DNA of 64,000 nt, from positions 18,408-82,407 of the forward strand of contig CANQDU010000007.1 in the NCBI GenBank assembly GCA_947593925.1. Reading direction: 5' to 3'. Both the position numbers and the translations under genes were made by a program. Shown here piece by piece: positions 1-64,000 of this stretch. A model generated the notes under the pieces. That model did not search any database and was not told the origin of the DNA. It saw only the letters and a list, made by a program, of their open reading frames with translations. Numbering within the stretch: position 1 is the stretch's first letter; the number at the start of each line of letters is the position of its first letter. The DNA is from an uncultured Clostridia bacterium. GTDB taxonomy: Bacteria > Bacillota > Clostridia > Oscillospirales > JAAYOS01.

Positions 1-271
1 TGTCGTCCCCCGCGCCGCCGAGGTGCGCCTGATAACTGCGGCTGAGCGCCATCAGCGTCGAGAAGAGCGCGCGGGCGTAGCCGCCGAGCTCGCCCGCCTC
101 CGCGCCGACGCGCTCGAGTATCTGCCGTTCGCGGTCGGGCTGGTAGAGCGCGAGCCCGTCGCGCTTCTTCGCCGCCGCCACATCGGCGGCGATGCTCATA
201 CGTTCGGTGAAGAGCGCGAGAAGCTGCTTATCCAGCACATCCAGCCGTGCACGAAGCTCAGAGAGTTCCAT
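1..271 (-). CDS. Chorismate mutase (AroQ class), N-terminal part. The ORF runs off the left edge and may be the CM domain of a bifunctional CM/prephenate dehydratase.
   Basis: Hand translation of the minus strand from ATG at 271 gives MELSELRARLDVLDKQLLALFTERMSIAADVAAAKKRDGLALYQPDRERQILERV..., a typical AroQ helical pattern. The start overlaps the aroC stop by 14 nt. It is absent from the ORF track because it has no stop in the window. Confidence 0.7.
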   Translation of the reverse strand, partial: MELSELRARLDVLDKQLLALFTERMSIAADVAAAKKRDGLALYQPDRERQILERVGAEAGELGGYARALFSTLMALSRSYQAHLGGAGDD

Positions 272-1361
272 TTTCGGTCGCTCCTTTGTTTCCGAGGATA
301 AGGTCGAGAAGCACGCACGCCGTCACCGCCTCAACGCACGGAACGGCGCGCGGGACGATGCACGGGTCGTGCCTGCCCGCGATGACAAGCTCGGTCTCGC
401 TACCGCTCGCAAGGTCAACAGACCTCTGCGGCTTCGAGATGGACGGCGTGGGCTTGAACGCGACGCGGAAGAGAAGCGGCGCACCGGTCGTCATGCCGCC
501 GAGGACGCCGCCGGCGTGGTTCGTGAGCGGCGTCACCCTGCCGTCCGAGATGCCGTAGCCGTCGTTATGCTCCGAGCCGCGCATCGCGGCGGCGGCGAAG
601 CCGTCCCCGAACTCTATGCCGCGCACCGCGCCGAGGGTGAATATTGCCGCAGACAGGCGGTTCTCGACGCCGTCCGAGAGCGGTTCGCCGAGCCCGGTGG
701 GCAGTCCGACAGCGGCGCACTCGACGATGCCGCCGACGCTGTCGCACTCGGCGCGCGCCGAGGCTATCGCCGCGAGCATCTTTTCGGCGGCGGCGTCGTC
801 AAGGGCGGGAAACTCCTTTTTGCCCGCCGCCTCGAGCTCCGCGCGGGTGACACGGAGGGGGTCGAACGCCGCGTCGCGCACACCCGCTATCGCGGCGGCG
901 TGCGCGCCGACGTATATCCCGCGCCGCGCGAGTATCTGCTTTGCCATGCCGCCGACGGCGCATATCGCGGCGGTGAGGCGGCCGGAGAAGTGTCCGCCGC
1001 CCGAGCGGTCGGCGTATCCGCCGTACTTTACGTACATCGGATAGTCCGCGTGGGACGGGCGGGGTATGTTCTCAAAGGACTTGTAATCCGAGGAGCGCTG
1101 AGAGGCGTTCTCGATAAAGAGCGCGAGCGGCGCGCCGGTGAGGACGCCGTCCCGGATACCGCCGAGGAAGCGGGGACTGTCCGCCTCGCGGCGCTGTGTC
1201 GAGAAGCTCTTTCCTCCGGCGCGGCGCGCCATGAAGCGCGCGAGCTCGTCCGGGTCGATGCGCTCGCCCGCGGGAAATCCCTCCGCGACGGCGCCTATGC
1301 CCGCGCCGTGAGACTCGCCGAATACCGTCACCCTGAACGCTTCGCCGAAGCTAGAGGACAT
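258..1361 (-). CDS. aroC: Chorismate synthase
   Basis: 367 aa. N-terminus FGEAFRVTVFGESHGAGIGAVAEG, plus the GGGHFSGRLTAA and AGRHDPCIVPRAVP signature regions. Sits in the aro operon. Confidence 0.95.
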   Translation of the reverse strand: MSSSFGEAFRVTVFGESHGAGIGAVAEGFPAGERIDPDELARFMARRAGGKSFSTQRREADSPRFLGGIRDGVLTGAPLALFIENASQRSSDYKSFENIPRPSHADYPMYVKYGGYADRSGGGHFSGRLTAAICAVGGMAKQILARRGIYVGAHAAAIAGVRDAAFDPLRVTRAELEAAGKKEFPALDDAAAEKMLAAIASARAECDSVGGIVECAAVGLPTGLGEPLSDGVENRLSAAIFTLGAVRGIEFGDGFAAAAMRGSEHNDGYGISDGRVTPLTNHAGGVLGGMTTGAPLLFRVAFKPTPSISKPQRSVDLASGSETELVIAGRHDPCIVPRAVPCVEAVTACVLLDLILGNKGATENGTL

Positions 1362-2541
1362 GGACTATCCCTCCCAGATGTTTGAAATCTTCAAAGAACC
1401 CCGGATAGCTCTTTTCGACGGCCTCCGCGCCGCGTATGACGGTCTCGCCGGAGGCGTGAGCGGCGGCGACTGCCGCCGCCATGACTATCCTGTGGTCGCC
1501 CGCGCCATCTACCTCGCCGCCGGAGAGGGGCGAAGGCTCGACCGTGAGGCCGTCGTCGGTCTCACGGCAGACGCCGCCGAGCGCGCGGAGCGCCGCCGCG
1601 ACGGAGGCTATCCTGTCGCTCTCCTTTAAGCGCAGGCGAGCCCCGCCGACGAAGACCGTTCTCGCACGGGCGGCGGACGCCGCGAGCGCGAGCGCGGGAA
1701 AGAGGTCGGGCGAGCCGCTGACGTCCACCGTGCCGCCGAGGGTTTGGAGCAGACGCGCGGCGGCGCGGTCGGGCTGTGCGGAAGCGCCGTCAAGACCTTC
1801 GACCGAGACGTCCGAGCCGAAGGCGTTCGCCTCCTGCCAGAACGCGGCGGAGGACCAGTCTCCCTCCGCGTCCGCGCGGCCGGGCGAGCGAACCCTGCCG
1901 GACACGGCAAACGTTCCGCCGCCGCGCGAAACGGATACCCCGAAGCGCTCGAGCGTCCGCAGGGTCATATCGACATAGCCGGCGCTCTCGAGCGCCGTCG
2001 TGAGGCGCACCGAGCCGCCGCCGAGGTGCGCAAGCGCCATCAGCATACCGCTGATGAACTGCGAGCTGATGTTGCCCGGCAGCTCGTATTCTCCGGGGCG
2101 AAGCCTGCCGCTTATCTCGATAGGCAGGAGGTCTGCGGATACGGAGACGCCGCCGCTCCGCAAGGCGGCGGTGAGGGGAAGCATCGGACGCTCGCCGAGG
2201 CGTCCCTCCCCGACAAATTTCGCGCTCACGCCGAGCGCCGCCGCGACAGGCAGCAGAAAGCGGAGCGTGGAGCCGCTCTCATGGCAGTCGAGCGTGAGCG
2301 GAGACGCGGGAACGGAGGACACCGGCGTCACGAGAAAGCCGTCCTCCGTCCGCTCTATGCCCGCGCCGAGCGCGCGGAGGAGCGATGCGGTGGCCTCGAT
2401 GTCCCGCGAGACGTCGGGGCAGCCGACGAAGGTCTCCTTTTCCGCGAGGGCGGCGAGTATCAGCAGACGGTGCGCGTCCGACTTGGAGGGTATCGCGCGG
2501 AGCGAGCCCGAGAGCCGGTGCGGGGTTATCCTGATATTCAT
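1351..2541 (-). CDS. aroA: 3-phosphoshikimate 1-carboxyvinyltransferase (EPSP synthase)
   Basis: 396 aa. Motifs PSKSDAHRLLILAALA and HESGSTLRFLLP, and the C-terminal DHRIVMAAAVAA. Ends overlap aroC and lie next to aroB. Confidence 0.95.
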   Translation of the reverse strand: MNIRITPHRLSGSLRAIPSKSDAHRLLILAALAEKETFVGCPDVSRDIEATASLLRALGAGIERTEDGFLVTPVSSVPASPLTLDCHESGSTLRFLLPVAAALGVSAKFVGEGRLGERPMLPLTAALRSGGVSVSADLLPIEISGRLRPGEYELPGNISSQFISGMLMALAHLGGGSVRLTTALESAGYVDMTLRTLERFGVSVSRGGGTFAVSGRVRSPGRADAEGDWSSAAFWQEANAFGSDVSVEGLDGASAQPDRAAARLLQTLGGTVDVSGSPDLFPALALAASAARARTVFVGGARLRLKESDRIASVAAALRALGGVCRETDDGLTVEPSPLSGGEVDGAGDHRIVMAAAVAAAHASGETVIRGAEAVEKSYPGFFEDFKHLGGIVHVL

Positions 2542-2550
2542 GGCGTCTCC

Positions 2551-3636
2551 TTATTTCACGCCGGCGGCGGCGAGGACGCCGCCGAGCCGGTCGGTTGGTA
2601 TGCGAGTGATACGGCAGCGCCCTACCGTCTCGGGAAGGATGAAGTCTATCCCGTCGCCCGAGCGCTTCTTGTCCGAAAGCATCACCTCGGCGAGCTCGGA
2701 GGCGGGAATGTCCGTTTCGGTAGGAAGCCCGGAGGCGCGGATGCCGTCCGTTATCTCGTCGCGGTCAGACTCCGCAAGTATGCCGAGCGAGCAGGCGGCG
2801 CGCGCCGCCATCGCCGTTCCTATCGCGACGGCGTGGCCGTGCGAAACGGCGTAGCCGCTGCACTTCTCTATCGCGTGGCCGAAGGTGTGGCCGAGGTTCA
2901 ATAGCTTTCGCGCGCCGCTCTCGCGCGTGTCCGCCGCGACGACGGAGGCTTTAAACGTTACGTTTGCTGCTATCGTCTCCGGGCGGAGCGCGCCGTGCGC
3001 GGCGGTGTCGCGGAAGAGCTCGCGGCTCGAGAGAACGCCGTGCTTCAGAGCCTCCGCAGTGCCGTCTCCGATGAGCTCCGTGGTGAGGGTCGCGAAAAGC
3101 GACGTGTCGCAGACGACGGCGGAGGGCTGGTGGAACGCCCCCGCGAGGTTCTTGCCCGCCGAGAGGTTCACGGCGGTCTTGCCGCCGACCGAGCTGTCAA
3201 CGGCGGCGAGAAGCGTCGTCGGGACCTGCATGAGACGGACGCCGCGAAGGTAGCTCGCGGCGGCGAAGCCGGCGACGTCGCCGACTATCCCGCCGCCGAC
3301 CGCGGCGACGGCGCAGCGGCGGGTGAGCTTCGCCGCCGCCATGCGCTCGAGTATCATGCCGAGCGTCGTGAGATTTTTGTTTTCCTCGCCGCCGGGCATG
3401 ACGATGCGCGTCACGGGAGCCATGCGCCCGAGCGCCGCTTCGGCGCGTTCGCCGAAGAGGCGGTCGGTGTTTTCGTCACAGATGAGAGCGAAGCCGTCCG
3501 GCGCGCCGCCGCGCAGAGGGAAGAAGTCGGCGAGAAGTTCGAGCAGTCCTTCGCCGATGTGTATGTCGTAGCCGCGCGAGTCCGGTGCGGCGTCTATCGG
3601 GTCGGCTGAGACGTGGACGAGTATCGCGTCAGACAT
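2551..3636 (-). CDS. aroB: 3-dehydroquinate synthase
   Basis: 361 aa. GGGIVGDVAGFAAASYLRGVRLMQVPTTLLAAVDSSVGGKTAVN and LNLGHTFGHAIE motifs. Confidence 0.95.
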   Translation of the reverse strand: MSDAILVHVSADPIDAAPDSRGYDIHIGEGLLELLADFFPLRGGAPDGFALICDENTDRLFGERAEAALGRMAPVTRIVMPGGEENKNLTTLGMILERMAAAKLTRRCAVAAVGGGIVGDVAGFAAASYLRGVRLMQVPTTLLAAVDSSVGGKTAVNLSAGKNLAGAFHQPSAVVCDTSLFATLTTELIGDGTAEALKHGVLSSRELFRDTAAHGALRPETIAANVTFKASVVAADTRESGARKLLNLGHTFGHAIEKCSGYAVSHGHAVAIGTAMAARAACSLGILAESDRDEITDGIRASGLPTETDIPASELAEVMLSDKKRSGDGIDFILPETVGRCRITRIPTDRLGGVLAAAGVK

Positions 3637-4468
3637 TTTCGCTTGCCTCCTTCATCTCGACGCCGCGCTCGAGCATCGCGGCAAGCGTCTCCGCGTCGCC
3701 GGAGCTTATCGCGCTCTCGAACGCGGAGAGACGGTCTATAAGGCCGCGCAGCTCGAAGGAGAGCGCGTCCCGGTTGTCAAGGAAGAGCTCGGTCCACATA
3801 TCCACCTTGAGCCGCGCGACGCGGGTGAGGTCCTTGAAGCTGCCGGCGGAGAAGCCGCCGTGCATCGCCGAAGTCTCGCTCTGGACGTAGGCGTTCGAGA
3901 CCACGTGCGCAAGCTGAGAGGTGTAGGCTATGACGCGGTCGTGCCGCTCCACGGAGGATACGGTTATCCGTCCAAAGCCGAGCGACAGAAAGAAGTCGTG
4001 AAGCGAGCCCATGAGGTCGGGATCGACGTCCTCCGGAGGGACGAGTATCATCGAAGCGCCATCGAACAGCTCCTCCTGCGATGCGGAGAAGCCGGAGATC
4101 TCGCGGCCGGCCATGGGGTGTCCGCCGATGAAGGCAAACCCGTGCTCGCGCGCGGCCTTGAAGCATTCGGGGCAGACGGCGCCCTTCACGCCGCATAGGT
4201 CGATAACGGCGGTGTCGAGCGAGAAGAGGTGCGCGTGCCCGAGCACGTAGTCCACCGTGGATTGCGGATACAGCGCGACGAGAACGAGGTCGCAGAGGGG
4301 CAGAGTCTCGTCGGTGAGGACGGCGTCAACGACGCCCTCGCCGAGCGCCGCTTCGAGCGGCGCCTTCGAGCGGTTGCATGCGTAGACCGTGTGGCCCGCG
4401 CCGGAGCGCTTTATCGCGCGCGCCATGCTCCCGCCAATGAGACCGAGGCCGACTATACCTATATTCAT
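3629..4468 (-). CDS. tyrA: Prephenate dehydrogenase
   Basis: The track ORF is 3629..4576. I place the start at the internal ATG at 4468 (MNIGIVGLGLIGGSMA, Rossmann GxGxxG), just downstream of the aroF stop at 4473. A GGHPMAG motif is present. Confidence 0.85.
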   Translation of the reverse strand: MNIGIVGLGLIGGSMARAIKRSGAGHTVYACNRSKAPLEAALGEGVVDAVLTDETLPLCDLVLVALYPQSTVDYVLGHAHLFSLDTAVIDLCGVKGAVCPECFKAAREHGFAFIGGHPMAGREISGFSASQEELFDGASMILVPPEDVDPDLMGSLHDFFLSLGFGRITVSSVERHDRVIAYTSQLAHVVSNAYVQSETSAMHGGFSAGSFKDLTRVARLKVDMWTELFLDNRDALSFELRGLIDRLSAFESAISSGDAETLAAMLERGVEMKEASENV

Positions 4469-4472
4469 ACGG

Positions 4473-5486
4473 TCACGCCTCGCGCTCGTAGGCATAGGGA
4501 CGGAGCGCGTCGATGCTCCGCATGAGGCGCTCGAAGTTCTTCGGGGTGAGCGACTGCGGGCCGTCGCAGAGGGCATGCGCCGGGTCGTTGTGTACCTCTA
4601 TGATGAGGCCGTCCGCTCCGGCGGCGACCGCCGCGAGTGCCGTCGGCGGGACGAGCGAGTGCTTGCCGGTGGCGTGGCTCGGGTCAACTATGACGGGGAG
4701 GTGGCTGAGGTCCTTGAGGACGGGCACGGCGCTGATGTCGAGAGTGTTGCGGGTGTAGGTCTCGAACGTGCGGATGCCGCGCTCGCAGAGCACGACCTGC
4801 TCGTTGCCGCCCGCCATGATGTACTCGGCGCTCATCAGCAGCTCCTCGAGCGTGGAGCTGAGGCCGCGCTTGAGGAGTATCGGCTTGCGGAGATGTCCGA
4901 GCTCCTTCAGGAGCTCGAAGTTCTGCATGTTGCGCGCGCCGACCTGAATCATGTCCACGTCGTCATACAGGCCGAGCTGGGAGAGATCCATTATCTCGGT
5001 GACTATCGGCAGTCCGGTCTCGCGCTTGGCCTCGACGAGGAGACGGATGCCGTCCTCGCGCAGTCCCTGGAAGGAGTAGGGCGAGGTGCGCGGCTTGAAC
5101 GCGCCGCCGCGCAGCAGCGTCGCGCCGGATGCCTTTACGGCCTTTGCGACGGCGCATATCTGCTCCTCGCTCTCGACCGAGCACGGGCCGGCTATGACCT
5201 GGAAGTTCCCACCGCCTATCTTCACGCCGCCGACGTCTACGACGGTGTCGTCCGGGTGGAACTTGCGGTTCGCGTTCTTGAACGGCTCCTGGACGCGCTT
5301 GACGTCTTCGACGATGTCGAGCGCCTGGATAAGGTCGATGTCGATCTTCGATGTGTCGCCGACGAGACCGAGGATGGTCTGAAGGTGGCCGACGGTCGTG
5401 TGGACGCTTATGCCCATATCGTCGAGCCACTTTGTCAGCATGTCGAGCTGCGCCTTGTCCGGGTTCTGCTTGAGAATGACGATCAT
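4473..5486 (-). CDS. aroF: 3-deoxy-7-phosphoheptulonate (DAHP) synthase, type I-beta, with an N-terminal ferredoxin-like regulatory domain
   Basis: The track ORF is 4473..5648. The likely start is the ATG at 5486 (MIVILKQ...), preceded by GGAGGAAT. The catalytic core reads IAGPCSVESEEQ...LLRGGAFKPRTSPYSFQGL. Confidence 0.9.
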   Translation of the reverse strand: MIVILKQNPDKAQLDMLTKWLDDMGISVHTTVGHLQTILGLVGDTSKIDIDLIQALDIVEDVKRVQEPFKNANRKFHPDDTVVDVGGVKIGGGNFQVIAGPCSVESEEQICAVAKAVKASGATLLRGGAFKPRTSPYSFQGLREDGIRLLVEAKRETGLPIVTEIMDLSQLGLYDDVDMIQVGARNMQNFELLKELGHLRKPILLKRGLSSTLEELLMSAEYIMAGGNEQVVLCERGIRTFETYTRNTLDISAVPVLKDLSHLPVIVDPSHATGKHSLVPPTALAAVAAGADGLIIEVHNDPAHALCDGPQSLTPKNFERLMRSIDALRPYAYEREA

Positions 5487-5541
5487 TTTTAATTCCTCCG
5501 ATACTTTTTGAAAGCGAGGCCCGTTCCGCGCCGCGCGGAAC

Positions 5542-5572
5542 AAAAAAGCTCCGCGGCGGTCTGCCGCGGAGC
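5542..5572 (-). terminator. Intrinsic terminator inside the aro operon 5' leader (attenuator terminator)
   Basis: The minus strand reads GCTCCGCGGC-AGACC-GCCGCGGAGC, a perfect 10-bp GC-rich stem, followed directly by TTTTTT. It lies 55 nt upstream of the aroF ATG and downstream of the leader ORF stop. Confidence 0.75.
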
Positions 5573-5592
5573 GTTGTTGCACAGATTGCGGT

Positions 5593-5697
5593 CTATGCCC
5601 TGACGTCTTCCACAGCAGAACAAGCCTTGCCGAAGTAATAGCCGGCAAAGCTGAAGCTAAAGTAGAAGTATCCGTTTTTACGCGAACAGTCAGACAT
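5593..5697 (-). CDS. Candidate aro-operon leader peptide, 34 aa, rich in Phe and Tyr
   Basis: It is the internal ATG of track ORF 5593..5793. GAGGT lies 8 nt upstream. Translation is MSDCSRKNGYFYFSFSFAGYYFGKACSAVEDVRA, with 5 Phe and 4 Tyr between codons 10 and 22. It sits between a sigma-70-like promoter and the leader terminator. Confidence 0.55.
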   Translation of the reverse strand: MSDCSRKNGYFYFSFSFAGYYFGKACSAVEDVRA

Positions 5698-5728
5698 AGG
5701 TTGGAACCTCGCTTTTGAACTTACGAAT

Positions 5729-5757
5729 ATTTTATATCCTGACGTCCGTTTTGTAAA
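5729..5757 (-). promoter_or_regulatory. Sigma-70-like promoter of the aro leader/operon
   Basis: The minus strand reads TTTACA-17 nt-TAAAAT (-35 at 5752..5757, -10 at 5729..5734). Confidence 0.45.
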
Positions 5758-5844
5758 GCACAAAATGATTTCCCCGGGGATATTTGTGACCATACGACAA
5801 ATATTCCCAAGGGAAATACGAAAATTCTATGGAGTTTGACGGCG

Positions 5845-7263
5845 TCACACGGCGGCCGCAGCAGCCGCCGCTTCGGCGGCGAGGCGTTCGTCGCGCTTCT
5901 TCTTCATGGGGTTCAGCTTGAACTTCTTCAGCAGGAAGTAGCTGAGCAGGTGAATGAGCGCCGTCGCCGCCCACGAAATGGGGTAGGAGATAAAGAGCGT
6001 AAAGAGCGTGTGGTGCATGGCAAAGATGGTGTATATCCAGAGTATGCGCGAACCGCAGACGCCGAGTATCGACACGACCATCGGAATGAACGAGTAGCCG
6101 GTTCCGCGCATGACGCCGCAGAGAACGTCCATCATGCCGCACAGGAAGTACGGCGCGCTCAGCAGCAGCAGACGGTCGATGCCGTACTGTATCGCGACCT
6201 CGTCCTGTATGTAGATGGAGAGCAGCGGGTGGCCGAGAAGGTACACGCCGACGCCGAACACCAGGCCGACGATCGTCACCATCATTTCACAGAGCAGCAG
6301 CACGCGGTCGATACGCTCGTACTTCTCCGCGCCCATGTTCTGCCCGGTGAAGCTGAGTGCGGCCTGATAGAACGAGTTCATCGCGACGTACACGAAGCCC
6401 TCGAGGTTTGCCGCCGCGCCCGAACCGGTCATGACGACCGAGCCGAAGGAGTTTATCGACGACTGGATTATCACATTGGACAGGGAGAAGATGATGCCCT
6501 GGATACCCGCCGGGATGCCGATGCGCGCAAGCCCCCAAAGCATGTCGAGGTGTATGCGCAGGCGGCGGAGATAAACGCGGTACGGCCCGTCGCTCTTCAC
6601 AAGGCATATCAGCACGAGCGCGGCGGAGACGTACTGCGAGATTATCGTCGCTATCGCGACTCCCGCGACGTCCATCTTGAACACGATGACGAAAAGCAGG
6701 TTCAGTAAGACGTTCAGCACGCCCGCGATTATGAGGAAGTAGAGCGGGCGGCGCGTGTCGCCGACCGAGCGGAGCACCGCCGCGCCGAAGTTGTAGAGCA
6801 TGTTTCCCGGCATGCCGAGGAAGAAAATCTTGACGTACAGCGCGGACTGGCCTATGACATTTTCCGGCGAGTCCATCAGCTCGAGCATCGGGCGGGCGAA
6901 GAACCAGCCTATCACGGCAAGTATCGCGCCGGCGGCGAGGCTTGTTGCGATAGAGGTATGTACCACGCGGTCGAGCATCTCGCGGTCGCCCGAGCCGTAG
7001 TAGCGTGCGACAAGGACGTTGGTGCCTATCGACAGGCCGATAAAGAGGTTGACGATGAGGTTGACCATCGAGCCGGTGGAGCTGACGGCCGCAAGCGAAG
7101 TGTCGCTGCCCCAGTTGCCGACGACGATGATGTCCGCCGCGTTGAACAGAAGCTGGAGCATGCTCGACAGTGCGAGCGGGAACGCGAACCGGCATATCTT
7201 GCCGAGCAGCGGTCCTTTTACCATATCCATTTCATAGCTGCGTGTGCGAGCCAAAACAGTCAC
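5845..7263 (-). CDS. MATE family efflux transporter
   Basis: 472 aa polytopic membrane protein. N-terminus GPLLGKICRFAFPLALSSMLQLLFNAADIIVVG is typical of MATE/NorM. The start is uncertain: the GTG at 7263 lacks a spaced RBS, and ATG codons at 7230 or 7224 are alternatives. Confidence 0.85.
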   Translation of the reverse strand: MTVLARTRSYEMDMVKGPLLGKICRFAFPLALSSMLQLLFNAADIIVVGNWGSDTSLAAVSSTGSMVNLIVNLFIGLSIGTNVLVARYYGSGDREMLDRVVHTSIATSLAAGAILAVIGWFFARPMLELMDSPENVIGQSALYVKIFFLGMPGNMLYNFGAAVLRSVGDTRRPLYFLIIAGVLNVLLNLLFVIVFKMDVAGVAIATIISQYVSAALVLICLVKSDGPYRVYLRRLRIHLDMLWGLARIGIPAGIQGIIFSLSNVIIQSSINSFGSVVMTGSGAAANLEGFVYVAMNSFYQAALSFTGQNMGAEKYERIDRVLLLCEMMVTIVGLVFGVGVYLLGHPLLSIYIQDEVAIQYGIDRLLLLSAPYFLCGMMDVLCGVMRGTGYSFIPMVVSILGVCGSRILWIYTIFAMHHTLFTLFISYPISWAATALIHLLSYFLLKKFKLNPMKKKRDERLAAEAAAAAAAV

Positions 7264-7310
7264 TCCCAGTGAAAACGGCCGGGTACGGCACGTAATTTCG
7301 TTACCCGGCT

Positions 7311-7339
7311 ATTATATCACCGGAAATCGCGGCTGTAAA
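7311..7339 (-). promoter_or_regulatory. Putative promoter of the MATE gene
   Basis: The minus strand reads TTTACA-17 nt-TATAAT, with TG one base upstream of the -10. Confidence 0.4.
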
Positions 7340-7415
7340 CCGAATTCCAAAGAAAAAATCGGCTGAAAATTTTGCGGAAATATGACGGAAAATCCGCAAA
7401 AAATACAAATGCGGT

Positions 7416-8249
7416 TTAGCCGGCGGGGGACGGCGACGGCGCGGAGCCCGCGGGGATCTGCCGCCCCTCGTGGTCGAGGGTGTATTCGCCCTTGTAGATG
7501 AGCTCGCTTACCGGCATGACGGAGTAGCCGTCCGCCTGAAGCGCCTCGATTATCCCGGGCAGAGCCTCCGGGGTGTGGAGCGCGGCGTTGTGAAAGAGGA
7601 CTATAGAGCCGGGCGCGACGCGCGACATCACCCGCTCGTGTATCTCCGAGGCGGAGAGTTCCTTCCAGTCAAGGCTGTCCACATCCCACTGGATGGTGTA
7701 CATACCCATCCTCCGCAAGGTGGTGACGACCTTGTCGTCATACTCGCCGTAGGGCGCGCGGAAGAGCGTCGGCGTGACGCCGGTGACGGCGGAGATCTTG
7801 TCGCAGCAGGCGGTGACGTCCGCCGCTATCTCTTCCGCAGAGAGCTGGGTCATGTGCTTGTGCTTGTCGGAGTGGCTCATGACCTCGTGCCCCGCGTCCG
7901 AGAGCGCTTTGACCGACTCGGGGTACTTCGTCGCCCAGTCGCCCACGACAAAGAAGGTCGCCTTGACATTGTAGCGGCCGAGTATGTCGATGAGCTGCTG
8001 AGTGTCCTCGTTGCCCCACGCGGCGTCGAAGGTGAGCGACACCGCCTTGTCCTCGCGCTGCACGCAGTATATCGGCAGCTCGCGCTTCGCCGCCGCCGCG
8101 CCCACGATGGTCTCGTTTCCGAACACGGCGTATATCCCGACCACGCAGAGCGCGAGCGCCGCCGCCGCGACGTACCACCGCCGTATCAGGAATATCCGTG
8201 CCTTGCCTCCGCCGAAGCGTGCGGAGAGCGCTTTAAGTGCTTTCTTCAT
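7416..8249 (-). CDS. Polysaccharide deacetylase family protein (NodB domain, membrane-anchored)
   Basis: 277 aa. An N-terminal TM segment is followed by LTFDAAWGNEDT...ATFFVVGDW...GHEVMSHSDKH NodB motifs. Confidence 0.85.
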   Translation of the reverse strand: MKKALKALSARFGGGKARIFLIRRWYVAAAALALCVVGIYAVFGNETIVGAAAAKRELPIYCVQREDKAVSLTFDAAWGNEDTQQLIDILGRYNVKATFFVVGDWATKYPESVKALSDAGHEVMSHSDKHKHMTQLSAEEIAADVTACCDKISAVTGVTPTLFRAPYGEYDDKVVTTLRRMGMYTIQWDVDSLDWKELSASEIHERVMSRVAPGSIVLFHNAALHTPEALPGIIEALQADGYSVMPVSELIYKGEYTLDHEGRQIPAGSAPSPSPAG

Positions 8250-8369
8250 TGGTATCCCTCCTCTCCGAATGTGTATGCCGCGGGAGGGGAAAACTTGACC
8301 GCCGAAAATGCGCGTTTGGTAAAATCGGCTCGCGCATGATATTCTTTTCCCATTTTATCCGAAAACACC

Positions 8370-8398
8370 TTGCGGCGCTCCCCGGGGTGTGCTATGAT
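8370..8398 (+). promoter_or_regulatory. Putative promoter of the TIM-barrel/oxidoreductase/nagA/GNAT operon
   Basis: TTGCGG-17 nt-TATGAT with an extended -10 TG (TGcTATGAT). Confidence 0.35.
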
Positions 8399-8457
8399 AC
8401 GGCTGAGAGAAGCGCCGCATGGCGGCGCGGCAATACAGAAAAACGGAGGGGAGAACA

Positions 8458-9294
8458 ATGAAATTTCCGATAGGAGTTATGGTCGAGAGCTTCCGCACCG
8501 ACTTTCGGGCGGCGCTCGGGCTCGCGGAGAGCCTCGGAGCCGCCGGCATCCAGATGTACGCCTCGCGCGGGGAGTACACGCCGGAGAAGCTGACGGCGTC
8601 CGCGCGGCGCGAACTGCTCGACATGGTCCGCTCGCACGGGCTCGAGTTTTCGGCGATATGCGGCGACTTCGGGCACGGCTTCGGCAAGAAGGAGCTTAAC
8701 GCGGAGCTCATCGAGAAGTCGAAGCGCGTCATGGACCTTGCAAAGGATCTCGGCACCGACATCGTGACTACGCACATCGGCGTCGTGCCGTCCAATCCGT
8801 CGCACGAGCGCTATAAGGTCATGCAGGAGGCGTGCCGCGAGCTTGCGGAGTATGCCGATACACTCGGCGGCCACTTCGCCATCGAGACCGGCCCCGAGAC
8901 TGCCGACACGCTCAAGGGCTTCCTCGACGGGCTCGGCTCGAAGGGCGTCGCCGTCAACTTCGACCCGGCAAACTTCGTCATGGTGACGGGAGACGATCCG
9001 GTGAAGGGCGTCTACACCCTCCGCGACTACATAGTTCACACCCACGCGAAGGACGGCGTGAAGCTCCTTGACATCGACCCTGAGATAATCTACGGCGTCA
9101 TCGAGGACGCCATCCAGGAGGGCAGAGCGTTCGAGGAGGTGCCGCTCGGCGAGGGAAGCGTAGACTTCCCCGTCTGGCTTGCGGCTCTCGAGGAAGTCGG
9201 GTACAGGGGATTTCTTACGATAGAGCGCGAGGTCGGCGCCGACCCGACGGCGGACATCCGTCTCGCGGCGGACTTCCTGAGAAAACTGATGTAA
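8458..9294 (+). CDS. Sugar phosphate isomerase/epimerase family protein (xylose isomerase-like TIM barrel)
   Basis: The track ORF starts at 8419. The likely start is the ATG at 8458 (MKFPIGVM...) after GGAGGGGAG. The family pattern includes ...HIGVVP..., FAIETGPE and NFDPANF. Confidence 0.8.
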
Positions 9295-9346
9295 CGAACG
9301 GCGCCGCGTCATGCGGCGGAACAATAAACGTGAGGAGGAAAAGAAT

Positions 9347-10408
9347 ATGGCAAAACTCAGAGTCGGCGTCGTAGGCGTCGGAAATATTTCAAACGAGCAT
9401 ATTCAGGCGTACCTGAAGAACCCGGCGGTCGAGCTCGTGAGCTTCTGCGACATCAACGAGAAGCAGCTGAAGCTTATGGACGAGAAGTACGGCATAACGA
9501 AGCTCTACTCGGACTACAACGAGATGTTTAAGGCGGAGCAGCTCGACGCGGTGAGCGTCTGCGTCTGGAACAGCCAGCACGCGCCGGTCACTATTGCGGC
9601 GCTCAACGCCGGACTGAACGTCCTCTGCGAGAAGCCGATGGCGACCTCTGTAGAGGATGCGGAGGCGATGAAGGCCGCCGCCGAGAAGAACGGCAAGCTC
9701 CTGATGATAGGCTTTGTCCGCCGGTACGGCAACGACTGCTCGCTCCTGAAGGATTTCGTCGCGAGCGATTTCTTCGGCGAGATGTACTACGCGAAGGCGA
9801 CATACCTCCGCCGCAACGGCAACCCCGGCGGCTGGTTCGGCGACAAGAGCCGTTCGGGCGGCGGCCCGCTCATCGACCTCGGCGTACACGTCATCGACCT
9901 CACCCGCTACATCATGGGTAACCCCAAGCCGGTGTCGGTCTACGGCGCGACCTTCCGCAAGCTCGGGAACCGTCCGAACATCAAGAGCGGCAAGGGCTAC
10001 ACGTCGGTCTCGGCCGGCGCGGAGGATATATGCGACGTTGAGGACCTCGCAAGCGCGATGATACGCTACGACAACGGCGCGGTCCTGTCGATAGAGGCGG
10101 CGTTCAGCCTCAACATCAAGCACGACGAGGGCAAGATAGAGCTCTTCGGCACCAAGGGCGGCGCGAAGATAGAGCCGGAGGTAGAGCTTTATACCGAGAT
10201 GAACGACTACCTCGCGGACGTGAACTTCGCCCACAACACCGCGCTCGACTTCAACGGGCTCTTCGCAAACGAGATAAATCACTTCGTGGACTGCGTGACA
10301 AAGGGCGAGCCCTGCCGCAGTCCCGCGAAGGACGGCGTCGATATAATGAAGATACTCTGCGCCGTCTACAAGTCGGCGGAGACCGGGCACGAGGTCGTGC
10401 TTGACTGA
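9347..10408 (+). CDS. Gfo/Idh/MocA family oxidoreductase
   Basis: The likely start is the ATG at 9347 (MAKLRVGVVGVGNISNEH, a Rossmann motif) after GAGGAGGAA. An EKPMA motif is present. Confidence 0.85.
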   Translation: MAKLRVGVVGVGNISNEHIQAYLKNPAVELVSFCDINEKQLKLMDEKYGITKLYSDYNEMFKAEQLDAVSVCVWNSQHAPVTIAALNAGLNVLCEKPMATSVEDAEAMKAAAEKNGKLLMIGFVRRYGNDCSLLKDFVASDFFGEMYYAKATYLRRNGNPGGWFGDKSRSGGGPLIDLGVHVIDLTRYIMGNPKPVSVYGATFRKLGNRPNIKSGKGYTSVSAGAEDICDVEDLASAMIRYDNGAVLSIEAAFSLNIKHDEGKIELFGTKGGAKIEPEVELYTEMNDYLADVNFAHNTALDFNGLFANEINHFVDCVTKGEPCRSPAKDGVDIMKILCAVYKSAETGHEVVLD

Positions 10409-11522
10409 CATGATTTTTACCGACCTGTATCTTCCCGCCGGGGACGGCTGGGAAAAGGGAGAGCTGAGAGTCGAAAACGGCGTGGTTTCGGCCTCCGGCG
10501 ACGGTGAGAGGATAAGCCTCGGCGGCGCGAGAGCGCTGCCGGGGCTTATAGACACGCACATACACGGAGCGTTCGGCGAGGCGTTTGACCACGCGGACGC
10601 CGACCTGCACCGCGCGGCGAGGATGCTCGCGCGGGCGGGCGTCACCGCGTTCGCGCCGACGCTCTCTGCGCTCGGCGAGCAGGACGCGCTCGCGGCGATA
10701 CGGAACATAGTCGCGGCGAGCCGCGTTCAGGGCGCGGACGAGGCGCGGATACTCGGCATACACCTCGAGGGGCCGTTCGTCTCGCCGAAGCGCGCGGGCG
10801 CGCTCAACCCGGAAAACCTGCGCCTGCCGGACGTCCGGCTCTTCCGCGAGCTCGTCGGGGCGGGAGAGGGGCGTGTGAAGCTGATGACTGTCGCGCCGGA
10901 GCTCGAGGGCGCGTCGGAGCTCGCGGCGGAGGCCGCGCGCCTCGGCGTGAAGCTCTCAATGGGTCACTCGACGGCGTCCTACAAGCAGGCGGAGGCGGCG
11001 GTGGACGCCGGGTTCCGCCGCGCGACGCACGTCTTTAACGGCATGGTGCCGTTCGCGCACCGCGAGCCGGGACTTCTCGGCGCGGCGCTCACCGACCCTC
11101 GCGTCGAGTGCGAGATGATATGCGACCTCGTCCACCTCTCCGCGCCGGCGGTGAAGCTCGTGCTGCTTGCGAAGGGCGCGGCGCGCGTCACCGCCATAAG
11201 CGACGCGGTGAGCGGCGCGGGTCTCGGGGACGGCGAGCACGAGCTCGGCGGCGTGAAGTACCGCATTTCGGGCGGCGTCGCGCGCCTCCCGGACGGCACG
11301 ATTTGCGGAAGCTGCCGCACGCTCGACGCGGCGCTGAAAAATCTCCTGTCGCTCGGAGTCGCGCCCGGGGACGCGGCGCGGATATGCGCCGCAAATCCCG
11401 CCCGCGCGCTCGGCGTGGAGGACGCCGGCGGCTTCTCTGACGGCATGTGCGCCGACTTCGTCACGGTGGACGAGGCGGGCGCAGTGGAGAGCGTGTATCT
11501 CGCGGGCGAGCGTGTGAGGTGA
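10401..11522 (+). CDS. nagA: N-acetylglucosamine-6-phosphate deacetylase-like amidohydrolase
   Basis: 373 aa. Motifs LIDTHIHGAFG, GIHLEGPF, MGHSTASY and HVFNGM, typical of NagA. The start is TTG at 10401 or ATG at 10410. Confidence 0.8.
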   Translation: MTDMIFTDLYLPAGDGWEKGELRVENGVVSASGDGERISLGGARALPGLIDTHIHGAFGEAFDHADADLHRAARMLARAGVTAFAPTLSALGEQDALAAIRNIVAASRVQGADEARILGIHLEGPFVSPKRAGALNPENLRLPDVRLFRELVGAGEGRVKLMTVAPELEGASELAAEAARLGVKLSMGHSTASYKQAEAAVDAGFRRATHVFNGMVPFAHREPGLLGAALTDPRVECEMICDLVHLSAPAVKLVLLAKGAARVTAISDAVSGAGLGDGEHELGGVKYRISGGVARLPDGTICGSCRTLDAALKNLLSLGVAPGDAARICAANPARALGVEDAGGFSDGMCADFVTVDEAGAVESVYLAGERVR

Positions 11523-11523
11523 G

Positions 11524-11961
11524 ATGATGACCGATTACGAAGTGAGCGGCGCGCCCTCCGAGGAGGAGCGCGCCATACGTCTGGAGATATTCGTGGAGGA
11601 GCAGGGCTTCAAGGTCGAGTTTGACGAGCTCGACGAGCCTGGAAAGTCGCTGCACCTCCTTTTCCGCGAGGGCGGAGAGGCCGCCGCCGTGTGCAGGATA
11701 TATCCCTCCGACAGGAGCGGCGAGTGGAACATAGGCCGCGTAGCCGTGCGGAAGAAGTTCCGCGGCGGCGGGCGCGGAAGGGCGGTGATGGCCGCCGCCG
11801 AGCGCGAGTGCCGCACGCACGGCGCGAAGAGCACCGCCGTCTCGGCACAGGTGCAGGCGCGCGGCTTCTACGAGAGCTGCGGCTATGCGGCGGAGGGGAA
11901 GGTATACCTCGACGAGCACTGCCCGCACATACATATGACAAAGGTGTTGCAAGAGCCGTAG
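11524..11961 (+). CDS. GNAT family N-acetyltransferase
   Basis: 145 aa. RVAVRKKFRGGGRGRAVM (acetyl-CoA binding Q/RxxGxG/A motif) and GFYESCGY. Confidence 0.8.
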   Translation: MMTDYEVSGAPSEEERAIRLEIFVEEQGFKVEFDELDEPGKSLHLLFREGGEAAAVCRIYPSDRSGEWNIGRVAVRKKFRGGGRGRAVMAAAERECRTHGAKSTAVSAQVQARGFYESCGYAAEGKVYLDEHCPHIHMTKVLQEP

Positions 11962-11965
11962 AGTT

Positions 11966-12006
11966 GTGCGGCAAATCCGTGGGCAAGGCCCGCAGATTTG
12001 CCGCAC
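11966..12006. terminator. Hairpin between the convergent GNAT and histidine kinase genes
   Basis: GTGCGGCAAATC-17 nt-GATTTGCCGCAC, a 12-bp perfect stem. The flanking T tracts are weak, so terminator function is inferred from position only. Confidence 0.45.
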
Positions 12007-12007
12007 G

Positions 12008-12901
12008 CTATTCTTTAGGCAGCGCGACGCGGACGGTGAGCCGTCCCCCGGAGTACTCGGCGGAGATGCCGCCGCCCATGCGGCGCATGAGCGTCCGCGC
12101 TATCGAGAGGCCGAGGCCGGTGGAGCTCCGCGCCGTATCGACGGTGTAGAAGCGGTCGAAGAGCCGCCCGACCTGCACCTCGTCAAGCCCCGGCGCGGAG
12201 TTTGAGAACGTGACCTCGCCGCCCTCGGTGAGGACTATGTCGAGGTCGCCCGCGCTGTACTTTACGGCGTTGCTTATCAGGTTTGAGAATACGCGGACGA
12301 GAGCGGCGCGGTCGAGCGTCCGCACGACCTTCCGCTCCGGCAGTAAGACCGCCGGCTCTATGCCGCGCGAGGTGAGCGCGGCATAGCCCGCCGCGACGCA
12401 CTCCTCGAGGACGGCGTTTACAGACACCGCCTCTGGCTCGTCCCCGGCGCCGCCGGAGAGGATGACCGAGTAGCGGAAAAGCTCCTCGGTGAGGCCTGTC
12501 ATGAACTCCGCGCGGCCGCGTATCACGTCGAGGTAACGCGCGACGGCGTCGCTCTTTTCCACTCGGTCGAGCAGGTCGAGGTATCCGCATATCGCGGTGA
12601 GCGGCGTGCGGAGGTCGTGGGAGATGTTCGTGACGGCGCTCTTCAGCTCCTCGTCTCCGCGCAGGAAGCGAAGCCGCTCCGCGCGGAGCACCCGCAGCTC
12701 ACGGTTTGCCGCCTCCGCAAGCGACCGCATTCGCCGGTCGCGCGAGGATATGTCGATAAGCGTGTTCGTGTCGGACATGAGGCGGTCGTGAAACGCCTCC
12801 TCTATCTCCCGTGCGCTTTTTCGCATGACGAGTATCTTCATAAGGAGCAGGAGGGAGAGAATAGAAGCCGCTCCCGCCGCCGTCCATGCCAACACAGTCA
12901 T
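12008..12901 (-). CDS. Sensor histidine kinase with a single N-terminal TM segment and no extracytoplasmic domain
   Basis: 297 aa. H-box SHDLRTPLTAI, N box NLISNAVKYS, and G boxes in the C-terminal part. Only one hydrophobic segment, at about residues 3-24. Confidence 0.9.
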   Translation of the reverse strand: MTVLAWTAAGAASILSLLLLMKILVMRKSAREIEEAFHDRLMSDTNTLIDISSRDRRMRSLAEAANRELRVLRAERLRFLRGDEELKSAVTNISHDLRTPLTAICGYLDLLDRVEKSDAVARYLDVIRGRAEFMTGLTEELFRYSVILSGGAGDEPEAVSVNAVLEECVAAGYAALTSRGIEPAVLLPERKVVRTLDRAALVRVFSNLISNAVKYSAGDLDIVLTEGGEVTFSNSAPGLDEVQVGRLFDRFYTVDTARSSTGLGLSIARTLMRRMGGGISAEYSGGRLTVRVALPKE

Positions 12902-12910
12902 CAGAACCTC

Positions 12911-13747
12911 CTATTTCAGGTTTTTCCTTCGGAACGCGAGCATACCCGCGGCGTTCACGACGGCGGAGAGGACGAGCATGAGCGCCGCCGCGCGGACGGG
13001 GTGCTCAAGCGTCGCGTTTGTCATGAGAATGGCGGGCCCGGTAGGAAGCAGCTCGAGCAGACGCTCGAGCACCGCGCGCGCCGTCCCCGAGACGTAGAGC
13101 GGGTTCGGCTCCGGGTTCGTCATCACAAACTCACCGTTTATATATACCATTCCGCCGGTCAGCTCCGGCTCGAGCAGACGGTCGTCTATGCCGCTTGCCG
13201 CGAGGATGAGCACCGTCCAGACGGCAATGCAGACTATCACCGCGAGCGCGCGGTTCGTGACATGCATTGATACGGCGCAGAATATCGCCGTGAACGCCGC
13301 CGTGTAGCAGACGAGGGCGAGAATGTACGCGGCAAACACGCCCCAGCCGAAGGCAGGCGCGCCGATAACGACAAAGCATGGGATCTGCCCCAGAAGGAAA
13401 ACAGTTGTGAGTATCAGATCCGCCGCGAAGCACACGAGAAAGTTTGAGAAGTAGACGCCGCCGCGGGTGTGGCCGACGATGAGCTTGCCGCGTATTCCTC
13501 CGTCGGTGTACTCGAAGCCGAGGAACAGGCTTACCAGAGCGGCAAAGAACGCCGAAATGAACGGCGTGAGCTCGAATATGAAGTATTCAAGCGGCTTCTC
13601 ACGCCCTTCTTCAAGCATAATGAGGTAGTTTTCGACGCCGCCGGTAAATGCGTAAAGCAGGGAAAGGGCGAGCAACGCGAAGGCGCATATCCAGAAGAAT
13701 TTGTCTCTCCGCAGACGGCAGAAGCCGGCGCACAGAAGTCGGTTCAT
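12911..13747 (-). CDS. ABC-2 type transporter permease
   Basis: 278 aa with multiple hydrophobic segments. It directly follows the ABC ATPase, and its start overlaps that gene's stop by 4 nt. Confidence 0.7.
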   Translation of the reverse strand: MNRLLCAGFCRLRRDKFFWICAFALLALSLLYAFTGGVENYLIMLEEGREKPLEYFIFELTPFISAFFAALVSLFLGFEYTDGGIRGKLIVGHTRGGVYFSNFLVCFAADLILTTVFLLGQIPCFVVIGAPAFGWGVFAAYILALVCYTAAFTAIFCAVSMHVTNRALAVIVCIAVWTVLILAASGIDDRLLEPELTGGMVYINGEFVMTNPEPNPLYVSGTARAVLERLLELLPTGPAILMTNATLEHPVRAAALMLVLSAVVNAAGMLAFRRKNLK

Positions 13748-14655
13748 TCCGCGTCACCTCCCACGAGCCGGATGTAGTAGCTCTCGAGGCTCTCGTCGTG
13801 CTCCTCCACAGAGAGGAGCTCGCACCCCTCCTCACCGAGCTCACGGACGAGGGCGGAGACGGAGGGCTTTGCGTATATATCCGCCGACGTCGGCGAGAGT
13901 ATGCGGTACTCCAGGGACATGCGCCCAAGCACGCGCGCGAGCGCGCGGACGTCGCTCACTTCGACGCGCGTGCGTTTCTCGGCGGAAGCTTCCAGCTCCT
14001 CCGCGCTTATCTCGCGGACGATGCGTCCCCGGTCGATAAAGCCGTAGCAGGTCGCGAGCTTTGAGAGCTCGCCGAGTATGTGGCTCGAGACGAGAACGGT
14101 CATCTGCCGCTCGCGGTTGAGCTTCAGTATGAGCTCGCGTATCTCGACGATACCCTGCGGGTCGAGCCCGTTCGTCGGCTCGTCGAGGACGAGAAAGTCC
14201 GGGTCGCCCGCGAGCGCGACGGCTATGCCGAGCCGCTGGCGCATACCGAGCGAGAAGTGGCGCGCCTTTTTGCGCCCCGTCTTGTCCAGCCCGACGAGGC
14301 GGAGGATGCCGTCTATCCCCTCAAACGACGGAAGGCCGAGTATCCTGTACTGTTGGCGAAGGTTGTCCTCCGCCGACATATCGAGATATATCGACGGAGC
14401 CTCCACCACCGCGCCCATCCTGCGGCGGCTCTTCGCGATGCCGCGCTCGGTGTTCCGCCGCCCGTAGAGTGTGTACCCGCCGCCGGTCGGCTCCTGAAGA
14501 CCGCAGATAACGCGGATAAGCGTCGTCTTGCCCGCGCCGTTCTTGCCGACGAAGCCGTAGATCGACCCCTTCGGGACGTTCATGTCGAGCCCGTCGAGCG
14601 CCCTAAAGCCCCGGTAGCTCTTGCCAAGGGCGCTCGTTTGAAGAACATATTCCAT
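13744..14655 (-). CDS. ABC transporter ATP-binding protein
   Basis: 303 aa. Walker A GKNGAGKTT, signature FSLGMRQRL and Walker B FLVLDEPTNGLD. Confidence 0.9.
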   Translation of the reverse strand: MEYVLQTSALGKSYRGFRALDGLDMNVPKGSIYGFVGKNGAGKTTLIRVICGLQEPTGGGYTLYGRRNTERGIAKSRRRMGAVVEAPSIYLDMSAEDNLRQQYRILGLPSFEGIDGILRLVGLDKTGRKKARHFSLGMRQRLGIAVALAGDPDFLVLDEPTNGLDPQGIVEIRELILKLNRERQMTVLVSSHILGELSKLATCYGFIDRGRIVREISAEELEASAEKRTRVEVSDVRALARVLGRMSLEYRILSPTSADIYAKPSVSALVRELGEEGCELLSVEEHDESLESYYIRLVGGDAE

Positions 14656-14733
14656 ATCGTATTACCTCCTTTGTCCGGTGAGCCTATCATACCGAAAAAA
14701 GGTTGAGAAAGCGGTAAAGAAAACGGTGGAGAT

Positions 14734-15399
14734 CTAGTTGAGATTTTCCGAAAGCCGGAAGCCAATCCCCCAGACCGCCTCGATGTACTCCTTTCCTCCG
14801 GCGGCGCGGAGCTTGGAGCGGAGGTGGCTCATGTGGGTCTTGAGCGAGCTTTCGGTGCAGTCGGGCGTGTCGGAGCTTATCCGATCGAGAAGCTGCGACT
14901 TTGTGACGACCTGCGCCTTGTTTGCCATCAGCAGCTTGAGAATGGCAAACTCCGTCCGCGTCAGGCGGACGGGACACCCCGCCGCCTCGACCGTGCGGGC
15001 GTCCGGGTCGAGCGAGAGATCCCCGCACCTCAGGGCGGAGGGCACAGTACCGCCGTCCCGCAGGCGCGCGGCTACCCTCGCGAGCAGCTCGCGGAGCTGG
15101 AAGGGCTTTGTGACGTAGTCGGCGGCGCCGCCGAGGAGGAGCGCCACCTTGTCCTCGACGTCCGCCTTGGCGCTCACGACTATCGTGGGTATGCCTCGAA
15201 GCTTCGGCAGCACCTCCTCGCCGGAGAGGCCGGGAAGCATCAGATCGAGAAGCACGAGGTCGGGCACGGAGCGCGAGAGAAGCAGCAGAGCTTCCGTGCC
15301 GGAGTAGGCGCGGAGAACTTCGTACCCCTCGCGCGAAAGCGCCTCCTCGAGAAGATTCCCGATATGTACGTCGTCATCTATGACAAGAATGGTTTTCAT
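14734..15399 (-). CDS. OmpR-family response regulator
   Basis: 221 aa. Receiver domain (ILVIDDD...LVLLDLMLPG) plus a winged-helix C-terminal domain (LTRTEFAILKLLM...WGIGFRL). Confidence 0.9.
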   Translation of the reverse strand: MKTILVIDDDVHIGNLLEEALSREGYEVLRAYSGTEALLLLSRSVPDLVLLDLMLPGLSGEEVLPKLRGIPTIVVSAKADVEDKVALLLGGAADYVTKPFQLRELLARVAARLRDGGTVPSALRCGDLSLDPDARTVEAAGCPVRLTRTEFAILKLLMANKAQVVTKSQLLDRISSDTPDCTESSLKTHMSHLRSKLRAAGGKEYIEAVWGIGFRLSENLN

Positions 15400-15523
15400 C
15401 GTATTGACCTCTATTATTGTTTCCCCAGAAACTCACCCGGCTGGACAATAGGTTTGTCGGAAGCAGAGTATCGTCCTGTTCTGGCAGTAATGGTGTTGTG
15501 TCTGTGTCGGGAGAGGAATTTTT

Positions 15524-15868
15524 AAGGGAGAGGGCGGAGCCCTCTCCCTTAAACGCGCTTTTTGGATACTTTTTGCGCGAGCAAAAAGTAATGCAGGGGT
15601 GCGGGGCGGCACAGCCCCGCCGGGGGTGCGGGGGCAGAGCCCCCGCAAAGGTGTCGGTAGAGCTCTGCTCTACTAGGGACGCGGGGTCACCCCGCGAATG
15701 CTCGCGGGGCTTCCCCGCTGGAGGGGTGCGGGGCGGCACAGCCCCGCGAAGCCTTCGGAACCGCCAGGTTCCGCATATTCGTACGGGGTTCTACCCCGTA
15801 ACAGGGACGCGGGGCTTCCCCGCCGGAGGGGTGGGAGCTTCCCCGCTGTACGGGGCGGGCTCGCCCCG
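15524..15868. repeat. Cluster of about 12 short GC-rich stem-loops with internal tandem duplication
   Basis: Example hairpins: AAGGGAGAGGGC-gga-GCCCTCTCCCTT (15524..15550), GCGGGGC-ggcaca-GCCCCGC (twice), GCGGGGGC-aga-GCCCCCGC, GCGGGG-ctt-CCCCGC (twice), CGGAACC-gcca-GGTTCCG and CGGGGCG-ggct-CGCCCCG. A 26-mer, aggggtgcggggcggcacagccccgc, occurs at both 15595..15620 and 15722..15747. Confidence 0.8.
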
Positions 15869-15872
15869 CAGG

Positions 15873-18041
15873 TCACATCCTCTCCTGATCCTCTTCGGAT
15901 ATGTGCGCCGACGTGAACTGGCTCTGCCACAGGTCGGCGTAGAAGCCGTTTGCGGCAAGCAGGCTCTCGTGCGTGCCCTGCTCCACGATGGTGCCGTGGT
16001 TCATGACGAGTATCAGGTCCGCGCCGCGTATCGTCGAGAGGCGGTGCGCTATGACAAAGCTCGTACGGTTCTTCATCAGCTCGTTCATCGCGGTCTGAAT
16101 GAGGACCTCGGTCCGGGTATCGACCGAGCTCGTCGCCTCGTCGAGAATGAGTATCTCCGGGTCGGCGAGGAACGCGCGCGCTATCGTGAGCAGCTGGCGC
16201 TGTCCCTGCGAGATGTTCGAGGCCTCCTCGTTTATCTCGGTATTGTAGCCGTCCGGAAGTGTGCGGATGAAGTGGTCGGCGCGCGCCGCGCGGCTCGCCG
16301 CGACTATCTGCTCGTCGGTGGCGTCCGGGCGTCCGTAGGCTATGTTGTCGCGGATGCTTCCGCGGAAGAGCCATGTGTCCTGAAGCACCATGCCGAACAT
16401 CGAGCGGAGATTGCTCCGCGGCATGTCGCGGATGTCCACGCCGTCCACGGTGATGCCGCCGCCCTCGACGGGATAGCTGTGTCCCGCGATGTTCACCGCG
16501 CCGTCCTGCACCTTGTAGACCGTGCCGTTTATCTTCACCTCGCCGCCCGAGACGGGGTAGCTGCTGCCGTCAACGGTGACGGTGCGGCTCCCGTTCACGT
16601 CGTAGAAGCGCATGAGGAGGTTGACAAGCGTGGTCTTGCCCGCGCCGGTAGGACCGACTATAGCTATCGTCTCGCCGGGGTGGACGTCTATGGACATGTC
16701 CTCCATGAGGACGTTGTCCTCGGTGTAGCCGAAGCGGACGTGCTCGAACTTAACGGCGCCCTGCGGCTTCTCGATGGTGATGGCGTTCGGGATGTCCGCC
16801 GGCTCCTCGACCTGGTCAAGTATCTCGAAGATACGCTCCGCCGAGGCTATGGTGGACTGGAGGGTGTTCGCTATCGACGAAGTCTGCTGTATCGGCTGGT
16901 TGAACTGGCGGACGTACTGCGTGAACGACTGTATCTCGCCGATGCCGGGGAGCATACCGTTCGACACGAGCATACCGCCTATGACGCAGACGAGGACGTA
17001 GCCGGTGTTGCCGAGCATTCGGCTGATAGGCATTATCATGCCGGAGATGAACTGCGCGCTCACCGAGTAGGTGTAGTAGCGGTCGTTTATCTCGTCGAAT
17101 TCCTCGATGCTCTCTTCCTCGCGGCCGTAGGCCTGAACTATCTTGTGGCCGGTGAACATCTCCTCGACGTGACCGTTGATGTCGCCGAGAGCCGCCTGCT
17201 GGCCGACGAAGTATCTCTGGCTCTTGGGCGCTATGACGTAGACGACGAGGATGTAGAACGGCGTGATGCAGAGCACGACGAGGGTGAGTATCCAGCTTAT
17301 CGTGAGCATCATCGCGAGGACGCCCACGAGGGTTATCACCGACGATATTATCTGCGTCATCGACTGCTGGAGAGTGTTCGAGACATTGTCGATGTCGTTT
17401 GTGACGCGGCTCAGTATCTCGCCGTGGGTGTTCTGGTCGAAGTACTTGAGCGGGAGCTTGGAGAGCTTCGCATCGACGTCGCTGCGCATCGTGCGGACGA
17501 GGCGCTGGGAGACGCCTATCGCCGTCCACTGCTGGATAAACGAGAAGAGCGACGACGCGACGTATATCGCACCGAGAATGAGTATCCACCGAAGCAGCGC
17601 CTTGGTGTCAAGCGTGCCGGTGCGGAACGCGCGGTCGATGACGTTTATCGCGAGACCCTGCACTCTCGGCGAGAAGATGTTCGCTATCGACGAGAGTACG
17701 CAGAGCACCGCCACGAGCAGAAGCGCCCACTTGAACTTTCCGATGTAGACTATCGAGCGCTTGAGGCTTCCCTTGAAGTCCTTCGCCTTCTCGCCGGGCA
17801 TTCCGGGACGGCCGGGCGGGCCTCCTCCGGGCCCTCCGCGCCGCATCGGACGGCGCGCGCCGGGCTTCTGCGCGTACTTGGACTGGACGACTATCGGGTT
17901 GCCCTTTTTGTCGCGGAGCACGGCGGGCGCGCCCTGCGGGATGTTCTTGGGGTCGAAGCCCTTCGGCGCCTTCTTCGGGTCGAAGTTCTTCGGCATGTTC
18001 TTCGGGTCAAAGCCCTTGGGAGGTGTGTTGTTGCTGTTCAT
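15873..18041 (-). CDS. ABC exporter, fused permease/ATPase (heterodimer subunit), with an N-terminal low-complexity extension and an insertion in the NBD
   Basis: 722 aa with a six-helix TMD. Walker A GPTGAGKTT, signature ISQGQRQLL and Walker B ILILDEATS. The N-terminal ...GGPGGGPPGRPGMPGEKAKDFKGSLKR leader is typical of this exporter type. Confidence 0.9.
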   Translation of the reverse strand: MNSNNTPPKGFDPKNMPKNFDPKKAPKGFDPKNIPQGAPAVLRDKKGNPIVVQSKYAQKPGARRPMRRGGPGGGPPGRPGMPGEKAKDFKGSLKRSIVYIGKFKWALLLVAVLCVLSSIANIFSPRVQGLAINVIDRAFRTGTLDTKALLRWILILGAIYVASSLFSFIQQWTAIGVSQRLVRTMRSDVDAKLSKLPLKYFDQNTHGEILSRVTNDIDNVSNTLQQSMTQIISSVITLVGVLAMMLTISWILTLVVLCITPFYILVVYVIAPKSQRYFVGQQAALGDINGHVEEMFTGHKIVQAYGREEESIEEFDEINDRYYTYSVSAQFISGMIMPISRMLGNTGYVLVCVIGGMLVSNGMLPGIGEIQSFTQYVRQFNQPIQQTSSIANTLQSTIASAERIFEILDQVEEPADIPNAITIEKPQGAVKFEHVRFGYTEDNVLMEDMSIDVHPGETIAIVGPTGAGKTTLVNLLMRFYDVNGSRTVTVDGSSYPVSGGEVKINGTVYKVQDGAVNIAGHSYPVEGGGITVDGVDIRDMPRSNLRSMFGMVLQDTWLFRGSIRDNIAYGRPDATDEQIVAASRAARADHFIRTLPDGYNTEINEEASNISQGQRQLLTIARAFLADPEILILDEATSSVDTRTEVLIQTAMNELMKNRTSFVIAHRLSTIRGADLILVMNHGTIVEQGTHESLLAANGFYADLWQSQFTSAHISEEDQERM

Positions 18042-19792
18042 GCTATATCCTCCTCCTTGAGCTGGCTTGCGACGATCTCGCGGTAGACCTGGCAGGATTC
18101 CATCAGCTCGGAATGCTTTCCGATGCCGACGAGCTTGCCCTCGTCGAGGACGAGTATGCGGTCGGCCGACATGACGGTGCTGACGCGCTGCGCGACGATG
18201 AGCACCGTGCTCTCACGCGAGACGGGCCGCAGCGCCTCGCGCAGCGCGGCGTCGGTCTTGAAGTCGAGCGCTGAGAAGCTGTCGTCAAAGATGTATATTT
18301 CGGGACGGCGGACGAGCGCGCGCGCTATCGAAATGCGCTGCTTCTGACCGCCGGAGACGTTCGTCGCGTCCTGCGCGAGCATCGAGTCGAAGCCCTCCGG
18401 CATTGCCTCGATGAAGTCGAGCGCCTGAGCTATCCGCGCGGCGTCGCGGACCTCCTCGTCGGTGGCGTCCGGCTTGCCGTAGCGGATGTTCTCGGATATA
18501 GAGCCGGTGAAGAGCAGAGCCTTCTGCGGGATGTAGCCGATGCGGCCGCGAAGGTCGTTCTTCCGCATGTCGCGGACGTCCACGCCGTCCACCTTCACCG
18601 AGCCCTCCGCCACGTCGTAGAAGCGCGGTATAAGGTTGATGAGCGTGCTCTTGCCCGAGCCGGTGGAGCCGATTATGGCGACCGTCTCGCCCGGGTCGGC
18701 GGTAAATGTTATGTCCTCGAGAACGGCGTTCTCCGCGCCGGGATAGCGGAAGGTGACGTGGTCGAACGTGACCTTGCCGTGTATCTTCTCGGAGGGGGTG
18801 ATGGGCTTTGCCGGGTCGTCGATGCTCGGATTTTCCTCGAGGACGGCGCCGATACGGTTTATCGACACCATGGCGCGCGGGATCATCGTGAACATCATCG
18901 AGGCCATCATCACGCTCATGAGTATCTGCATGAGGTACTGCGTGAACGCCATCAGGTCGCCGGCGGAGATATTTCCCTCGGCCGCTCTCCAGCCGCCGAA
19001 CCACAGGACTGCCAGCGCCGCGCCGTTGAAGATGAGCATGTTGAGCGGCTGCATGAGCGTCATGCGGTGCATGGCCTTCAATGAGGTCTCGGTGAGGTCG
19101 TAGTTCGCGTCGTCAAAGCGCTTGCGCTCGCGGTCTACGTTGTTGAACGCGCGGATGACGCGCATGCCGGAGAGCTTCTCGCGGAGCACGCGGTTGAGCG
19201 TGTCCAGCTTCGTCTGCATGACCTTGAAGAGCGGGGTCGTGACCTTGATGTTCAGCACGACGACGAGGGCGAGCAGCGGCATGGCTATCGCGACTATCCA
19301 CGCGAGGCTCGGCGCCTTCGTCACCGCCATGATGATGCCGCCGATGAGGTTCAGAGGCATGTTGACCATCATGCGCAGGCCGAAGGAGAGCATCATCTGG
19401 ACCTGTCCGACGTCGTTTGTCGTACGGGTGATGAGCGACGAGGTGCCGAACTTGTCAACCTCGTGCAGAGAGTAGCTGCTGACCTTGCGGAAGACGTCGC
19501 CGCGCAGGTCGCGCCCGAAGCCCATCGAGGAGCGGGCGGCGATGTAGTTCGCGCCGAAGTCGGTAAGCGACACGAGCAGGCTCGTGAGGAGCATGTACGC
19601 GCCGATGCGTATTATCGTGCCGGTGTCGCCGACTACCTCGCCCGCCGCGTTCGTCGCGCCGATGCCCTTGTTGACGATGTCGCTCATCAGGCTCGGCAGG
19701 TAGAGCTCGAACATTGCCGAGGCGAAGAGCAGCACCAGCGTCAGAAAGACGAGCAGCCGGTAGGGCTTGAGTTTGTGAAGAATGAGTCGCAA
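18038..19792 (-). CDS. ABC exporter, fused permease/ATPase (heterodimer partner)
   Basis: 584 aa. Walker A GSTGSGKST, signature VSGGQKQRI and Walker B IYIFDDSFS. The stop overlaps the downstream partner's start by 4 nt. Confidence 0.9.
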   Translation of the reverse strand: MRLILHKLKPYRLLVFLTLVLLFASAMFELYLPSLMSDIVNKGIGATNAAGEVVGDTGTIIRIGAYMLLTSLLVSLTDFGANYIAARSSMGFGRDLRGDVFRKVSSYSLHEVDKFGTSSLITRTTNDVGQVQMMLSFGLRMMVNMPLNLIGGIIMAVTKAPSLAWIVAIAMPLLALVVVLNIKVTTPLFKVMQTKLDTLNRVLREKLSGMRVIRAFNNVDRERKRFDDANYDLTETSLKAMHRMTLMQPLNMLIFNGAALAVLWFGGWRAAEGNISAGDLMAFTQYLMQILMSVMMASMMFTMIPRAMVSINRIGAVLEENPSIDDPAKPITPSEKIHGKVTFDHVTFRYPGAENAVLEDITFTADPGETVAIIGSTGSGKSTLINLIPRFYDVAEGSVKVDGVDVRDMRKNDLRGRIGYIPQKALLFTGSISENIRYGKPDATDEEVRDAARIAQALDFIEAMPEGFDSMLAQDATNVSGGQKQRISIARALVRRPEIYIFDDSFSALDFKTDAALREALRPVSRESTVLIVAQRVSTVMSADRILVLDEGKLVGIGKHSELMESCQVYREIVASQLKEEDIA

Positions 19793-19812
19793 AAATCGTC
19801 ACTCCTTTTAAA

Positions 19813-20331
19813 TCAGTCCGAATACTGTTTTTCTTTTTCGTTGAAGAACTCGCAGGTCTTTGCGATGAGCTCCGCGAGCTTTTCCGCGTCCCCGCCGCCG
19901 AGGTATCCGGCAAACTCGCGGAAGTTCTGCAGGAGCACGTCCCGATGTCCCTCCAGCGTTGAGTTCCCGAGCTCGGTGAGGGCGATGTGCACCTCGCGCT
20001 TGTCCTTCGGGGACTGCTCGCGCAGGACGAGCCCGCGGCCCTCAAGCGAGTTGATGTGCTGGGTTATCGTGGGCGAGCTCACGCGGAGCATGCGGCTGAG
20101 GTCTCGCACCCGTATCGGGTGACCGGTGTGCTCGCTGCCGCGGACGGCGAAGAGTATCCGCGTCTCCGCGTTCGTGAGGCCGGGGGCGGGGACCTTCATC
20201 CACGGCGTGTGCATCAGCCGGAAGAACAGGCTGACAAGCCTCAGCTCGACCGGCTCGGACGGGTCGGGCATAGGCGGCTCGGGCGGACGTTTGCCGTCCG
20301 GCGCGGGGGGTTCGGGGAAGGGCTGTCTCAC
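19813..20331 (-). CDS. MarR family transcriptional regulator
   Basis: 172 aa. Winged-HTH region IRVRDLSRMLRVSSPTITQHINSLEGRGLVLREQSPKDKREVHIALTELG. GTG start with AAGGAGG 11 nt upstream. It is the first gene of the operon with the two ABC exporters. Confidence 0.85.
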   Translation of the reverse strand: MRQPFPEPPAPDGKRPPEPPMPDPSEPVELRLVSLFFRLMHTPWMKVPAPGLTNAETRILFAVRGSEHTGHPIRVRDLSRMLRVSSPTITQHINSLEGRGLVLREQSPKDKREVHIALTELGNSTLEGHRDVLLQNFREFAGYLGGGDAEKLAELIAKTCEFFNEKEKQYSD

Positions 20332-20381
20332 TATTGTTGGATCCTCCTTTCCGAATTGTTAGGAAACCTATTATTTTGACT

Positions 20382-20418
20382 ACCTACTTATTTTAGTAGG
20401 TTGCTTACCTAATGTCAA
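20382..20418 (-). promoter_or_regulatory. Promoter of the marR/ABC exporter operon with an overlapping palindromic operator candidate
   Basis: The minus strand reads TTGACA-17 nt-TAAAAT (-35 at 20413..20418, -10 at 20390..20395). The inverted repeat ACCTACT-6 nt-AGTAGGT (20382..20401) spans the -10. Confidence 0.55.
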
Positions 20419-20526
20419 GAACTTTTTCAAAATATTTCAGATTTGGCGATACGCACTAAAACAGGAGTGTCAAGATATGTACTTCTGCGCGATTTGACGG
20501 AGCTGTGCGTCGGAAGATGCGCACCC

Positions 20527-20554
20527 TTGCAAAACGCGCAAAACATGATACAAT
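20527..20554 (+). promoter_or_regulatory. Putative hflX promoter
   Basis: TTGCAA-16 nt-TACAAT with an extended -10 TG (TGaTACAAT). Confidence 0.45.
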
Positions 20555-20680
20555 AGCTATGTATTTCTGTTTGAATTAAGTATAAACGCGGAAAAGAAGT
20601 ACGTCCACGACATATCATACGGTTTTTGTTGTGTTTATGCCAAACGGGGAGAACAGCTGCTCCCGCGATAAGGAGACTCT

Positions 20681-21937
20681 ATGGAAGAAACAAGGGAAAA
20701 AGAAGTTGAGCGCGCCGTGCTCGTCGGTCTCGACTGCCCGCTCCTTGAGCATGACAGCTCGGACTACGAGAGCATGGAGGAGCTTGCCCTGCTGCTCGAG
20801 GCGGCGGGCGGGGAGTGCGTCGGCTCGGTGCTGCAAAGGCGTCCCGCGCCGGACGCCGCGACGTTTATCGGCGAGGGCAAGGCGGAGGAGATAAAGAAGC
20901 TCGCGGAGGAGAACGGCGCGGAGCTCGTCATCTTTGACAACGAGCTGTCCCCGAGCCAGCTTCGGAACCTCTCGAAGGCGCTCGACACGACCGTCCTCGA
21001 CCGTCCCGCGCTGATACTCGACATCTTTGCCGGCCGAGCCCGCACGAGCGAGGGACGGCTCCAGGTCGAGCTCGCGCAGTACCGATATATGCTGTCCAAA
21101 CTCTCGGGACTCGGCACGGCGATGAGCCGCCTCGGCGGCGGAATAGGCACGCGCGGCCCGGGCGAGAGCAAGCTCGAGAGCGACCGGCGGCACATCCGCC
21201 GGAGGATAGCGCACCTCGAGGAGGAGTTCGAGCGCGTCCGCCGCGTGCGCGGCACACAGCGCGAGCGGCGGGTGAAGAGCGGCGTGCCGACGGTGGCGAT
21301 AGTCGGCTACACGAACGCGGGGAAGTCAACGCTCCTCGGCGCGCTCTGCGGCGGCGTCGCCGGCAGGGACAGGCTCTTTGACACCCTCGACCCGACGACG
21401 CGCGCCTACACCGCGCCGGACGGGTTCAGGCTGATATTTTCGGACACGGTCGGGTTCGTGCGGAAGCTGCCGCACACGCTTGTCGAGGCGTTCAAGGCGA
21501 CGCTCGAGGAGCTTGAGTATGCGGACGCCATACTTCATGTGATAGACTACTCCTCGCCCGAGTGGGAGCGGCAGGCGGAGGTCACCGAGTCGCTTATAGA
21601 GGAGCTCGGGGCGGCGGCAACGCCGAGGATACGGGTCTTCAACAAGATGGACCTCTGCGCGGAACCCGCGCCGCTCCGCGAAAACGACGTCGCGATATCC
21701 GCGGCGAAGGGCGAGGGTCTGGACAGGCTCACAGCGTCTCTGCGGGCGGCGCTCGCGAAGCCGAAGCGCCCGGTGACGTTTGCGCTCGAATACTCGCAGC
21801 TCGCTCTTGTCGAGTGGCTGCGCGAAAGAGCCGGGGCGGTCGAGGTCGAGTACGAGCCGGGAACGGTGACGGTTCGGGCGGAGTGCGACGAGCTGACGGT
21901 GCAGTATCTCAAAAGCAGGGGAGCGGTCGAGAAATGA
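20681..21937 (+). CDS. hflX: GTPase HflX
   Basis: 418 aa. Contains the HflX N-domain motif GRLQVELAQ...SRLGGGIGTRGPGESKLE, the G1 motif GYTNAGKST and DTVGF. Confidence 0.9.
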   Translation: MEETREKEVERAVLVGLDCPLLEHDSSDYESMEELALLLEAAGGECVGSVLQRRPAPDAATFIGEGKAEEIKKLAEENGAELVIFDNELSPSQLRNLSKALDTTVLDRPALILDIFAGRARTSEGRLQVELAQYRYMLSKLSGLGTAMSRLGGGIGTRGPGESKLESDRRHIRRRIAHLEEEFERVRRVRGTQRERRVKSGVPTVAIVGYTNAGKSTLLGALCGGVAGRDRLFDTLDPTTRAYTAPDGFRLIFSDTVGFVRKLPHTLVEAFKATLEELEYADAILHVIDYSSPEWERQAEVTESLIEELGAAATPRIRVFNKMDLCAEPAPLRENDVAISAAKGEGLDRLTASLRAALAKPKRPVTFALEYSQLALVEWLRERAGAVEVEYEPGTVTVRAECDELTVQYLKSRGAVEK

Positions 21938-22566
21938 ACGACGAATATCTTGTGCCGTTCCTCGAGCACGCGGAGGACGAGTTTACAGAGAAGCGCTCGC
22001 GGTTTGTCGGCAGGCTCTGGCGCGTCGAGAGCGAGGCGGAGGCGCAGGAGATAATCGCCGAGACGAAGAAGAAATTCTGGGACGCCTCGCACAACGTCTC
22101 GGCGTGGTCGCTTGCGGGCGGCGTCACCCGCTGTTCGGACGACGGCGAGCCCTCCGGCACGGCGGGGCGTCCGGTGCTCGAAGTCCTCACGCGCGAGGGT
22201 GTGACGAACTGTCTCTGCATCGTGACGCGGTACTTCGGCGGCATACTTCTAGGCGCGGGCGGACTCATCCGCGCCTACGCGCGCGGCGCAAAGATAGCGC
22301 TCGACGCGGCGGGCGTCGCCGCGATGAAGAAGGTGAGCGTCTACTCCACGCGCGTTGACTACACCTTCTTCGAACGGATGCGCCTCGAGATCGAGGCCGC
22401 CGGCGGCGGGCTCGACGGCACGGAGTACACCGACGCCGTCACCATGGATTACTGGATACCCGGCGGGGAGGAGGAGCGGTTCCGCCTCCGCGCCGTCGAG
22501 CTGACGGCGGGGGCGGTCGATCCGCGCCCTTGCGGCGAGCGGCGGCGCGCGGTGAGGATAAGGTAG
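21934..22566 (+). CDS. yigZ: YigZ / IMPACT family protein (UPF0029)
   Basis: The start is the ATG at 21934 (MNDEYLVPF...), inside track ORF 21562..22566, and forms an ATGA overlap with the hflX stop. Motifs KRSRFVG, ASHNVSAW and DDGEPSGTAGRPVL. Confidence 0.85.
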   Translation: MNDEYLVPFLEHAEDEFTEKRSRFVGRLWRVESEAEAQEIIAETKKKFWDASHNVSAWSLAGGVTRCSDDGEPSGTAGRPVLEVLTREGVTNCLCIVTRYFGGILLGAGGLIRAYARGAKIALDAAGVAAMKKVSVYSTRVDYTFFERMRLEIEAAGGGLDGTEYTDAVTMDYWIPGGEEERFRLRAVELTAGAVDPRPCGERRRAVRIR

Positions 22567-22678
22567 CGCTTTCGGAGGACACGTCGGCGCCGCGAAAAAG
22601 GTCGGATTTTTTTGCGGCAAAAAAGAGTGTTTTGGTAAGCGGGCGGCGTAATATATAGTAGGACGGAGATGATGCGCC

Positions 22679-23683
22679 ATGACCCTGAGAGAGCACTATG
22701 AGGAGCTGGAGCGCGCGACGCTTGCGGACTACGCGACGCTTGCCGCGAACTCCGCCGGCAGAGCGCGGGAGGAGGAGCCGTGCCCGATACGCACCTGCTT
22801 CCAGCGCGACATTGACAGGGTGATACATTCAAAGGCTTTCCGGCGCCTCAAGCACAAGACGCAGGTCTTCCTGCGCCCGGAGGGCGACCACTACCGCACC
22901 CGCCTCACGCACACGCTGGAGGTCGCGCGGATAGCGCGCACCATCGTGCGCGGTCTGCGGCTCAACGAGGATCTTGTCGAAGCGCAGGCGCTCGCGCACG
23001 ACCTCGGACACACGCCGTTCGGCCACGCCGGGGAGTACGCCCTCGACGAGGTAGTGCCCGGAGGGTTTGCCCACAACGAGCAGTCCGCACGCGTTGTGGA
23101 GATACTCGAGCGGAACGGGAAGGGCCTGAACCTCTCGGCAGAGGTCGTGGATGGCGCGCTCTGCCACAGCGGAGACGCCGAGGCGATGACGCCGGAGGGT
23201 CGCGTACTGAAGTTTGCGGACAGGATAGCCTACATAAACCACGATATTGACGACGCGATACGCGCCGGCATCCTCCGCGGGGAGGACATACCGAAGCGCC
23301 TGCGCGACACGCTCGGCGAGACTTACAGCGAGCGGATAAATACGATGGTCCTCGACGTCATACTCTCAAGCGACGGAGGGGAGATACGCATGAGCGATAC
23401 GGTCGGTCCCGCCATGAACGAGCTGCGCGACTTCATGTTCGAGCGAGTCTACCGCAACCCCACGGCGAAGGGCGAGGAGGGCAAGGCCAAGGAGATGCTG
23501 AAGATGCTCTACGGCTACTATGCGGAGCACCCGGAGGCACTTCCCGAGGACGACCGATATCTCGTCGAAGAATACGGCGCGGAGCGCGCGGCGGCGGACT
23601 ACATCTCCGGCATGACCGACAATTACGCTGTCGAACGCTTCACGGAGCTGTTTATACCCTATGGGTGGACAAAGCACAGCTGA
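22679..23683 (+). CDS. dGTP triphosphohydrolase-like HD-domain protein
   Basis: 334 aa. Motifs RDIDRVIHSKAFRRLKHKTQVF, RLTHTLEV and HDLGHTPFGH. Confidence 0.85.
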   Translation: MTLREHYEELERATLADYATLAANSAGRAREEEPCPIRTCFQRDIDRVIHSKAFRRLKHKTQVFLRPEGDHYRTRLTHTLEVARIARTIVRGLRLNEDLVEAQALAHDLGHTPFGHAGEYALDEVVPGGFAHNEQSARVVEILERNGKGLNLSAEVVDGALCHSGDAEAMTPEGRVLKFADRIAYINHDIDDAIRAGILRGEDIPKRLRDTLGETYSERINTMVLDVILSSDGGEIRMSDTVGPAMNELRDFMFERVYRNPTAKGEEGKAKEMLKMLYGYYAEHPEALPEDDRYLVEEYGAERAAADYISGMTDNYAVERFTELFIPYGWTKHS

Positions 23684-23778
23684 AACAGCTTGCATTTTCC
23701 CGCAAATGGCGGGTTATGAATATTTTTCCGCCGTGTTGGGGATTATTGTAACGCACGGCGGAAGGAAAGGAGGACAGG

Positions 23779-25524
23779 GTGCCGATACCTCAGTCGTTTT
23801 TGGACGAGCTCGTTGAGCGGAGCGACATCGTTGACGTCGTGAGCGAATATGTCGAACTGAAGCAGAAGGGCACAAATCTGTTTGGACTCTGTCCCTTCCA
23901 CTCGGAAAAGACGCCGTCCTTCTCGGTAAACCGCGACAAGCAGATATTCCACTGCTTCGGCTGCGGCGAGGGAGGCGGAGTCATAACCTTTATAATGAAG
24001 GCGGAAAATCTCGGGTTCGTGGACGCCGTGAAGCACCTTGCGGCGCGGGTCGGCATGACCGTCCCCGAGGATGGGGACGCCGACACGTCGAAGCGGCGCG
24101 CGCAGGTACTCGCGCTCAATAAGGAAGCGGCGCGCCGCTTCCACGCGAACCTCTACTCTCCGGGCGGCCGGCGGGGACTTGAGTATTTCTACTCGCGCGG
24201 CCTCACCGACAGGACGATAAGGCGCTTCGGCCTCGGATGGGCGCCGGACAGCTGGGACGACCTTCTCGGCGGGATAAAGGGCTACGAGAAGTCGCTCTTT
24301 CTCGAGGCGGGGCTCGCCGTCGCGAACAGGAAGGGCGGGCTCTACGACAGGTTCCGCGGCCGGGTTATGTTCCCGATAATCGACCTCCGGGGAGAGGTCA
24401 TAGGCTTCGGAGGGCGGGTGCTTGACGACTCGCAGCCGAAGTATTTGAACAGCCCGGAGACGATAGCGTTCTCGAAGAGCCGCAACCTCTTTGCGATGAA
24501 CCTCGCAAAGAAATCGACCTATCCCGCGATGATACTCGCCGAAGGGTATATGGACGTGATAAGCCTCCACCAGGCGGGATTTTCGAGCGCGGTCGCGTCA
24601 CTCGGCACGGCGCTCACCGACGCGCAGGCGCGGCTCATCTCGCGCTACAAGCAGGAGGCGGTGATAGCCTACGACATGGACGCCGCGGGACGCGGCGCCG
24701 CGGAGCGGGCGATAAAGCTCCTCGAGGACGCGGGCATCAAGGTGAAGCTCATAGACATGGCGGGCGCGAAGGACCCGGACGAGTTCATCAAGCGGTTCGG
24801 GGCGGACGCGCTCTCGGCGCGGCTCACGCAGTCGGAGGGGCACATCGAGTACCGCTTCGGCACGCTCCGAGGGAAGTACGACCTCTCAAGCGACGAGGGG
24901 AGGATAAGCTTCCTTCATGAAGCGGCGGCGATGCTCGCGGAGCTTTCAAGCCCCGCCGAGCGCGCGGTGTACAGCTCGCGCGTGGCGGAGCTCGCGGGAG
25001 TTAGGGCGGAGGCCGTCGCCGACGAGGTGGCGATCGCGCGGAAGAAAAAGGCCGGCAAGGAACGCTCGGCGGAGCGGCGGCGGGAGCTCAATCCCGTGGC
25101 CGCAATGCAGCCGAAGGAGCGCGAGGTGCGGTATTCGGACACGAAGTCGGCCCGCGCGGAGGAGGGGCTCATCCGATGTATGTATTCGGACGGAGAGCTG
25201 CTCCGAAAGGCGCGTGAGGCTCTGCCGCCGGAGCATTTCAGCTCGGAGACGCTCGCGAAGGCGTATTCCGCGATGCTCGAAGCGGCGGACGAGGGCAGAG
25301 CGCTTTCGCCCGCGATATTCGAGGGCAGGCTGACGCCGGCGGAGCTGTCGCTTGTCATGAAGGTCTTGATGGATCCGGAGCCGGGCGGCGAGGCGGCGTT
25401 TTCAAGTTACATAGAGGTCGTGCGCGCGGGGTACGAGCAAAGACAGGAGCCGGACGGTCTCGTGGAAAGATGGCAGAAGTTGAAAAAGACAAAGGGCTGG
25501 GAGGATAAAGAAGATGGCGAGTAA
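23779..25524 (+). CDS. dnaG: DNA primase
   Basis: 581 aa, GTG start. Zinc ribbon [29 protein letters not shown] and a Toprim region ([16 protein letters not shown]). Confidence 0.95.
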
Positions 25525-26797
25525 TAATATTCAGAAGACACCCTCGGAGGAGGGAAAAAAGACTCTGCTCACGAACCTCATCGAGCGTGGCAAGGAGAAC
25601 GGCAAGCTGGACAGCGCGGACATCAAGATGGTAATAGACGAGCTCGAGCTTGACGACGACCAGATAGAAAAGCTCTACGACACGCTCGAGGCGAACTCGA
25701 TAGAGGTCGCGGTCGAGGACGAGGAGATAGAGGCGCTCGAACGCATCGACGACGATATGGACGTCCCCCCGGAGGAGCTTGAGAGCATCGAGGAGATAAC
25801 CGAGGACGAGCTTGTGGACACACAGTCGCTTGCGGACAGCTTCAAGCTCGACGACCCGGTGCGCATGTACCTCAAGGAGATAGGCTCGGTGGACCTGCTC
25901 TCCAGCGCGGACGAGGAGATAGAGCTTGCTCAGGACATCGGCAAGGGCTACGAGGCGCGCGACCTTCTCGAAAAGCTCGAAGCCGCGCGGCAGGCGGGCG
26001 GCGACCTCCCGGAGGAGCTCGCCGCGATAGACGAGGCGAAGGAGAAGGAGCTGAAGGCCGCCGTTGAGCGCGGCAACCGCGCAAAGAAAAAGCTCACCGA
26101 AGCGAACCTCCGCCTTGTAGTCAGCATAGCGAAGCGGTACGTCGGGCGCGGGATGCTCTTCCTCGACCTCATCCAGGAGGGCAATCTCGGTCTCATCAAG
26201 GCTGTCGAGAAGTTCGACTACACCAAGGGCTACAAGTTCTCGACCTACGCGACATGGTGGATACGTCAGGCGATAACCCGCGCCATCGCGGATCAGGCGC
26301 GCACGATACGCATACCCGTCCACATGGTAGAGACGATAAATAAGGTCATCCGCGTCTCGCGTCAGCTCCTTCAGGAGCTCGGTCACGACCCCCAGCCTGA
26401 GGATATCGCCGAGAGGATGGATATGCCGGTGGACAAGGTTCGCGAGATAATGAAGATAGCGCAGGAGCCGGTATCGCTCGAGACCCCGATAGGCGAAGAG
26501 GAGGACAGCCACCTCGGAGACTTCATCGAGGACGAGAGAGCGTCCGAGCCGGCGGAGGTCGCAAGCTTCTCGCTGCTCAAGGAGCAGCTTGTGGAGGTGC
26601 TTTCCACGCTGTCCCCGCGCGAGGAGAAGGTGCTCCGCCTCCGCTTCGGCATAGAGGACGGGCGCGCCCGCACGCTCGAGGAGGTCGGCAAGGAGTTCAA
26701 TGTCACCCGCGAGCGCATCCGCCAGATAGAGGCGAAGGCGCTCCGCAAGCTCCGCCACCCCAGCCGCTCGAAAAAGCTGAAGGATTTCCTCAACTGA
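25514..26797 (+). CDS. rpoD: RNA polymerase primary sigma factor
   Basis: 427 aa. Region 2 [40 protein letters not shown], region 4 [30 protein letters not shown]. Confidence 0.95.
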
Positions 26798-26821
26798 ACG
26801 CCGATATGTCGGCTTTTGCCC

Positions 26822-26850
26822 TTGAAAAGGGCGTCATGGTGTGATATAAT
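26822..26850 (+). promoter_or_regulatory. Putative yebC promoter
   Basis: TTGAAA-17 nt-TATAAT with an extended -10 TG (TGaTATAAT). Confidence 0.45.
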
Positions 26851-26909
26851 TAGCCGTCAAGATACAAACCGGCGGAAACTGGTTAAAATAATACGGAAGG
26901 TGTGTTTAG

Positions 26910-27638
26910 ATGTCCGGTCATTCCAAGTGGCATAACATTCAGGCAAAGAAGAGCAAGACAGACGCTCAGAAGGCGAAAATATTCACCAAGATGAGCCGCG
27001 AGATAATCCTTGCCGTGCGCGAGGGCGGAGCCAATCCCGACTCGAACGGCAAGCTGCGCGACATCATCGCGAAGGCCAAGGCGAACAATGTCCCGAACGA
27101 CAACCTCAAGCGCGTCATAGAGCGCGCCTCCGGCGCGTCGGACGGCGCGAACTACGAGAGCATTACTTACGAAGGCTACGGTCCGAACGGCGTCGCCGTC
27201 ATAGTCGAGACTATGACAGACAACCGCAACCGCACCGCAAGCGAGGTGCGCCACGCATTTGACAAGTTCGGCGGCTCGCTCGGCGTCACGGGATGCGTGA
27301 GCTGGTCGTTTGACAGGAAGGGCTCGATAGTCATCGAGCGCGGAGACCTCGACGAGGACAAGGTCATGATGGACGCGATAGAGAGCGGCGCCGCCGAGTT
27401 TGAGGCGAATGAGGAGACGTTCGAGATATACACCGACCCGGACGACTTCAGCGCGGTGCTCGAAGCCCTCGAAAAGCTGGGTTACACCTTCCTCGAGGCC
27501 GAGGTCGCCATGGTCCCGCAGACCTACGTCTCCATCGCGGATGAGGACAGCCGCAAGAGCATGCAGAAGCTTCTCGACTCGCTCGAGGACAATGACGACG
27601 TGCAGGAGGTCTGGCACAACTGGGAGGACGCCGAGTAA
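26910..27638 (+). CDS. yebC: YebC/PmpR family DNA-binding transcriptional regulator
   Basis: 242 aa. Begins MSGHSKWHNIQAKKSKTDAQKAKIFTK, the family signature. Confidence 0.9.
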   Translation: MSGHSKWHNIQAKKSKTDAQKAKIFTKMSREIILAVREGGANPDSNGKLRDIIAKAKANNVPNDNLKRVIERASGASDGANYESITYEGYGPNGVAVIVETMTDNRNRTASEVRHAFDKFGGSLGVTGCVSWSFDRKGSIVIERGDLDEDKVMMDAIESGAAEFEANEETFEIYTDPDDFSAVLEALEKLGYTFLEAEVAMVPQTYVSIADEDSRKSMQKLLDSLEDNDDVQEVWHNWEDAE

Positions 27639-27642
27639 TTCC

Positions 27643-28185
27643 ATGGAGAAGTGGAAGCTCATAAGCTCGAAATACTACTACAAGTCGCCCTTCGGCAATC
27701 TCCGCTGCGACCGCGTGGCGCTTCCGAACGGACACGTCATCGAGGAGTACAACGTCTGCGAATACACCGACTGGGTGAACATGGTCGCCGTCACGGAGGA
27801 GGGACAGGTCCTGCTCGTGCGGCAGTACCGCCACGCCCTCGGGGAGATAACGCTTGAGGTCCCGGCCGGCTCGCCCGAGCCGGGCGAGACTATGGCGGAC
27901 GCGGCAAAGAGAGAACTCGCCGAGGAGACGGGTTACACCTCGCCGAATGAGCCGGTGCTTCTGGGAAAGTATGCGACAAATCCCGCCCGGAACAACAACT
28001 ACATCTGGTATTTTCTCTTTACCGGGTGCAGGAAGACCGGAGAGACGCACTTCGACACGAACGAGGAGCTGGAGCTTGAGACCGCGTCCTTCGACGAAAT
28101 AGAGGAAATGATACGGTCGGGCGGGATAAAGCACCAGTCGGCGATACTCGCCGTGGAGCGCGCCCGCCGCATGCTCGGGATATAA
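27643..28185 (+). CDS. NUDIX hydrolase (ADP-ribose pyrophosphatase-like)
   Basis: The start is the ATG at 27643 (MEKWKLISS...), inside track ORF 27400..28185. Nudix box GSPEPGETMADAAKRELAEETG. Confidence 0.85.
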   Translation: MEKWKLISSKYYYKSPFGNLRCDRVALPNGHVIEEYNVCEYTDWVNMVAVTEEGQVLLVRQYRHALGEITLEVPAGSPEPGETMADAAKRELAEETGYTSPNEPVLLGKYATNPARNNNYIWYFLFTGCRKTGETHFDTNEELELETASFDEIEEMIRSGGIKHQSAILAVERARRMLGI

Positions 28186-28265
28186 GGAAATTACAAAGGA
28201 CAGCGCGGAAACGCTGTCCTTTGCGGATTTTACGGAGAAAATATAAAATCAGGGAGGAAAACATT

Positions 28266-30122
28266 ATGAAGATGCGTATGCCGTCGGTGCCGCTCATCAC
28301 GGTAGACCCCTACTTCTCGGTGTGGAGCCGGGACGAGATAAACCGCCGGTGGCCGGTCCACTGGACCGGCAGCCGGAACGCCATACTCGGCACGGTCACG
28401 GTGGACGGGGAGACTTTCCGCTTCCTCGGCGGCGGGGAGGGCGAGGCGATAGAGCAGAAGTCGCTCGACATAGACGCGGTGAGCACCACCGCCGTCTTCG
28501 CAAACGAAAAGATAGAGCTCACGGCGCGGTTCCTCTCGCCTCTGCTTGTCACCGACCTCTACTATGCGTCGCGGCCGGTGAGTTACCTCGAGCTGAACTG
28601 GAAGAGTCTCGACGGCGCGGAGCACGACGTCCGCGCGAAGGTGTCGGTCTCGGAGGAGCTTGTCCTCAACCGCGCGGGCGAGGGGCGCGCCTGCTCGCGC
28701 GACGTGTCTCTCGCGAACGGCTCCTGCGTCCGCATGGGAAGCGGCACGCAGAAGGTGCTCTGGCGGAGCGGGGACGACGTGCGTATCGACTGGGGATACC
28801 TATACCTCGCCGTCCGAGGCGCGGCGGAGACCGGAAACGAGGTCTTCGAGGACCTGTACGCGGTGTACGCCGAGACGGAGCTGCGCCCGTCGGCGCTCTT
28901 TGCCTTCGGGTACGACGATATATCGAGCCTTGTATACTTCGGCGAGCCGGTGAAAGCCTACTGGAAGAAGGACGGCAGGACGATAGAGCAGGCGATGGAC
29001 GAGGCGCTCTCCGACTACGAGGAGATATCCGCGCGGTGTGAGGAGTTCTCGCGCGAAATGCTCGGCGAGGCCGAGCGGAAGGGCGGAGAGAAATACGCCG
29101 AAATACTCGCTCTCGCGTACCGGCAGGTCATGGCGGCGCACAAGCTCGCGCTCGACCCCGAGGGGAACGTCCTCTACATATCGAAGGAGTGCTTCTCGAA
29201 CGGATGCGCCGCGACGGTAGACCTCACGTATCCGTCCGCGCCGCTCTATCTGCGCTACAACACCGAGCTGCTTCGCGGTATGCTCCGTCCGATGCTGAAA
29301 TATGCGCGGAGCGACGAATGGGAGTTCGACTTCGCGCCGCACGACGTCGGGCAGTACCCGCTTCTGAACGGACAGGTCTATGGCGGCAACCGCCTCGAGT
29401 ATCAGATGCCGGTGGAGGAGAGCGGGAACATCCTCATCGTGGTTGCGGCCATGTGCGAGCGGGACGGGAACGCGGATTTCGCCGCGGAGAATATGGATCT
29501 GCTCGACCGTTGGAGCCGTTACCTCGACCGCTACGGCCTCGACCCGGAAAATCAGCTCTGCACCGACGACTTTGCGGGCCACCTCGCCCACAACGTCAAC
29601 CTCACGATAAAGGCGGCGATGGGCATGGCGGGCTACGCGAAGATACTCGCGCGGCTCGGCCGCGCGGACGAGGCAAAGCAGGCCGAGGCAAAGTCGCGGG
29701 AGTTTGCCGAGTCGATGCTCCGCCGCGCGGTGAACGGCGACGGGAGCTTCTGCCTCGCGTTTGACCGCCCGGACACGTTCAGCCTCAAGTACAACGCCGT
29801 CTGGGATCTGCTCTGGGGGACGAAGCTCTTCCCCGAGAGCTTCTACGCGGGCGAGCTCGCGCGGTATCGCCGCGAGGCGCTGCCCTACGGAGTCCCGCTC
29901 GACAACCGGGAGAAGTACACCAAGTCGGACTGGGAGATGTGGGTCGCGTGCTTCGGCTCGCGGGAGGACTTCGAGTTCGTCTCGGACCTGCTCTGGCGCG
30001 CATACGACACGATGCGTACCCGCGTTCCGCTCACGGACTGGTACTACGCGGACACGAGCGAGCAGCGCGGATTCCAGCACAGGACGGCGCAGGGGGGACT
30101 GTTTATGCGCCTAATGTTTTAG
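28266..30122 (+). CDS. Glutaminase A-like protein (DUF4965/DUF1793 type), a putative glycoside hydrolase-like enzyme
   Basis: The likely start is the ATG at 28266 (MKMRMPSVPLITVDPYFSVWS) after GGGAGGAAA. N-terminal and C-terminal patterns recalled for this family, assigned from memory only. Confidence 0.6.
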   Translation: MKMRMPSVPLITVDPYFSVWSRDEINRRWPVHWTGSRNAILGTVTVDGETFRFLGGGEGEAIEQKSLDIDAVSTTAVFANEKIELTARFLSPLLVTDLYYASRPVSYLELNWKSLDGAEHDVRAKVSVSEELVLNRAGEGRACSRDVSLANGSCVRMGSGTQKVLWRSGDDVRIDWGYLYLAVRGAAETGNEVFEDLYAVYAETELRPSALFAFGYDDISSLVYFGEPVKAYWKKDGRTIEQAMDEALSDYEEISARCEEFSREMLGEAERKGGEKYAEILALAYRQVMAAHKLALDPEGNVLYISKECFSNGCAATVDLTYPSAPLYLRYNTELLRGMLRPMLKYARSDEWEFDFAPHDVGQYPLLNGQVYGGNRLEYQMPVEESGNILIVVAAMCERDGNADFAAENMDLLDRWSRYLDRYGLDPENQLCTDDFAGHLAHNVNLTIKAAMGMAGYAKILARLGRADEAKQAEAKSREFAESMLRRAVNGDGSFCLAFDRPDTFSLKYNAVWDLLWGTKLFPESFYAGELARYRREALPYGVPLDNREKYTKSDWEMWVACFGSREDFEFVSDLLWRAYDTMRTRVPLTDWYYADTSEQRGFQHRTAQGGLFMRLMF

Positions 30123-30127
30123 GCTTT

Positions 30128-30559
30128 CGCGGGAAATCGCAGGAGCGGGCTTTCGCCCGCTCCTTTACCAATTTCCCGCGAGAAGTTCACTTGAAATTGC
30201 GCAGACGCAATTTCAAGTGAAGCTGTCGGATAGGGCGAAGCCCTACCGACAGCAGGCGCTCCGCTACGCAATTCCCACGCGGTCAGCGACCGCGTGGGAG
30301 CCCTTCCGATTGAAATGCTCGGGGCGAATGAATCGCCCCTGCGCGAAGTTGCCTACGGCAACTTCAACCGCGCGAACCGGCGCGGTGCGGCTTCGCCGCC
30401 TTCGACGCACGCTCCGCGCAGTACAAAGTCGGGACGTCGGCGCGAAGCGCCGAGGTCTGATGCGCCCGGTAGAAGGTTGGATGAGGTATTGGTTCGAGGG
30501 CGCATTGTACACGCCGCCGCCGAAAATGATTTGACTTTATTTCGCGGCTGCGCCGCGAA
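30128..30559. repeat. Cluster of about 12 dissimilar stem-loops filling the spacer between convergent genes
   Basis: Example hairpins: a nested pair CGCGGGAAAT...ATTTCCCGCG enclosing AGGAGCGGGC-tttc-GCCCGCTCCT; TTCACTTGAAATTGCG-caga-CGCAATTTCAAGTGAA (16 bp, 30186..30221); CCCACGCGGTC-agc-GACCGCGTGGG (30274..30298); GAAGTTGCC-tac-GGCAACTTC; and TTCGCGGC-tgc-GCCGCGAA (30541..30559). Confidence 0.8.
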
Positions 30560-30594
30560 ACTCTGCGAGGCTGTGCTGTTGCACAATTATATCG

Positions 30595-31431
30595 TCATAT
30601 GCTCTTCAGCCAGTTTGCCGCCATATCGACCCACAGAGAGATGTTTGGATTCTCCCGGCACAGCCGCATTTCCTCTTCGTTTCTGTAAGACAGCTCGTTT
30701 GCGACGCTCATGCCATGCTCGCCGCCGGTGTACAGGTGCAGCTCCACGGGAATTTTCAGTTCGCACATCTTTTCCGCTATCATCAGCGCGTTGCGCACGG
30801 GCACATACTTGTCCTTCTGGTTGTGCCAGACGAACAGCGGACAGACGTGCTCGCCCACATAGTGGATCATGTCCAGCTGCGGAGGACAGCTCTTGGGGAA
30901 CTGAGAGGCATCGGGATTGATAAATTCCGGGTCGTTCCAGATAGTTCCGGAATTGTCCCAGCAGTCATAGGCGATCACCGCGGCGTCCGGACGGATGTAC
31001 GTCGGCTCTACCCCAAGCGCCTGCGCGATCTGCGGGTCGTTCCATTGCGTGGCGGACACGCCCGCGAGGCACGCGCCTGCGGAAAATCCCATCAACGCGA
31101 TCCGATGCGGGTCAATATTCCATTCTTCGGAGTGATCCCGCACGACCTGAATGGCCTTGGAACACTCGATAAGCACGTCGGGATATTTGCAGTCATCTCC
31201 GACGGTGTACTCCAGCACGAAGGTGTTGAAGCCCTTTTGCATGAAGGTGACCGCCACCGGTTCGCCCTCGTTCGGCGCCAAAAAGGCAAAAGCACCGCCC
31301 GGCAGAACAATGATTGCTCCCCGACCGTTCTCCGTGCCGTAAGCGCCGCCGTATGCGCCGAAATTGTCGTGGATGTAGGTGGTCAGATAGACTTCCTTGT
31401 CCTCAAACAGTTTGATTCTTTTGTGGATCAT
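30595..31431 (-). CDS. Alpha/beta hydrolase (esterase/lipase family)
   Basis: 278 aa. Oxyanion region VLPGGAF and nucleophile elbow GFSAGA. Its GC content is lower than that of its neighbours by hand count. Confidence 0.8.
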   Translation of the reverse strand: MIHKRIKLFEDKEVYLTTYIHDNFGAYGGAYGTENGRGAIIVLPGGAFAFLAPNEGEPVAVTFMQKGFNTFVLEYTVGDDCKYPDVLIECSKAIQVVRDHSEEWNIDPHRIALMGFSAGACLAGVSATQWNDPQIAQALGVEPTYIRPDAAVIAYDCWDNSGTIWNDPEFINPDASQFPKSCPPQLDMIHYVGEHVCPLFVWHNQKDKYVPVRNALMIAEKMCELKIPVELHLYTGGEHGMSVANELSYRNEEEMRLCRENPNISLWVDMAANWLKSI

Positions 31432-31546
31432 GGTACATTCTCCTCATAAAAGATATTCTTTTGTCATTATTGCCGGCCATTATTGCCGGTTTTCTTAATA
31501 AGAGGGCGGGACATCTTGTCCCACCCTCTTTTGCGCTTGAATTACT

Positions 31547-32410
31547 TTACTTTACTTCGATGAGCTCGTACTCGCGCGAGCCGTAGCCGTGCTCGACGGC
31601 GGCCTCTATCGTGTGGATGCCGTGGCGGCTCTCGATGCGCTCGATGAGCGCGGGCTTGCCGGGGTCGTCCGAGCCGTACACGAGATCGACGCACGCCTGG
31701 TCTATCGCTATCGGGTCTACGGAGGCGAGGATGCCGATGTCGTGCATGCAGGGCGCGGAGGCGTGTCCGTCGCAGTCACAGTCTACCGAGAGGTTCTTCA
31801 TGACGTTGATGTAGGCGATGTTGCCCTTGAAGAACTCTATGACCGAGCCGGCGGCATCCGCCATGGATTCAAGGAAGTCGTCCTGATTCGTCTGCCACAT
31901 CTTGTCGGGATGGCCCGCGCCGTGGATGTTCGCCTTGCCGTGCGCGGAGGCGACGCCTATCGAAAGCTGCTTGAGCGCGCCGCCGAAGCCGCCCATCGCG
32001 TGACCCTTGAAGTGCGAGAGGACGAGCATCGAGTCGTACTTCTTCATGTTCTTGCCGACGAAGTTCTGCTTTATCTTCTTGCCGTTCGGGATCTCGAGGA
32101 CGTCGTCCGGCCCCTCGCTGTCAAGTATCTCGGTGGGGAACATCGTCCAATGGTGGTCCTCGAGGGTCTTGAGGTGGACGTCGGTGGTGGCGCGGGAGCC
32201 GCCGTAGGCGGTGTTGGTCTCGACTATCGTGCCGCCGACGTGGTCAAACATCGGCTTCCAGAACTCGGGACGCAGGAAGTTCTGATTTCCCATCTCGCCG
32301 GAGTGCACCTTGAGCGCAACCTTGCCCGGCAGCTCCTTGTGGAGCATATCGAACATTTCCACGACCTTTTCGGGGGTGATAGTGCGGGTGAAGTAGACTT
32401 TTGAAGCCAT
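31547..32410 (-). CDS. DUF362 domain-containing protein
   Basis: 287 aa. N-terminus MASKVYFTRTITPEKVVEMFDMLHKELPGKVALKVHSGEMGNQNFLRPEF and LVLSHFKGHAMGGFGGALKQLSIG match my recollection of DUF362 proteins. Confidence 0.6.
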   Translation of the reverse strand: MASKVYFTRTITPEKVVEMFDMLHKELPGKVALKVHSGEMGNQNFLRPEFWKPMFDHVGGTIVETNTAYGGSRATTDVHLKTLEDHHWTMFPTEILDSEGPDDVLEIPNGKKIKQNFVGKNMKKYDSMLVLSHFKGHAMGGFGGALKQLSIGVASAHGKANIHGAGHPDKMWQTNQDDFLESMADAAGSVIEFFKGNIAYINVMKNLSVDCDCDGHASAPCMHDIGILASVDPIAIDQACVDLVYGSDDPGKPALIERIESRHGIHTIEAAVEHGYGSREYELIEVK

Positions 32411-32541
32411 TTCAATACCTCCATAGTATTTTTATAGTTGACGGCGGGAAGTCCCGCCGCCGTATTTTTACCCTCCGGGCGCCGCCCGAAAGGAGATTTG
32501 CGGCCGATAAATACAGTATATACCTTGGAGCGCGCTATAAG

Positions 32542-33150
32542 TCAACCCTTTTCCGAAATTTTATCCGAAAGCGCAAACAATTCCTCACGGGTGACGAGCG
32601 CGCGGAGGACGGAGAAGAGCGCGGGGCAGCCGAGCTTCTCCGGAAGGTCGAGCTCGCGGCAGAGCGCCGCGCGCCGCGTGGAGGCGTCCGCCGAGCCGGA
32701 GAGACCCGCCGCTATCATGTCCGCGCGGGTGAGCTCGTCCTTCCGCTCCCGCGCGGCGTCCTCGCCGTCGAGGAAGGTCGCGCCGGCGCGCCGGAGCGCG
32801 AGAAGTATCGTCTCCGGCGGCATCCCCTCCACGCCGACAAGCCCCGCCTTCGAGGGAGCGCGCTTGCGGCGCTCCTTCCCGCGAACCTCGGGGATGTACG
32901 CCTGCTTCACGCTGTCCTTCGGGAGCATCCCGAGGAGGTGGCCGCGTATGACGCTTCCCGCGCCGTCGCTGTCGGTGAGGAGCACGACGCCGCGCTCCGC
33001 CGCGAGGCGGCGTATGAGCGCGAGCTTTTCCGCGTCGGAGAACACGCCGAAGCCGTCGGTCTCGACGACAACGGCGTCCGCTGCCTGGAGCAGCGCGTTC
33101 CGGTCGTAGCGCCCTTCGACGACGACCGCCTCGCGTATGCGCGGCTTCAC
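32542..33150 (-). CDS. Toprim domain protein (RNase M5-like / DUF4093 type)
   Basis: I place the start at the GTG at 33150, which forms a GTGA overlap with the holA stop and lies inside track ORF 32542..33234. Motifs AVVVEGRYDRNAL and LLTDSDGAG are Toprim acidic motifs. Confidence 0.6.
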   Translation of the reverse strand: MKPRIREAVVVEGRYDRNALLQAADAVVVETDGFGVFSDAEKLALIRRLAAERGVVLLTDSDGAGSVIRGHLLGMLPKDSVKQAYIPEVRGKERRKRAPSKAGLVGVEGMPPETILLALRRAGATFLDGEDAARERKDELTRADMIAAGLSGSADASTRRAALCRELDLPEKLGCPALFSVLRALVTREELFALSDKISEKG

Positions 33151-34196
33151 CGTTCTAGCGCCGCGAGGCGCAGTATGAGCGTTTCGAGCATGGCGCTGCG
33201 GTCGGCGGAGGAGCTTTTCAGCGCGTAGTCGCACTCGACGCAGAGCTTCATGGCCTCGCGCGCCCAGCGCGTCGTGAACCGCCGCGCGAGGTCGAGCTGC
33301 TTCCGCGCGACGTAGGGGGAGGGAATGTCCGCCTCGCGCGCGAGCCAGTCCTGCCCGAGACCGTCGTCAATGGCGATGCGCCCGTAGAATATCTGACGTA
33401 TCTGACGCGAGAGCGCGCCCACGATGTAGATGGGGTCGTTTCGCATGGCCGTGAGCTCGCGGGAGAGCTCGAGCGCCTCCGCGAACTTCCCGGCTGCGAC
33501 GCGGTCGGTGAGGTCGTACACGACGGCGTCCGCTATCGGACTGCACACCGCGTCGATGTCTGTTCGGAGTATTCTGTCACCGGCGGCGTATGCCGCGAGC
33601 TTTTCCACCTCGTTTACGAGCAGCGTCATCGAGCGTCCGCAGACAAAGAGCATCTGCTCCGCCTCGGGGAAGTCTATCTCCTTGCCGAGCGAGCGGAAGC
33701 GGCGGCGGAGCCAACCGACGAGCTCGCGGTTCTCCTGAAGCGCAAACTCCACGGCAAGGCCGTTCGCCGCGACGAGCTTGTGTATCTTCGTCCGCACGTC
33801 CGCCTTGTACTCTGCGGTGTCATACACAAAGACGAGCGTGGTGTACTCCGGCAGGTCGGAGAGGATGGCTTCGAGCCGCTCCTTCCTGTCCGCGCCGGGG
33901 CGGTAGATGTCGAGGTCGGTGACGGTGACGAGCTTCCGTTCGCTGAACGCCGGAAGCGCCTCCACCGCGTCCCCGAGCTCGTCCATGTCGAGCGACGCTC
34001 CGTCGAAGCGGAAGAGATTGAAGTCCTCCATTCCCTCCGCGACGGCGGCCTTTTTCAGCTGTTCGAGGTAGTATTCGAGAAGGTACTTCTCCTCGCCGTA
34101 GAAGACGTAGAGGCTCCGCAGAGCTCCGCTCTCGAGCTCACTTTTGAAGACGCGGAGATTTTGCGCGTCGCCGTCGCTTTTCTTTTTCGGAGGCAT
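33147..34196 (-). CDS. holA: DNA polymerase III delta subunit
   Basis: 349 aa. N-terminus LRSLYVFYGEEKYLLEYYLEQLKK is the typical HolA pattern, and the gene follows comEC as in many Firmicutes. Confidence 0.85.
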   Translation of the reverse strand: MPPKKKSDGDAQNLRVFKSELESGALRSLYVFYGEEKYLLEYYLEQLKKAAVAEGMEDFNLFRFDGASLDMDELGDAVEALPAFSERKLVTVTDLDIYRPGADRKERLEAILSDLPEYTTLVFVYDTAEYKADVRTKIHKLVAANGLAVEFALQENRELVGWLRRRFRSLGKEIDFPEAEQMLFVCGRSMTLLVNEVEKLAAYAAGDRILRTDIDAVCSPIADAVVYDLTDRVAAGKFAEALELSRELTAMRNDPIYIVGALSRQIRQIFYGRIAIDDGLGQDWLAREADIPSPYVARKQLDLARRFTTRWAREAMKLCVECDYALKSSSADRSAMLETLILRLAALER

Positions 34197-34309
34197 ATTG
34201 TCACTCCCTTGCGGTTTTTTTGGGGGGGCTTCTCCGCCGGTTTGTTTTCCGTGCGGTGATTAGATACGGGTTTTGCCGAGGGTTCGGACGATTAACTGAC
34301 GCGCCGCGC

Positions 34310-36568
34310 CTATCCGACTCGGACGCGGAGATGTCCGCCGAGGTCGGTGCGGTATATGTCGCACCCGTGCGCCTCGAGCCTCGCTACGGTGTCCGGGTGC
34401 GGGTGACCGTAGGTGTTGTAGCCGACCGAGATAAGTGAGACCTCCGGCAGAATGCGGTCGAGCAGGTAGTCCGAGCTCGAACCGCGTGAGCCGTGGTGAC
34501 CCGCGACGCAGACCTCCACCGAGGAAAGTCCCTCTCTGTCGGCAAGCGCCGTTTCGCTCTCGGAGCCGAGGTCGCCCGTCATGAGCATCGAGAAGTCCCC
34601 GCGCTCCGCGAGGACGCTTATGCCCTCCTCGTTCTCGCCCGAGCCGTGGACAGGGCGGAGAAGCTCAAGCGACGCCTTCCCGAACGGGAGCGAGAGGTTA
34701 TCTTCCTCGATAAAGACGACCTCCGCGCCGCTGTCCCTGAGCATGGCGATCGTGTCGTTATCCGACTCCTCGTAGGGGAGGGGAACATACGCCGTATCCA
34801 CCGAGACGAAGCGGAGCAGGTCGCGGACGCCGTTTGCGTGGTCGGTGTGGTAGTGGGTGAGAATAAGCGCTTCAAGATGCCGCGTGCCCTCGAGCATGAG
34901 GCGTTCGGAGGCGATGCAGCCCGCGCCGCCGTAGCCGTCCCCGCCGCAATCGACAAGCGCGGCGTCTCCGCCGCTGCGGAGAAGTATCGACTCGCCCTGT
35001 CCTACGTCGAGGACGGTCGCCTCGAAGCCGTCCGCGCGGCGGGTCGCCTCGCCGAGGGACATCGAGAGGACGAGCGCACACCCGGCGGCCGCGGCGCACA
35101 CCGCGCCGTGCCGGTTTCCCTCCGGCGAGAAGCGCCATATCAGGAGAAGGACGTACCCGAGCGCGAGCGCACAGAGATTGTACGGGTCGCGCGCGTCGAT
35201 TATCGAGAAGGGAATGTGGCTGAATACGTGCGCATCCGCGCGGAGAGCGAGCACCGCAAGCGTCACGACGCGCCCGAGCGCGTGCGCGGCGGGCATGGAT
35301 ACAAACGCGAGAAATCCGCTGAGAAGTCCTCCGACAAGCGCCACCGGAACGAAAAACGTCGCGAAAATGTTTGCAAAGATGCCGAAAAGCGATATGCTCC
35401 CGAAGGTGTAGGCGATGAGCGGCGCGGTGTAGAGCGTGGCTATCGCCGTCATCGCGGCGGCGGAGGCGACGGCGTTCCACAGCCGCGCGAGAAGGCGGTT
35501 CTTCGGCGCGAGAAGCTCGCGCAGGCGCTTGGAGACCGCGTCCATATTGCAGAGTATCCCGTAGGTCGAAAGAAAGCTCAGCTGCAGACCGATGTCTGAT
35601 ATCGAGAACGGATTTATGAGCAGCAGAAGTATGAGCGAGGCAGAGAGCGCGCTTTTCGGGTCGGCGTCTCGCCGGAGCAGGACCGCGCCGAGCGCGAGCG
35701 CGTGCATCACGAACGCCCTCGCGGCGGAGGGAGACGCCCCGCTCGTCAGCACGAAGAGCAGGGCTATGACGAGCGCGAAGGGTATGCCGTGCCGCCGTCT
35801 GCTTCCAAACGCGCGGAGGACCATCCCGCAGAGGAGCGTGACGTGCAGTCCGCTTATCGCGAGCAGGTGCGAAAGTCCGCTCGCTCGTATCTCAAGGCGG
35901 AGCGCGTCCGACATGTCCGAGCGGTCGCCGACGGTGAGAGCCCTCACGACGGCGAGGGTGTCCCCGTCGTAGAGACGTCCGAGCCGCTGTGACAGAGCGT
36001 GGCCGAACGCCGCGGGGAGAAAGCGGAGCGGCGTCCGCTCCGCGCGCTGTACGTCCCAGATCTCGGTGACCTTGCCGCTGAGAAAGACGCGCTTTGCGCG
36101 GTAGTATTCGAGAAAGTCAAAGTCCGGAGAGGACTCGGGAAGTCCGAGCTCCGCTTCGACCGAGACGACGTCGCCCGGACGGAAGTCGGTATCCTCGTTA
36201 AACCAGAGCCGCGCCCGCGCGCCGTTCGCCTCGCGTATCTCGGCCTCGACGCCCGAGCCGTAGCTGTACGGCTCGGAGTATCCCCGCACGACGGCGGTGA
36301 AGCGTCCGTAGGAGCCGGCGAGCCGAGCGGCCGGAGCGTAGAATATCATCGAAAAGAGCAGGTGCCACAGCGCCGCCGCGACGGCGGCGCAGGAGAACAC
36401 AGCCGCCGAAGCGCGGAGGTGCGAGACCCCCGCGCTTCGGCGGACGAGGTACCATATCGTAAACACTGCGGCGAGGACGCCCGCCGGAATGAGGGCAAGC
36501 GCCCCGATGTACTCGGAGAGCAGCAGCGAGGCGGCAAAGCCGAGCGCCGCGGGTACGAGCGGGCGCAT
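34310..36568 (-). CDS. comEC: ComEC/Rec2 DNA internalization competence protein
   Basis: 752 aa. Polytopic competence domain plus a C-terminal metallo-beta-lactamase domain (LILTHYHTDHANG). Confidence 0.9.
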   Translation of the reverse strand: MRPLVPAALGFAASLLLSEYIGALALIPAGVLAAVFTIWYLVRRSAGVSHLRASAAVFSCAAVAAALWHLLFSMIFYAPAARLAGSYGRFTAVVRGYSEPYSYGSGVEAEIREANGARARLWFNEDTDFRPGDVVSVEAELGLPESSPDFDFLEYYRAKRVFLSGKVTEIWDVQRAERTPLRFLPAAFGHALSQRLGRLYDGDTLAVVRALTVGDRSDMSDALRLEIRASGLSHLLAISGLHVTLLCGMVLRAFGSRRRHGIPFALVIALLFVLTSGASPSAARAFVMHALALGAVLLRRDADPKSALSASLILLLLINPFSISDIGLQLSFLSTYGILCNMDAVSKRLRELLAPKNRLLARLWNAVASAAAMTAIATLYTAPLIAYTFGSISLFGIFANIFATFFVPVALVGGLLSGFLAFVSMPAAHALGRVVTLAVLALRADAHVFSHIPFSIIDARDPYNLCALALGYVLLLIWRFSPEGNRHGAVCAAAAGCALVLSMSLGEATRRADGFEATVLDVGQGESILLRSGGDAALVDCGGDGYGGAGCIASERLMLEGTRHLEALILTHYHTDHANGVRDLLRFVSVDTAYVPLPYEESDNDTIAMLRDSGAEVVFIEEDNLSLPFGKASLELLRPVHGSGENEEGISVLAERGDFSMLMTGDLGSESETALADREGLSSVEVCVAGHHGSRGSSSDYLLDRILPEVSLISVGYNTYGHPHPDTVARLEAHGCDIYRTDLGGHLRVRVG

Positions 36569-36930
36569 CAGCCCGGCGGCCAGGTCATGTCACGCCCGGA
36601 GAGGACGTGGAAGTGAAGGTGCGGAACGCTCTGACCCGCCTGCCGGCCCACGTTCGAGACGACGCGGAAGCCGTCCCCGAGGTCGAGCTCCGCCGCGAGC
36701 TTCGCTATCACCTCAAAGATGTGACCGACGACGGCGGAGTTCGAGCCGTCAACGGCGGCGCAGGACTGTATGTGCTCCTTCGGTATGACGAGGAAGTGGA
36801 CGGGCGCCTGCGGGTCGATGTCCTTGAAGGCGTAGCAGACCTCGTCCTCGTACACCTTCGAGGAGGGAATTTCACCCGAGACTATCTTGCAGAACAGGCA
36901 GTCCGGGTCGTGCTTTACAATATCAGACAT
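36568..36930 (-). CDS. HIT family protein (histidine triad nucleotide-binding)
   Basis: 120 aa. CLFCKI... and the HLHFHVL histidine triad. Confidence 0.9.
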   Translation of the reverse strand: MSDIVKHDPDCLFCKIVSGEIPSSKVYEDEVCYAFKDIDPQAPVHFLVIPKEHIQSCAAVDGSNSAVVGHIFEVIAKLAAELDLGDGFRVVSNVGRQAGQSVPHLHFHVLSGRDMTWPPG

Positions 36931-36948
36931 TTGCGTGACCTCCGATAA

Positions 36949-37125
36949 TTATCTGAAGCGGTTCGTCCCGGCGTCGTACTCGAAGCCGGCGTCCGCGAGC
37001 TTCCTTTCGAGCGCCGCGCGCTCGACGCCGCACGCGGCGCACAGCTCGTCAAGAGTCGGATAGAAGTCCCGAAGGCGGGTATTGACGACGCTGAGGAGCA
37101 TGAAAGGATCTTCGGGGAGTTTCAC
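36949..37125 (-). CDS. DUF4250 domain-containing small protein
   Basis: Not in the ORF track because it is under 60 aa. Hand translation from the GTG at 37125, which forms a GTGA overlap with the alaS stop, gives (M)KLPEDPFMLLSVVNTRLRDFYPTLDELCAACGVERAALERKLADAGFEYDAGTNRFR. This matches my recollection of the DUF4250 consensus. Confidence 0.65.
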   Translation of the reverse strand: MKLPEDPFMLLSVVNTRLRDFYPTLDELCAACGVERAALERKLADAGFEYDAGTNRFR

Positions 37126-39767
37126 AGTCCGAGCTTCCCCGCGACGAAGTCGTCTACTATCGCGAGCGCGTCGTCTACCTTGTTCGGGTTCTTGCCGCCG
37201 CCCATCGCGCTCGACGGCTTGCCGCCGCCGGAGCCTCCGGCGACCTTGCAGACCTCGCGCACGAGGTCGCCGGCCTTGACGCCGGCCTTCACGGCGTCCG
37301 GCCCGCAGACGGCAAGGAAGGTGACCTTTCCGTCAACAACGGAGCTCAAGACCGCAACGATCGCGTTCTCCTTCGAGAGTATCTGGTCGCCCATCTGGCG
37401 GAGAGTGTTCGCGTCCGCACTGCCGACGACCGAGGTGAACAGCTTGAGCCCGCCGACGGTCTTTGCGCTCATGAGGAAGCGGTCGATGCCTGCCGCCGCG
37501 TCCTTGAGGCGGAGCTTTTCGAGCTCGCGGCGGAGCGACTTTGTCTCCTCGAGCTGCGCGCGGGCGCGCTCGACGAGGTCGGACGGCGTCGTCTTCAGCT
37601 CGGCGGCGACGGTGTGGAGTATCTTTTCGGTCTTTGCGAGGGTGTTCAGGACCTCCTCGCCGACAATAGCCTCGATGCGGCGGACGCCGGAAGCAACCGA
37701 GCCCTCGCTTGTGATGTGGAACGGGCCGACCTTCGCGGTGTTGTCAAGGTGGGTGCCGCCGCAGAGCTCCATGGAGTAGTCTCCGCCCATGCGGACGACG
37801 CGGACGACGTCGCCGTACTTCTCACCGAAGAGGGCGGTGGCGCCGATGGCCTTCGCCTCGTCTATCGGCATCTCGTCGGTGCGTATCTCGAGACCCGCGA
37901 GGATGTGACGGTTGACCTCGCGCACGACGTCGGCTATCTCGTCCGGCGTCATGGCGCTGAAGTGGGTGAAGTCGAAGTGGAGCCTGTCCGGCTCGACGAG
38001 GCTGCCCGCCTGCTCGACGTGCGTGCCGAGCCGGCTGCGGAGCGCCTTCTGGAGAAGATGCGTGGCGGAGTGGGCGCGGCAAATGGCGGCGCGGCGTTCG
38101 GCGTCTATCGAGACGGATACGGTGTCTCCGAGCTTTATCTCGCCGCTCACGACTTTTCCGTAGTGCATGAACTTGCCGCCCTTGTTCTTCTGGACGTCGC
38201 TCACTTCGAACCTGCCGCCCGCGCACTCTATCACGCCGCGGTCGGCGACCTGTCCGCCCATCTCGGCGTACATCGTCGTGCGGTCGAGGACGATAAGCGC
38301 CTCGACGCCGGAGGCTATCTCGTCGCGGAACTCGTCGTCCGCGACTATCGCGAGGACCTTGCCCTCGGTCGTGTCCTTCGTGTATCCCTCAAAGACGGTC
38401 TCGGGCATGTCCTTGCCGAACTCGATGCCGGCCCAGCCGAGGTCGCCGAGCGCTTCGCGCGCCTTGCGCGCGCGGACGCGCTGCTCCTCCATGAGGCGGC
38501 GGAACTCCTCGTGATCGACGGTGAGTCCCTTCTCGCCGACTATCTCCTCGGTGAGCTCGACGGGGAAGCCGTAGGTGTCATAGAGCTTGAATGCGTCGGC
38601 TCCGCCAAAGACCGTCTCGCCCTTGGCGAGGTGTCCGTCCACAAGGCTCGTGAGTATGCCGAGGCCGGAGTCTATCGTGCGGGCGAAGTTCTCCTCCTCC
38701 ATGCGGACTATCTTCGCGATGTACTCCTGCTTGCTTCGGAGCTCGGGGTAGGCGCTCTCGTTCTCGTTTATGACGGTGTCCACGACCTCGTAGAGGTAAG
38801 GGCGGTGCACGCCGAGCAGACGGCTGTGGCGCGCCGCGCGGCGGAGCAGGCGGCGGAGGACGTAGCCGCGTCCCTCGTTGGAGGGGAGCACGCCGTCGGA
38901 GATCATCATGACCGAGGCGCGGATGTGGTCGGTGATGATGCGGAGCGACACATCGCTCTTCGCGTCCTCGTGGTACTTCACGCCGGTGTACTCGGACACC
39001 TTATTTGTAATGTTTATCACGGTATCGACGTCGAAGAGCGAGCCGACGTCCTGCATCACGCAGGCGAGGCGTTCGAGACCCATGCCGGTGTCGATATTCT
39101 TCTGCTTCAGCTCGGTGTAGTTGCCCTCGCCGTCGTTGTTGAACTGCGAGAAGACGATGTTCCAGACCTCGATGTAGCGGTCGCAGTCACAGCCGACGGT
39201 GCAGGTGGGCTTGCCGCAGCCGTACTTCTCGCCGCGGTCGTAGTATATCTCGGAGCAGGGGCCGCAGGGACCCGCGCCGTGCTCCCAGAAGTTGTCCTCA
39301 CGGCCGAAGCGGAATATCCGCTCGGCGGGGATATTCATCTCCTTGTTCCAAATCTCGAAGGCTTCCTCGTCCTCCTCGTATATCGAGGGGTAGAGGCGGT
39401 CGGGGTCGAGACCCATCCACTCCTTGCCGGTGAGGAACTCCCACGCCCAGTGTATAGACTCGTGCTTGAAGTAGTCGCCGAACGAGAAGTTGCCGAGCAT
39501 CTCGAAGTAGGTGCCGTGGCGGTCGGTCTTGCCGATATTTTCGAGGTCCTCGGTGCGGATGCACTTCTGGCAGGTAGTGACGCGGTGGCGCGGCGGCTCC
39601 TGCTCGCCCGTGAACCACGGCTTCAGCGGCTGCATCCCCGCGACGACGAGGAGGACCGACTTGTCCCCCTGGGGAATGAGCGGGAAGCTCGGCAGGCGGA
39701 GATGCCCCTTCGTCTCAAAGAACGCGAGAAATTTTTCGCGTATTTCGTTAAGACCCATGTAGCTCAT
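37122..39767 (-). CDS. alaS: Alanine--tRNA ligase
   Basis: 881 aa. N-terminus REKFLAFFETKGHLRLPSFPL, an editing domain with HSATHLL, and a C-terminal DHHA1-like domain. Confidence 0.97.
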   Translation of the reverse strand: MSYMGLNEIREKFLAFFETKGHLRLPSFPLIPQGDKSVLLVVAGMQPLKPWFTGEQEPPRHRVTTCQKCIRTEDLENIGKTDRHGTYFEMLGNFSFGDYFKHESIHWAWEFLTGKEWMGLDPDRLYPSIYEEDEEAFEIWNKEMNIPAERIFRFGREDNFWEHGAGPCGPCSEIYYDRGEKYGCGKPTCTVGCDCDRYIEVWNIVFSQFNNDGEGNYTELKQKNIDTGMGLERLACVMQDVGSLFDVDTVINITNKVSEYTGVKYHEDAKSDVSLRIITDHIRASVMMISDGVLPSNEGRGYVLRRLLRRAARHSRLLGVHRPYLYEVVDTVINENESAYPELRSKQEYIAKIVRMEEENFARTIDSGLGILTSLVDGHLAKGETVFGGADAFKLYDTYGFPVELTEEIVGEKGLTVDHEEFRRLMEEQRVRARKAREALGDLGWAGIEFGKDMPETVFEGYTKDTTEGKVLAIVADDEFRDEIASGVEALIVLDRTTMYAEMGGQVADRGVIECAGGRFEVSDVQKNKGGKFMHYGKVVSGEIKLGDTVSVSIDAERRAAICRAHSATHLLQKALRSRLGTHVEQAGSLVEPDRLHFDFTHFSAMTPDEIADVVREVNRHILAGLEIRTDEMPIDEAKAIGATALFGEKYGDVVRVVRMGGDYSMELCGGTHLDNTAKVGPFHITSEGSVASGVRRIEAIVGEEVLNTLAKTEKILHTVAAELKTTPSDLVERARAQLEETKSLRRELEKLRLKDAAAGIDRFLMSAKTVGGLKLFTSVVGSADANTLRQMGDQILSKENAIVAVLSSVVDGKVTFLAVCGPDAVKAGVKAGDLVREVCKVAGGSGGGKPSSAMGGGKNPNKVDDALAIVDDFVAGKLGL

Positions 39768-39814
39768 TGAAATATCTCTCCCGGTACATTATAATATAGT
39801 AGTTGGCTTCATAT

Positions 39815-39843
39815 ATTTTATACTCTATCCGCCGCGCTGTCAA
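39815..39843 (-). promoter_or_regulatory. alaS promoter
   Basis: The minus strand reads TTGACA-17 nt-TAAAAT, about 45 nt upstream of the alaS ATG. Confidence 0.55.
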
Positions 39844-40182
39844 TCCCCGCGCGGAAAGGAAGCGGAAAAGCCGCGCCCGGGAGAGTTTTCCAAAGTAATC
39901 GTTATCAAAAAACGCGCGTTCGCTCGGGAATGAGTTTTTTCCGTTTTTGCGAAGTTAGATTTCCACGCAAAACGCCCGGCCGCCGTTTTTGCCTGCAAAA
40001 ATGCCGTTTTGCGCATGATGCACAAAAAATACGGAGCTTTTGGCAAATTTAAAGGACAAAATTTCGCACAAATTGCATGTCCGTAAAAACGAGAAAATTC
40101 GTCAAAATCGCAATTTCTGCCGCGCGTTTGTCAAGTTGCAAAAAATCGTAAATAAAATTTTGTGAAAAATAGCAAAAAGGTC

Positions 40183-40211
40183 TTGCAATTTGCACAAGAG
40201 CATAGTACAAT
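40183..40211 (+). promoter_or_regulatory. Promoter of the sugar ABC permease pair
   Basis: TTGCAA-17 nt-TACAAT, about 100 nt upstream of the ATG at 40316. Confidence 0.5.
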
Positions 40212-40315
40212 ATTCATGTAAGTTAACCAAACCGACGTACCGGTACGCATGGTGGTGAAGGCGCCGTGCGTTTCTGTTCGTTCAGGTCTGGGAAAACCTA
40301 GTAAGGAGGTTAGTC

Positions 40316-41287
40316 ATGGCTGGTAAAACTGAGAAAGTCGCGCCGGTGCAGAAGGAGAGAAAGTGGACTATCCGTGCGGTCAGGCGCGACATCAAAATGA
40401 ACTGGCAGATCTATCTGCTGGCAATACCGATCCTCGCGTATTTCATAGTTTTTAACTACATACCGATGGCCGGTCTTGCAATGGCGTTCCAGAAGTACGA
40501 CATGAAGAAGGGCTTTATAGGAGCCGGCATCGAATGGGTCGGGTTCCAGTGGTTCGTTGAGTTCGTCTCGGGCCCGTTCTTCTGGCGTACCTTCCGCAAC
40601 ACGTTCCTTATAAGCTTCTATTCGCTCCTGTTCTCGTTCCCGATGCCGGTCATCTTCGCGCTGATGCTCAACGAGGTCAAGAATACGTACTTCAAGAAGA
40701 CTATTCAGACCATGAGCTATCTGCCGTACTTCATTTCGATGGTCGTCATCTGCGGTCTTATCAAGGACTTCTGCGAAGTCGGCGGCATGCTTTCGACTCT
40801 CGTTCAGACCCTTGGCGCCTACGGCGGTGTCGCAACCAGCCTCCTCGAAAAGAAGGAGCTGTTCCGCGTCATCTACGTCGGCTCGGATATATGGCAGGGC
40901 ATAGGCTTCGGCTCGATAATCTACCTCGCCGCTCTTTCGTCCATCGACCAGGAGCTCTACGAGGCGGCTGTTATCGACGGCGCCGGACGTTGGAAGCAGA
41001 CTTGGCACATCACCCTTCCGGGCATTGCTCCGACCATCATCATCATGCTCATCATGCGTATGGGCAGCCTGTTCAGCGTCGGCTTCGAGAAGATCATACT
41101 TCTCTACAACGACCTGACCATGGAAGTGGCGGACGTTATTTCGAGCTACGTCTATCGCATCGGCATTCAGCAAACGCGTTACGACTACTCGGCTGCCGTC
41201 GGCCTCTTCAACTCGGTTATAAACTTTTCGCTCCTTATAATCACCAACGCAATTTCGCGCAAGGTCTCCGAGACCAGTCTGTTCTAA
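40316..41287 (+). CDS. Carbohydrate ABC transporter permease (LplB/YteP-like, CUT1 family)
   Basis: 323 aa polytopic protein with the EAAxxDGA-type loop (YEAAVIDGAGRWKQTWHITLP). AAGGAGG RBS. Confidence 0.85.
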   Translation: MAGKTEKVAPVQKERKWTIRAVRRDIKMNWQIYLLAIPILAYFIVFNYIPMAGLAMAFQKYDMKKGFIGAGIEWVGFQWFVEFVSGPFFWRTFRNTFLISFYSLLFSFPMPVIFALMLNEVKNTYFKKTIQTMSYLPYFISMVVICGLIKDFCEVGGMLSTLVQTLGAYGGVATSLLEKKELFRVIYVGSDIWQGIGFGSIIYLAALSSIDQELYEAAVIDGAGRWKQTWHITLPGIAPTIIIMLIMRMGSLFSVGFEKIILLYNDLTMEVADVISSYVYRIGIQQTRYDYSAAVGLFNSVINFSLLIITNAISRKVSETSLF

Positions 41288-41301
41288 TGGAGGTGTAGAA
41301 G

Positions 41302-42195
41302 ATGGTACAAAGAAGAACAGTCGGTAAAACCGTATTCGATATCATTAACTACACGGTGCTCGCGGCAATAGGAATTGCCTGTATTCTCCCGATGTGGCAC
41401 GTTCTCGCAGCCTCGTTCAGCCAGCCCGCAAAGCTGCTCGCTGCCCGCGGCACGATACTCTGGCCGCTCGGAAACGCCACCGCCGAAGGCTACCGTCTGG
41501 TGTTCAACAACACCAACATCGCCACAGGCTACGGCAACACGCTCATCTATGTCGCGTGCTTCACCGTTATCGGCCTTGTCGGTACGCTTATAGCCGGCTA
41601 CATCCTTTCCCGTCCGTACTTCATGTTCAAGAACATCATAGTGTTTATCATCACCTTCACGATGATGTTCAACGGCGGCATGGTCCCGACCTTCATAGTC
41701 ATCCGTGACCTGCATATGTACGACACGAGATGGGCGATAATCCTGCCCGGCGCAATATCGGTGTTCAACATCATAATCATGCGAACGTCGATACAGGGTA
41801 TACCGAACAGCCTTGAGGAATCGGCAAAGCTCGACGGAGCCGGAAACATGACGATACTGTTCCGCATCTTCGTCCCGCTGCTGAAGGCGACCATCGCGGT
41901 CATCATCCTCTACCTCGCGGTCGGTATGTGGAACAGCTGGTTCCAGGCCATGCTGTACCTCCGCAATACCTCGCTGTATCCGCTGCAGCTCATACTCCGC
42001 GAGATACTTATTCGTAACGACACCTCGAAGATCATGCAGGACGGCGGTATGCAGAACCGTCAGGATATCGACCAGTATCAGCGTCTCGTGCAGTACTGCA
42101 CCACTATCGTTGCTACTCTGCCGATACTCTGCATCTACCCGTTCGTTCAGCGCTTCTTCGTCACCGGCGTTATGATCGGCTCGCTGAAGGGCTAA
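41302..42195 (+). CDS. Carbohydrate ABC transporter permease (LplC/YtcP-like)
   Basis: 297 aa. EAA loop EESAKLDGAGNMTILFRIFVPL. Confidence 0.85.
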   Translation: MVQRRTVGKTVFDIINYTVLAAIGIACILPMWHVLAASFSQPAKLLAARGTILWPLGNATAEGYRLVFNNTNIATGYGNTLIYVACFTVIGLVGTLIAGYILSRPYFMFKNIIVFIITFTMMFNGGMVPTFIVIRDLHMYDTRWAIILPGAISVFNIIIMRTSIQGIPNSLEESAKLDGAGNMTILFRIFVPLLKATIAVIILYLAVGMWNSWFQAMLYLRNTSLYPLQLILREILIRNDTSKIMQDGGMQNRQDIDQYQRLVQYCTTIVATLPILCIYPFVQRFFVTGVMIGSLKG

Positions 42196-42238
42196 GCGAC
42201 GGCTGCACGGTGTTCAGAAACGAACAAAAACAGAAGAC

Positions 42239-42274
42239 GGGGCGCTGCCACATAGGCAGCGCCCCGCTTTTTTT
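42239..42274 (+). terminator. Intrinsic terminator after the permease pair
   Basis: GGGGCGCTGCC-acata-GGCAGCGCCCC followed by gcTTTTTTT. Confidence 0.8.
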
Positions 42275-42385
42275 GCGCGCAAAAGTCGGATATTGCAGTT
42301 ATTTCTGTTGCGCCGAGCGCTTTGTTGTGGTAGAATTATGGTGTATTTTATATACACATATTCTCAGGGGGGAGTGAAAACGGGT

Positions 42386-43915
42386 TTGAGCGAATACATC
42401 GTAGAAATGCGCGGTGTGACAAAGCGTTTCCCCGGCATCGTCGCGAACGACAACGTCTCGATCGCGATAAAGAAGGGGGAGATCTACGCTCTGCTCGGTG
42501 AGAACGGCGCGGGAAAGAGCACGCTGATGAGCATGCTCTTCGGGCTGTACGAGCCGGACGAGGGCGAGATCTATGTGCGCGGAGAGAAGGTCACGCTGGA
42601 AAGCCCCGCCGCGGCCGCAAAGCTCGGCATCGGGATGGTGCACCAGCACTTCAGGCTTATCTCCAACTACACGATAGCGCAGAACATCGTCCTCGGCATA
42701 GAGCCGAAGAAACGCCTGCTCGGCTTCCTGCCGACGGTCGACATCAAAAAGGCCAATCGAGACATCGCGGAGCTCAGCCGCCGCTACGGCCTCGAGGTCG
42801 ATCCGACGCAGAAGATAGAGGACGTCGGCGTATCGATGCAGCAGCGCGTCGAGATACTCAAGATGCTCTACCGCGAGGCGGAAATACTCATCTTCGACGA
42901 GCCCACCGCCATGCTCACCCCGCAGGAGATAGAGTTCCTGCTGAAGATAATCCTTGAGCTGAGGGCGGGCGGCAAGACGATAATCCTCATCACGCACAAG
43001 CTCGAGGAGATAAAGCAGGTCGCCGACCGCTGCGCGGTGCTCGCGCGCGGAAAGCTCATCGGCGTCATAGACGCCGCGACGACCTCCACCCGCGAGATGG
43101 CGAACATGATGGTCGGCCGCGAGGTGGAGACCGATATCGACAAGAAACCCGCGAACTTCGGCCGGGAGATATTGAAGGTCGAGGGTCTCACCGTTAAGAA
43201 TGACGACGGGCTCGAGGTCGTAAAGGACGTCGGGTTCTCGGTGAGGGCGGGCGAGATTTTCGCGGTCGCCGGCGTGTCCGGCAACGGGCAGATAGAGCTT
43301 GCGGACGCCGTCGCGGGGCTTGCAAAGACGTCCGGCGGACGCATCTTCCTCGATGGCGAGGAGATAACTCACGCATCCGTGCGCGACCGCATACTCGCGG
43401 GCATGAGCTACATACCCGAGGATCGGCAGAACGTCGGCCTCGTGCTCGACTTTGACCTCGCGGAAAACCTCGCGCTCAAGAGCTACTTCAAGGAGCCGTT
43501 CTGCCGCAAGGGCTTCCTCAACAGAGCCGCGTTCGAGGAACACGGGAACCGCCTCATAGAGGAGTACGACATCCGCTCGGGGCAGGGCACCCACACCCAG
43601 GTGCGCTCGATGAGCGGCGGCAACCAGCAGAAGGCGATAATCGCGAGAGAGATAGAGCTCGAGTCGAAGCTGATGATATTCGTCCAGCCGACGCGAGGGC
43701 TCGACATCGGCGCGATAGAAAACATCCGGCGGCAGATACTCGCGGAAAGGGACGCGGGGCGCGCGGTGCTCCTCATCTCCCTCGAGCTTGACGAGATAAT
43801 GGCGCTCGCGGACACGATAGGCGTCATCTATCGCGGACAGCTGCTCAAGACCGCGCCGGCGGCGGAGCTCACGAGCCGCAAGGTCGGAGAGTACATGATG
43901 GGGGTGAGCGCATGA
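42386..43915 (+). CDS. ABC transporter ATP-binding protein with duplicated NBDs (BMP/nucleoside or simple-sugar uptake type)
   Basis: Two NBDs: Walker A GENGAGKST, and a second half with GVSGNGQ and LSGGNQQK-like MSGGNQQK. The track ORF starts at 42293. I favour the TTG at 42386 after GGGGGGAG, with the ATG at 42407 as the alternative. Confidence 0.85.
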   Translation: MSEYIVEMRGVTKRFPGIVANDNVSIAIKKGEIYALLGENGAGKSTLMSMLFGLYEPDEGEIYVRGEKVTLESPAAAAKLGIGMVHQHFRLISNYTIAQNIVLGIEPKKRLLGFLPTVDIKKANRDIAELSRRYGLEVDPTQKIEDVGVSMQQRVEILKMLYREAEILIFDEPTAMLTPQEIEFLLKIILELRAGGKTIILITHKLEEIKQVADRCAVLARGKLIGVIDAATTSTREMANMMVGREVETDIDKKPANFGREILKVEGLTVKNDDGLEVVKDVGFSVRAGEIFAVAGVSGNGQIELADAVAGLAKTSGGRIFLDGEEITHASVRDRILAGMSYIPEDRQNVGLVLDFDLAENLALKSYFKEPFCRKGFLNRAAFEEHGNRLIEEYDIRSGQGTHTQVRSMSGGNQQKAIIAREIELESKLMIFVQPTRGLDIGAIENIRRQILAERDAGRAVLLISLELDEIMALADTIGVIYRGQLLKTAPAAELTSRKVGEYMMGVSA

Positions 43916-45117
43916 AGAAGAAATCGGGAAGCGGCTTCCGCCGCGCCGTCCTCGCAGTATTCGGAGACGAGCGCCGGCAGTCGATAACGATACCGGTGTT
44001 CGCGGTCGTGCTGAGCCTGCTTGCCTCCGCCGTGATGCTCCTCGCCCTCGGGAAGGACCCGATAAACGCATTCCTCGGTATGCTTCGCGGATGCGGCATA
44101 GTCCCGAAGGCAAACTACGCCGCAAAGACCGGAATGCTCACCGACTTTATGAGCTTCCTCAACGTCCTCGCGCCGATGATATTCGCGGCGCTCGCGGTGG
44201 CGGTAGCCTCCAAGACCGGACTTTTCAACATCGGTATCTCCGGTCAGATGCTCTTTGCCGGATTTATAGCCACGGTGGTCGTGGGGTACAGCGACCTTCC
44301 GGCGGCCGCGGCGCTGCCGCTCGTGATAATAATCGGCGTCACGGCGGGCGCGCTCGTAGGCGGAATAATAGGATTTCTCAAGTACAGGTTCAACATCAAC
44401 GAGGTCGTAAGCTCGATAATGCTGAACTACATAATCCAGTATGTCGTATCCTTCTTCATAAATATGTATTACGTCGATCCGGTGTCGCGCCAGTCGATGT
44501 ACATCAGCAACGCATCCCGCCTCACCATCACCGGCGTCGAGATATTCGGCATGAAGGCGGATCTGCCGCTTGCGATGCTGCTCGTTCCTCCCGCGATAAT
44601 CTTTGCGAAGGTGCTCTTCGACCGCACAAAGATCGGTTATGAGATGAAGAGCGTCGGCCTCAGCCGCAACGCGGCGAGGTACGCGGGTATGAGCGTCGGA
44701 AAGAACATGGTCCTGTCGATGCTCGTTTCGGGAGCGCTCGCGGGGCTCGCGGGCGTCGCGTACTACCTCGGCTACTTCAACTCGATACAGCCGGGCGTGC
44801 TCACAAGCGTCGGCTTTGACTCGATAGCGGTGTCGATACTCGGAAACTACAACCCGGTCGGCATATTCTTCTCGTCCTTCCTTATCACGATAGTGTCCAA
44901 GGGAAGCACGTATATGTCGAGCTCCGCCGCTATCCCGCAGGAGATAGCCTCGATAATTACGGGACTTATCCTCGTCGTGAGCGCGTGTACCTTCTTTATA
45001 CGCACGAAGCTCGCGCGGATGAAGGAGCGCGAGATCGAGAGCCGCAAGGCGGCGGAGGCGGCGACGCCGGACGAGCCCGTCCCTGCGGCGGAGGACAGCA
45101 AAGGAGGCGAGCGGTAA
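43912..45117 (+). CDS. ABC transporter permease (YufP/NupP-like)
   Basis: 401 aa polytopic protein. Its start overlaps the ATPase stop by 4 nt. Confidence 0.8.
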   Translation: MKKKSGSGFRRAVLAVFGDERRQSITIPVFAVVLSLLASAVMLLALGKDPINAFLGMLRGCGIVPKANYAAKTGMLTDFMSFLNVLAPMIFAALAVAVASKTGLFNIGISGQMLFAGFIATVVVGYSDLPAAAALPLVIIIGVTAGALVGGIIGFLKYRFNINEVVSSIMLNYIIQYVVSFFINMYYVDPVSRQSMYISNASRLTITGVEIFGMKADLPLAMLLVPPAIIFAKVLFDRTKIGYEMKSVGLSRNAARYAGMSVGKNMVLSMLVSGALAGLAGVAYYLGYFNSIQPGVLTSVGFDSIAVSILGNYNPVGIFFSSFLITIVSKGSTYMSSSAAIPQEIASIITGLILVVSACTFFIRTKLARMKEREIESRKAAEAATPDEPVPAAEDSKGGER

Positions 45118-46062
45118 ATGGAAACCTTTATAAGCGACGGCCTTTCCTTCGCACTGCCGCTCTTTGTCATAGCGATAGGCGGCATCTACAGCGAGCGGAG
45201 CGGTATAACTAACCTCGCTCTCGAGGGTATGCTCGGCATGGGCGCGTTTGTTGGCGCGCTCGCGGTCGTGCTCCTCACGAACGGAGCGTTCGCCGGGGAG
45301 TTCTACCTTGCGATGCTCTTTGCGTGCCTCGGCGGAGCGCTGTTTGCGGTCATACACGCGGTGCTCTGCATCAACTTCCGCGCAAATCAGGTCATAAGCG
45401 GCGTTGTCATCAACATACTTGCGACGGCGCTCGCGGCGTTCCTTGCAAAGCTGATAAACGCCTCGGTGTTCGGCCAGAACTCCAACAAGTTCCAGCTCAG
45501 CACCGCGCCTACGCTCGGGACGATAATCCCCGGCATCAGCGGAGTTCCGGTCCTCGGGAAGATGTATGTGTTCGTGCCGATAATACTCGTCGTGGCGCTC
45601 ATAGCGTGGTTCATACTCTATAAGACGCGCTTCGGAATGCATCTCCGCGCCTGCGGCGACAATCCGCACGCGGTCGATGCGGCGGGCGGAAACGTCGCGC
45701 GCACCCGCTTTATCGCGGTCCTCGCGTCCGGCGCGTTGAGCGGCATAGGCGGAATCTGCTTTGCATACTATATAGCCGCGAACTTCTCGCCGAGCATCTT
45801 CATGGGCTACGGCTACCTGTCGATAGCGGCGCTGATATTCGGCAACTGGCGCGTCATGCCGACGCTTGCGGCCTGCCTGCTCTTCGGGTTTGCACGTTCG
45901 GGCGGATACGCCGTGGCGAAGCTGCTCGCGCTTCCGAGCACCTTCTCAAACCTCATCATGACTCTGCCGTATATCGTGACGCTGCTTCTGTTGGTGTTCT
46001 TCTCGAAGACGAACCGCGCTCCGCGCGCCCTCGGCGAGATATACGACAAGGGAAAACGGTAA
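45118..46062 (+). CDS. ABC transporter permease (YufQ/NupQ-like)
   Basis: 314 aa polytopic protein. It starts immediately after the previous stop. Confidence 0.8.
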   Translation: METFISDGLSFALPLFVIAIGGIYSERSGITNLALEGMLGMGAFVGALAVVLLTNGAFAGEFYLAMLFACLGGALFAVIHAVLCINFRANQVISGVVINILATALAAFLAKLINASVFGQNSNKFQLSTAPTLGTIIPGISGVPVLGKMYVFVPIILVVALIAWFILYKTRFGMHLRACGDNPHAVDAAGGNVARTRFIAVLASGALSGIGGICFAYYIAANFSPSIFMGYGYLSIAALIFGNWRVMPTLAACLLFGFARSGGYAVAKLLALPSTFSNLIMTLPYIVTLLLLVFFSKTNRAPRALGEIYDKGKR

Positions 46063-46131
46063 AACAGAAAACTGTGATTTGAAAGATCTGCCGAGCTTTG
46101 CCACTTGTGGTGACAAGATATTCAGATATTT

Positions 46132-46309
46132 ATTTTTTCCGGCGGCGTGTACGGCGGAAAAAATACTTTGCACGAAGCGTGCGTCGATTTTCCGCCTTTG
46201 GCGGAAAACTCGGCGCGAAGCGTAGTGTTCTCGCGGCAAATTGGTAAGCGAGCGTAGCGAGCGCGATTTGCCGCGAAAAATTTCAGGGCAGGTACAAACC
46301 TGCCCTGAA
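46132..46309. repeat. Cluster of 5-6 dissimilar stem-loops between the ABC operon and uxaC
   Basis: TTTTTTCCG...CGGAAAAAA (46132..46162), GCACG-aag-CGTGC, TTTTCCGCC-ttt-GGCGGAAAA, TCGCGGCAAAT-24 nt-ATTTGCCGCGA (46230..46276) and TTCAGGGCAGGT-acaa-ACCTGCCCTGAA (46282..46309). Confidence 0.75.
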
Positions 46310-46345
46310 TTATATGATATATGAATAGAGTGAAGGAGCGGAGAA

Positions 46346-47734
46346 ATGAAAGAAAACGTCTTTTTGAGGAGCCCGGCGGCGGAGAGGCTGTACGCCGGGG
46401 TGAAGGATCTTCCTATAATAGACTTCCACTGCCACCTCTCCCCGGAGGAGCTGTACCTCGACCGGCCGTTTGAGAACATCGGCGAGATGTGGCTCTCGGG
46501 CGACCACTACAAGTGGCGGCTCATGCGAGAGGCTGGCATAGACGAGCGCCTCATTACCGGCGACGCGCCGTGGGAGGAGAAGTTCGAAGCCTACGCCGGA
46601 TGCGTGGAGCTCGCCGTCGGGAACCCGCTCTATCATTGGACGGCGCTCGAGCTAGAGCGGTACTTCGGCGTCACCGAGCCGCTCACGGCGGAGAACGCGC
46701 GCGGGATATACGAAAGAGTCGGAGAGAGGATAAGGGAGACGCGGCTTTCGCCCCGGAAGTGCGTCGAGATGATGAATGTCGAGTACGTCTGCACGACCGA
46801 CGACCCGGCGGACGACCTCGTCTGGCACCGCCGCTTCGAGGACGACCGCAGGGCGGGGCGGAACCCTCTTCCGGCAAGGATAGCTCCCGCGTTCCGCGCG
46901 GACAACGTCGCGAACATCCGCAGGAAGGGCTACGGAGAGTACATCGAAAGGCTGGGACGCACGGCGGGCGTCGAAATAAGGTCGCTTCACGACTTGGAGG
47001 AGGCACTTTGCCGCCGGCTCGACGACTTCTGCGCGCTCGGGTGCCGGTTCGCGGACGTCGGAGTGGAGGGACTGCCCTCCGCAGAGTGCTCGAGCGAGCG
47101 CGCCGGAGAGATATTCGAGAGCGCCGTCGCGGGACGGTACGAGGCGGGTATGCCGGAGGAGGACTACTCCGCGTGGCTCGGTTACATCTACCGCTTCCTT
47201 GCCGGGGAGTACGCGGCGCGCGGCATGGTGTCGCAGCTCCACTTTGCGGCAAAACGCAACCCGCGCACCGCGCTCTTTGAGAGCTTCGGCCCGGACGCCG
47301 GTACCGACTGCGCGTCCGGAGCGGTGAGCCCCTCGGTGCTCGCGGACTTCCTTGACAGCTGCGAGCGCGGCGCGGGACTTCCGGAGACGATAGTCTACAC
47401 GCTCGAACCCTCGAACGCGGCGGCGCTCGCGAGCGCGGCGTTCAGCTTCCCGAGAGTGAAGATGGGCGCGGCGTGGTGGTTCCACGATACGCTCGGCGGG
47501 ATAGCCCGACAGCTTGAGACGGTGGCGGAGGCGGGATACCTCGCCGCCTTCCCGGGAATGCTCACCGACAGCCGCAGCTTCCTCTCCTATCCGCGCCACG
47601 ACTTCTACCGCCGTATAGCCGCGAGCGTGCTCGGCGAGTGGATAGAGCGCGGCGAGGCCGAGGAGGCCGCGTGCGTGAAGGTGATGCGCAGAATATGTTA
47701 CGACAACGCCGCGAAGATGGCGTTCGGAAAATGA
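46346..47734 (+). CDS. uxaC: Glucuronate isomerase
   Basis: 462 aa. LPIIDFHCHLSPEE...SGDHYKWRLMR is the UxaC N-terminal signature. Confidence 0.9.
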   Translation: MKENVFLRSPAAERLYAGVKDLPIIDFHCHLSPEELYLDRPFENIGEMWLSGDHYKWRLMREAGIDERLITGDAPWEEKFEAYAGCVELAVGNPLYHWTALELERYFGVTEPLTAENARGIYERVGERIRETRLSPRKCVEMMNVEYVCTTDDPADDLVWHRRFEDDRRAGRNPLPARIAPAFRADNVANIRRKGYGEYIERLGRTAGVEIRSLHDLEEALCRRLDDFCALGCRFADVGVEGLPSAECSSERAGEIFESAVAGRYEAGMPEEDYSAWLGYIYRFLAGEYAARGMVSQLHFAAKRNPRTALFESFGPDAGTDCASGAVSPSVLADFLDSCERGAGLPETIVYTLEPSNAAALASAAFSFPRVKMGAAWWFHDTLGGIARQLETVAEAGYLAAFPGMLTDSRSFLSYPRHDFYRRIAASVLGEWIERGEAEEAACVKVMRRICYDNAAKMAFGK

Positions 47735-47780
47735 CCGTTCGCCCGCCGCGGGCGACGAGACAACGTAAGGAGGGACAGAG

Positions 47781-48545
47781 TTGATAGTAGGAGCACAGGG
47801 CTACACCGTCCGCGCGTTCGCGCAGGACGAGGCGGGCATAGCGGAGACGATGAAGAAGTTGGCCGCGATAGGGTACAAAACCCTGCAGGTGTCGGCGTTC
47901 GCGCCGATCGCGCCGGAGAGGATGCGGGAGCTTGCGGACGAGGCGGGACTTAGGATAGTCGTCACCCACACGAATCAGGACCGCATAATGAACGAGCCGG
48001 AGGCGGTCGCGCGCGAGCATGAAATCTACGGCTGCAAAAACGTCGGGATAGGCATGATGCCGCAGAGATACGTCGGCAGCGTCGAGGGCTTGCGCGCGTT
48101 CCTGCACGACTTCGACCGCGCGGCGCGGGTCTTCCGCGAGCGCGGGATGAAGCTGCACTACCACAATCACTGCTTCGAGTACCAGCGCTTCGGCGGCGCG
48201 CCGCTCATCGACATCATGGCGGACGAGACCGATCCCGATCTCTGGGGCTTCATCCTTGACCTCTTTTGGGTGCAGGCGGGCGGCAGGAACCCCGCAAGTG
48301 AGCTCCGCCGCTTCGAGGGGCGCGTGGATATATGCCACTTCAAGGACTACGCCGTCGAGGGCTGGGACAAGCGCTTCGCGCCGGTGATGAAGGGCAACCT
48401 CGAGTGGGACGAGATATTCGAGGCTTGCCGCGACACCGGCGTGGAGTACGCGATGGTCGAGCAGGACGACGCCTACGGGCGCGACCCGTTCGACGAGCTG
48501 CGCATCAGCCACGACAACCTGAAGAAAGCGGGGCTTGACTTCTGA
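47781..48545 (+). CDS. Sugar phosphate isomerase/epimerase family protein (xylose isomerase-like TIM barrel)
   Basis: 254 aa. TTG start 7 nt after AAGGAGGGA. The family pattern includes LHYHNHCFEY and ICHFKD. Confidence 0.75.
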   Translation: MIVGAQGYTVRAFAQDEAGIAETMKKLAAIGYKTLQVSAFAPIAPERMRELADEAGLRIVVTHTNQDRIMNEPEAVAREHEIYGCKNVGIGMMPQRYVGSVEGLRAFLHDFDRAARVFRERGMKLHYHNHCFEYQRFGGAPLIDIMADETDPDLWGFILDLFWVQAGGRNPASELRRFEGRVDICHFKDYAVEGWDKRFAPVMKGNLEWDEIFEACRDTGVEYAMVEQDDAYGRDPFDELRISHDNLKKAGLDF

Positions 48546-49399
48546 TGACGGATTTCAGGCTTTGCGCGTTTGCCGACGAGGCGTCGGGCGACCTTGCGGG
48601 GCAGATTGAGGCTCTGCACCGGAACGGTATGCGCCTTATCGAGATACGGAATGTCGGGGGAAAGACTGTCACCGACCTCACGGACGGGGAGCTCGACGCC
48701 GTCGCGGAGACGCTTCACGCCGCGGGGATAGAGGTGTGGAGCATCGGCTCGCCGCTCGGCAAGACGCGGCTCGGAGACGCGGAGGAGAACCGCCGCCGCT
48801 TCGAGCGGTCTATAGAGGCGGCGAAGCGCCTCGGCACGGCGCGGGTGCGGATGTTCAGCTACTACGTCTCCGAGGAGGAGGCGGAGGGCGAGGCGGACGC
48901 GATATTCGCGGAGCTGAGGCGGATGGCGGAGCTTGCGGAGAAGGAGGGAGTCCTTCTCTGCCACGAGAACGAGAAGGGCATATACGGCGCGACGGCGGAA
49001 CGGACGCTCCGTCTGCTCGAGGCCGTGCCGTCGCTCGGCTCGGTCTTCGACCCGGCAAACTACATACAGTGCGGCGAGCGCCCGGACGAGATATTCCCGC
49101 AGTTTGCAGCGCGGACGACATATCTTCACATCAAGGACGCGCTCGCGGAGGACGGCACGGTAGTCCCGTCCGGCGAGGGAGACGGCGGCGTCGCGAGGAT
49201 AATAGATATGTTCGCGGAGAAGGGGAGCGGGCGCGTGCTCACGCTCGAACCGCATCTTTTCAGCTTCATCGGGCTCAAAAACCTGCAAACCGAGGAATTA
49301 AAGCACAAATTCAGCTACTCCACGCCGGACGAGGCATTCGACGCCGGCGCGGACGCGCTGAAAAGGATACTTGACAGAGGAGGATACAGCTATGAGTGA
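48545..49399 (+). CDS. Sugar phosphate isomerase/epimerase family protein (xylose isomerase-like TIM barrel)
   Basis: 284 aa. Motifs LCHENEKGIYG, FDPANYIQ and LHIKDA. Its ATG overlaps the previous stop. Confidence 0.75.
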   Translation: MTDFRLCAFADEASGDLAGQIEALHRNGMRLIEIRNVGGKTVTDLTDGELDAVAETLHAAGIEVWSIGSPLGKTRLGDAEENRRRFERSIEAAKRLGTARVRMFSYYVSEEEAEGEADAIFAELRRMAELAEKEGVLLCHENEKGIYGATAERTLRLLEAVPSLGSVFDPANYIQCGERPDEIFPQFAARTTYLHIKDALAEDGTVVPSGEGDGGVARIIDMFAEKGSGRVLTLEPHLFSFIGLKNLQTEELKHKFSYSTPDEAFDAGADALKRILDRGGYSYE

Positions 49400-50567
49400 A
49401 CTTAATGTAGGCATCATCGGCATAGGCAACATGGGAAGCGCGCATTCGAAAAACATCCTTGAGGGCAAGGTCGAGGGTATGCGCCTCGCGGCGGTGTGCG
49501 ACATATCGCCCGCCAAGCTCGACTGGGCGAAGGAGAACCTGCCGGGCGTACCGCTCTTTGCGGACGCGCGGGAGATGATAAAGAGCGGGCTTATCGACAC
49601 GCTGATCGTCGCGACGCCGCACTATCTGCATCCGCCGCTCGCGATGGCGGGCTTCGACGCGGGACTGAACGTGCTCATAGAAAAGCCGGCGGGCGTGTAC
49701 ACCTCCGCCGTCGAGAAGATGAACGAGGCGGCAAAAAAGAGCGGCAAGGTGTTCGGGATAATGTTCAACCAGCGCACGAACCCGCAATTCCGCAAGATAC
49801 GCGAGCTGATACGCTCCGGCGAGATAGGCGAGCCGAAGCGCCTCGTGTGGATCATCACCAACTGGTACCGCACCCAGAGCTATTACGACTCCGGCTCGTG
49901 GCGCGCCACATGGGCAGGCGAGGGCGGAGGCGTCCTGCTCAATCAGGCCCCGCACCAGCTCGACCTCTGGCAGTGGATGTTCGGCATGCCGCAGAGAGTC
50001 TGGGCGCGCTGCCGCTACGGCCACTGGCATAACGTCGAGATAGAGGATGACGTGACGGCCTACGCCGAGTACGACAACGGCGCGAGCGCGACCTTCATCA
50101 CCACCACCGGCGAGTATCCCGGCACGAACCGCCTCGAGATAAGCGGCGACCGCGCGAAGCTCGTCTGGGAGGGCGGCAAGCTCAGAATGTGGAAGCTCGA
50201 CGAGCCGGAGCGCGAGGTCTGCTTTACGTCAAAGCAGGGATTTGCGACGCCGCCCGTCACCGAGCTCGAACCGGAGTGCCCCGGCGTTGAGACCGCGCAC
50301 GTCGGCATACTCCAAAACTTTGCGAACGCCGTTTTGCACGGCGAGGAGTTGATAGCCCCCGGCTATGACGGCATAAACGGCCTCACTCTCTCGAACGCGA
50401 TGCACCTCAGCGACTGGACGGGAAAGATGGTCGAGCTGCCGCTTGACACCGAGCTCTTTGAGAAGTACCTCGACGAGCGCCGCAGGACCTCCAAGGTCAA
50501 AACGGAGGTCGAGGGCGCGCCGGAGGACATACGCGGGACTTATAACGATCGCTGGAACGTAAGATAA
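49392..50567 (+). CDS. Gfo/Idh/MocA family oxidoreductase
   Basis: The likely start is the ATG at 49392 (MSELNVGIIGIGNMGSAH) after GAGGAGGA, inside track ORF 49371..50567. An EKPAG motif is present. Confidence 0.85.
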   Translation: MSELNVGIIGIGNMGSAHSKNILEGKVEGMRLAAVCDISPAKLDWAKENLPGVPLFADAREMIKSGLIDTLIVATPHYLHPPLAMAGFDAGLNVLIEKPAGVYTSAVEKMNEAAKKSGKVFGIMFNQRTNPQFRKIRELIRSGEIGEPKRLVWIITNWYRTQSYYDSGSWRATWAGEGGGVLLNQAPHQLDLWQWMFGMPQRVWARCRYGHWHNVEIEDDVTAYAEYDNGASATFITTTGEYPGTNRLEISGDRAKLVWEGGKLRMWKLDEPEREVCFTSKQGFATPPVTELEPECPGVETAHVGILQNFANAVLHGEELIAPGYDGINGLTLSNAMHLSDWTGKMVELPLDTELFEKYLDERRRTSKVKTEVEGAPEDIRGTYNDRWNVR

Positions 50568-50602
50568 AGTTGCGGCCTCAATATGCAAGTTTTAGCAGAC
50601 AG

Positions 50603-50641
50603 AAGGAGTGCGGAACATCCTGTTCCGCACTCCTTTTCTGC
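50603..50641 (+). terminator. Intrinsic terminator after the uxaC/TIM/TIM/oxidoreductase operon
   Basis: AAGGAGTGCGGAAC-atcct-GTTCCGCACTCCTT (14-bp stem) followed by TTCTGCATTTTC. Confidence 0.7.
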
Positions 50642-50653
50642 ATTTTCATAATC

Positions 50654-53329
50654 TCAGAATTTCAGCACCGGGTCGCGGAGCAGGCCGGACGGAGCGGTGA
50701 ACTCCGCGCCGGTGAGGTAGCTCGGCGCGGCGCCGCTCATGGCGTTCGCGAGCGTATTCGTGACCTCTATGGCGATATGGTTCCTGCCCGCGACGAGGCG
50801 GCCGGAGCAGTCGAAGCGGTAGGGCGGCGCTATGCGCGCGCCGGCCTTCTCGCCGTTCACCCAGACCTCGGCAAACTCGAAAGCCTCCGGCAGCTCAAGC
50901 ACGGCGGCGTCGTGCGCGCGGTCGAGCGTGAAGTCAAGCTCATACCGCGCCGTGCCGGAAAAGCCGGGCTTCAGGACCTCGAGGTTATGAAGTTCCTTCA
51001 TCCTTACCGCGCCGGAGAAGGTCGGGTATTCCTTTGCGGAGGCGAAGGCGACCGTCCACTCGCCGCTGAGCGTCCGCGACTCGCCCGTGAGCTTCGGGGC
51101 TCGGGAGAGCCCGACGACGTCCTCCGCAAAGTCTACGATAACCGACTCGTAGGGTTCGAGGCGGAGACGGAGCGTGACGCCGCCGTTCTCCGTGCGGAAG
51201 TCCGCCGCTCGGAGGACGTTTTCGTATCCGTCATAGATGACAGGCGTGCCGGAGGCGGGGAAGGACACCTCGCCGTCGAACACGTCGCCCGCGCTCTCGT
51301 TTGAGAGCATGTAGAGGTGGTCGCCCTTCTCGTAGTGGTAGACGCGGAGGTCGGGGAAGAAGCGGTCGGGCGTGACCTCCGCAAGTCCCTTCTTTATGAG
51401 AATGTCCGCGAGCGCGGCGGTCGGAACGACCTCCGCCGCGTGAAGACCCTCGAATGCGTCGGCGTTCTCCTCGGGAGTGCCGCCGAGGACGCCGAGCGGC
51501 ATCCTCTCGGTGATGTACACCGCAAAGCCGGACTTTACCGCCTCCGCCGCGAACCTCGCCGCGTGGTACGGGACGTAGTCACAGCCGGGAATTATGAGGC
51601 AGTCGTAGGTTTCGTCCGCGACGTGCAGACGTCCGTCGAAGGAGTGCGGGTAGCCCTCGCGGTCGTCCCAGACGTCGGAGGGCAGGAAGTCGAAGTCTAT
51701 CTGATGCTCCGCGAGCGCCCGCGCGGGCTTCTGCATGAACTGCGCGTCGCCCATCCACTGACTTTCGCCGTGGTAGAGTATCGCCGCGCGGCAGCGGTGA
51801 GTTCCGTCCGAGAGGACGTGGCACATGCGGTTCATGTACCGCGCGAGCAGTCCGAAGGGACGGTAGAGCGGGTTGTTCCCGCGCGCGTAGAAGTGCGGAG
51901 GGCAGTCGCTGTCCGGGAAGTCCTTGGGGGAGAACGCGTGCGGGACGAAGCGGTTCACGCCGCGCACGAGGAAGTGGTCGGCGAGGTACTTCATCAGGCG
52001 CGTGCCCTCGCTCCAGCCGTAAGCGCCGAATATCTCGCACATCGTCCGTCCCCGCTTGCGCGGGTCGATGTGCCCGAGCGACGGACCGAGCTTGCCGAGC
52101 GCGTAGTGGTAGAACTCGCAGTCGCGGTCGGTAAAGAGACCCGCGCGCTTTCCGTTTCCGCCGCCGAAGGTGACCTGTCCGCCGATGTCGTCGATGCCGG
52201 ACATGTGCTGCCCGCGCAGTGCGCGGAAGAAGTGACCCATGCTCGAGCCGAGGCGGGCGTGCTGGTTCTCGTCCTCGATGATGTGGCCTATGTACTCGAC
52301 GCCGTGCGCCGCGCACCAGTCGCCGATGGCGCGGCTGAAGTTGCGCTCTATAAGCCGCGTGAGCGCGTCCATATACGCGCGGCGGACTTCCGCCGTGTGC
52401 GCGCGGTCGGAGGTCTCGCGCCAGAGCGCGGGAAGGTCCGCCTCAAACGTCCCGCCGAGCGACGAGCGCAGAGCGGAAATGAGCTCCTCGGAGTAGGGGA
52501 GCGCCATGTCGTTGCGGCCGATGTCTTCGCTAAACATGAAGCCGACACAGTTGTCTATGCACGGCTCGTCCGAGAAAAAGCCCGCGATCGTGTTTCCAAA
52601 CTCGGCGGCGTAGTGCTCCCAGTGCGGCTCGTATACCGCCTCTATCTGGAGCGCGGCGCTCTCCGCATCCGCCCAGTTGAGGTAGCTCGCGCGTCCGCCG
52701 CCGGTGCGGCTCACTACTATGAAAAAGACGCGCCACTCGCCGCCCGGAACGTCCCATGTGAGAACGCCGTCGGAGATGTGGCTGTCAAGCACGACCGCCT
52801 CACCGAGAGTTCCGTCCCGCTCCATACGCCGCGCGACGGCGGCGAGGAGGAAGTCGTCCTTCGGGAGCTCGGGGGTCGCAAGTCCCCGGTTCATTATCGC
52901 CGCCATGTCGATGCCCATAGCGGGGGACGGAGGCGGGTTCAGCAGCGACGCGGCGTTGAAGCGCGCGCCGGGGAGCGGTCCCGCGACCGGGACCTCGGTG
53001 AACTTGAGGTACTGCTTTGTCTTGTCGGCGTGACCCTTCGCGAGAATGCCGTTCGCGTAGCCGGTGGGGAAGTGCGCGTCGTCAAGTATCCAGACCTTCA
53101 TCCCGCGCTTCTTCGCCTCGTCGAGAATGACGTCCATGTCCGCCCACCACTTCGGGCCGCAGAAGTCGGGGTGCGGACGGCTCTCGACGCAGAACGCGCC
53201 GATGCCGCAGTCGTGTATCTTCCCTATGACCTCGCGCAGAACGGACTCGCTCTCGCCGTGCTGCCAGAAGAACGGGAAAAGATAGTTCCCGTTTTCGCCG
53301 CGCAGAGCTTCAAGAATACTCTTTTCCAT
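50654..53329 (-). CDS. Large putative glycoside hydrolase of unassigned family, with a TIM-barrel-like N-terminal region and a C-terminal galactose-binding-like jelly roll
   Basis: The start is the ATG at 53329 (MEKSILEALRGENGNYLFPFFWQHGE...) after GGGAGG, inside track ORF 50654..53452. The C-terminal ...VWVNGEKAGARIAPPYRFD...GRNHIAIEVTNTLAN resembles GH2-type sugar-binding domains. The family could not be assigned by eye. Confidence 0.5.
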   Translation of the reverse strand: MEKSILEALRGENGNYLFPFFWQHGESESVLREVIGKIHDCGIGAFCVESRPHPDFCGPKWWADMDVILDEAKKRGMKVWILDDAHFPTGYANGILAKGHADKTKQYLKFTEVPVAGPLPGARFNAASLLNPPPSPAMGIDMAAIMNRGLATPELPKDDFLLAAVARRMERDGTLGEAVVLDSHISDGVLTWDVPGGEWRVFFIVVSRTGGGRASYLNWADAESAALQIEAVYEPHWEHYAAEFGNTIAGFFSDEPCIDNCVGFMFSEDIGRNDMALPYSEELISALRSSLGGTFEADLPALWRETSDRAHTAEVRRAYMDALTRLIERNFSRAIGDWCAAHGVEYIGHIIEDENQHARLGSSMGHFFRALRGQHMSGIDDIGGQVTFGGGNGKRAGLFTDRDCEFYHYALGKLGPSLGHIDPRKRGRTMCEIFGAYGWSEGTRLMKYLADHFLVRGVNRFVPHAFSPKDFPDSDCPPHFYARGNNPLYRPFGLLARYMNRMCHVLSDGTHRCRAAILYHGESQWMGDAQFMQKPARALAEHQIDFDFLPSDVWDDREGYPHSFDGRLHVADETYDCLIIPGCDYVPYHAARFAAEAVKSGFAVYITERMPLGVLGGTPEENADAFEGLHAAEVVPTAALADILIKKGLAEVTPDRFFPDLRVYHYEKGDHLYMLSNESAGDVFDGEVSFPASGTPVIYDGYENVLRAADFRTENGGVTLRLRLEPYESVIVDFAEDVVGLSRAPKLTGESRTLSGEWTVAFASAKEYPTFSGAVRMKELHNLEVLKPGFSGTARYELDFTLDRAHDAAVLELPEAFEFAEVWVNGEKAGARIAPPYRFDCSGRLVAGRNHIAIEVTNTLANAMSGAAPSYLTGAEFTAPSGLLRDPVLKF

Positions 53330-53390
53330 AATGACCTCCCTGATAGTACCGGCGGAGCGCTCCGCCGGGCGTATGTATTTTATTGACACT

Positions 53391-53419
53391 ATTGTAGCAC
53401 ACAGCGGCGGCGTTTTCAA
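53391..53419 (-). promoter_or_regulatory. Putative promoter of the large GH gene
   Basis: The minus strand reads TTGAAA-17 nt-TACAAT. Confidence 0.45.
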
Positions 53420-53470
53420 TGACCGCCGCATTATCGCAACGCTTTCGGGCAAGGTTGGCGGGATTTGCGC

Positions 53471-53499
53471 TTGTGCTCCTACCCGACTAATGGTATAAT
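53471..53499 (+). promoter_or_regulatory. Putative promoter of the GH2 gene
   Basis: TTGTGC-17 nt-TATAAT with an extended -10 TG (TGgTATAAT). Confidence 0.4.
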
Positions 53500-53539
53500 T
53501 TTACCATAACCATATTACCTGTACGGGAGGGAAAACAAA

Positions 53540-55792
53540 ATGCGAAAGGTCATACCGATAAACGACAACTGGAAATTCGTAAAAAGCGACGCGCCGTCCG
53601 CTCCTGCGGACGCCGCGTGGGAGAGCGTCACGCTTCCGCACAGCTGGAACGCCGTGGACGGCATGGACGGCAGCCGTCCGTGGCGCGGCTCCGCGTGGTA
53701 CGAGCGCGAGATAGACGTCCCGCGCGAGCCGACTGCCGGGGGACGTCTCTACGTCGAGGTGGGCGCCGCGCCGCTTGCGGCGGAGGTCTACCTGAACGGA
53801 AAGCCCGCATGCACCCACAAGGGAGGCTACGCCGCCTTCCGCGCGGAGCTCACCGGTCTCGTGAACTCGGAGGGGAAGAACGTCCTCTCGATACGTGTTG
53901 ACAACAGCGACTTCCCGGACATCTACCCGAGGACGGCGGACTTCACCTTCTACGGCGGACTCACGCGCGGGGTGAAGCTCATATCCGTCCCCGCGACGCA
54001 CTTCGCGCTCGGTCACTACGGCTCTGCGGGTATGGCCGTCACTCCGTCCGTGAAGGACGGGCGCGCGTCCGTCCGCTGCGAGGCGTGGCTTGAGGGCGCG
54101 ACCGACGGGATGTCGGTCTGCTTCGAGATACGCGACGGCGAGGGAAGAAAGGCCGCCGAGGTGTGGCGTCCCGCGGAGGAGCACGTCTCCGTCGAGATAC
54201 CGCTTGAGAACGCTCATCTGTGGTCTACGGACGACCCGTATCTCTACACCGCGACGGCGCGGCTCGTTATTCACAACGAGGGGCTTGACGAGGTCGCGGC
54301 GCGCTTCGGCGTCCGCACCTTCTCGGTCGATCCGCAGAAGGGCTTCTTCCTCAACGGAAAGCTCACCGTCCTGCGCGGCGTCGCGCGCCATCAGGACAGG
54401 ATGTACAAGGGGAGCGCCGTCTCGCCGGAGGATCATGTCGAGGACGCCGACCTCATCTGCGAGGTCGGCGCGAACACCGTCCGCTGCGCGCACTATCAGC
54501 ACAGCCCGGAGTTCTACGACCTCTGCGACGAGCGCGGAATAGTCGTCTGGGCGGAGATACCTTATATTAGCGTGCAGTCGGAGGATCCGAACGCGCACGA
54601 AGTCGCAAAGGACATGCTCCGCGAGCTGATAATACAGAACTACAACCATCCGTCCATATGCTTCTGGGGCATTTCGAACGAAATTCTCATCGGCGGCGAG
54701 CGCGAGGGCGTGGTGGAAAATCACCGTGAGCTCAACGAGTTGGCAAAGACTCTCGACCCGACCCGCCTCACCACGATGGCGCACGTCAGCTTCACCGAGG
54801 GCGATCATCCGATACATGGTATTACCGACGTCGAGGCGTACAATCAGTACATGGGCTGGTACGGCGGCAAGATAGAGGACAACGGGCCGTGGCTTGACAG
54901 CTACCACGCGCGGTACCCCGACCGCGCGCTCGGACTCAGCGAGTACGGCGCGGAGGGCATCGTCTCCTATCACTCGGAGACGCCGGAGTGCAAGGACTAT
55001 ACCGAGGAGTATCAGGCGCTCTACCATGCCGAGCTGTGCAAGGTACTCGAGGAGAGGCCGTGGGTCTGGGCGTCGCACGTCTGGAATATGTTCGACTTCG
55101 GCTGCTCCGCGCGGGACGAGGGCGGCGTCAAGGGCCGCAACAACAAGGGTCTCGTCACAAGCGACCGCAAAATAAAGAAGGATTCGTTCTACGTCTGCAA
55201 GGCGCACTGGTCGAAGGAGCCGTTCGTCCACGTCTGCGGCGCGCGGTACGCCTGCCGGTCGGGTGAGACGACGCGCGTCGTCGTCTGCTCGAACGCGGGC
55301 GAGATAGTGCTGTATGCGAACGGAGCGGAGGTCGGACGCTCGAACGAGCGCGTCGCGACGTTTGAGGGCGTCCCGCTCCGCGAGGGGACGAACATCCTCC
55401 GCGCGGAGGCGGGCGGACTTGCCGACTTCATATCGGTGGAAAAGGTCGAAACGGAGCCCGCGAGCTACACCGTCCCCGCCGACCAGCGCGAGAGCGCGCA
55501 CCGCAGGGGCGGAGAGGGCGTGAAGAACTGGTTTGAAGGCGTAGTCGAGCCGGAGAAGAAGACGCCGGAGTTTTCGACCGAGCACTTCTCGGTAAAGGAC
55601 AAGATGGGCGATCTCCTCGCAAACCCTGAGGCAAAGAAGTTTGTCACCGAGCTCATGGGGCAGGAGATACCCGAGGGCATGATGGCCATGATAAAGAGCA
55701 TGACGCTCGAACGCAACCTCGCGTTCATAGGCGAACTGCCGGAGGGAGCGCTCGAGACGATAGAAGCAAAGCTTGCAAAGATAAAGAAGTAA
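53540..55792 (+). CDS. Glycoside hydrolase family 2, possibly a beta-glucuronidase
   Basis: 750 aa. Acid/base region NHPSICFWGISNE, nucleophile region LSEYGAEG, and WNMFDF...GRNNKGLVTSDRKIKK, which carries an N-x-K arrangement like the E. coli GUS N566/K568 motif. Confidence 0.8.
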   Translation: MRKVIPINDNWKFVKSDAPSAPADAAWESVTLPHSWNAVDGMDGSRPWRGSAWYEREIDVPREPTAGGRLYVEVGAAPLAAEVYLNGKPACTHKGGYAAFRAELTGLVNSEGKNVLSIRVDNSDFPDIYPRTADFTFYGGLTRGVKLISVPATHFALGHYGSAGMAVTPSVKDGRASVRCEAWLEGATDGMSVCFEIRDGEGRKAAEVWRPAEEHVSVEIPLENAHLWSTDDPYLYTATARLVIHNEGLDEVAARFGVRTFSVDPQKGFFLNGKLTVLRGVARHQDRMYKGSAVSPEDHVEDADLICEVGANTVRCAHYQHSPEFYDLCDERGIVVWAEIPYISVQSEDPNAHEVAKDMLRELIIQNYNHPSICFWGISNEILIGGEREGVVENHRELNELAKTLDPTRLTTMAHVSFTEGDHPIHGITDVEAYNQYMGWYGGKIEDNGPWLDSYHARYPDRALGLSEYGAEGIVSYHSETPECKDYTEEYQALYHAELCKVLEERPWVWASHVWNMFDFGCSARDEGGVKGRNNKGLVTSDRKIKKDSFYVCKAHWSKEPFVHVCGARYACRSGETTRVVVCSNAGEIVLYANGAEVGRSNERVATFEGVPLREGTNILRAEAGGLADFISVEKVETEPASYTVPADQRESAHRRGGEGVKNWFEGVVEPEKKTPEFSTEHFSVKDKMGDLLANPEAKKFVTELMGQEIPEGMMAMIKSMTLERNLAFIGELPEGALETIEAKLAKIKK

Positions 55793-55868
55793 CGCCAAGT
55801 TGCAAGACTCACCGGTAAGTGTGGGGCAGCAAGCCCTGCATGGGGGCGCAAGGCGGTACAGCACACAA

Positions 55869-55898
55869 AAGACGGCGGGGCGCAAGCCCCGCCGTCTT
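55869..55898 (-). terminator. Intrinsic terminator after metA, shared hairpin with the convergent GH2
   Basis: AAGACGGCGGGGC-4 nt-GCCCCGCCGTCTT (13-bp stem). On the minus strand it is followed by TTGTGTG, which together with the last two stem T's reads TTTTGTGT. Confidence 0.75.
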
Positions 55899-55902
55899 GA
55901 GT

Positions 55903-56817
55903 TTACAGCAGATCCAGATCGTATGGCGTCTCCTGATAGACGTAGTAATTGAGCCAGTTGGTATAGAGCAGCGTCGCGTGCGAGCGCCAGGTGAGCGGCG
56001 GCGGCTGAGAGGGGTCGTCGTGCGGGAAGTAGTTTTCCGGTATGTCTATCGGAAGTCCCTTCTCGAGGTCACGGCGGTACTCGCGGGCGAGCGTGTCCGC
56101 GTCATACTCGGAGTGGCCGGTGACGTATATCTCGCGGCCGTCCTTCGTCGCGGCGATGTAGAGACCCGGCTTCTCACCCGCGGCGAGGACTTCGAGCCCG
56201 GGCGTCTTTGCCACGTCCTCAAGCCGCACCTCGGTGTGGCGGGAGTGAGGGGCGAGAAAACGCGAGTCGAACCCTCGGAGCAGCGGCGCTTCCGGGCGCA
56301 CGGCGGTGTGCTCGAAGATGCCGAAGAGCTTCCTTTCGAGCGGATGCTTCTTTATGCCGTAGTGGCGGTAGAGACCCGCCTGCGCGCCCCAGCAGATATG
56401 CAGCACCGACCAGACGTTCCGGCGGCTCCAGTCGAGTATCTCGCAGAGCTCCTTCCAGTACGCAACGTCCTCAAAGGCGAGGTGTTCCACCGGCGCGCCG
56501 GTGATTATCATGCCGTCGTAGCGCAGATGCTTTATCTCGTCAAAGTTCATGTAGAACGAGAGAAGGTGCTCCTGCGGGGTGTGGGTAGAGGTGTAGCTCT
56601 GCGTCTGGAGAAGGTCGAGCTCTATCTGGAGCGGCGTATTCGAGAGACAGCGGAGAAGCTGCGTCTCGGTCTCAAGCTTTGTGGGCATGAGGTTCAGCAG
56701 CAGCACGCGGAGCGGGCGGATGTCCTGCGACTCCGCGCGCCGCGTGTGCATGACGAAAATGTTCTCCTGCTCCAAAGTCCTGAGCGCGGGAAGGTCAGAC
56801 GGTACTTTTATCGGCAT
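55903..56817 (-). CDS. metA: Homoserine O-acyltransferase (MetA family)
   Basis: 304 aa. [11 protein letters not shown]...[15 protein letters not shown]...ICWGAQAG are MetA signatures. Confidence 0.9.
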
Positions 56818-56849
56818 TTTGTTCTATCCTCCGAGCCTGAAAACGCGCG

Positions 56850-56999
56850 TCAGATCCCGAGAAGGTCGGGGTCAAAGTCGTCGTCCTTCTTTGCGCGCTG
56901 ATCGCCGAGCACCTCGGCATAGCGGAACACGACGAAAACTATGCCGACTATCGCTCCGAGCGCGACGACGACGGCGCCTATTGTCTTGAGCAGCTTCAT
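56850..56999 (-). CDS. Small hypothetical membrane protein (49 aa)
   Basis: ATG at 56999 with AAAGGAGGAATAAT upstream. Translation is MKLLKTIGAVVVALGAIVGIVFVVFRYAEVLGDQRAKKDDDFDPDLLGI, with one TM helix. It is the 3' part of a longer spurious track ORF. Confidence 0.5.
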   Translation of the reverse strand: MKLLKTIGAVVVALGAIVGIVFVVFRYAEVLGDQRAKKDDDFDPDLLGI

Positions 57000-57030
57000 G
57001 ATTATTCCTCCTTTGGTTTTCCTACGACCA

Positions 57031-57059
57031 ATTATACACGATTTTCCCCGGGCGGGCAA
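57031..57059 (-). promoter_or_regulatory. Putative promoter of the small-ORF/metA unit
   Basis: The minus strand reads TTGCCC-17 nt-TATAAT, leaving a leader of only about 25 nt. Confidence 0.35.
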
Positions 57060-57086
57060 GGGAATTTTGAGGTTATTGCTCGGCGC

Positions 57087-57115
57087 TTGAATTTGCGTCG
57101 CCCATACATTATAAT
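57087..57115 (+). promoter_or_regulatory. Putative promoter of the DRTGG gene
   Basis: TTGAAT-17 nt-TATAAT. Confidence 0.45.
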
Positions 57116-57173
57116 TAAAGCGAACATATAAAGCCGTCCGTTTTGACGCTCGGACGGGGAGGGAGGAGACGCC

Positions 57174-57509
57174 GTGACTGTAGCGGAGCTTGCCTCGGCG
57201 CTCGGCGCTGAGGTACTGAATAAGGGCGATATGTCGCGGGAGGTTACGGGCGTGTATGTCTGCGACCTTATTGGCCGCGCCGCCGCGCGGATGCGCCGGG
57301 GCGACGCGTGGATAACGATAATGACGAACCGCAACGTCGCGGCGGCGGCGGAGATAGCGGGCGCGGCGTGCGTCCTCATGGCGGACGACGTCTCGCCGGA
57401 TGCGGAGCTCGCGCGTGTCATGACGGGGACCGGCGCGGCGTTCCTCCGGTGCGGCGGCTCCGCATATACGCTGGCTCACACCCTGCGCCGCCTGACGGGG
57501 CTCGAATAG
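57174..57509 (+). CDS. DRTGG domain-containing protein
   Basis: 111 aa, GTG start after GGGAGGAG. MTVAELASALGAEVLNKGDMSREVTGVYVCDLI...ITIMTNRNVAAAAEIAGAACVLMADD matches my recollection of the small DRTGG proteins encoded beside [FeFe] hydrogenase operons. Confidence 0.7.
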   Translation: MTVAELASALGAEVLNKGDMSREVTGVYVCDLIGRAAARMRRGDAWITIMTNRNVAAAAEIAGAACVLMADDVSPDAELARVMTGTGAAFLRCGGSAYTLAHTLRRLTGLE

Positions 57510-57611
57510 CGGACGAAAAAAGCATTGGCAGAAAGTGTAACTTTTGTTACAGAACGTGCGCCCTCACGGAAAAGAACGATTTTTTCGGCACAAAATGCAG
57601 AATCAAACCTG

Positions 57612-57640
57612 TTGCAAAGTCGAAAAAAGTGTGCTAAAAT
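57612..57640 (+). promoter_or_regulatory. Promoter of the hydrogenase operon
   Basis: TTGCAA-17 nt-TAAAAT with an extended -10 TG (TGcTAAAAT), 55 nt upstream of the hydC ATG. Confidence 0.55.
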
Positions 57641-57695
57641 CATATCAGATTCAAAAGCGGGAGTATGCCCGCTTGTAAATGGAGGAGGTTTTTCG

Positions 57696-58193
57696 ATGCC
57701 CAATACAAAGACCAAGGTGGCCTTCAAAGGCACGCCCGAGCAGGAGGCGGAGCTGAAGAAGTTCATCGCCGAGATCAAGCACGAGAAGGGCGCAACGATG
57801 CCGATTCTCCAGAAGGCGCAGGAGATCTACGGATACCTGCCCGAGGAGGTTCAGGTCATCATCGCGGAGGAGACCGGCATTCCGCTCACGGAGATCTACG
57901 GTATCGCCACTTTCTACGCACAGTTCGCGCTCAACCCGAAGGGCGAGACACAGATCAGCGTCTGCCTCGGTACCGCCTGCTACGTCAAGGGCTCCGGCGA
58001 CGTTCTGCAGAAGGTCGTTGACACCATCGGCTGTGAAGCGGGTTCCATCACGTCCGACGGAAAGTTCTCGATAGACGCCACCCGCTGCATCGGCGCGTGC
58101 GGACTTGCGCCGGTCATGACCGTCAACGGCGAGGTCTACGGACGTATGACCCCGGCAATGGTTCCCGAGATACTTAAGCAGTACATGGAGTAA
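57696..58193 (+). CDS. hydC: NuoE-like [2Fe-2S] subunit of NAD(P)H-dependent/bifurcating [FeFe] hydrogenase (HydC)
   Basis: The start is the ATG at 57696 after GGAGGAGG, inside track ORF 57525..58193. Motifs CLGTACYVKG...CIGACGLAPV give the C-x4-C...C-x3-C 2Fe-2S pattern. Confidence 0.9.
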   Translation: MPNTKTKVAFKGTPEQEAELKKFIAEIKHEKGATMPILQKAQEIYGYLPEEVQVIIAEETGIPLTEIYGIATFYAQFALNPKGETQISVCLGTACYVKGSGDVLQKVVDTIGCEAGSITSDGKFSIDATRCIGACGLAPVMTVNGEVYGRMTPAMVPEILKQYME

Positions 58194-58197
58194 GACC

Positions 58198-58725
58198 GTG
58201 CGGGATATCTCCGAAAGCATCCTTGACGTCCTCATGAACTCAGTGGGCGCCGGCGCGCGGAAGGTCGAGCTTACGCTGTTCCTCTCCGAGAGGGAGGACA
58301 CGGTCGGGTTCGAGGTTCGCGACGACGGACGCGGCATGAGCCGCGAAACGCTCGAACGCGCGGCGGATCCGTTCTTTTCGACGGACGGAGCGCGCGGAGC
58401 CGGGCTCGGACTTTCGCTCCTTAGGAGCGAGGCGGAGCAGGCGGACGGAGGGATGAAAATAGAGAGCCGCGAGGGCCGCGGGACGCGCGTGAGGGCGTGG
58501 TACCGGGCCTCGAGTCTCGATACGCCGCCGGTAGGCGACGTCGGGCTCACGGCGGAGCTTTTCCTTTCGGGGAGACCGGGCATGGAATTTGTCTTTCGCT
58601 GCCGAAGCGACATGCTCTGCCGGGAATTACGGACGGGCGCGGAAGGCGGCGAAACGCCGGACATACCGCAGTCGGTGCGCGAGCGCGTGCGGGAGATGAC
58701 GGCGGAGATAACACAGGGTAAATAA
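58198..58725 (+). CDS. GHKL/HATPase_c-only ATP-binding protein, with no HisKA domain
   Basis: 175 aa, GTG start. N box ILDVLMNSVGAGA, G1 DDGRGM and G2 GAGLGLSL. There is no H-box and no TM segment. Confidence 0.75.
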   Translation: MRDISESILDVLMNSVGAGARKVELTLFLSEREDTVGFEVRDDGRGMSRETLERAADPFFSTDGARGAGLGLSLLRSEAEQADGGMKIESREGRGTRVRAWYRASSLDTPPVGDVGLTAELFLSGRPGMEFVFRCRSDMLCRELRTGAEGGETPDIPQSVRERVREMTAEITQGK

Positions 58726-58754
58726 ACTTCTGAAAAACGGAGGATAGAGTTCAG

Positions 58755-59093
58755 ATGGCAAAGAGCACAACAGAGCTCCAGGAAATGCGGGAGCAGATGG
58801 CGGGGCAGATGAGCCTGCGCGTCGAGGACAAGAACGCCATTCGCGTAGTCGTCGGCATGGGTACCTGCGGTATCGCGGCCGGCGCGCGCGACATAATGCG
58901 TGTGATCGTCGATGAGGTCGGCGCGCACAACGCGACTCACGTCAAGGTCATCATGGACGGCAACAATAAGGACGCAGCGAACGCGCCCGTTGTCGAGATC
59001 CATGTCCTTGGCAAGGACACCGTCACCTACACTAAGGTGGACGCCGCAAAGGCAAAGCAGATAGCCGCCGAGGTCATCGGCGAAGCGAAGTAA
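58755..59093 (+). CDS. Thioredoxin-like [2Fe-2S]-ferredoxin-fold protein (HydD-like) that lacks most Cys ligands
   Basis: 112 aa. IRVVVGMGTCGIAAGARD resembles the start of hydrogenase-operon 2Fe-2S ferredoxin-domain proteins, but the whole protein contains only one Cys. Confidence 0.6.
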   Translation: MAKSTTELQEMREQMAGQMSLRVEDKNAIRVVVGMGTCGIAAGARDIMRVIVDEVGAHNATHVKVIMDGNNKDAANAPVVEIHVLGKDTVTYTKVDAAKAKQIAAEVIGEAK

Positions 59094-59105
59094 GGAGGCG
59101 CCAAT

Positions 59106-60905
59106 ATGAATTTCGCAAGAGCACACATCATGGTCTGCGGAGGCACCGGCTGCACTTCGTCGAAGAGCCCGGAGATAGCCGCAGAGTTCAGAAAACAGCT
59201 TGAGGCCGCCGGCCTCGCGGACGAGGTCAAGGTCGTACAGACCGGATGCTTCGGTCTGTGCGCGCTCGGCCCGATAGTCGTCGTCTACCCCGAGGGTTCG
59301 TTCTACTCGATGGTGACTATCGACGACGTCAAGGAGATAGTGGACGAGCACCTCGTCAAGGGCCGCCCGGTCGAGCGTCTGCTCTATCACGAGGGCGCCG
59401 ACCATCACGGAACCGTCCACTCCTCGCTTAACGATACCGACTTCTACCGCAAGCAGAAGCGCATAGCGCTCCGCAACTGCGGACGCATCAACCCCGAGAA
59501 CATCGACGAGTACATAGCCTTCGACGGATACAAGGCGCTTGAGAAGGTCCTCAAGACCATGCAGCCGCAGGAGGTCATCGACGTCGTTAAGGCGTCCGGT
59601 CTGCGCGGCCGCGGCGGCGCGGGCTTCCCGACCGGCAACAAGTGGCAGTTCGCGGCAAACGAGAAGAACGACGTCAAGTACGTCTGCTGCAACGCCGACG
59701 AGGGCGACCCGGGCGCGTTCATGGACCGTTCGGTCCTCGAGGGCGACCCGCACAGCGTCATCGAGGCGATGGCTATAGCCGGCTACGCCGCCGGCGCTCA
59801 CGAGGGCTACGTTTACGTCCGCGCCGAGTACCCGATAGCCGTTCACCGTCTCAACATAGCCATCGAGCAGGCCCGCGAGTACGGCATGCTCGGCAAGAAC
59901 ATTTTCGGCACCGGCTTCGACTTCGATATAATCGTCCGTCTTGGCGCAGGCGCGTTTGTCTGCGGCGAGGAGACCGCGCTCATGACCTCCATCGAGGGTC
60001 ACCGCGGCGAGCCGCGTCCGCGTCCTCCGTTCCCGGCGGTCAAGGGCCTCTTCGGCCAGCCGACGCTCGAGAACAACGTCGAGACCTTCGCGAACATCAC
60101 TTGGATAATCAACAACGGACCCGAGGCGTTTGCGGCCATGGGCACCGAGCGCTCGAAGGGCACCAAGGTCTTTGCCCTCGGCGGAAAGATAACCAACACC
60201 GGCCTTGTCGAGATCCCGATGGGCACCACGCTCCGCGAGGTCGTCGAGGAGATAGGCGGCGGCGTTCCGAACGGCAAGAAGTTCAAGGCCGCTCAGACCG
60301 GCGGCCCGTCCGGCGGCTGTCTGCCCGCGAGCCTTATCGACACCCCGCTCGACTATGAGTCGATGGCGGCCGTCGGTTCGATAGTCGGCTCCGGCGGACT
60401 CATCGTCATGGACGAGGACAACTGCATGGTCGATATAGCCAAGTTCTTCCTCGAGTTCACCGTCGATGAGAGCTGCGGAAAGTGCGCGCCCTGCCGTATA
60501 GGCACCCGCCGTATGCTCGAGATACTCAACAAGATTACCTCCGGCAACGGCACCCTTGAGGACATCGACCGCCTCGAGGAGCTGTGCGAGCACGTCAAGG
60601 CCAACTCCCTGTGCGGCCTCGGCCAGACCGCCCCGAACCCGGTCCTGTCCACCCTCAAGCACTTCCGCGATGAGTATGTCGCTCACGTCGTGGACAAGAA
60701 GTGTCCCGCCGGCGTCTGCAAGGACCTGCTCAACTACAGCATCGACCCCGAGAAGTGCAAGGGCTGCACCGCGTGCGCGAGGGCGTGCCCGGTCGGCGCT
60801 ATCACCGGTACCGTCAAGGAGCCCCATACGATAGACACAAGCAAGTGCATCAAGTGCGGCACCTGCATATCGAAGTGCCGTTTCGGCGCTATCACCAAGG
60901 GTTAA
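59106..60905 (+). CDS. hydB: NuoF-like flavoprotein subunit of [FeFe] hydrogenase (HydB)
   Basis: 599 aa. N-terminal 2Fe-2S site (VCGGTGC...TGCFGLC), FMN/NADH motifs GRGGAGFPTGNKW and CNADEGDPGAFMDR, 4Fe-4S site ESCGKCAPCR, and two C-terminal CxxCxxCxxxCP ferredoxin motifs. Confidence 0.93.
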   Translation: MNFARAHIMVCGGTGCTSSKSPEIAAEFRKQLEAAGLADEVKVVQTGCFGLCALGPIVVVYPEGSFYSMVTIDDVKEIVDEHLVKGRPVERLLYHEGADHHGTVHSSLNDTDFYRKQKRIALRNCGRINPENIDEYIAFDGYKALEKVLKTMQPQEVIDVVKASGLRGRGGAGFPTGNKWQFAANEKNDVKYVCCNADEGDPGAFMDRSVLEGDPHSVIEAMAIAGYAAGAHEGYVYVRAEYPIAVHRLNIAIEQAREYGMLGKNIFGTGFDFDIIVRLGAGAFVCGEETALMTSIEGHRGEPRPRPPFPAVKGLFGQPTLENNVETFANITWIINNGPEAFAAMGTERSKGTKVFALGGKITNTGLVEIPMGTTLREVVEEIGGGVPNGKKFKAAQTGGPSGGCLPASLIDTPLDYESMAAVGSIVGSGGLIVMDEDNCMVDIAKFFLEFTVDESCGKCAPCRIGTRRMLEILNKITSGNGTLEDIDRLEELCEHVKANSLCGLGQTAPNPVLSTLKHFRDEYVAHVVDKKCPAGVCKDLLNYSIDPEKCKGCTACARACPVGAITGTVKEPHTIDTSKCIKCGTCISKCRFGAITKG

Positions 60906-60921
60906 GCGGAGGAGAACACAA

Positions 60922-62691
60922 ATGGATATGGTAAATGTTAAAGTCAACGGCATTCCGGTATCGGTTCCCGCCGGTTCGACCGTTCTTGAGGCGGCAAACG
61001 CCGCCGGTGTGGATATCCCCACCCTCTGCTACATGAAGGAGATAAACGCCATCGGCGCCTGCCGTATGTGCGTTACCGAGGTCACCGGCGCGCGCGGACT
61101 TGTCGCCGCCTGCGTCTACCCCGTGGCCGAGGGCATGGAGATAAACACCAACTCGAAGAAGGCTTACGATGCGCGCAAGCGCACCCTCGAGCTCATTCTT
61201 TCCAATCACCGCATGGAGTGCACCACCTGCGCCCGCAGCCACAACTGCGAGCTGCAGAAGCTGGCAAACGAGTACGGCGTCAAGGAAGTCCGCTTCGGCG
61301 ACCCCGGCTCCCTCCAGCCGCAGATAGAGTGCTCGACCGCGCACCTCATCCGTGACAACAGCAAGTGCGTCCTCTGCCGCCGCTGCATGGCTGTCTGCAA
61401 CCACCTGCAGAGCGTGGCCGTCATCGGCGCGAGCGAGCGCGGCTTTGCCACCCACATCGGCAGCCCGTTTGACCGCGGACTCGGCGAGGTCGGCTGCATC
61501 AGCTGCGGCCAGTGCATCGCTGTCTGCCCGACCGGCGCCCTCACCGAGGTCGACGATACCGACAAGGTCTGGGCGGCGCTCGCCGATCCCACCAAGCACG
61601 TCGTCGTCGGCACCGCTCCCGCGGTCCGCGCCGCTCTCGGCGAGGAATTCGGCGAGAAGATAGGCACCAACGTCGAGGGCAAGATGGTCGCGGCTCTCCG
61701 CCGCCTCGGCTTCGACGGTGTGTTTGACGTCAACGCCGGCGCCGACCTCACCATCATGGAGGAGGCCAACGAGCTCGTCGAGCGCGTCAAGAACGGCGGC
61801 GTCCTGCCGATGATAACCTCTTGCTCGCCCGGATGGGTCCGCTTCTGCGAGCAGTACTTCCCGGAGTTCATCCCGAACCTTTCGACCTGCAAGAGCCCGC
61901 AGCAGATGTTCGGTGCGATGATGAAGAGCTACTATGCAAAGCAGGCCGGCATCGATCCGAAGGACATCTTCGTCGTCACCGCCATGCCCTGCACCGCGAA
62001 GAAGTACGAGATCCGCCGTCCCGACGAGGCGTCGGTTGACGGTCTGTGGGACATCGACGCGACCATCACCACCCGTGAGCTCGCGAAGATGATCCGCAAG
62101 GCCGGCATCAAGTTCGAGCGTCTGCCGGACGAGAAGTTCGACCCGGCGTTCGGCGACTTCACCGGTGCGGGCGTCATCTTCGGCGCTACCGGCGGCGTCA
62201 TGGAGGCCGCCCTCCGTACCGCCGTCGAGACTCTCACCGGAGAGGAGCTCAAGAAGCTCGACTTTACCGAGGTCCGCGGCGTCGCGGGCATCAAGGAAGC
62301 CAGCTATGAGGTCGCGGGCATGACCGTCAAGGTCGCCGTCGCGAGCGGCATGGCCAACGCCAAGGAGCTGCTCGAGCGCGTCAAGCGCGGCGAGGCCACC
62401 TATCACTTCATCGAGATAATGGGCTGCCCGGGCGGCTGCGTCAACGGCGGCGGTCAGCCGATCCAGCCCGGCAACGTCCGCAACTTCGTCGATCTGCGCG
62501 CCGAGCGCGCGAAGGCGCTCTACGCTCAGGACGCGGCTATGCCGATACGCAAGAGCCACGAGAGCCCGCTGATGAAGAAGGTCTATGCCGAGTACCTCGG
62601 CAAGCCCGGCAGCCACCTCGCGCACGAGCTGCTGCACACCAGCTACGCCAAGCGTTCGCGCTACCCCGGCCTCGAGGCCGAGAAGGCGTAA
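60922..62691 (+). CDS. hydA: [FeFe] hydrogenase catalytic subunit, M3-type architecture (HydA)
   Basis: 589 aa. N-terminal 2Fe-2S site, His-ligated 4Fe-4S site (HRMECTTCARSHNCELQ) and two 4Fe-4S ferredoxin motifs. H-domain motifs are L2 MPCTAKKYE and L3 EIMGCPGGCVNGGGQP. The L1 motif reads TSCSPGW, which is non-canonical. Confidence 0.9.
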   Translation: MDMVNVKVNGIPVSVPAGSTVLEAANAAGVDIPTLCYMKEINAIGACRMCVTEVTGARGLVAACVYPVAEGMEINTNSKKAYDARKRTLELILSNHRMECTTCARSHNCELQKLANEYGVKEVRFGDPGSLQPQIECSTAHLIRDNSKCVLCRRCMAVCNHLQSVAVIGASERGFATHIGSPFDRGLGEVGCISCGQCIAVCPTGALTEVDDTDKVWAALADPTKHVVVGTAPAVRAALGEEFGEKIGTNVEGKMVAALRRLGFDGVFDVNAGADLTIMEEANELVERVKNGGVLPMITSCSPGWVRFCEQYFPEFIPNLSTCKSPQQMFGAMMKSYYAKQAGIDPKDIFVVTAMPCTAKKYEIRRPDEASVDGLWDIDATITTRELAKMIRKAGIKFERLPDEKFDPAFGDFTGAGVIFGATGGVMEAALRTAVETLTGEELKKLDFTEVRGVAGIKEASYEVAGMTVKVAVASGMANAKELLERVKRGEATYHFIEIMGCPGGCVNGGGQPIQPGNVRNFVDLRAERAKALYAQDAAMPIRKSHESPLMKKVYAEYLGKPGSHLAHELLHTSYAKRSRYPGLEAEKA

Positions 62692-62715
62692 GCGTTCCGC
62701 AAACACATCACAACT

Positions 62716-62752
62716 GCTCCGGACGGTACAGCGTACCGTCCGGAGCTTTTTT
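62716..62752 (+). terminator. Intrinsic terminator after hydA
   Basis: GCTCCGGACGGTAC-agc-GTACCGTCCGGAGC (14-bp perfect stem) followed by TTTTTT. Confidence 0.85.
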
Positions 62753-62796
62753 GTTTGCCGATTTCGGGAGCGGCACAGAAAGCGGTCAAGTCGTTG

Positions 62797-62825
62797 TTGC
62801 ATTTTACGCGATACGGTGGTACAAT
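62797..62825 (+). promoter_or_regulatory. Putative promoter of the oligoendopeptidase gene
   Basis: TTGCAT-17 nt-TACAAT with an extended -10 TG (TGgTACAAT). Confidence 0.45.
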
Positions 62826-62873
62826 GATAAAGAATTTTGCGCGGGCGGGGCCCGCGTCGGGAGTGATATTGAG

Positions 62874-64000
62874 ATGGAGATGAAGAAGTTCGGCGAGCTG
62901 CCGTATGAACGGATACCGTTTGAGACTATCCGCGAGGATATGACCGCCGTGACGGAACGGCTCGCGAACGCCGAAAGCTACGAGGCGGCGCGGCAGGCGT
63001 TCCTCGACTATGAGAAGATAACGGCGCACGTCTCGACCGTGATGTCGATAGCGATGAACCGCTACCAGATAGACACGCGCGACCCGTTCTATTCCGGCGA
63101 GCGCGAATACTGGTCGTCGGTGAGCCCGAGGATAGGCGAGCTCCGCACGGACGCGACGAAGGCGCTCTACGCCTCGAAATTCCGCCCGGAGTTCGAGCGG
63201 GAGTTCGGCGCGCTGATGTTCAAAGATATGGAGATACAGATGCGGAGCTTCTCGCCCGAGCTGATACCCGGCCTTCAGGAGGAGAGCCGTCTCACAAACG
63301 AGTACGGCAAACTGATAGCCTCCGCGCAGATAGACTTTATGGGCGAAAAGCGGACACTTCCGCAGATGACGCCCTTCAAGACCTCGCCCGACGACGAGGT
63401 GCGCCGCGCCGCGTGGAACGCCGAGGGCGAGTGGTACAACGGGCACGGCGAGGAGCTTGACAGGATATACGACGAGCTTGTGAAGGTCCGCACGGACATG
63501 GCAAAGAAGCTCGGCCACAAGAACTTTGTCCCGCTCGGTTACGACCTGATGAACCGCAACAGCTACACCGAGCAGGACGTGGAGCGCTTCCGCGAGGCGG
63601 TCGTGAAGTACGTCGTTCCGGTGGCGTGCGAGGTGAAGAAGGCGCAGGCGGAGCGTATAGGCGCGAAGTTCCCGATGCTCATGAGCGACGAGGCGCTGTT
63701 CTTCCGCAGCGGCAACGCCCGTCCCGCCGGCAGTTCGGACGACATCCTCGCGCACGGCAAAAGAATGTACCACGAGATGAGCCCCGAGACGGCGGAGTTC
63801 GTGGACTTCCTCTACGGCTACGAGCTGATGGACGTCCTCTCCAAGCCGGGCAAGGCCGGCGGCGGACACTGCGCGACGCTGATGGAGTACGGCGCGCCGT
63901 TCATCTTCTCGAATTTCAACGGCACGCAGGGCGACGTCGAGGTCGTCACGCACGAGGCGGGGCACGCATTCGCCTCGTACATGGCGCGCGACATCGAGCC
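62874..64000 (+). CDS. M3 family oligoendopeptidase (PepF-like), 5' part; the ORF continues past the right edge
   Basis: Hand translation from the ATG at 62874 gives MEMKKFGELPYERIPFETIRED... and ends in ...VVTHEAGHAFASYMARDIE, which contains the HEXXH zinc motif. It is absent from the ORF track because no stop lies in the window. Confidence 0.8.
   Translation, partial: MEMKKFGELPYERIPFETIREDMTAVTERLANAESYEAARQAFLDYEKITAHVSTVMSIAMNRYQIDTRDPFYSGEREYWSSVSPRIGELRTDATKALYASKFRPEFEREFGALMFKDMEIQMRSFSPELIPGLQEESRLTNEYGKLIASAQIDFMGEKRTLPQMTPFKTSPDDEVRRAAWNAEGEWYNGHGEELDRIYDELVKVRTDMAKKLGHKNFVPLGYDLMNRNSYTEQDVERFREAVVKYVVPVACEVKKAQAERIGAKFPMLMSDEALFFRSGNARPAGSSDDILAHGKRMYHEMSPETAEFVDFLYGYELMDVLSKPGKAGGGHCATLMEYGAPFIFSNFNGTQGDVEVVTHEAGHAFASYMARDIE

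Follow-up and report, generated by a model that had tools for sequence, protein, structure and literature searches.

The leader of the aroF-tyrA-aroB-aroA-aroC-chorismate mutase operon in an uncultured member of the Clostridia is, we conclude with good confidence, a classical ribosome-mediated transcription attenuator. Together with its relatives, it very probably constitutes a widespread new case of a known attenuator class that was previously uncatalogued in these bacteria. Attenuation at this site had been proposed in an earlier reading made from the DNA letters alone (here, the sequence-only reading), and our computational analysis supports that proposal; of the refuting conditions named with it, we ran each one that could be checked in silico, and none spoke against it.

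The DNA comes from an uncultured Clostridia bacterium (Oscillospirales; JAAYOS01; assembly GCA_947593925.1, contig CANQDU010000007.1). The whole stretch analyzed, which we call the window, is 64,000 nt long, and the leader and operon coordinates all refer to its minus strand. The sequence-only reading had assigned the operon DAHP synthase, prephenate dehydrogenase, AroB, AroA, AroC, and chorismate mutase. Pfam agrees with this content, although the chorismate mutase is only partial in the window; the aroF product matches PF00793 at 1e-78 and PF18152 at 1e-19. One correction to that reading concerns aroF, whose start codon begins at 5486. The operon is laid out as follows.

5499..5495, minus strand: Shine-Dalgarno sequence GGAGG of aroF
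4473..5486, minus strand: aroF, DAHP synthase with an N-terminal ferredoxin-like regulatory domain; the first regulated gene
1..4576, minus strand: remaining operon genes after aroF (Pfam), namely the following five
3629..4576, minus strand: ORF of prephenate dehydrogenase (Pfam); the real start is probably further in
2551..3636, minus strand: aroB (Pfam)
1351..2541, minus strand: aroA (Pfam)
258..1361, minus strand: aroC (Pfam)
Crossing the window start, minus strand: chorismate mutase (CM_2), partial (Pfam)

Upstream of aroF lies a mini-ORF with its own expression signals.

5729..5757, minus strand: predicted sigma-70-type promoter, with -35 TTTACA at 5757..5752, a 17-nt spacer, and -10 TAAAAT at 5734..5729
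5706..5710, minus strand: leader Shine-Dalgarno sequence GAGGT, 8 nt before the ATG at 5697, read from the sequence
5593..5697, minus strand: leader ORF of 34 codons plus a TAG stop (5595..5593), translation MSDCSRKNGYFYFSFSFAGYYFGKACSAVEDVRA
5632..5670, minus strand: regulatory codon run, codons 10-22 (Y F Y F S F S F A G Y Y F), the proposed stall zone

All four features had been called in the sequence-only reading, and each was recovered at its place. The promoter scores 10/12 and is the sole such site in 5300..6000, while shuffles give 0.3. Translation from 5697 returns the claimed 34-codon peptide, in which codons 10-22 contain 5 Phe and 4 Tyr (9/13) and no Trp. The mixed run of Phe and Tyr codons suggests bivalent sensing, with charged tRNA-Phe and tRNA-Tyr probably acting as the signals. 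The exact peptide is annotated as an unnamed gene on 13 public contigs, and more than 1000 public contigs carry mini-ORFs of the leader family, labeled only as "hypothetical protein".

If the leader regulates aroF, relatives should carry an aromatic-codon mini-ORF before that gene. They do: the same arrangement, an F/Y-rich mini-ORF followed 15-56 nt past its stop by a GC hairpin and a T-run, is present in 74 of 80 aroF loci from other, distinct species-level genomes. Carriers include Oscillospiraceae, Acutalibacteraceae, Oscillibacter valericigenes, and one Faecalibacterium metagenome-assembled genome (MAG). In the cultivable O. valericigenes strain Sjm18-20, the leader sits at about 3,570,149-3,570,310 of AP012044 (L049:2813-2974), and the leader of the Faecalibacterium MAG (L070) is naturally Tyr-only. 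Two loci (L004 and L062) have no leader and place aroF directly behind another gene, a third (L064) has a long inverted repeat in place of the leader, and two truncated loci (L058 and L071) were counted among the 80 without a leader; in L031, the leader is present and its U-tract is weak. A scan of metagenome contigs with the inner-hairpin motif only (see below) yielded 92 further leaders, and aroF lies downstream in 88/88 of those contigs with enough sequence to judge. Typically, 21-46 nt separate the terminator from the aroF start in the family. Regex and aromatic-ORF scans of the window found no second leader copy, only the one at aroF; an F-rich ORF upstream of alaS (40131..40250) was considered and rejected, as it has no leader features. 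A BLAST search of the region against a plasmid collection gave no match. The leader elements are thus conserved and occur only upstream of aroF.

Within the family, the mini-ORF bears the marks of a translated reading frame. A Shine-Dalgarno sequence (GGAG, GAGG, or AGGA at -17..-4) precedes 57 of 74 leaders, compared with 10% of background windows, and a promoter scoring at least 10/12 lies within 130 nt 5' of the leader ATG in 62% of the family versus 4% of shuffles, with a median of 32 nt from the -10 hexamer to the ATG. Alignment gaps in the coding part are mostly multiples of three (judged by eye, uncounted), and the reading frame is kept. Phe makes up 16.9% of family leader residues, Tyr 12.7%, and Trp 0.4%, which comes to means of 5.1 Phe and 3.9 Tyr in a peptide that is about 30 amino acids (aa) long. 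The aromatic run differs in order and length between members, and the ORF ranges from 16 to 41 aa, with length and C terminus varying freely. The peptide is fairly conserved across the family (AEY.YFSFTYFYGKAY.GLAE). On inspection of the alignment, the Ser of the F-S-F motif is encoded by AGC in every leader having that motif; AGC accounts for 75/177 Ser codons counted over the entire family leaders.

Perhaps a T-box or another ligand- or tRNA-binding riboswitch drives the terminator and the mini-ORF is incidental? T-boxes are the usual amino acid sensors in Firmicutes, and a leader of about 180 nt followed by a terminator fits the T-box layout. An Rfam search, suggested along with the sequence-only reading as a way to exclude such elements, found no T-box, riboswitch, or leader family match in the leader (5300..6000) at E values up to 10, and nothing matching the leader at the gathering score across the 64-kb window. 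Among 12 related loci, nothing matched the leader either; the one match at the gathering score was the SRP RNA in L004, outside the leader. Sub-threshold Rfam matches (TCL6, mir-1902, xerDC, and similar) are spurious. The leader does not match the T-box covariance model (with its specifier loop) and lacks the T-box core sequence, and no riboswitch model would explain its start codon, Shine-Dalgarno sequence, kept frame, and F/Y codon run. We consider a riboswitch here extremely improbable.

An attenuator requires alternative RNA structures, and the window leader can form them.

5657..5668, minus strand: region 1, outer strand of the anti-antiterminator, CUUCUAC at 5668..5662 and UAG at 5659..5657
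5623..5652, minus strand: inner 1:2 hairpin in the codon run, AGCUUUGCCGG at 5652..5642, loop CUAUUACU, and UCGGCAAGGCU at 5633..5623
5609..5619, minus strand: region 2, antiterminator 5' strand, UCUGCUGUGGA, codons S-A-V-E; its alternative partners are region 1 and region 3
5560..5570, minus strand: region 3, antiterminator 3' strand, UCCGCGGCAGA, which draws 8 nt from the 10-nt 5' arm of the terminator and 3 nt from its loop
5542..5572, minus strand: intrinsic terminator (regions 3:4), stem GCUCCGCGGC/GCCGCGGAGC with loop AGACC at 5572..5548, U6 at 5547..5542

The leader as a whole folds far more stably than its shuffles (z = -5.3). The terminator, described in the sequence-only reading as a 10-bp GC stem followed by U6, is found as claimed; it begins 20 nt past the leader stop, its T-run ends 55 nt before the aroF ATG, and its energy is -21.9 kcal/mol. 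The antiterminator, which had been paired by hand, likewise holds: UCUGCUGUGGA and UCCGCGGCAGA form 11 bp, 2 of them G-U, with a duplex energy of -19.7 kcal/mol. Antiterminator and terminator share region 3 and are mutually exclusive helices. The aromatic-codon run does fold on itself, as had been noted, giving an inner hairpin of -16.0 kcal/mol. In the minimum free energy (MFE) structure, region 1 extends this hairpin by pairing CUUCUAC with GUGGAAG (5613..5607) and UAG with CUG (5618..5616), and the complete 1:2 hairpin (5668..5607) reaches -25.8 kcal/mol. A long-range helix in the window MFE structure joins the leader Shine-Dalgarno region, AAAGCGAGGUUC, to a stretch immediately 5' of the aroF Shine-Dalgarno sequence, GGGCCUCGCUUU. 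In a swap test across the family, native partners were no better than swapped ones (-7.4 versus -7.2 kcal/mol, with no outliers). Hence, we treat this helix as species specific or due to chance.

We measured covariation both by counts in a MAFFT alignment and by alignment-free swap tests, and all four stems are supported. The terminator is 94.9% paired in the family, with compensatory changes at 11/11 pairs, and the inner hairpin is paired in 92.8% of cells, with compensatory A-U to G-C changes. RNAalifold independently finds these two structures, with 14/18 pairs compensatory. The outer anti-antiterminator helix is 68.9% paired in the MAFFT alignment, and the antiterminator is 70.8% paired, compared with 25-46% when its partner is slid. 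The terminator and helix pairing measures beat 500/500 shuffles and every slid control, although the shuffle controls overstate significance, because MAFFT is not structure aware and the sequences are phylogenetically related. In the swap tests, native antiterminator partners averaged -15.1 kcal/mol versus -11.8 kcal/mol for swapped ones, a result that persists after dereplication; native anti-antiterminator partners gave -9.8 versus -8.0 kcal/mol for non-native ones. For either helix, 0/10,000 permutations were as good. The terminator loop covaries with leader codons. By conservation and covariation in the 74 other genomes, the leader arrangement exceeds chance.

These data bear on two readings in which the peptide itself is what matters. 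In the first, the mini-ORF would be a gene in its own right, with a terminator and a small hydrophobic peptide as functional product, and aroF, with its own promoter, would be a mere neighbor. Gene callers do mark the ORF as a hypothetical protein on those many contigs, and the peptide is fairly conserved in the pattern given above. However, the element accompanies only aroF in every motif-selected contig that could be judged, and the short gap between terminator and aroF leaves scant room for a promoter. The free variation in ORF length and C terminus also argues against a functional product, and the conserved residues coincide with RNA helices that show nucleotide-level constraint and pair covariation. 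We give this reading almost no credence.

In the second, the nascent peptide would arrest the ribosome in the manner of TnaC or the Erm leaders, on free Phe or Tyr or on some other small molecule. Aromatic-rich nascent chains can contact the exit tunnel, and outside the aromatic run the peptide shows unusual conservation. Yet the logic is wrong, since arrest by an abundant amino acid would induce its own synthesis, and the variable order and length of the run are what hungry codons would show, unlike an arrest motif. The conserved peptide positions outside the run coincide with covarying helices and are therefore explained by RNA pairing. We regard nascent-peptide arrest as very unlikely.

The peptide tail after the aromatic run is strongly conserved (G-K-A-Y/F-x-G-L-A-E). 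It is unlikely, though somewhat less so than the readings above, that the tail does more than reflect three overlapping RNA helices and acts in a dual hungry-codon and nascent-peptide sensor or as a released peptide, with a diverged cassette perhaps in Lentisphaerota. The tail could be an arrest-enhancing or ligand-sensing nascent chain in the exit tunnel, or the released hydrophobic leader peptide could have a function of its own. A diverged cassette may have crossed into Lentisphaerota (Victivallales MAGs) along with aroF.

Returning to ribosome-mediated attenuation, the leader contains each part of a leader-peptide attenuator: a short ORF with its own ribosome-binding site (RBS) and start in the leader of a biosynthetic operon, a codon cluster for the pathway's amino acids, an intrinsic terminator between leader ORF and first gene, an antiterminator that shares the terminator 5' arm and excludes it, and an anti-antiterminator (1:2) overlapping the regulatory codons. 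From these parts, we infer the transcription start site, translation of the ORF, termination, and its relief by Phe or Tyr starvation. Literature searches returned no Term-seq, Northern blot, or reporter results showing in vivo premature termination that is relieved by starvation and depends on leader translation. In the proposed mechanism, transcription would begin about 25 nt 5' of the leader ATG and a ribosome would load onto the leader ORF. Region 1 would span the beginning of the ORF together with the aromatic codons, and region 2 would be formed by the codons that follow them (in the window, GKA.. and SAVE; in most relatives, G-L-A-E). The terminator would supply the other two, its 5' arm and loop serving as region 3 and its 3' arm as region 4. 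With ample Phe and Tyr, the ribosome would cross region 2 (codons 24-34) while the polymerase makes regions 3 and 4, and would then come to rest at the stop codon, with region 2 behind it and region 3 ahead. Capture of region 3 by region 2 would be prevented, or region 2 would re-pair with region 1; the 3:4 terminator would form, and transcription would end at the U-tract (5547..5542). With scarce Phe-tRNA or Tyr-tRNA, the ribosome would stall in codons 10-22 and would melt or occupy region 1 and the inner hairpin. The freed region 2 would pair with region 3 upon its emergence, so no terminator would form and the polymerase would enter aroF.

Folding energetics are consistent with such a switch. 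The sequence-only reading would have failed had the antiterminator been unable to compete with the terminator. In the window, the two states differ little in energy (about -47.7 kcal/mol for 1:2 with the terminator and about -46.7 kcal/mol for the inner hairpin with the antiterminator hairpin), and until the terminator 3' arm exists, the nascent transcript has the antiterminator as its MFE structure. For full-length RNA at equilibrium, the terminator is the favored state; its advantage is 4.3 kcal/mol in the window, and the family median is about 10 kcal/mol. Hence, the antiterminator would have to act as a kinetic trap, as is normal for attenuators.

When we masked ribosome footprints in equilibrium folding of the window leader, the MFE structure turned to the antiterminator for a stall at codon 12 only. 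Because masking alone did not otherwise switch the MFE structure, we analyzed nascent, truncated transcripts. In the window, the antiterminator pairing probability is 0.94 with the ribosome stalled at codons 6-22, zero with the ribosome at codons 26-33, and 0.006 at codon 34. Across the family, 73-81% of members reach the antiterminated fold as nascent transcripts when a ribosome is stalled. Without a ribosome, the nascent transcript is antiterminated too, in the window and in 51% of family members. We conclude that the 1:2 structure is not thermodynamically dominant, and these models indicate that an untranslated leader may read through.

The geometry of the leader is compatible with ribosome footprints. 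Counted from the first base of the last aromatic codon, region 2 begins 15 nt on in the window; in the family, the median is 19 nt (interquartile range, 17-22). This start lies just outside the footprint of a stalled ribosome, and hence region 2 would stay free during a stall, as the sequence-only reading had argued. That reading had also held that a ribosome at the stop would mask region 2. This detail needs amending, since only about 2 nt of the window's region 2 fall within a footprint centered on the stop codon; across the family, the distance from stop codon to region 2 ranges from -35 to +46 nt. How a non-stalled ribosome would block antitermination we infer from steric arguments alone.

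This geometry also bears on whether an RNA-binding protein (TRAP-like, PyrR-like, or similar) senses Phe or Tyr and picks the helix, the ORF not being the sensor. Aromatic genes of Bacillus are under protein-mediated attenuation by TRAP, and the alternative helices described here would suit protein control equally. However, protein control leaves unexplained the Shine-Dalgarno sequence, the ATG, the conservation of frame, and the extreme F/Y enrichment, as well as the position of the antiterminator strand one ribosome footprint past the last aromatic codon. TRAP-type attenuation involves 9-11 (G/U)AG repeats spaced by 2-3 nt and an overlapping antiterminator. The 184-nt leader has only four GAG/UAG triplets (at 5710, 5659, 5595, and 5551), unevenly spaced, and hence no TRAP-type site. 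Protein control of this leader therefore seems highly improbable.

Attenuation by the translating ribosome would offer a concrete regulatory mechanism for aromatic amino acid synthesis in Oscillospiraceae, Acutalibacteraceae, Oscillibacter, Faecalibacterium, and related uncultured Clostridia. In these bacteria, which are dominant among gut anaerobes, essentially no regulation of this synthesis has, to our knowledge, been described. The "hypothetical proteins" of the family warrant re-annotation as leader peptides, and the family could enter Rfam. As a large, well-resolved family, it would join the few amino acid leader peptides known in Firmicutes and is relevant to how frequently T-boxes give way to leader peptides and vice versa. 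It also presents overlapping constraints, in that about 30 nt both code for peptide and join two alternative helices. Possible uses include a Phe/Tyr-responsive part for engineering anaerobes and a metagenome marker of aromatic amino acid prototrophy.

Among known systems, the trpL and pheL leaders (the latter with pheA, and pheST) of Escherichia coli are classical leader-peptide attenuators (PMC11802643). They share with the Clostridia leader the four-region logic (an ORF with end-product codons, 1:2, 2:3, and a 3:4 terminator) before a biosynthetic operon, and pheL shares the run of Phe codons. They show no sequence or Rfam-model similarity to the window leader (no leader family match at E values up to 10), and their hosts are Proteobacteria rather than Clostridia. 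The target of pheL is pheA, whereas here it is a common-pathway operon headed by the DAHP synthase gene, and the codon run here mixes Phe and Tyr. In most family members, region 2 lies inside the ORF, 5' of the stop; in trpL, it lies 3' of the stop.

The aroR leader of Corynebacterium glutamicum also precedes aroF (Neshat et al. 2014, as summarized in PMC11802643). According to that summary, ribosome stalling under Phe limitation raises transcription, and the leader is reported to be Tyr insensitive. Like the Clostridia leader, aroR as summarized has an aromatic-codon leader peptide (Phe-Tyr-Phe) before an operon starting with a DAHP synthase gene; it belongs to an actinobacterium and has three regulatory codons, compared with 7-10 in the family here. 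Comparing the two by description, we consider an independent origin likely.

The closest published item is uORFC-13-1 (Brewer et al. 2021, RNA Biol, PMC8632094), a predicted attenuator of the uORF type that occurs before aroF and no other gene, again compared by description only. Its 24 reported representatives all come from Acholeplasma or from environmental sequences of unidentified origin; the authors mention "at least one" Phe codon and offer no antiterminator model (PMC8632094). The Clostridia leader fits its description, occurring only upstream of aroF, with a uORF containing Phe codons and then a terminator. By computational prediction, uORFC-13-1 has promoter-like boxes, an RBS, a start codon, and U-rich Phe codons, as well as an extra base-paired element and an adjoining intrinsic terminator (PMC8632094). 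The Clostridia family, in comparison, covers Oscillospirales and other gut Clostridia, has hundreds of members, and has a resolved three-helix switch. Nothing in Rfam 15 matched the Clostridia leader in searches of the leader, the window, and the 12 related loci.

Histidine leader peptides have been described in bacilli upstream of hisZ and a hisS paralogue (Naville and Gautheret 2010, PMC2965389). These, too, are amino acid leader-peptide attenuators in Firmicutes, where T-boxes otherwise serve; they differ from the Clostridia leader in amino acid, target genes, and lineage and have no sequence relationship to it. Given these His leaders (PMC2965389) and the aroF uORF candidate in Acholeplasma (PMC8632094), leader peptides in Firmicutes are not unprecedented.

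The leader upstream of aroF reads as the sequence-only reading had described it. Its elements in the window are these:

5757..5729, minus strand: promoter-like TTTACA-17-TAAAAT, the sole match within 5300..6000 (0.3 expected from shuffles)
5710..5706, minus strand: GAGGT, a ribosome-binding site 8 nt 5' of the leader ATG at 5697
5697..5593, minus strand: leader ORF, product MSDCSRKNGYFYFSFSFAGYYFGKACSAVEDVRA by translation, with 5 Phe, 4 Tyr and no Trp in codons 10-22
5652..5623, minus strand: hairpin formed by the aromatic-codon run folding on itself, -16.0 kcal/mol
5619..5609 with 5570..5560, minus strand: predicted antiterminator, 11 bp including 2 G-U pairs, duplex -19.7 kcal/mol
5572..5548, minus strand: predicted terminator stem-loop beginning 20 nt past the leader TAG, perfect 10-bp stem with loop AGACC, then T6, -21.9 kcal/mol
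5486, minus strand: first base of the aroF ATG, 55 nt from the end of the T-run

The leader as a whole folds far more strongly than its shuffles (z = -5.3), and a motif scan of the window found this one copy only. Pfam matched the operon content proposed earlier (DAHP synthase, prephenate dehydrogenase, AroB, AroA, AroC and chorismate mutase), the last gene being interrupted by the window edge, and showed a ferredoxin-like regulatory domain at the N terminus of the DAHP synthase. The longest prephenate dehydrogenase ORF starts at 4576 (minus strand) and overlaps aroF by 104 nt (4473..4576); because its Pfam domains begin only at residue 34-51, the true start probably lies near the aroF stop. 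On the other side, the leader's upstream neighbor is a MatE transporter gene. The interval from the MatE stop (5845) to the -35 box (5757) holds a long, imperfectly palindromic sequence, UUUCCCUUGGGAAUAUUUGU...ACAAAUAUCCCCGGGGAAA (about 5776..5819, minus strand; approximately -22.7 kcal/mol), which could be a matE terminator, a stabilizer, or an operator just 5' of the leader promoter. A second perfect GC hairpin of 8 bp, GUUCCGCG-CGG-CGCGGAAC (5523..5541, minus strand; -11.6 kcal/mol), directly follows the terminator U-tract, lacks a U-run of its own and was observed only in the window and a near-identical rabbit-gut "uncultured Clostridia" MAG (L001).

Could a known regulatory RNA, such as a T-box or riboswitch, control this leader instead? 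Searching the leader against Rfam 15 (E up to 10) returned nothing meaningful, and the entire 64-kb window gave no match at gathering score. Nor was there such a match over the leader in 12 related loci, the complete genome of Oscillibacter valericigenes included; their single gathering-score match was the SRP RNA in one of them (L004). The T-box core sequence is absent from the leader, as is any TRAP-type triplet array. With model matches absent, a T-box or riboswitch is disfavored, and the attenuation interpretation stands. Elsewhere in the window, alaS (37122..39767) is preceded by an unusually long AT-rich intergenic region (39768..40310, minus strand; about 540 nt). It has no Rfam match and hence no T-box; an F-rich 39-codon ORF inside it (40131..40250) lacks leader-like features.

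We asked how widely the aromatic mini-ORF is conserved, using 80 aroF loci on contigs from one genome per species. The L001 MAG is 99% identical to the window at aroF; the remaining AroF proteins share at most 88% identity with that of the window, most of the rest listed falling at 74-78%. A Phe/Tyr-rich, ATG-initiated mini-ORF precedes aroF in 74 of the 80 loci. About 80-130 nt typically separate its stop from the start of aroF, and a GC hairpin and T-run follow 15-56 nt past the mini-ORF. Carriers include Oscillospiraceae, Acutalibacteraceae, Oscillibacter or Dysosmobacter, Lachnospiraceae-labeled MAGs and a Faecalibacterium MAG. The peptides average 30 aa (range 16-41), commonly follow the pattern ..AEY.YFSFTYFYGKAY.GLAE.. 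and contain 16.9% F, 12.7% Y and 0.4% W. Shine-Dalgarno sequences occur in 57/74 leaders (background, 10%), and promoters scoring at least 10/12 in 62% of leaders versus 4% of shuffles, the -10 hexamer ending about 32 nt 5' of the leader ATG.

We also scanned metagenome contigs independently of aroF, with the inner-hairpin motif alone (TTTAGCTTTRYC-N6-18-GRYAAGGCT). A proper leader ORF was present at 92 of the 120 loci fetched; the others were chance matches, mostly within long ORFs. Since all 88 of these motif-selected leaders with at least 300 nt of downstream sequence precede aroF, we conclude that the element is dedicated to aroF. The mini-ORFs are called as genes on >1000 public contigs, where they bear no label beyond "unknown", "hypothetical protein" or "Uncharacterised protein". 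A "Bacteriophage sp." MAG supplies one of these entries (DAN32647.1); its contig is probably bacterial and mis-assigned. Clustering at 90% also grouped the window peptide with unrelated 393-aa PslH-like proteins, an artifact of clustering.

Below, region 1 denotes the 5' part of the ORF with the aromatic codons, region 2 the antiterminator 5' strand, and regions 3 and 4 the terminator 5' arm plus loop and 3' arm. In a nucleotide alignment of 59 leaders (A1), the terminator helix was paired in 94.9% of cells, with compensatory changes at 11/11 pairs; the inner 1:2 helix in 92.8%, again with compensatory changes; and the outer 1:2 helix in 68.9%. Each whole-structure measure exceeded 500/500 shuffles and all slid controls. 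RNAalifold, blind to our model, recovered the inner hairpin and terminator with compensatory changes at 14/18 pairs. The inner hairpin joins AGCUUUACC to GGUAAGGCU and shows a compensatory exchange of ACC/GGU for GCC/GGC. By inspection, the Ser codon of F-S-F is AGC in every A1 leader having the motif, and G-K-A is encoded by GGY AAG GCU; this nucleotide-level conservation is attributable to the pairing.

The antiterminator was 70.8% paired in A1, versus 25-46% with its partner slid. It is harder to align because the terminator loop takes part, and so we used an alignment-free swap test, comparing the best duplex between the post-run segment and the terminator 5' arm plus loop of its own leader with those of other leaders. 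Own terminators averaged -15.1 kcal/mol and others -11.8; none of 10,000 permutations did as well, a result that holds at 67 distinct strands after dereplication. Covarying pairs are evident by eye (GGUUUGGCUG / CAGCCAAACC; GGUUUCACCG / CGGUGAAAUC; UUGCACUG / CAGUGCAA; GAGUAUGUCUGC / GCAGCAUACUC), the window having UCUGCUGUGGA / UCCGCGGCAGA. Region 1 against region 2 gave -9.8 versus -8.0 kcal/mol (0/10,000 permutations as good). From these pair counts and swap tests, we conclude that comparative evidence supports every helix predicted for a classical 1:2 / 2:3 / 3:4 attenuator, namely the terminator, the antiterminator and both parts of the anti-antiterminator, inner and outer. The window's minimum-energy fold also contains a 12-bp long-range helix (5703..5715 with 5508..5524, minus strand) in which the Shine-Dalgarno region of the leader, AAAGCGAGGUUC, pairs with GGGCCUCGCUUU, located just 5' of the aroF Shine-Dalgarno. 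It was unconserved in a swap test of 59 members (-7.4 versus -7.2 kcal/mol) and is species-specific or chance.

Counted from the first base of the final aromatic codon, region 2 starts at a median of 19 nt (IQR 17-22; window, 15 nt), just clear of the 3' boundary of a ribosome that stalls at this codon. In the window, the full 1:2 hairpin is worth -25.8 kcal/mol, the inner hairpin alone -16.0 and the antiterminator hairpin -30.7; the terminated and antiterminated states are almost isoenergetic (about -47.7 and -46.7). We modeled the ribosome as a 28-nt mask. In the window transcript ending at the terminator loop, stalls at codons 6-22 gave an antiterminator pairing probability of 0.94, ribosomes on codons 26-33 gave zero, and codon 34 gave 0.006. 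Across the family, 73-81% of nascent transcripts were antiterminated with a stalled ribosome and 51% without one. In full-length RNA, equilibrium favors the terminator (by 4.3 kcal/mol in the window; family median, about 10). Because the terminator wins at full length, the modeled antiterminator must act kinetically.

The best-supported reading of these sequence patterns is ribosome-mediated transcription attenuation sensing charging of Phe-tRNA and Tyr-tRNA, and every in silico test available favored it. Control by an RNA-binding protein, an independent small-protein gene and nascent-peptide arrest are all disfavored: like a T-box or riboswitch, they must contend with the leader's translation signals and codon content, its exclusive aroF linkage, the short terminator-to-aroF spacing, and peptide conservation that coincides with the RNA helices. 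One detail of attenuation was revised. A ribosome at the stop had been proposed to mask region 2; it overlaps about 2 nt in the window, leaving the remainder uncovered, and across the family the stop lies from -35 to +46 nt relative to region 2. Given this small overlap and variable position, we infer that a non-stalled ribosome would block antitermination by covering region 2 during synthesis of regions 3 and 4, or alternatively by standing between regions 2 and 3. Attenuation would add to a likely allosteric feedback that this type of DAHP synthase receives via its ferredoxin-like domain; such feedback is known for the Thermotoga enzyme.

Several leaders depart from the common form. In six short-ORF variants (L017, L021, L028, L050, L056, L074), the stop falls right past the aromatic run, within the inner-hairpin 3' strand, which puts the antiterminator strand 13-35 nt 3' of the stop, as in Escherichia coli trpL; in most other members, unlike trpL, it lies inside the ORF. 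Hence, conservation of the switch does not extend to the position of the stop. A very short leader in a Faecalibacterium MAG (L070:2872-2975), MARYAYYYVLYGKCRA, has five Tyr and no Phe, which suggests lineage-specific tuning of the sensed amino acid. A diverged subtype in MAGs labeled Lentisphaerae or Victivallales (L040, L053, L068, L072, L079; also L019) sits about 100-270 nt 5' of aroF, ends its peptide in ..F(Y)F-R-K-R-G-G.. and uses the terminator stem base, not the loop, in its antiterminator (AAGCGGGGC / ACCCCGCUG). AroF in these MAGs shares 70-76% identity with its Clostridia counterpart; either the contigs are mis-binned or the cassette moved between phyla along with aroF. At L064:1194-1613, the leader ORF is absent and aroF is instead immediately preceded by a long inverted repeat, ..CAUUGCGAGGAGCAAAGCGACGAAGCAAUCC..GGAUUGCUUCGCUGCGCUCGCAAUG.., which may represent a mobile repeat or another kind of regulatory structure.

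There are some earlier examples of leader peptides in Firmicutes. His leaders of bacilli were reported in 2010 as the first beyond Proteobacteria and Actinobacteria (PMC2965389). A uORF candidate 5' of aroF, uORFC-13-1, was predicted by Brewer et al. (2021), with 24 representatives from Acholeplasma and unidentified environmental sequences (PMC8632094); it may be a relative. Searches of the openly accessible literature gave no description of the element in Clostridia. As predicted from sequence, it is a new, large and well-resolved family of a known class. What is new is the family itself, its breadth in dominant gut anaerobes, its bivalent Phe/Tyr codon run and a predicted three-state switch that covaries cleanly. 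The mechanism would be textbook, with the same working principle as trpL, pheL and Corynebacterium aroR (PMC11802643).

Follow-up and report, generated by a model that had tools for sequence, protein, structure and literature searches.

Among enzymes of solved structure, the closest relative of the [FeFe]-hydrogenase described here is HydA1 of Acetobacterium woodii (7q4v_A, 57% identity over 578 residues). Katsyv et al. 2023 state that in this enzyme Ser301 replaces a cysteine ligand, and report that the infrared (FTIR) signature of the H-cluster was unaffected and that activity was similar to that of the Cys-type enzyme from T. kivui (PMC10021017). The A. woodii HydABC is active and carries out H/D exchange chemistry as in canonical enzymes, while redox potentials for the Ser-ligated cluster are absent from that study (PMC10021017). 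In the cell the enzyme serves both H2 uptake and H2 formation (PMC6288185). Within the searchable literature a single FTIR sentence covers what a Ser ligand that occurs naturally does to the biophysics of the cluster (its midpoint potential, the catalytic bias, and O2 or maturation behaviour), and our search for reports of a serine ligand of the H-cluster returned none other than Katsyv 2023. L1 variants are not discussed in a paper on the hydrogenases of Clostridium acetogens (PMC9431212), and a full-text search for the L1 variant yielded one relevant paper, that of Di Rienzi et al. 2013, which had earlier reported TSCSPGW in the trimeric confurcating-type hydrogenases of Melainabacteria ACD20 (PMC3787301).

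The same ligand position has also been altered by design. The engineered CrHydA1 C170S variant keeps its [4Fe-4S] cluster, accepts [2Fe] and evolves H2 (Kertess et al. 2017, PMC5855289). After 1 h of maturation the four active CrHydA1 variants showed ~0.2-8% of wild-type H2 evolution and ~0.5-32% of wild-type uptake, and C170S itself rose approximately threefold after 30 h, with slow [2Fe] insertion and a bias toward H2 evolution (PMC5855289).

Results

The window, by which we mean the whole 64-kb stretch of DNA that was analysed, contains a hyd gene cluster with the following features:

57174..57509, + strand: first gene of the cluster, found in 19/80 related loci and encoding a 111-aa protein with a DRTGG domain
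57693..58193, + strand: hydC, NuoE-like thioredoxin-like [2Fe-2S] subunit (PF01257, E 3.4e-49; best PDB match 7q4v_C, E 1.8e-52)
58198..58725, + strand: operon accessory gene, found in 48/80 related loci; HATPase_c is the sole Pfam domain of its 175-aa product
58755..59093, + strand: 112-aa protein with one Cys, no Pfam match and a weak likeness to a thioredoxin-like domain
59106..60905, + strand: hydB, 599 aa, NuoF-like FMN/NAD(P)-binding subunit (best PDB match 7q4v_B, E 1.7e-293)
60922..62691, + strand: hydA, 589 aa (Pfam domains; best PDB match 7q4v_A, E 5e-223)
62716..62756, + strand: intrinsic-terminator-like hairpin with a 14-bp stem, 10 G-C pairs and a following T-run

For hydC, the ATG at 57693 is a likelier start than the TTG at 57525 of the mechanical open reading frame. 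HydB contains the Pfam domains Complex1_51K, NADH_4Fe-4S, 2Fe-2S_thioredx and two copies of Fer4, giving an N-terminal 2Fe-2S and a C-terminal 2x[4Fe-4S] arrangement, and its gene lies immediately 5' of hydA in 79/80 related loci. The one match of the 112-aa protein in a PDB search was weak (E 9e-4) and fell on the HoxF N-terminal domain, and none of the chains in the A. woodii entries matched it; we suggest that it is probably the equivalent of the cofactor-less HydD (PMC6288185). The terminator-like hairpin begins 25 nt past the hydA stop, and Rfam and tRNA scans of the 64-kb window gave no matches.

HydA aligns full-length to 7q4v_A and contains the domains Fer2_4, NADH-G_4Fe-4S_3, Fe_hyd_lg_C and Fe_hyd_SSU, along with a pair of 4Fe-4S ferredoxin motifs. 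Its F-domain comprises a 2Fe-2S, an NADH-G-type 4Fe-4S and two ferredoxin-type 4Fe-4S sites (Fer2_4, NADH-G_4Fe-4S_3, Fer4_9/Fer4_7), and the H-domain is present, with PF02906 (Fe_hyd_lg_C) matched over its full profile 1-245 at E 5.2e-99 and PF02256 (Fe_hyd_SSU) at E 9.1e-24. These Pfam and PDB matches, together with the neighbouring hydB and hydC, agree with a preliminary description of this DNA, according to which the gene looks like that of a HydABC catalytic subunit. The H-cluster motifs lie within hydA as follows:

61816..61836, + strand: L1 motif TSCSPGW (T299-W305), with C301 at the proton-relay position and S302 at the ligand position
61825..61827, + strand: TCG codon of Ser302, read directly and also present in assemblies L081 and L082
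61984..62010, + strand: L2 motif MPCTAKKYE, aa 355-363 (C357 = CpI C355, K360 = CpI K358)
62413..62460, + strand: L3 motif EIMGCPGGCVNGGGQP, aa 498-513 (C502/C506 = CpI C499/C503)

The codons ACC TCT TGC TCG CCC GGA TGG at 61816-61836 (+) encode T299 S300 C301 S302 P303 G304 W305, so that the reading of T-S-C-S-P-G-W in the preliminary description stands, as does its remark that TCG (61825-61827) is two substitutions from TGC or TGT. An ungapped HMMER alignment places window C301/S302 on CpI C299/C300, and the A. woodii segment 'lpmitscspgwikf' likewise pairs without gaps with 'lpmitscspgwvrf' of the window; Ser302 therefore corresponds to A. woodii Ser301 and CpI Cys300, the position of a [4Fe-4S]H ligand. 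The same description had assigned the first Cys (C299) as proton relay and the second (C300) as [4Fe-4S]H ligand, an assignment with which our count of CpI residues agrees and which also matches Katsyv 2023, where the second Cys of T. kivui (Cys299) is the ligand and is Ser301 in A. woodii. Window HydA departs from the strict textbook L1 consensus TSCCPxW and fits the L1 pattern seen among members of known structure, TSC[C/S]PxW, in which the relay Cys is followed by a Cys or Ser ligand. L2 and L3 are canonical, as had been claimed: the three other cluster cysteines, C357, C502 and C506, are intact within MPCxxKxxE and ExMxCxxGCxxGGGQP. The proton-transfer residues E281, E284, R288, C301 and S321 (CpI E279, E282, R286, C299 and S319) are all kept, and the counterparts of CpI M353, C355, K358, M497, C499 and C503 are conserved as well.

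The Ser codon recurs in independent data. In the Logan assembly L082 hydA is 100% identical at the nucleotide level and has TCG, and in the ENA assembly L081 it is 97.2% identical and has TCG despite synonymous changes in the adjoining Ser300 and Gly304 codons; moreover, the exact HydA protein sequence occurs on 4 public contigs.

We found TSCSPGW in 119/120 of the closest homologues and in 79/80 species-representative (GTDB) genome loci, where Ser is encoded by five different codons (TCA 27, TCT 24, TCG 13, TCC 11, AGC 4), which argues that Ser302 is not a chance occurrence. Most organism labels among these Ser-type relatives are gut and rumen Clostridia. In a diverse set consisting of the 150 best-scoring representatives at 50% identity, with motifs taken from the alignment because regex extraction missed 35/150, Cys-Ser occupies the two L1 positions in 27/150, mostly together with canonical L2 and L3. 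The preliminary description had held that natural variants alter the first Cys and not the second, and had implied that Ser at the ligand position is rare; the counts above contradict the former, and in this clade TSCSPGW is the rule. It had also allowed that TSCSPxW might prove common in biochemically normal group A enzymes, as we indeed find, the purified and active A. woodii HydABC included.

The one close relative of Cys type, P0057, sits within a group of Ser-type sequences; the sequence nearest to it, at 84.6% identity, is itself Ser-type, and this suggests that Cys and Ser interchange on the HydA scaffold. A crude neighbour-joining tree of 131 H-domains from the 50%-identity representatives, scored by Fitch parsimony, required ~15 changes of state and did not gather the Ser-type sequences into one clean clade, although a distance tree at 40-55% identity is too noisy for event counts and supports interspersion only. 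By sequence, then, Ser-type and Cys-type HydA appear to be interspersed at depth. The positions that diverge most between Ser-type and Cys-type representatives, in a comparison uncorrected for phylogeny, are 298 (I/F), 304 (G/A), 499 (I/V) and 501 (G/A), all of which flank cluster ligands.

Discussion

Taken together, these results lead us to consider it about 90% probable that window HydA serves as the catalytic subunit in a group A3 hydrogenase of HydABC type and of the TSCSPGW subclass, with a Ser-ligated H-cluster and normal catalysis. The complex would be an electron-bifurcating/confurcating [FeFe]-hydrogenase linked to NAD(P) and ferredoxin, and its host one of the high-GC Clostridia; by analogy with the 57%-identical A. 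woodii enzyme we would expect Ser ligation, a normal FTIR signature and normal activity. In such an enzyme the [4Fe-4S] subcluster would have four protein ligands, three of them C357, C502 and C506 and the fourth the hydroxyl(ate) of Ser302 where other enzymes have a cysteine thiolate, and C301 would continue to relay protons to the bridging amine. The resolution of the A. woodii cryo-EM map is insufficient for precise measurement of the Fe-O bond. The window enzyme would likely be a normal, bidirectional catalyst, and the Cys-to-Ser difference would be tolerated, under purifying selection in the clade and with modest tuning at most. Ser at the ligand position is already known, having been described in a solved and characterised homologue, and window HydA adds one more sequence to the Ser-type HydABC clade, where Ser is the majority state; Ser302 is ordinary in that it is the conserved state of a large group of enzymes that includes the structurally solved, active A. 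woodii HydA1.

As a textbook definition of L1, TSCCPxW is too narrow, given that TSCSPGW occurs in A. woodii HydA1 and in the 27 diverse representatives. Motif filters based on it would wrongly flag or drop many genuine catalytic HydABC hydrogenases: in our survey this would affect 18% of the diverse set of 150 best-scoring representatives and, among close relatives in genomes of Clostridia, ~99%.

Several other readings of the L1 motif were weighed. That Ser302 is a sequencing or assembly error, or that hydA is a decaying pseudogene, draws its one point of support from the deviation from the textbook motif, and we reject it as extremely improbable considering that the 589-aa reading frame is whole with every domain present, that TCG is found in two independent assemblies of which one has diverged by 2.8%, and that the identical protein recurs on public contigs and the Ser is kept across species. 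The probability is equally minimal that HydA is a non-catalytic sensory (HydS-like, group C/D) or Nar1-like homologue, as a non-canonical L1 might suggest: it retains the relay Cys C301 and the whole proton-transfer pathway, has the HydA1-type architecture with no PAS or other signalling domain detected by Pfam, and sits in a hydC-hydB-hydA operon, whereas sensory-type representatives in our survey vary the first Cys (SC, GC, AC). We also think it very unlikely that Ser302 is not a ligand and that another cysteine binds the cluster, either its neighbour C301 or C309, which lies seven positions further on, a ligand swap that the preliminary description had raised. Of the related loci, 76/79 share C309; however, its position holds Ile in A. 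woodii and Ala in CpI, and so it is not a general solution. Were C301 the ligand, the proton relay would vanish, yet A. woodii HydABC, itself of Ser type, has full activity and H/D exchange chemistry like that of canonical enzymes, and in its structure Ser301 itself is modelled as the ligand (PMC10021017); we therefore reject both forms of the swap.

A tentative alternative, which we think rather unlikely, is that the natural Ser is consequential and not near-neutral: in co-adaptation with its neighbours it would change either the potential of [4Fe-4S]H or the bias of catalysis, the latter perhaps toward H2 evolution in confurcating fermenters. The bias of the CrHydA1 C170S/D variants toward H2 evolution (PMC5855289), the strong conservation of Ser over ~80 species and all codon families, and the location of the largest Ser-type/Cys-type differences beside the ligands are all consistent with it. 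Moreover, the impairment of CrHydA1 C170S indicates that the Cys-to-Ser exchange is not intrinsically neutral, and natural Ser-type enzymes may carry compensating changes. Against tuning, the FTIR signature is unchanged and the Ser-type enzyme of A. woodii is similar in activity to the Cys-type one of T. kivui (PMC10021017), the use of the A. woodii enzyme in both H2 directions (PMC6288185) suggests no simple link between Ser and reaction direction, P0057 appears to be a Ser-to-Cys reversion inside the clade, and the covariation at 298, 304, 499 and 501 was computed without correction for phylogeny. The stronger form, that the Ser ligand defines a distinct natural H-cluster class, dominant in the HydABC of gut and rumen Clostridia, with shifted potential and bias and co-adapted I298, G304, I499 and G501, we hold to be unlikely. 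If it were true, the published FTIR remark of 'no apparent influence' would have missed a real electrochemical difference, and the window gene would be an ordinary member of the class and not its discovery.

Returning to our preferred reading of an ordinary, catalytic Ser-type HydABC, its relation to known systems can be drawn from several comparisons. CpI of C. pasteurianum (group A1) shares the fold, F-domain and H-domain of window HydA (E ~1e-163), and apart from C300 every one of its residues for catalysis and proton transfer is conserved; however, it has TSCCPGW and is monomeric, ferredoxin-dependent and without HydB/HydC, whereas window HydA has both partners. The CrHydA1 C170S protein is an artificial mutant of a Cys-adapted scaffold with lowered activity, whereas natural Ser-type enzymes appear unimpaired, and the two Melainabacteria ACD20 proteins with TSCSPGW have an L3 cysteine changed to isoleucine (PMC3787301), whereas L3 of the window is intact. 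T. kivui HydA1 (PDB 8A6T) and T. maritima HydA (PDB 7P5H) share with the window the HydABC complex type, L2 and L3 but are Cys-type; the former matches window HydA at E 4.6e-180 and has the canonical L1 TSCCPSW with ligand Cys299, and its HydABC makes clear that bifurcation can do without Ser. The closest likeness is to A. woodii HydA1 (PDB 7Q4V, 7Q4W, 8A5E), which has the same L1, TSCSPGW, and the same domain architecture; the best PDB matches of window HydB and HydC are also A. woodii chains, and HydABC(D) and the window operon both include a small protein, that of the window being probably cofactor-less like HydD. The two enzymes nonetheless differ at 43% of HydA residues, among them Cys309 in the window and Ile in A. 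woodii, and within L3 the window has MGC where A. woodii HydA1 has MAC. The organisms too are unlike, the window coming from a 62% GC genome whose nearest relatives are annotated as Oscillospiraceae or uncultured Clostridia.

Sequence and residue assignment of the L1 motif

Reading and translating positions 61816-61836 (+) gave ACC TCT TGC TCG CCC GGA TGG, i.e. T-S-C-S-P-G-W, in frame inside an intact ORF (60922..62691, 589 aa), which confirms the L1 reading of the preliminary description. By Pfam the encoded HydA carries the full long group-A [FeFe]-hydrogenase domain set, and we found L2 and L3 to be canonical, also as previously described.

Domains and motifs of window HydA (+ strand)
Fer2_4 (Pfam)
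NADH-G_4Fe-4S_3 (Pfam)
Two ferredoxin-type 4Fe-4S motifs (Pfam)
Fe_hyd_lg_C (Pfam, E 5e-99, whole profile)
Fe_hyd_SSU (Pfam)
aa 355-363, L2 MPCTAKKYE, canonical
aa 498-513, L3 EIMGCPGGCVNGGGQP, canonical

In CpI, the Clostridium pasteurianum reference hydrogenase, C299 is the proton relay, C300, C355, C499 and C503 are the ligands of the [4Fe-4S]H subcluster, and the bridging cysteine is by convention C503 in L3. The L1 row of the HMMER alignment of window HydA with CpI is free of gaps, and counting along the CpI chain (T297-S298-C299-C300-P301) thus places window C301 at CpI C299 and window S302 at CpI C300. A script check of the alignment found all other catalytic CpI positions to be kept as well.

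Catalytic CpI positions and their conserved equivalents in window HydA
CpI E279, window E281
CpI E282, window E284
CpI R286, window R288
CpI S319, window S321
CpI M353, window M355
CpI C355, window C357
CpI K358, window K360
CpI M497, window M500
CpI C499, window C502
CpI C503, window C506

The roles earlier given to the two cysteines are correct by this count, and Katsyv et al. 2023 (PMC10021017) likewise identify the second Cys of 'TSCCPSW' in Thermoanaerobacter kivui HydA1 (Cys299Tk) as a cluster ligand. The A1-cluster text of that paper gives Cys354Tk/Cys356Aw as the Cys bridging to the di-iron subsite; in our own alignment this residue falls on the L2 cysteine (CpI C355), and the label may be a numbering slip that leaves the statement on Ser301 unaffected.

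As noted previously, the Ser302 codon TCG is two substitutions away from both Cys codons. A sequencing error at this position was ruled out, as four public contigs code for the identical HydA protein and TCG recurs both in a Logan assembly (L082; hydA 100% identical along the gene) and in an ENA assembly (L081; 97.2% nucleotide identity), where the Ser300 and Gly304 codons are synonymously changed and TCG is not.

Distribution of Ser at the ligand position

We found that TSCSPGW is the norm within the clade of the window HydA: it occurs in 119 of the best 120 homologues from a search of 5.8 billion proteins (66-99% identity; the remaining one reads TSCCPGW), and in 79/80 species-representative genome loci (63-79% identity). 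These loci are labelled mostly as Oscillospiraceae, Lachnospiraceae, Ruminococcus, Eubacteriales and unclassified Clostridia MAGs, and include the isolates Zongyangia hominis and Neobittarella massiliensis. Ser codons from both families are in use (TCA 27, TCT 24, TCG 13, TCC 11, AGC 4), which suggests that Ser has long been selected for. The sole Cys-type close relative, P0057 (L007 3984-5744; TSCCPGW, with IPC in place of MPC in L2), is surrounded by Ser-type sequences: its closest neighbour, at 84.6% identity, is of that type, as are the thirteen that follow. This relative appears to have reverted from Ser to Cys, and its nested position suggests that the scaffold accepts either residue.

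Beyond the clade, 2451 proteins scored E <= 1e-30 when 1.84 billion 50%-identity representatives were searched exhaustively with HMMER, and L1 residues were extracted by alignment from the best 150. Cys-Ser was found in 27 (18%, a share skewed towards relatives of the window HydA since the 150 are the top scorers to that query), mostly with canonical L2 and L3, next to 101 Cys-Cys and 22 other combinations, the latter including SC, GC and AC, in which the first Cys is altered as is typical of sensory or degenerate homologues. The Cys-Ser variant is hence not rare, contrary to the initial impression, and TSCSPxW is common in biochemically normal group A hydrogenases. In a crude NJ tree of the representatives, the Ser-type sequences were not resolved as one clade. 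One further match, P0121 (4122 aa), holds seven tandem H-domain copies, each with TSCCASW or TSCCAGW at L1 (motif proline to alanine), LMPCTVKK at L2, and EIMMCEGGC (six copies) or EIMMCNGGC (the seventh) at L3; it may be either a polyprotein of an unusual multi-hydrogenase kind or a product of misassembly.

The hyd operon

hydA is the last gene of a co-directional cluster.

57174-57509 (+), DRTGG-domain protein, in 19/80 related loci
57693-58193 (+), hydC (NuoE-like), PF01257, best PDB match 7q4v_C (E 1.8e-52)
58198-58725 (+), HATPase_c-only protein (stand-alone histidine-kinase-type ATPase), in 48/80 related loci
58755-59093 (+), 112-aa single-Cys thioredoxin-like protein, flanked by the HATPase_c gene and hydB in 51/80 related loci
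59106-60905 (+), hydB (NuoF-like), best PDB match 7q4v_B (E 1.7e-293)
60922-62691 (+), hydA, Pfam and PDB match
62716-62756 (+), strong intrinsic-terminator-like hairpin (14-bp stem, 10 G-C pairs, T-run), 25 nt past the hydA stop

The operon ends at the hairpin, and promoter-like sites are present at 57087-57115 and 57612-57640. hydB is immediately upstream of hydA in 79/80 related loci, and the order hydC-HATPase-112aa-hydB-hydA is found in the majority of the 80. The 112-aa protein gave no Pfam match and resembles, at a weak E of 9e-4, the thioredoxin-like 2Fe-2S domain at the N-terminus of HoxF (8oh5_B), minus the cluster cysteines of that domain. In Acetobacterium woodii, HydABCD includes a further subunit of ~15 kDa, HydD, for which no cofactor is predicted (PMC6288185); we infer that the 112-aa protein is plausibly its equivalent. 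The flanking genes are ordinary (upstream a GH2 glycosidase, a homoserine O-succinyltransferase family (HTS) gene, uronate isomerase and sugar-catabolism genes; downstream an M3 peptidase), and the whole window (1-64000) contains no tRNA genes or Rfam matches at gathering threshold. Its 62% GC content produces many long spurious antisense ORFs, such as 57651-61022 (-; 1123 aa) spanning the hyd operon.

Probable Ser ligation and comparison with known enzymes

The HydA sequence, alignment, conservation and operon are established here. Most likely, with a probability of roughly 0.9, the window HydA works as the regular catalytic subunit of a HydABC complex of the bifurcating/confurcating type, in which Ser302 Oγ would be the fourth [4Fe-4S]H ligand and C301 would stay the proton relay. 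That the Ser additionally tunes potential or bias seems to us rather unlikely, although when Ser-type (n=27) and Cys-type (n=101) sequences were compared, uncorrected for phylogeny, the strongest differences lay beside the cluster ligands:

nt 61813-61815 (+), HydA 298, I in Ser-type vs F in Cys-type
nt 61831-61833 (+), HydA 304, G in Ser-type vs A in Cys-type
nt 62416-62418 (+), HydA 499, I in Ser-type vs V in Cys-type
nt 62422-62424 (+), HydA 501, G in Ser-type vs A in Cys-type

With phylogeny uncontrolled, these differences may reflect local co-adaptation to the Ser ligand. A ligand swap, with another cysteine in place of Ser302 binding the cluster, is disfavoured, because the A. woodii model puts Ser301 at the ligand site and because C301 as ligand would abolish the proton relay, yet the enzyme is known to be active. 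Cys309 (61846-61848), seven residues past Ser302, is kept in 76/79 related loci and probably does not stand in as a ligand; the position is occupied by Ile in A. woodii HydA1 and by Ala in CpI.

In the PDB, the window HydA scores best against A. woodii HydA1 (7q4v/7q4w/8a5e chain A, E 5e-223), to which it is 57% identical over 578 residues; that protein has the same L1 region, 'LPMITSCSPGW', and its Ser301Aw aligns to window Ser302 by count on the aligned chain. In that enzyme Ser was described as a ligand, with normal FTIR and activity (Katsyv et al. 2023, JACS 145:5696, PMC10021017), properties that would by analogy carry over to the window HydA. A Ser ligand at L1 is thus already known from a solved, characterised homologue. 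The preliminary description had the chemistry right and its rarity and novelty wrong. An earlier record of TSCSPGW comes from Melainabacteria, in their trimeric hydrogenases (Di Rienzi et al. 2013, PMC3787301), and the engineered counterpart of the same exchange, C170S in Chlamydomonas reinhardtii HydA1, retains its [4Fe-4S] cluster, takes up [2Fe] slowly and is active with a bias towards H2 evolution (Kertess et al. 2017, PMC5855289). The textbook L1 pattern, TSCCPxW, is too narrow.
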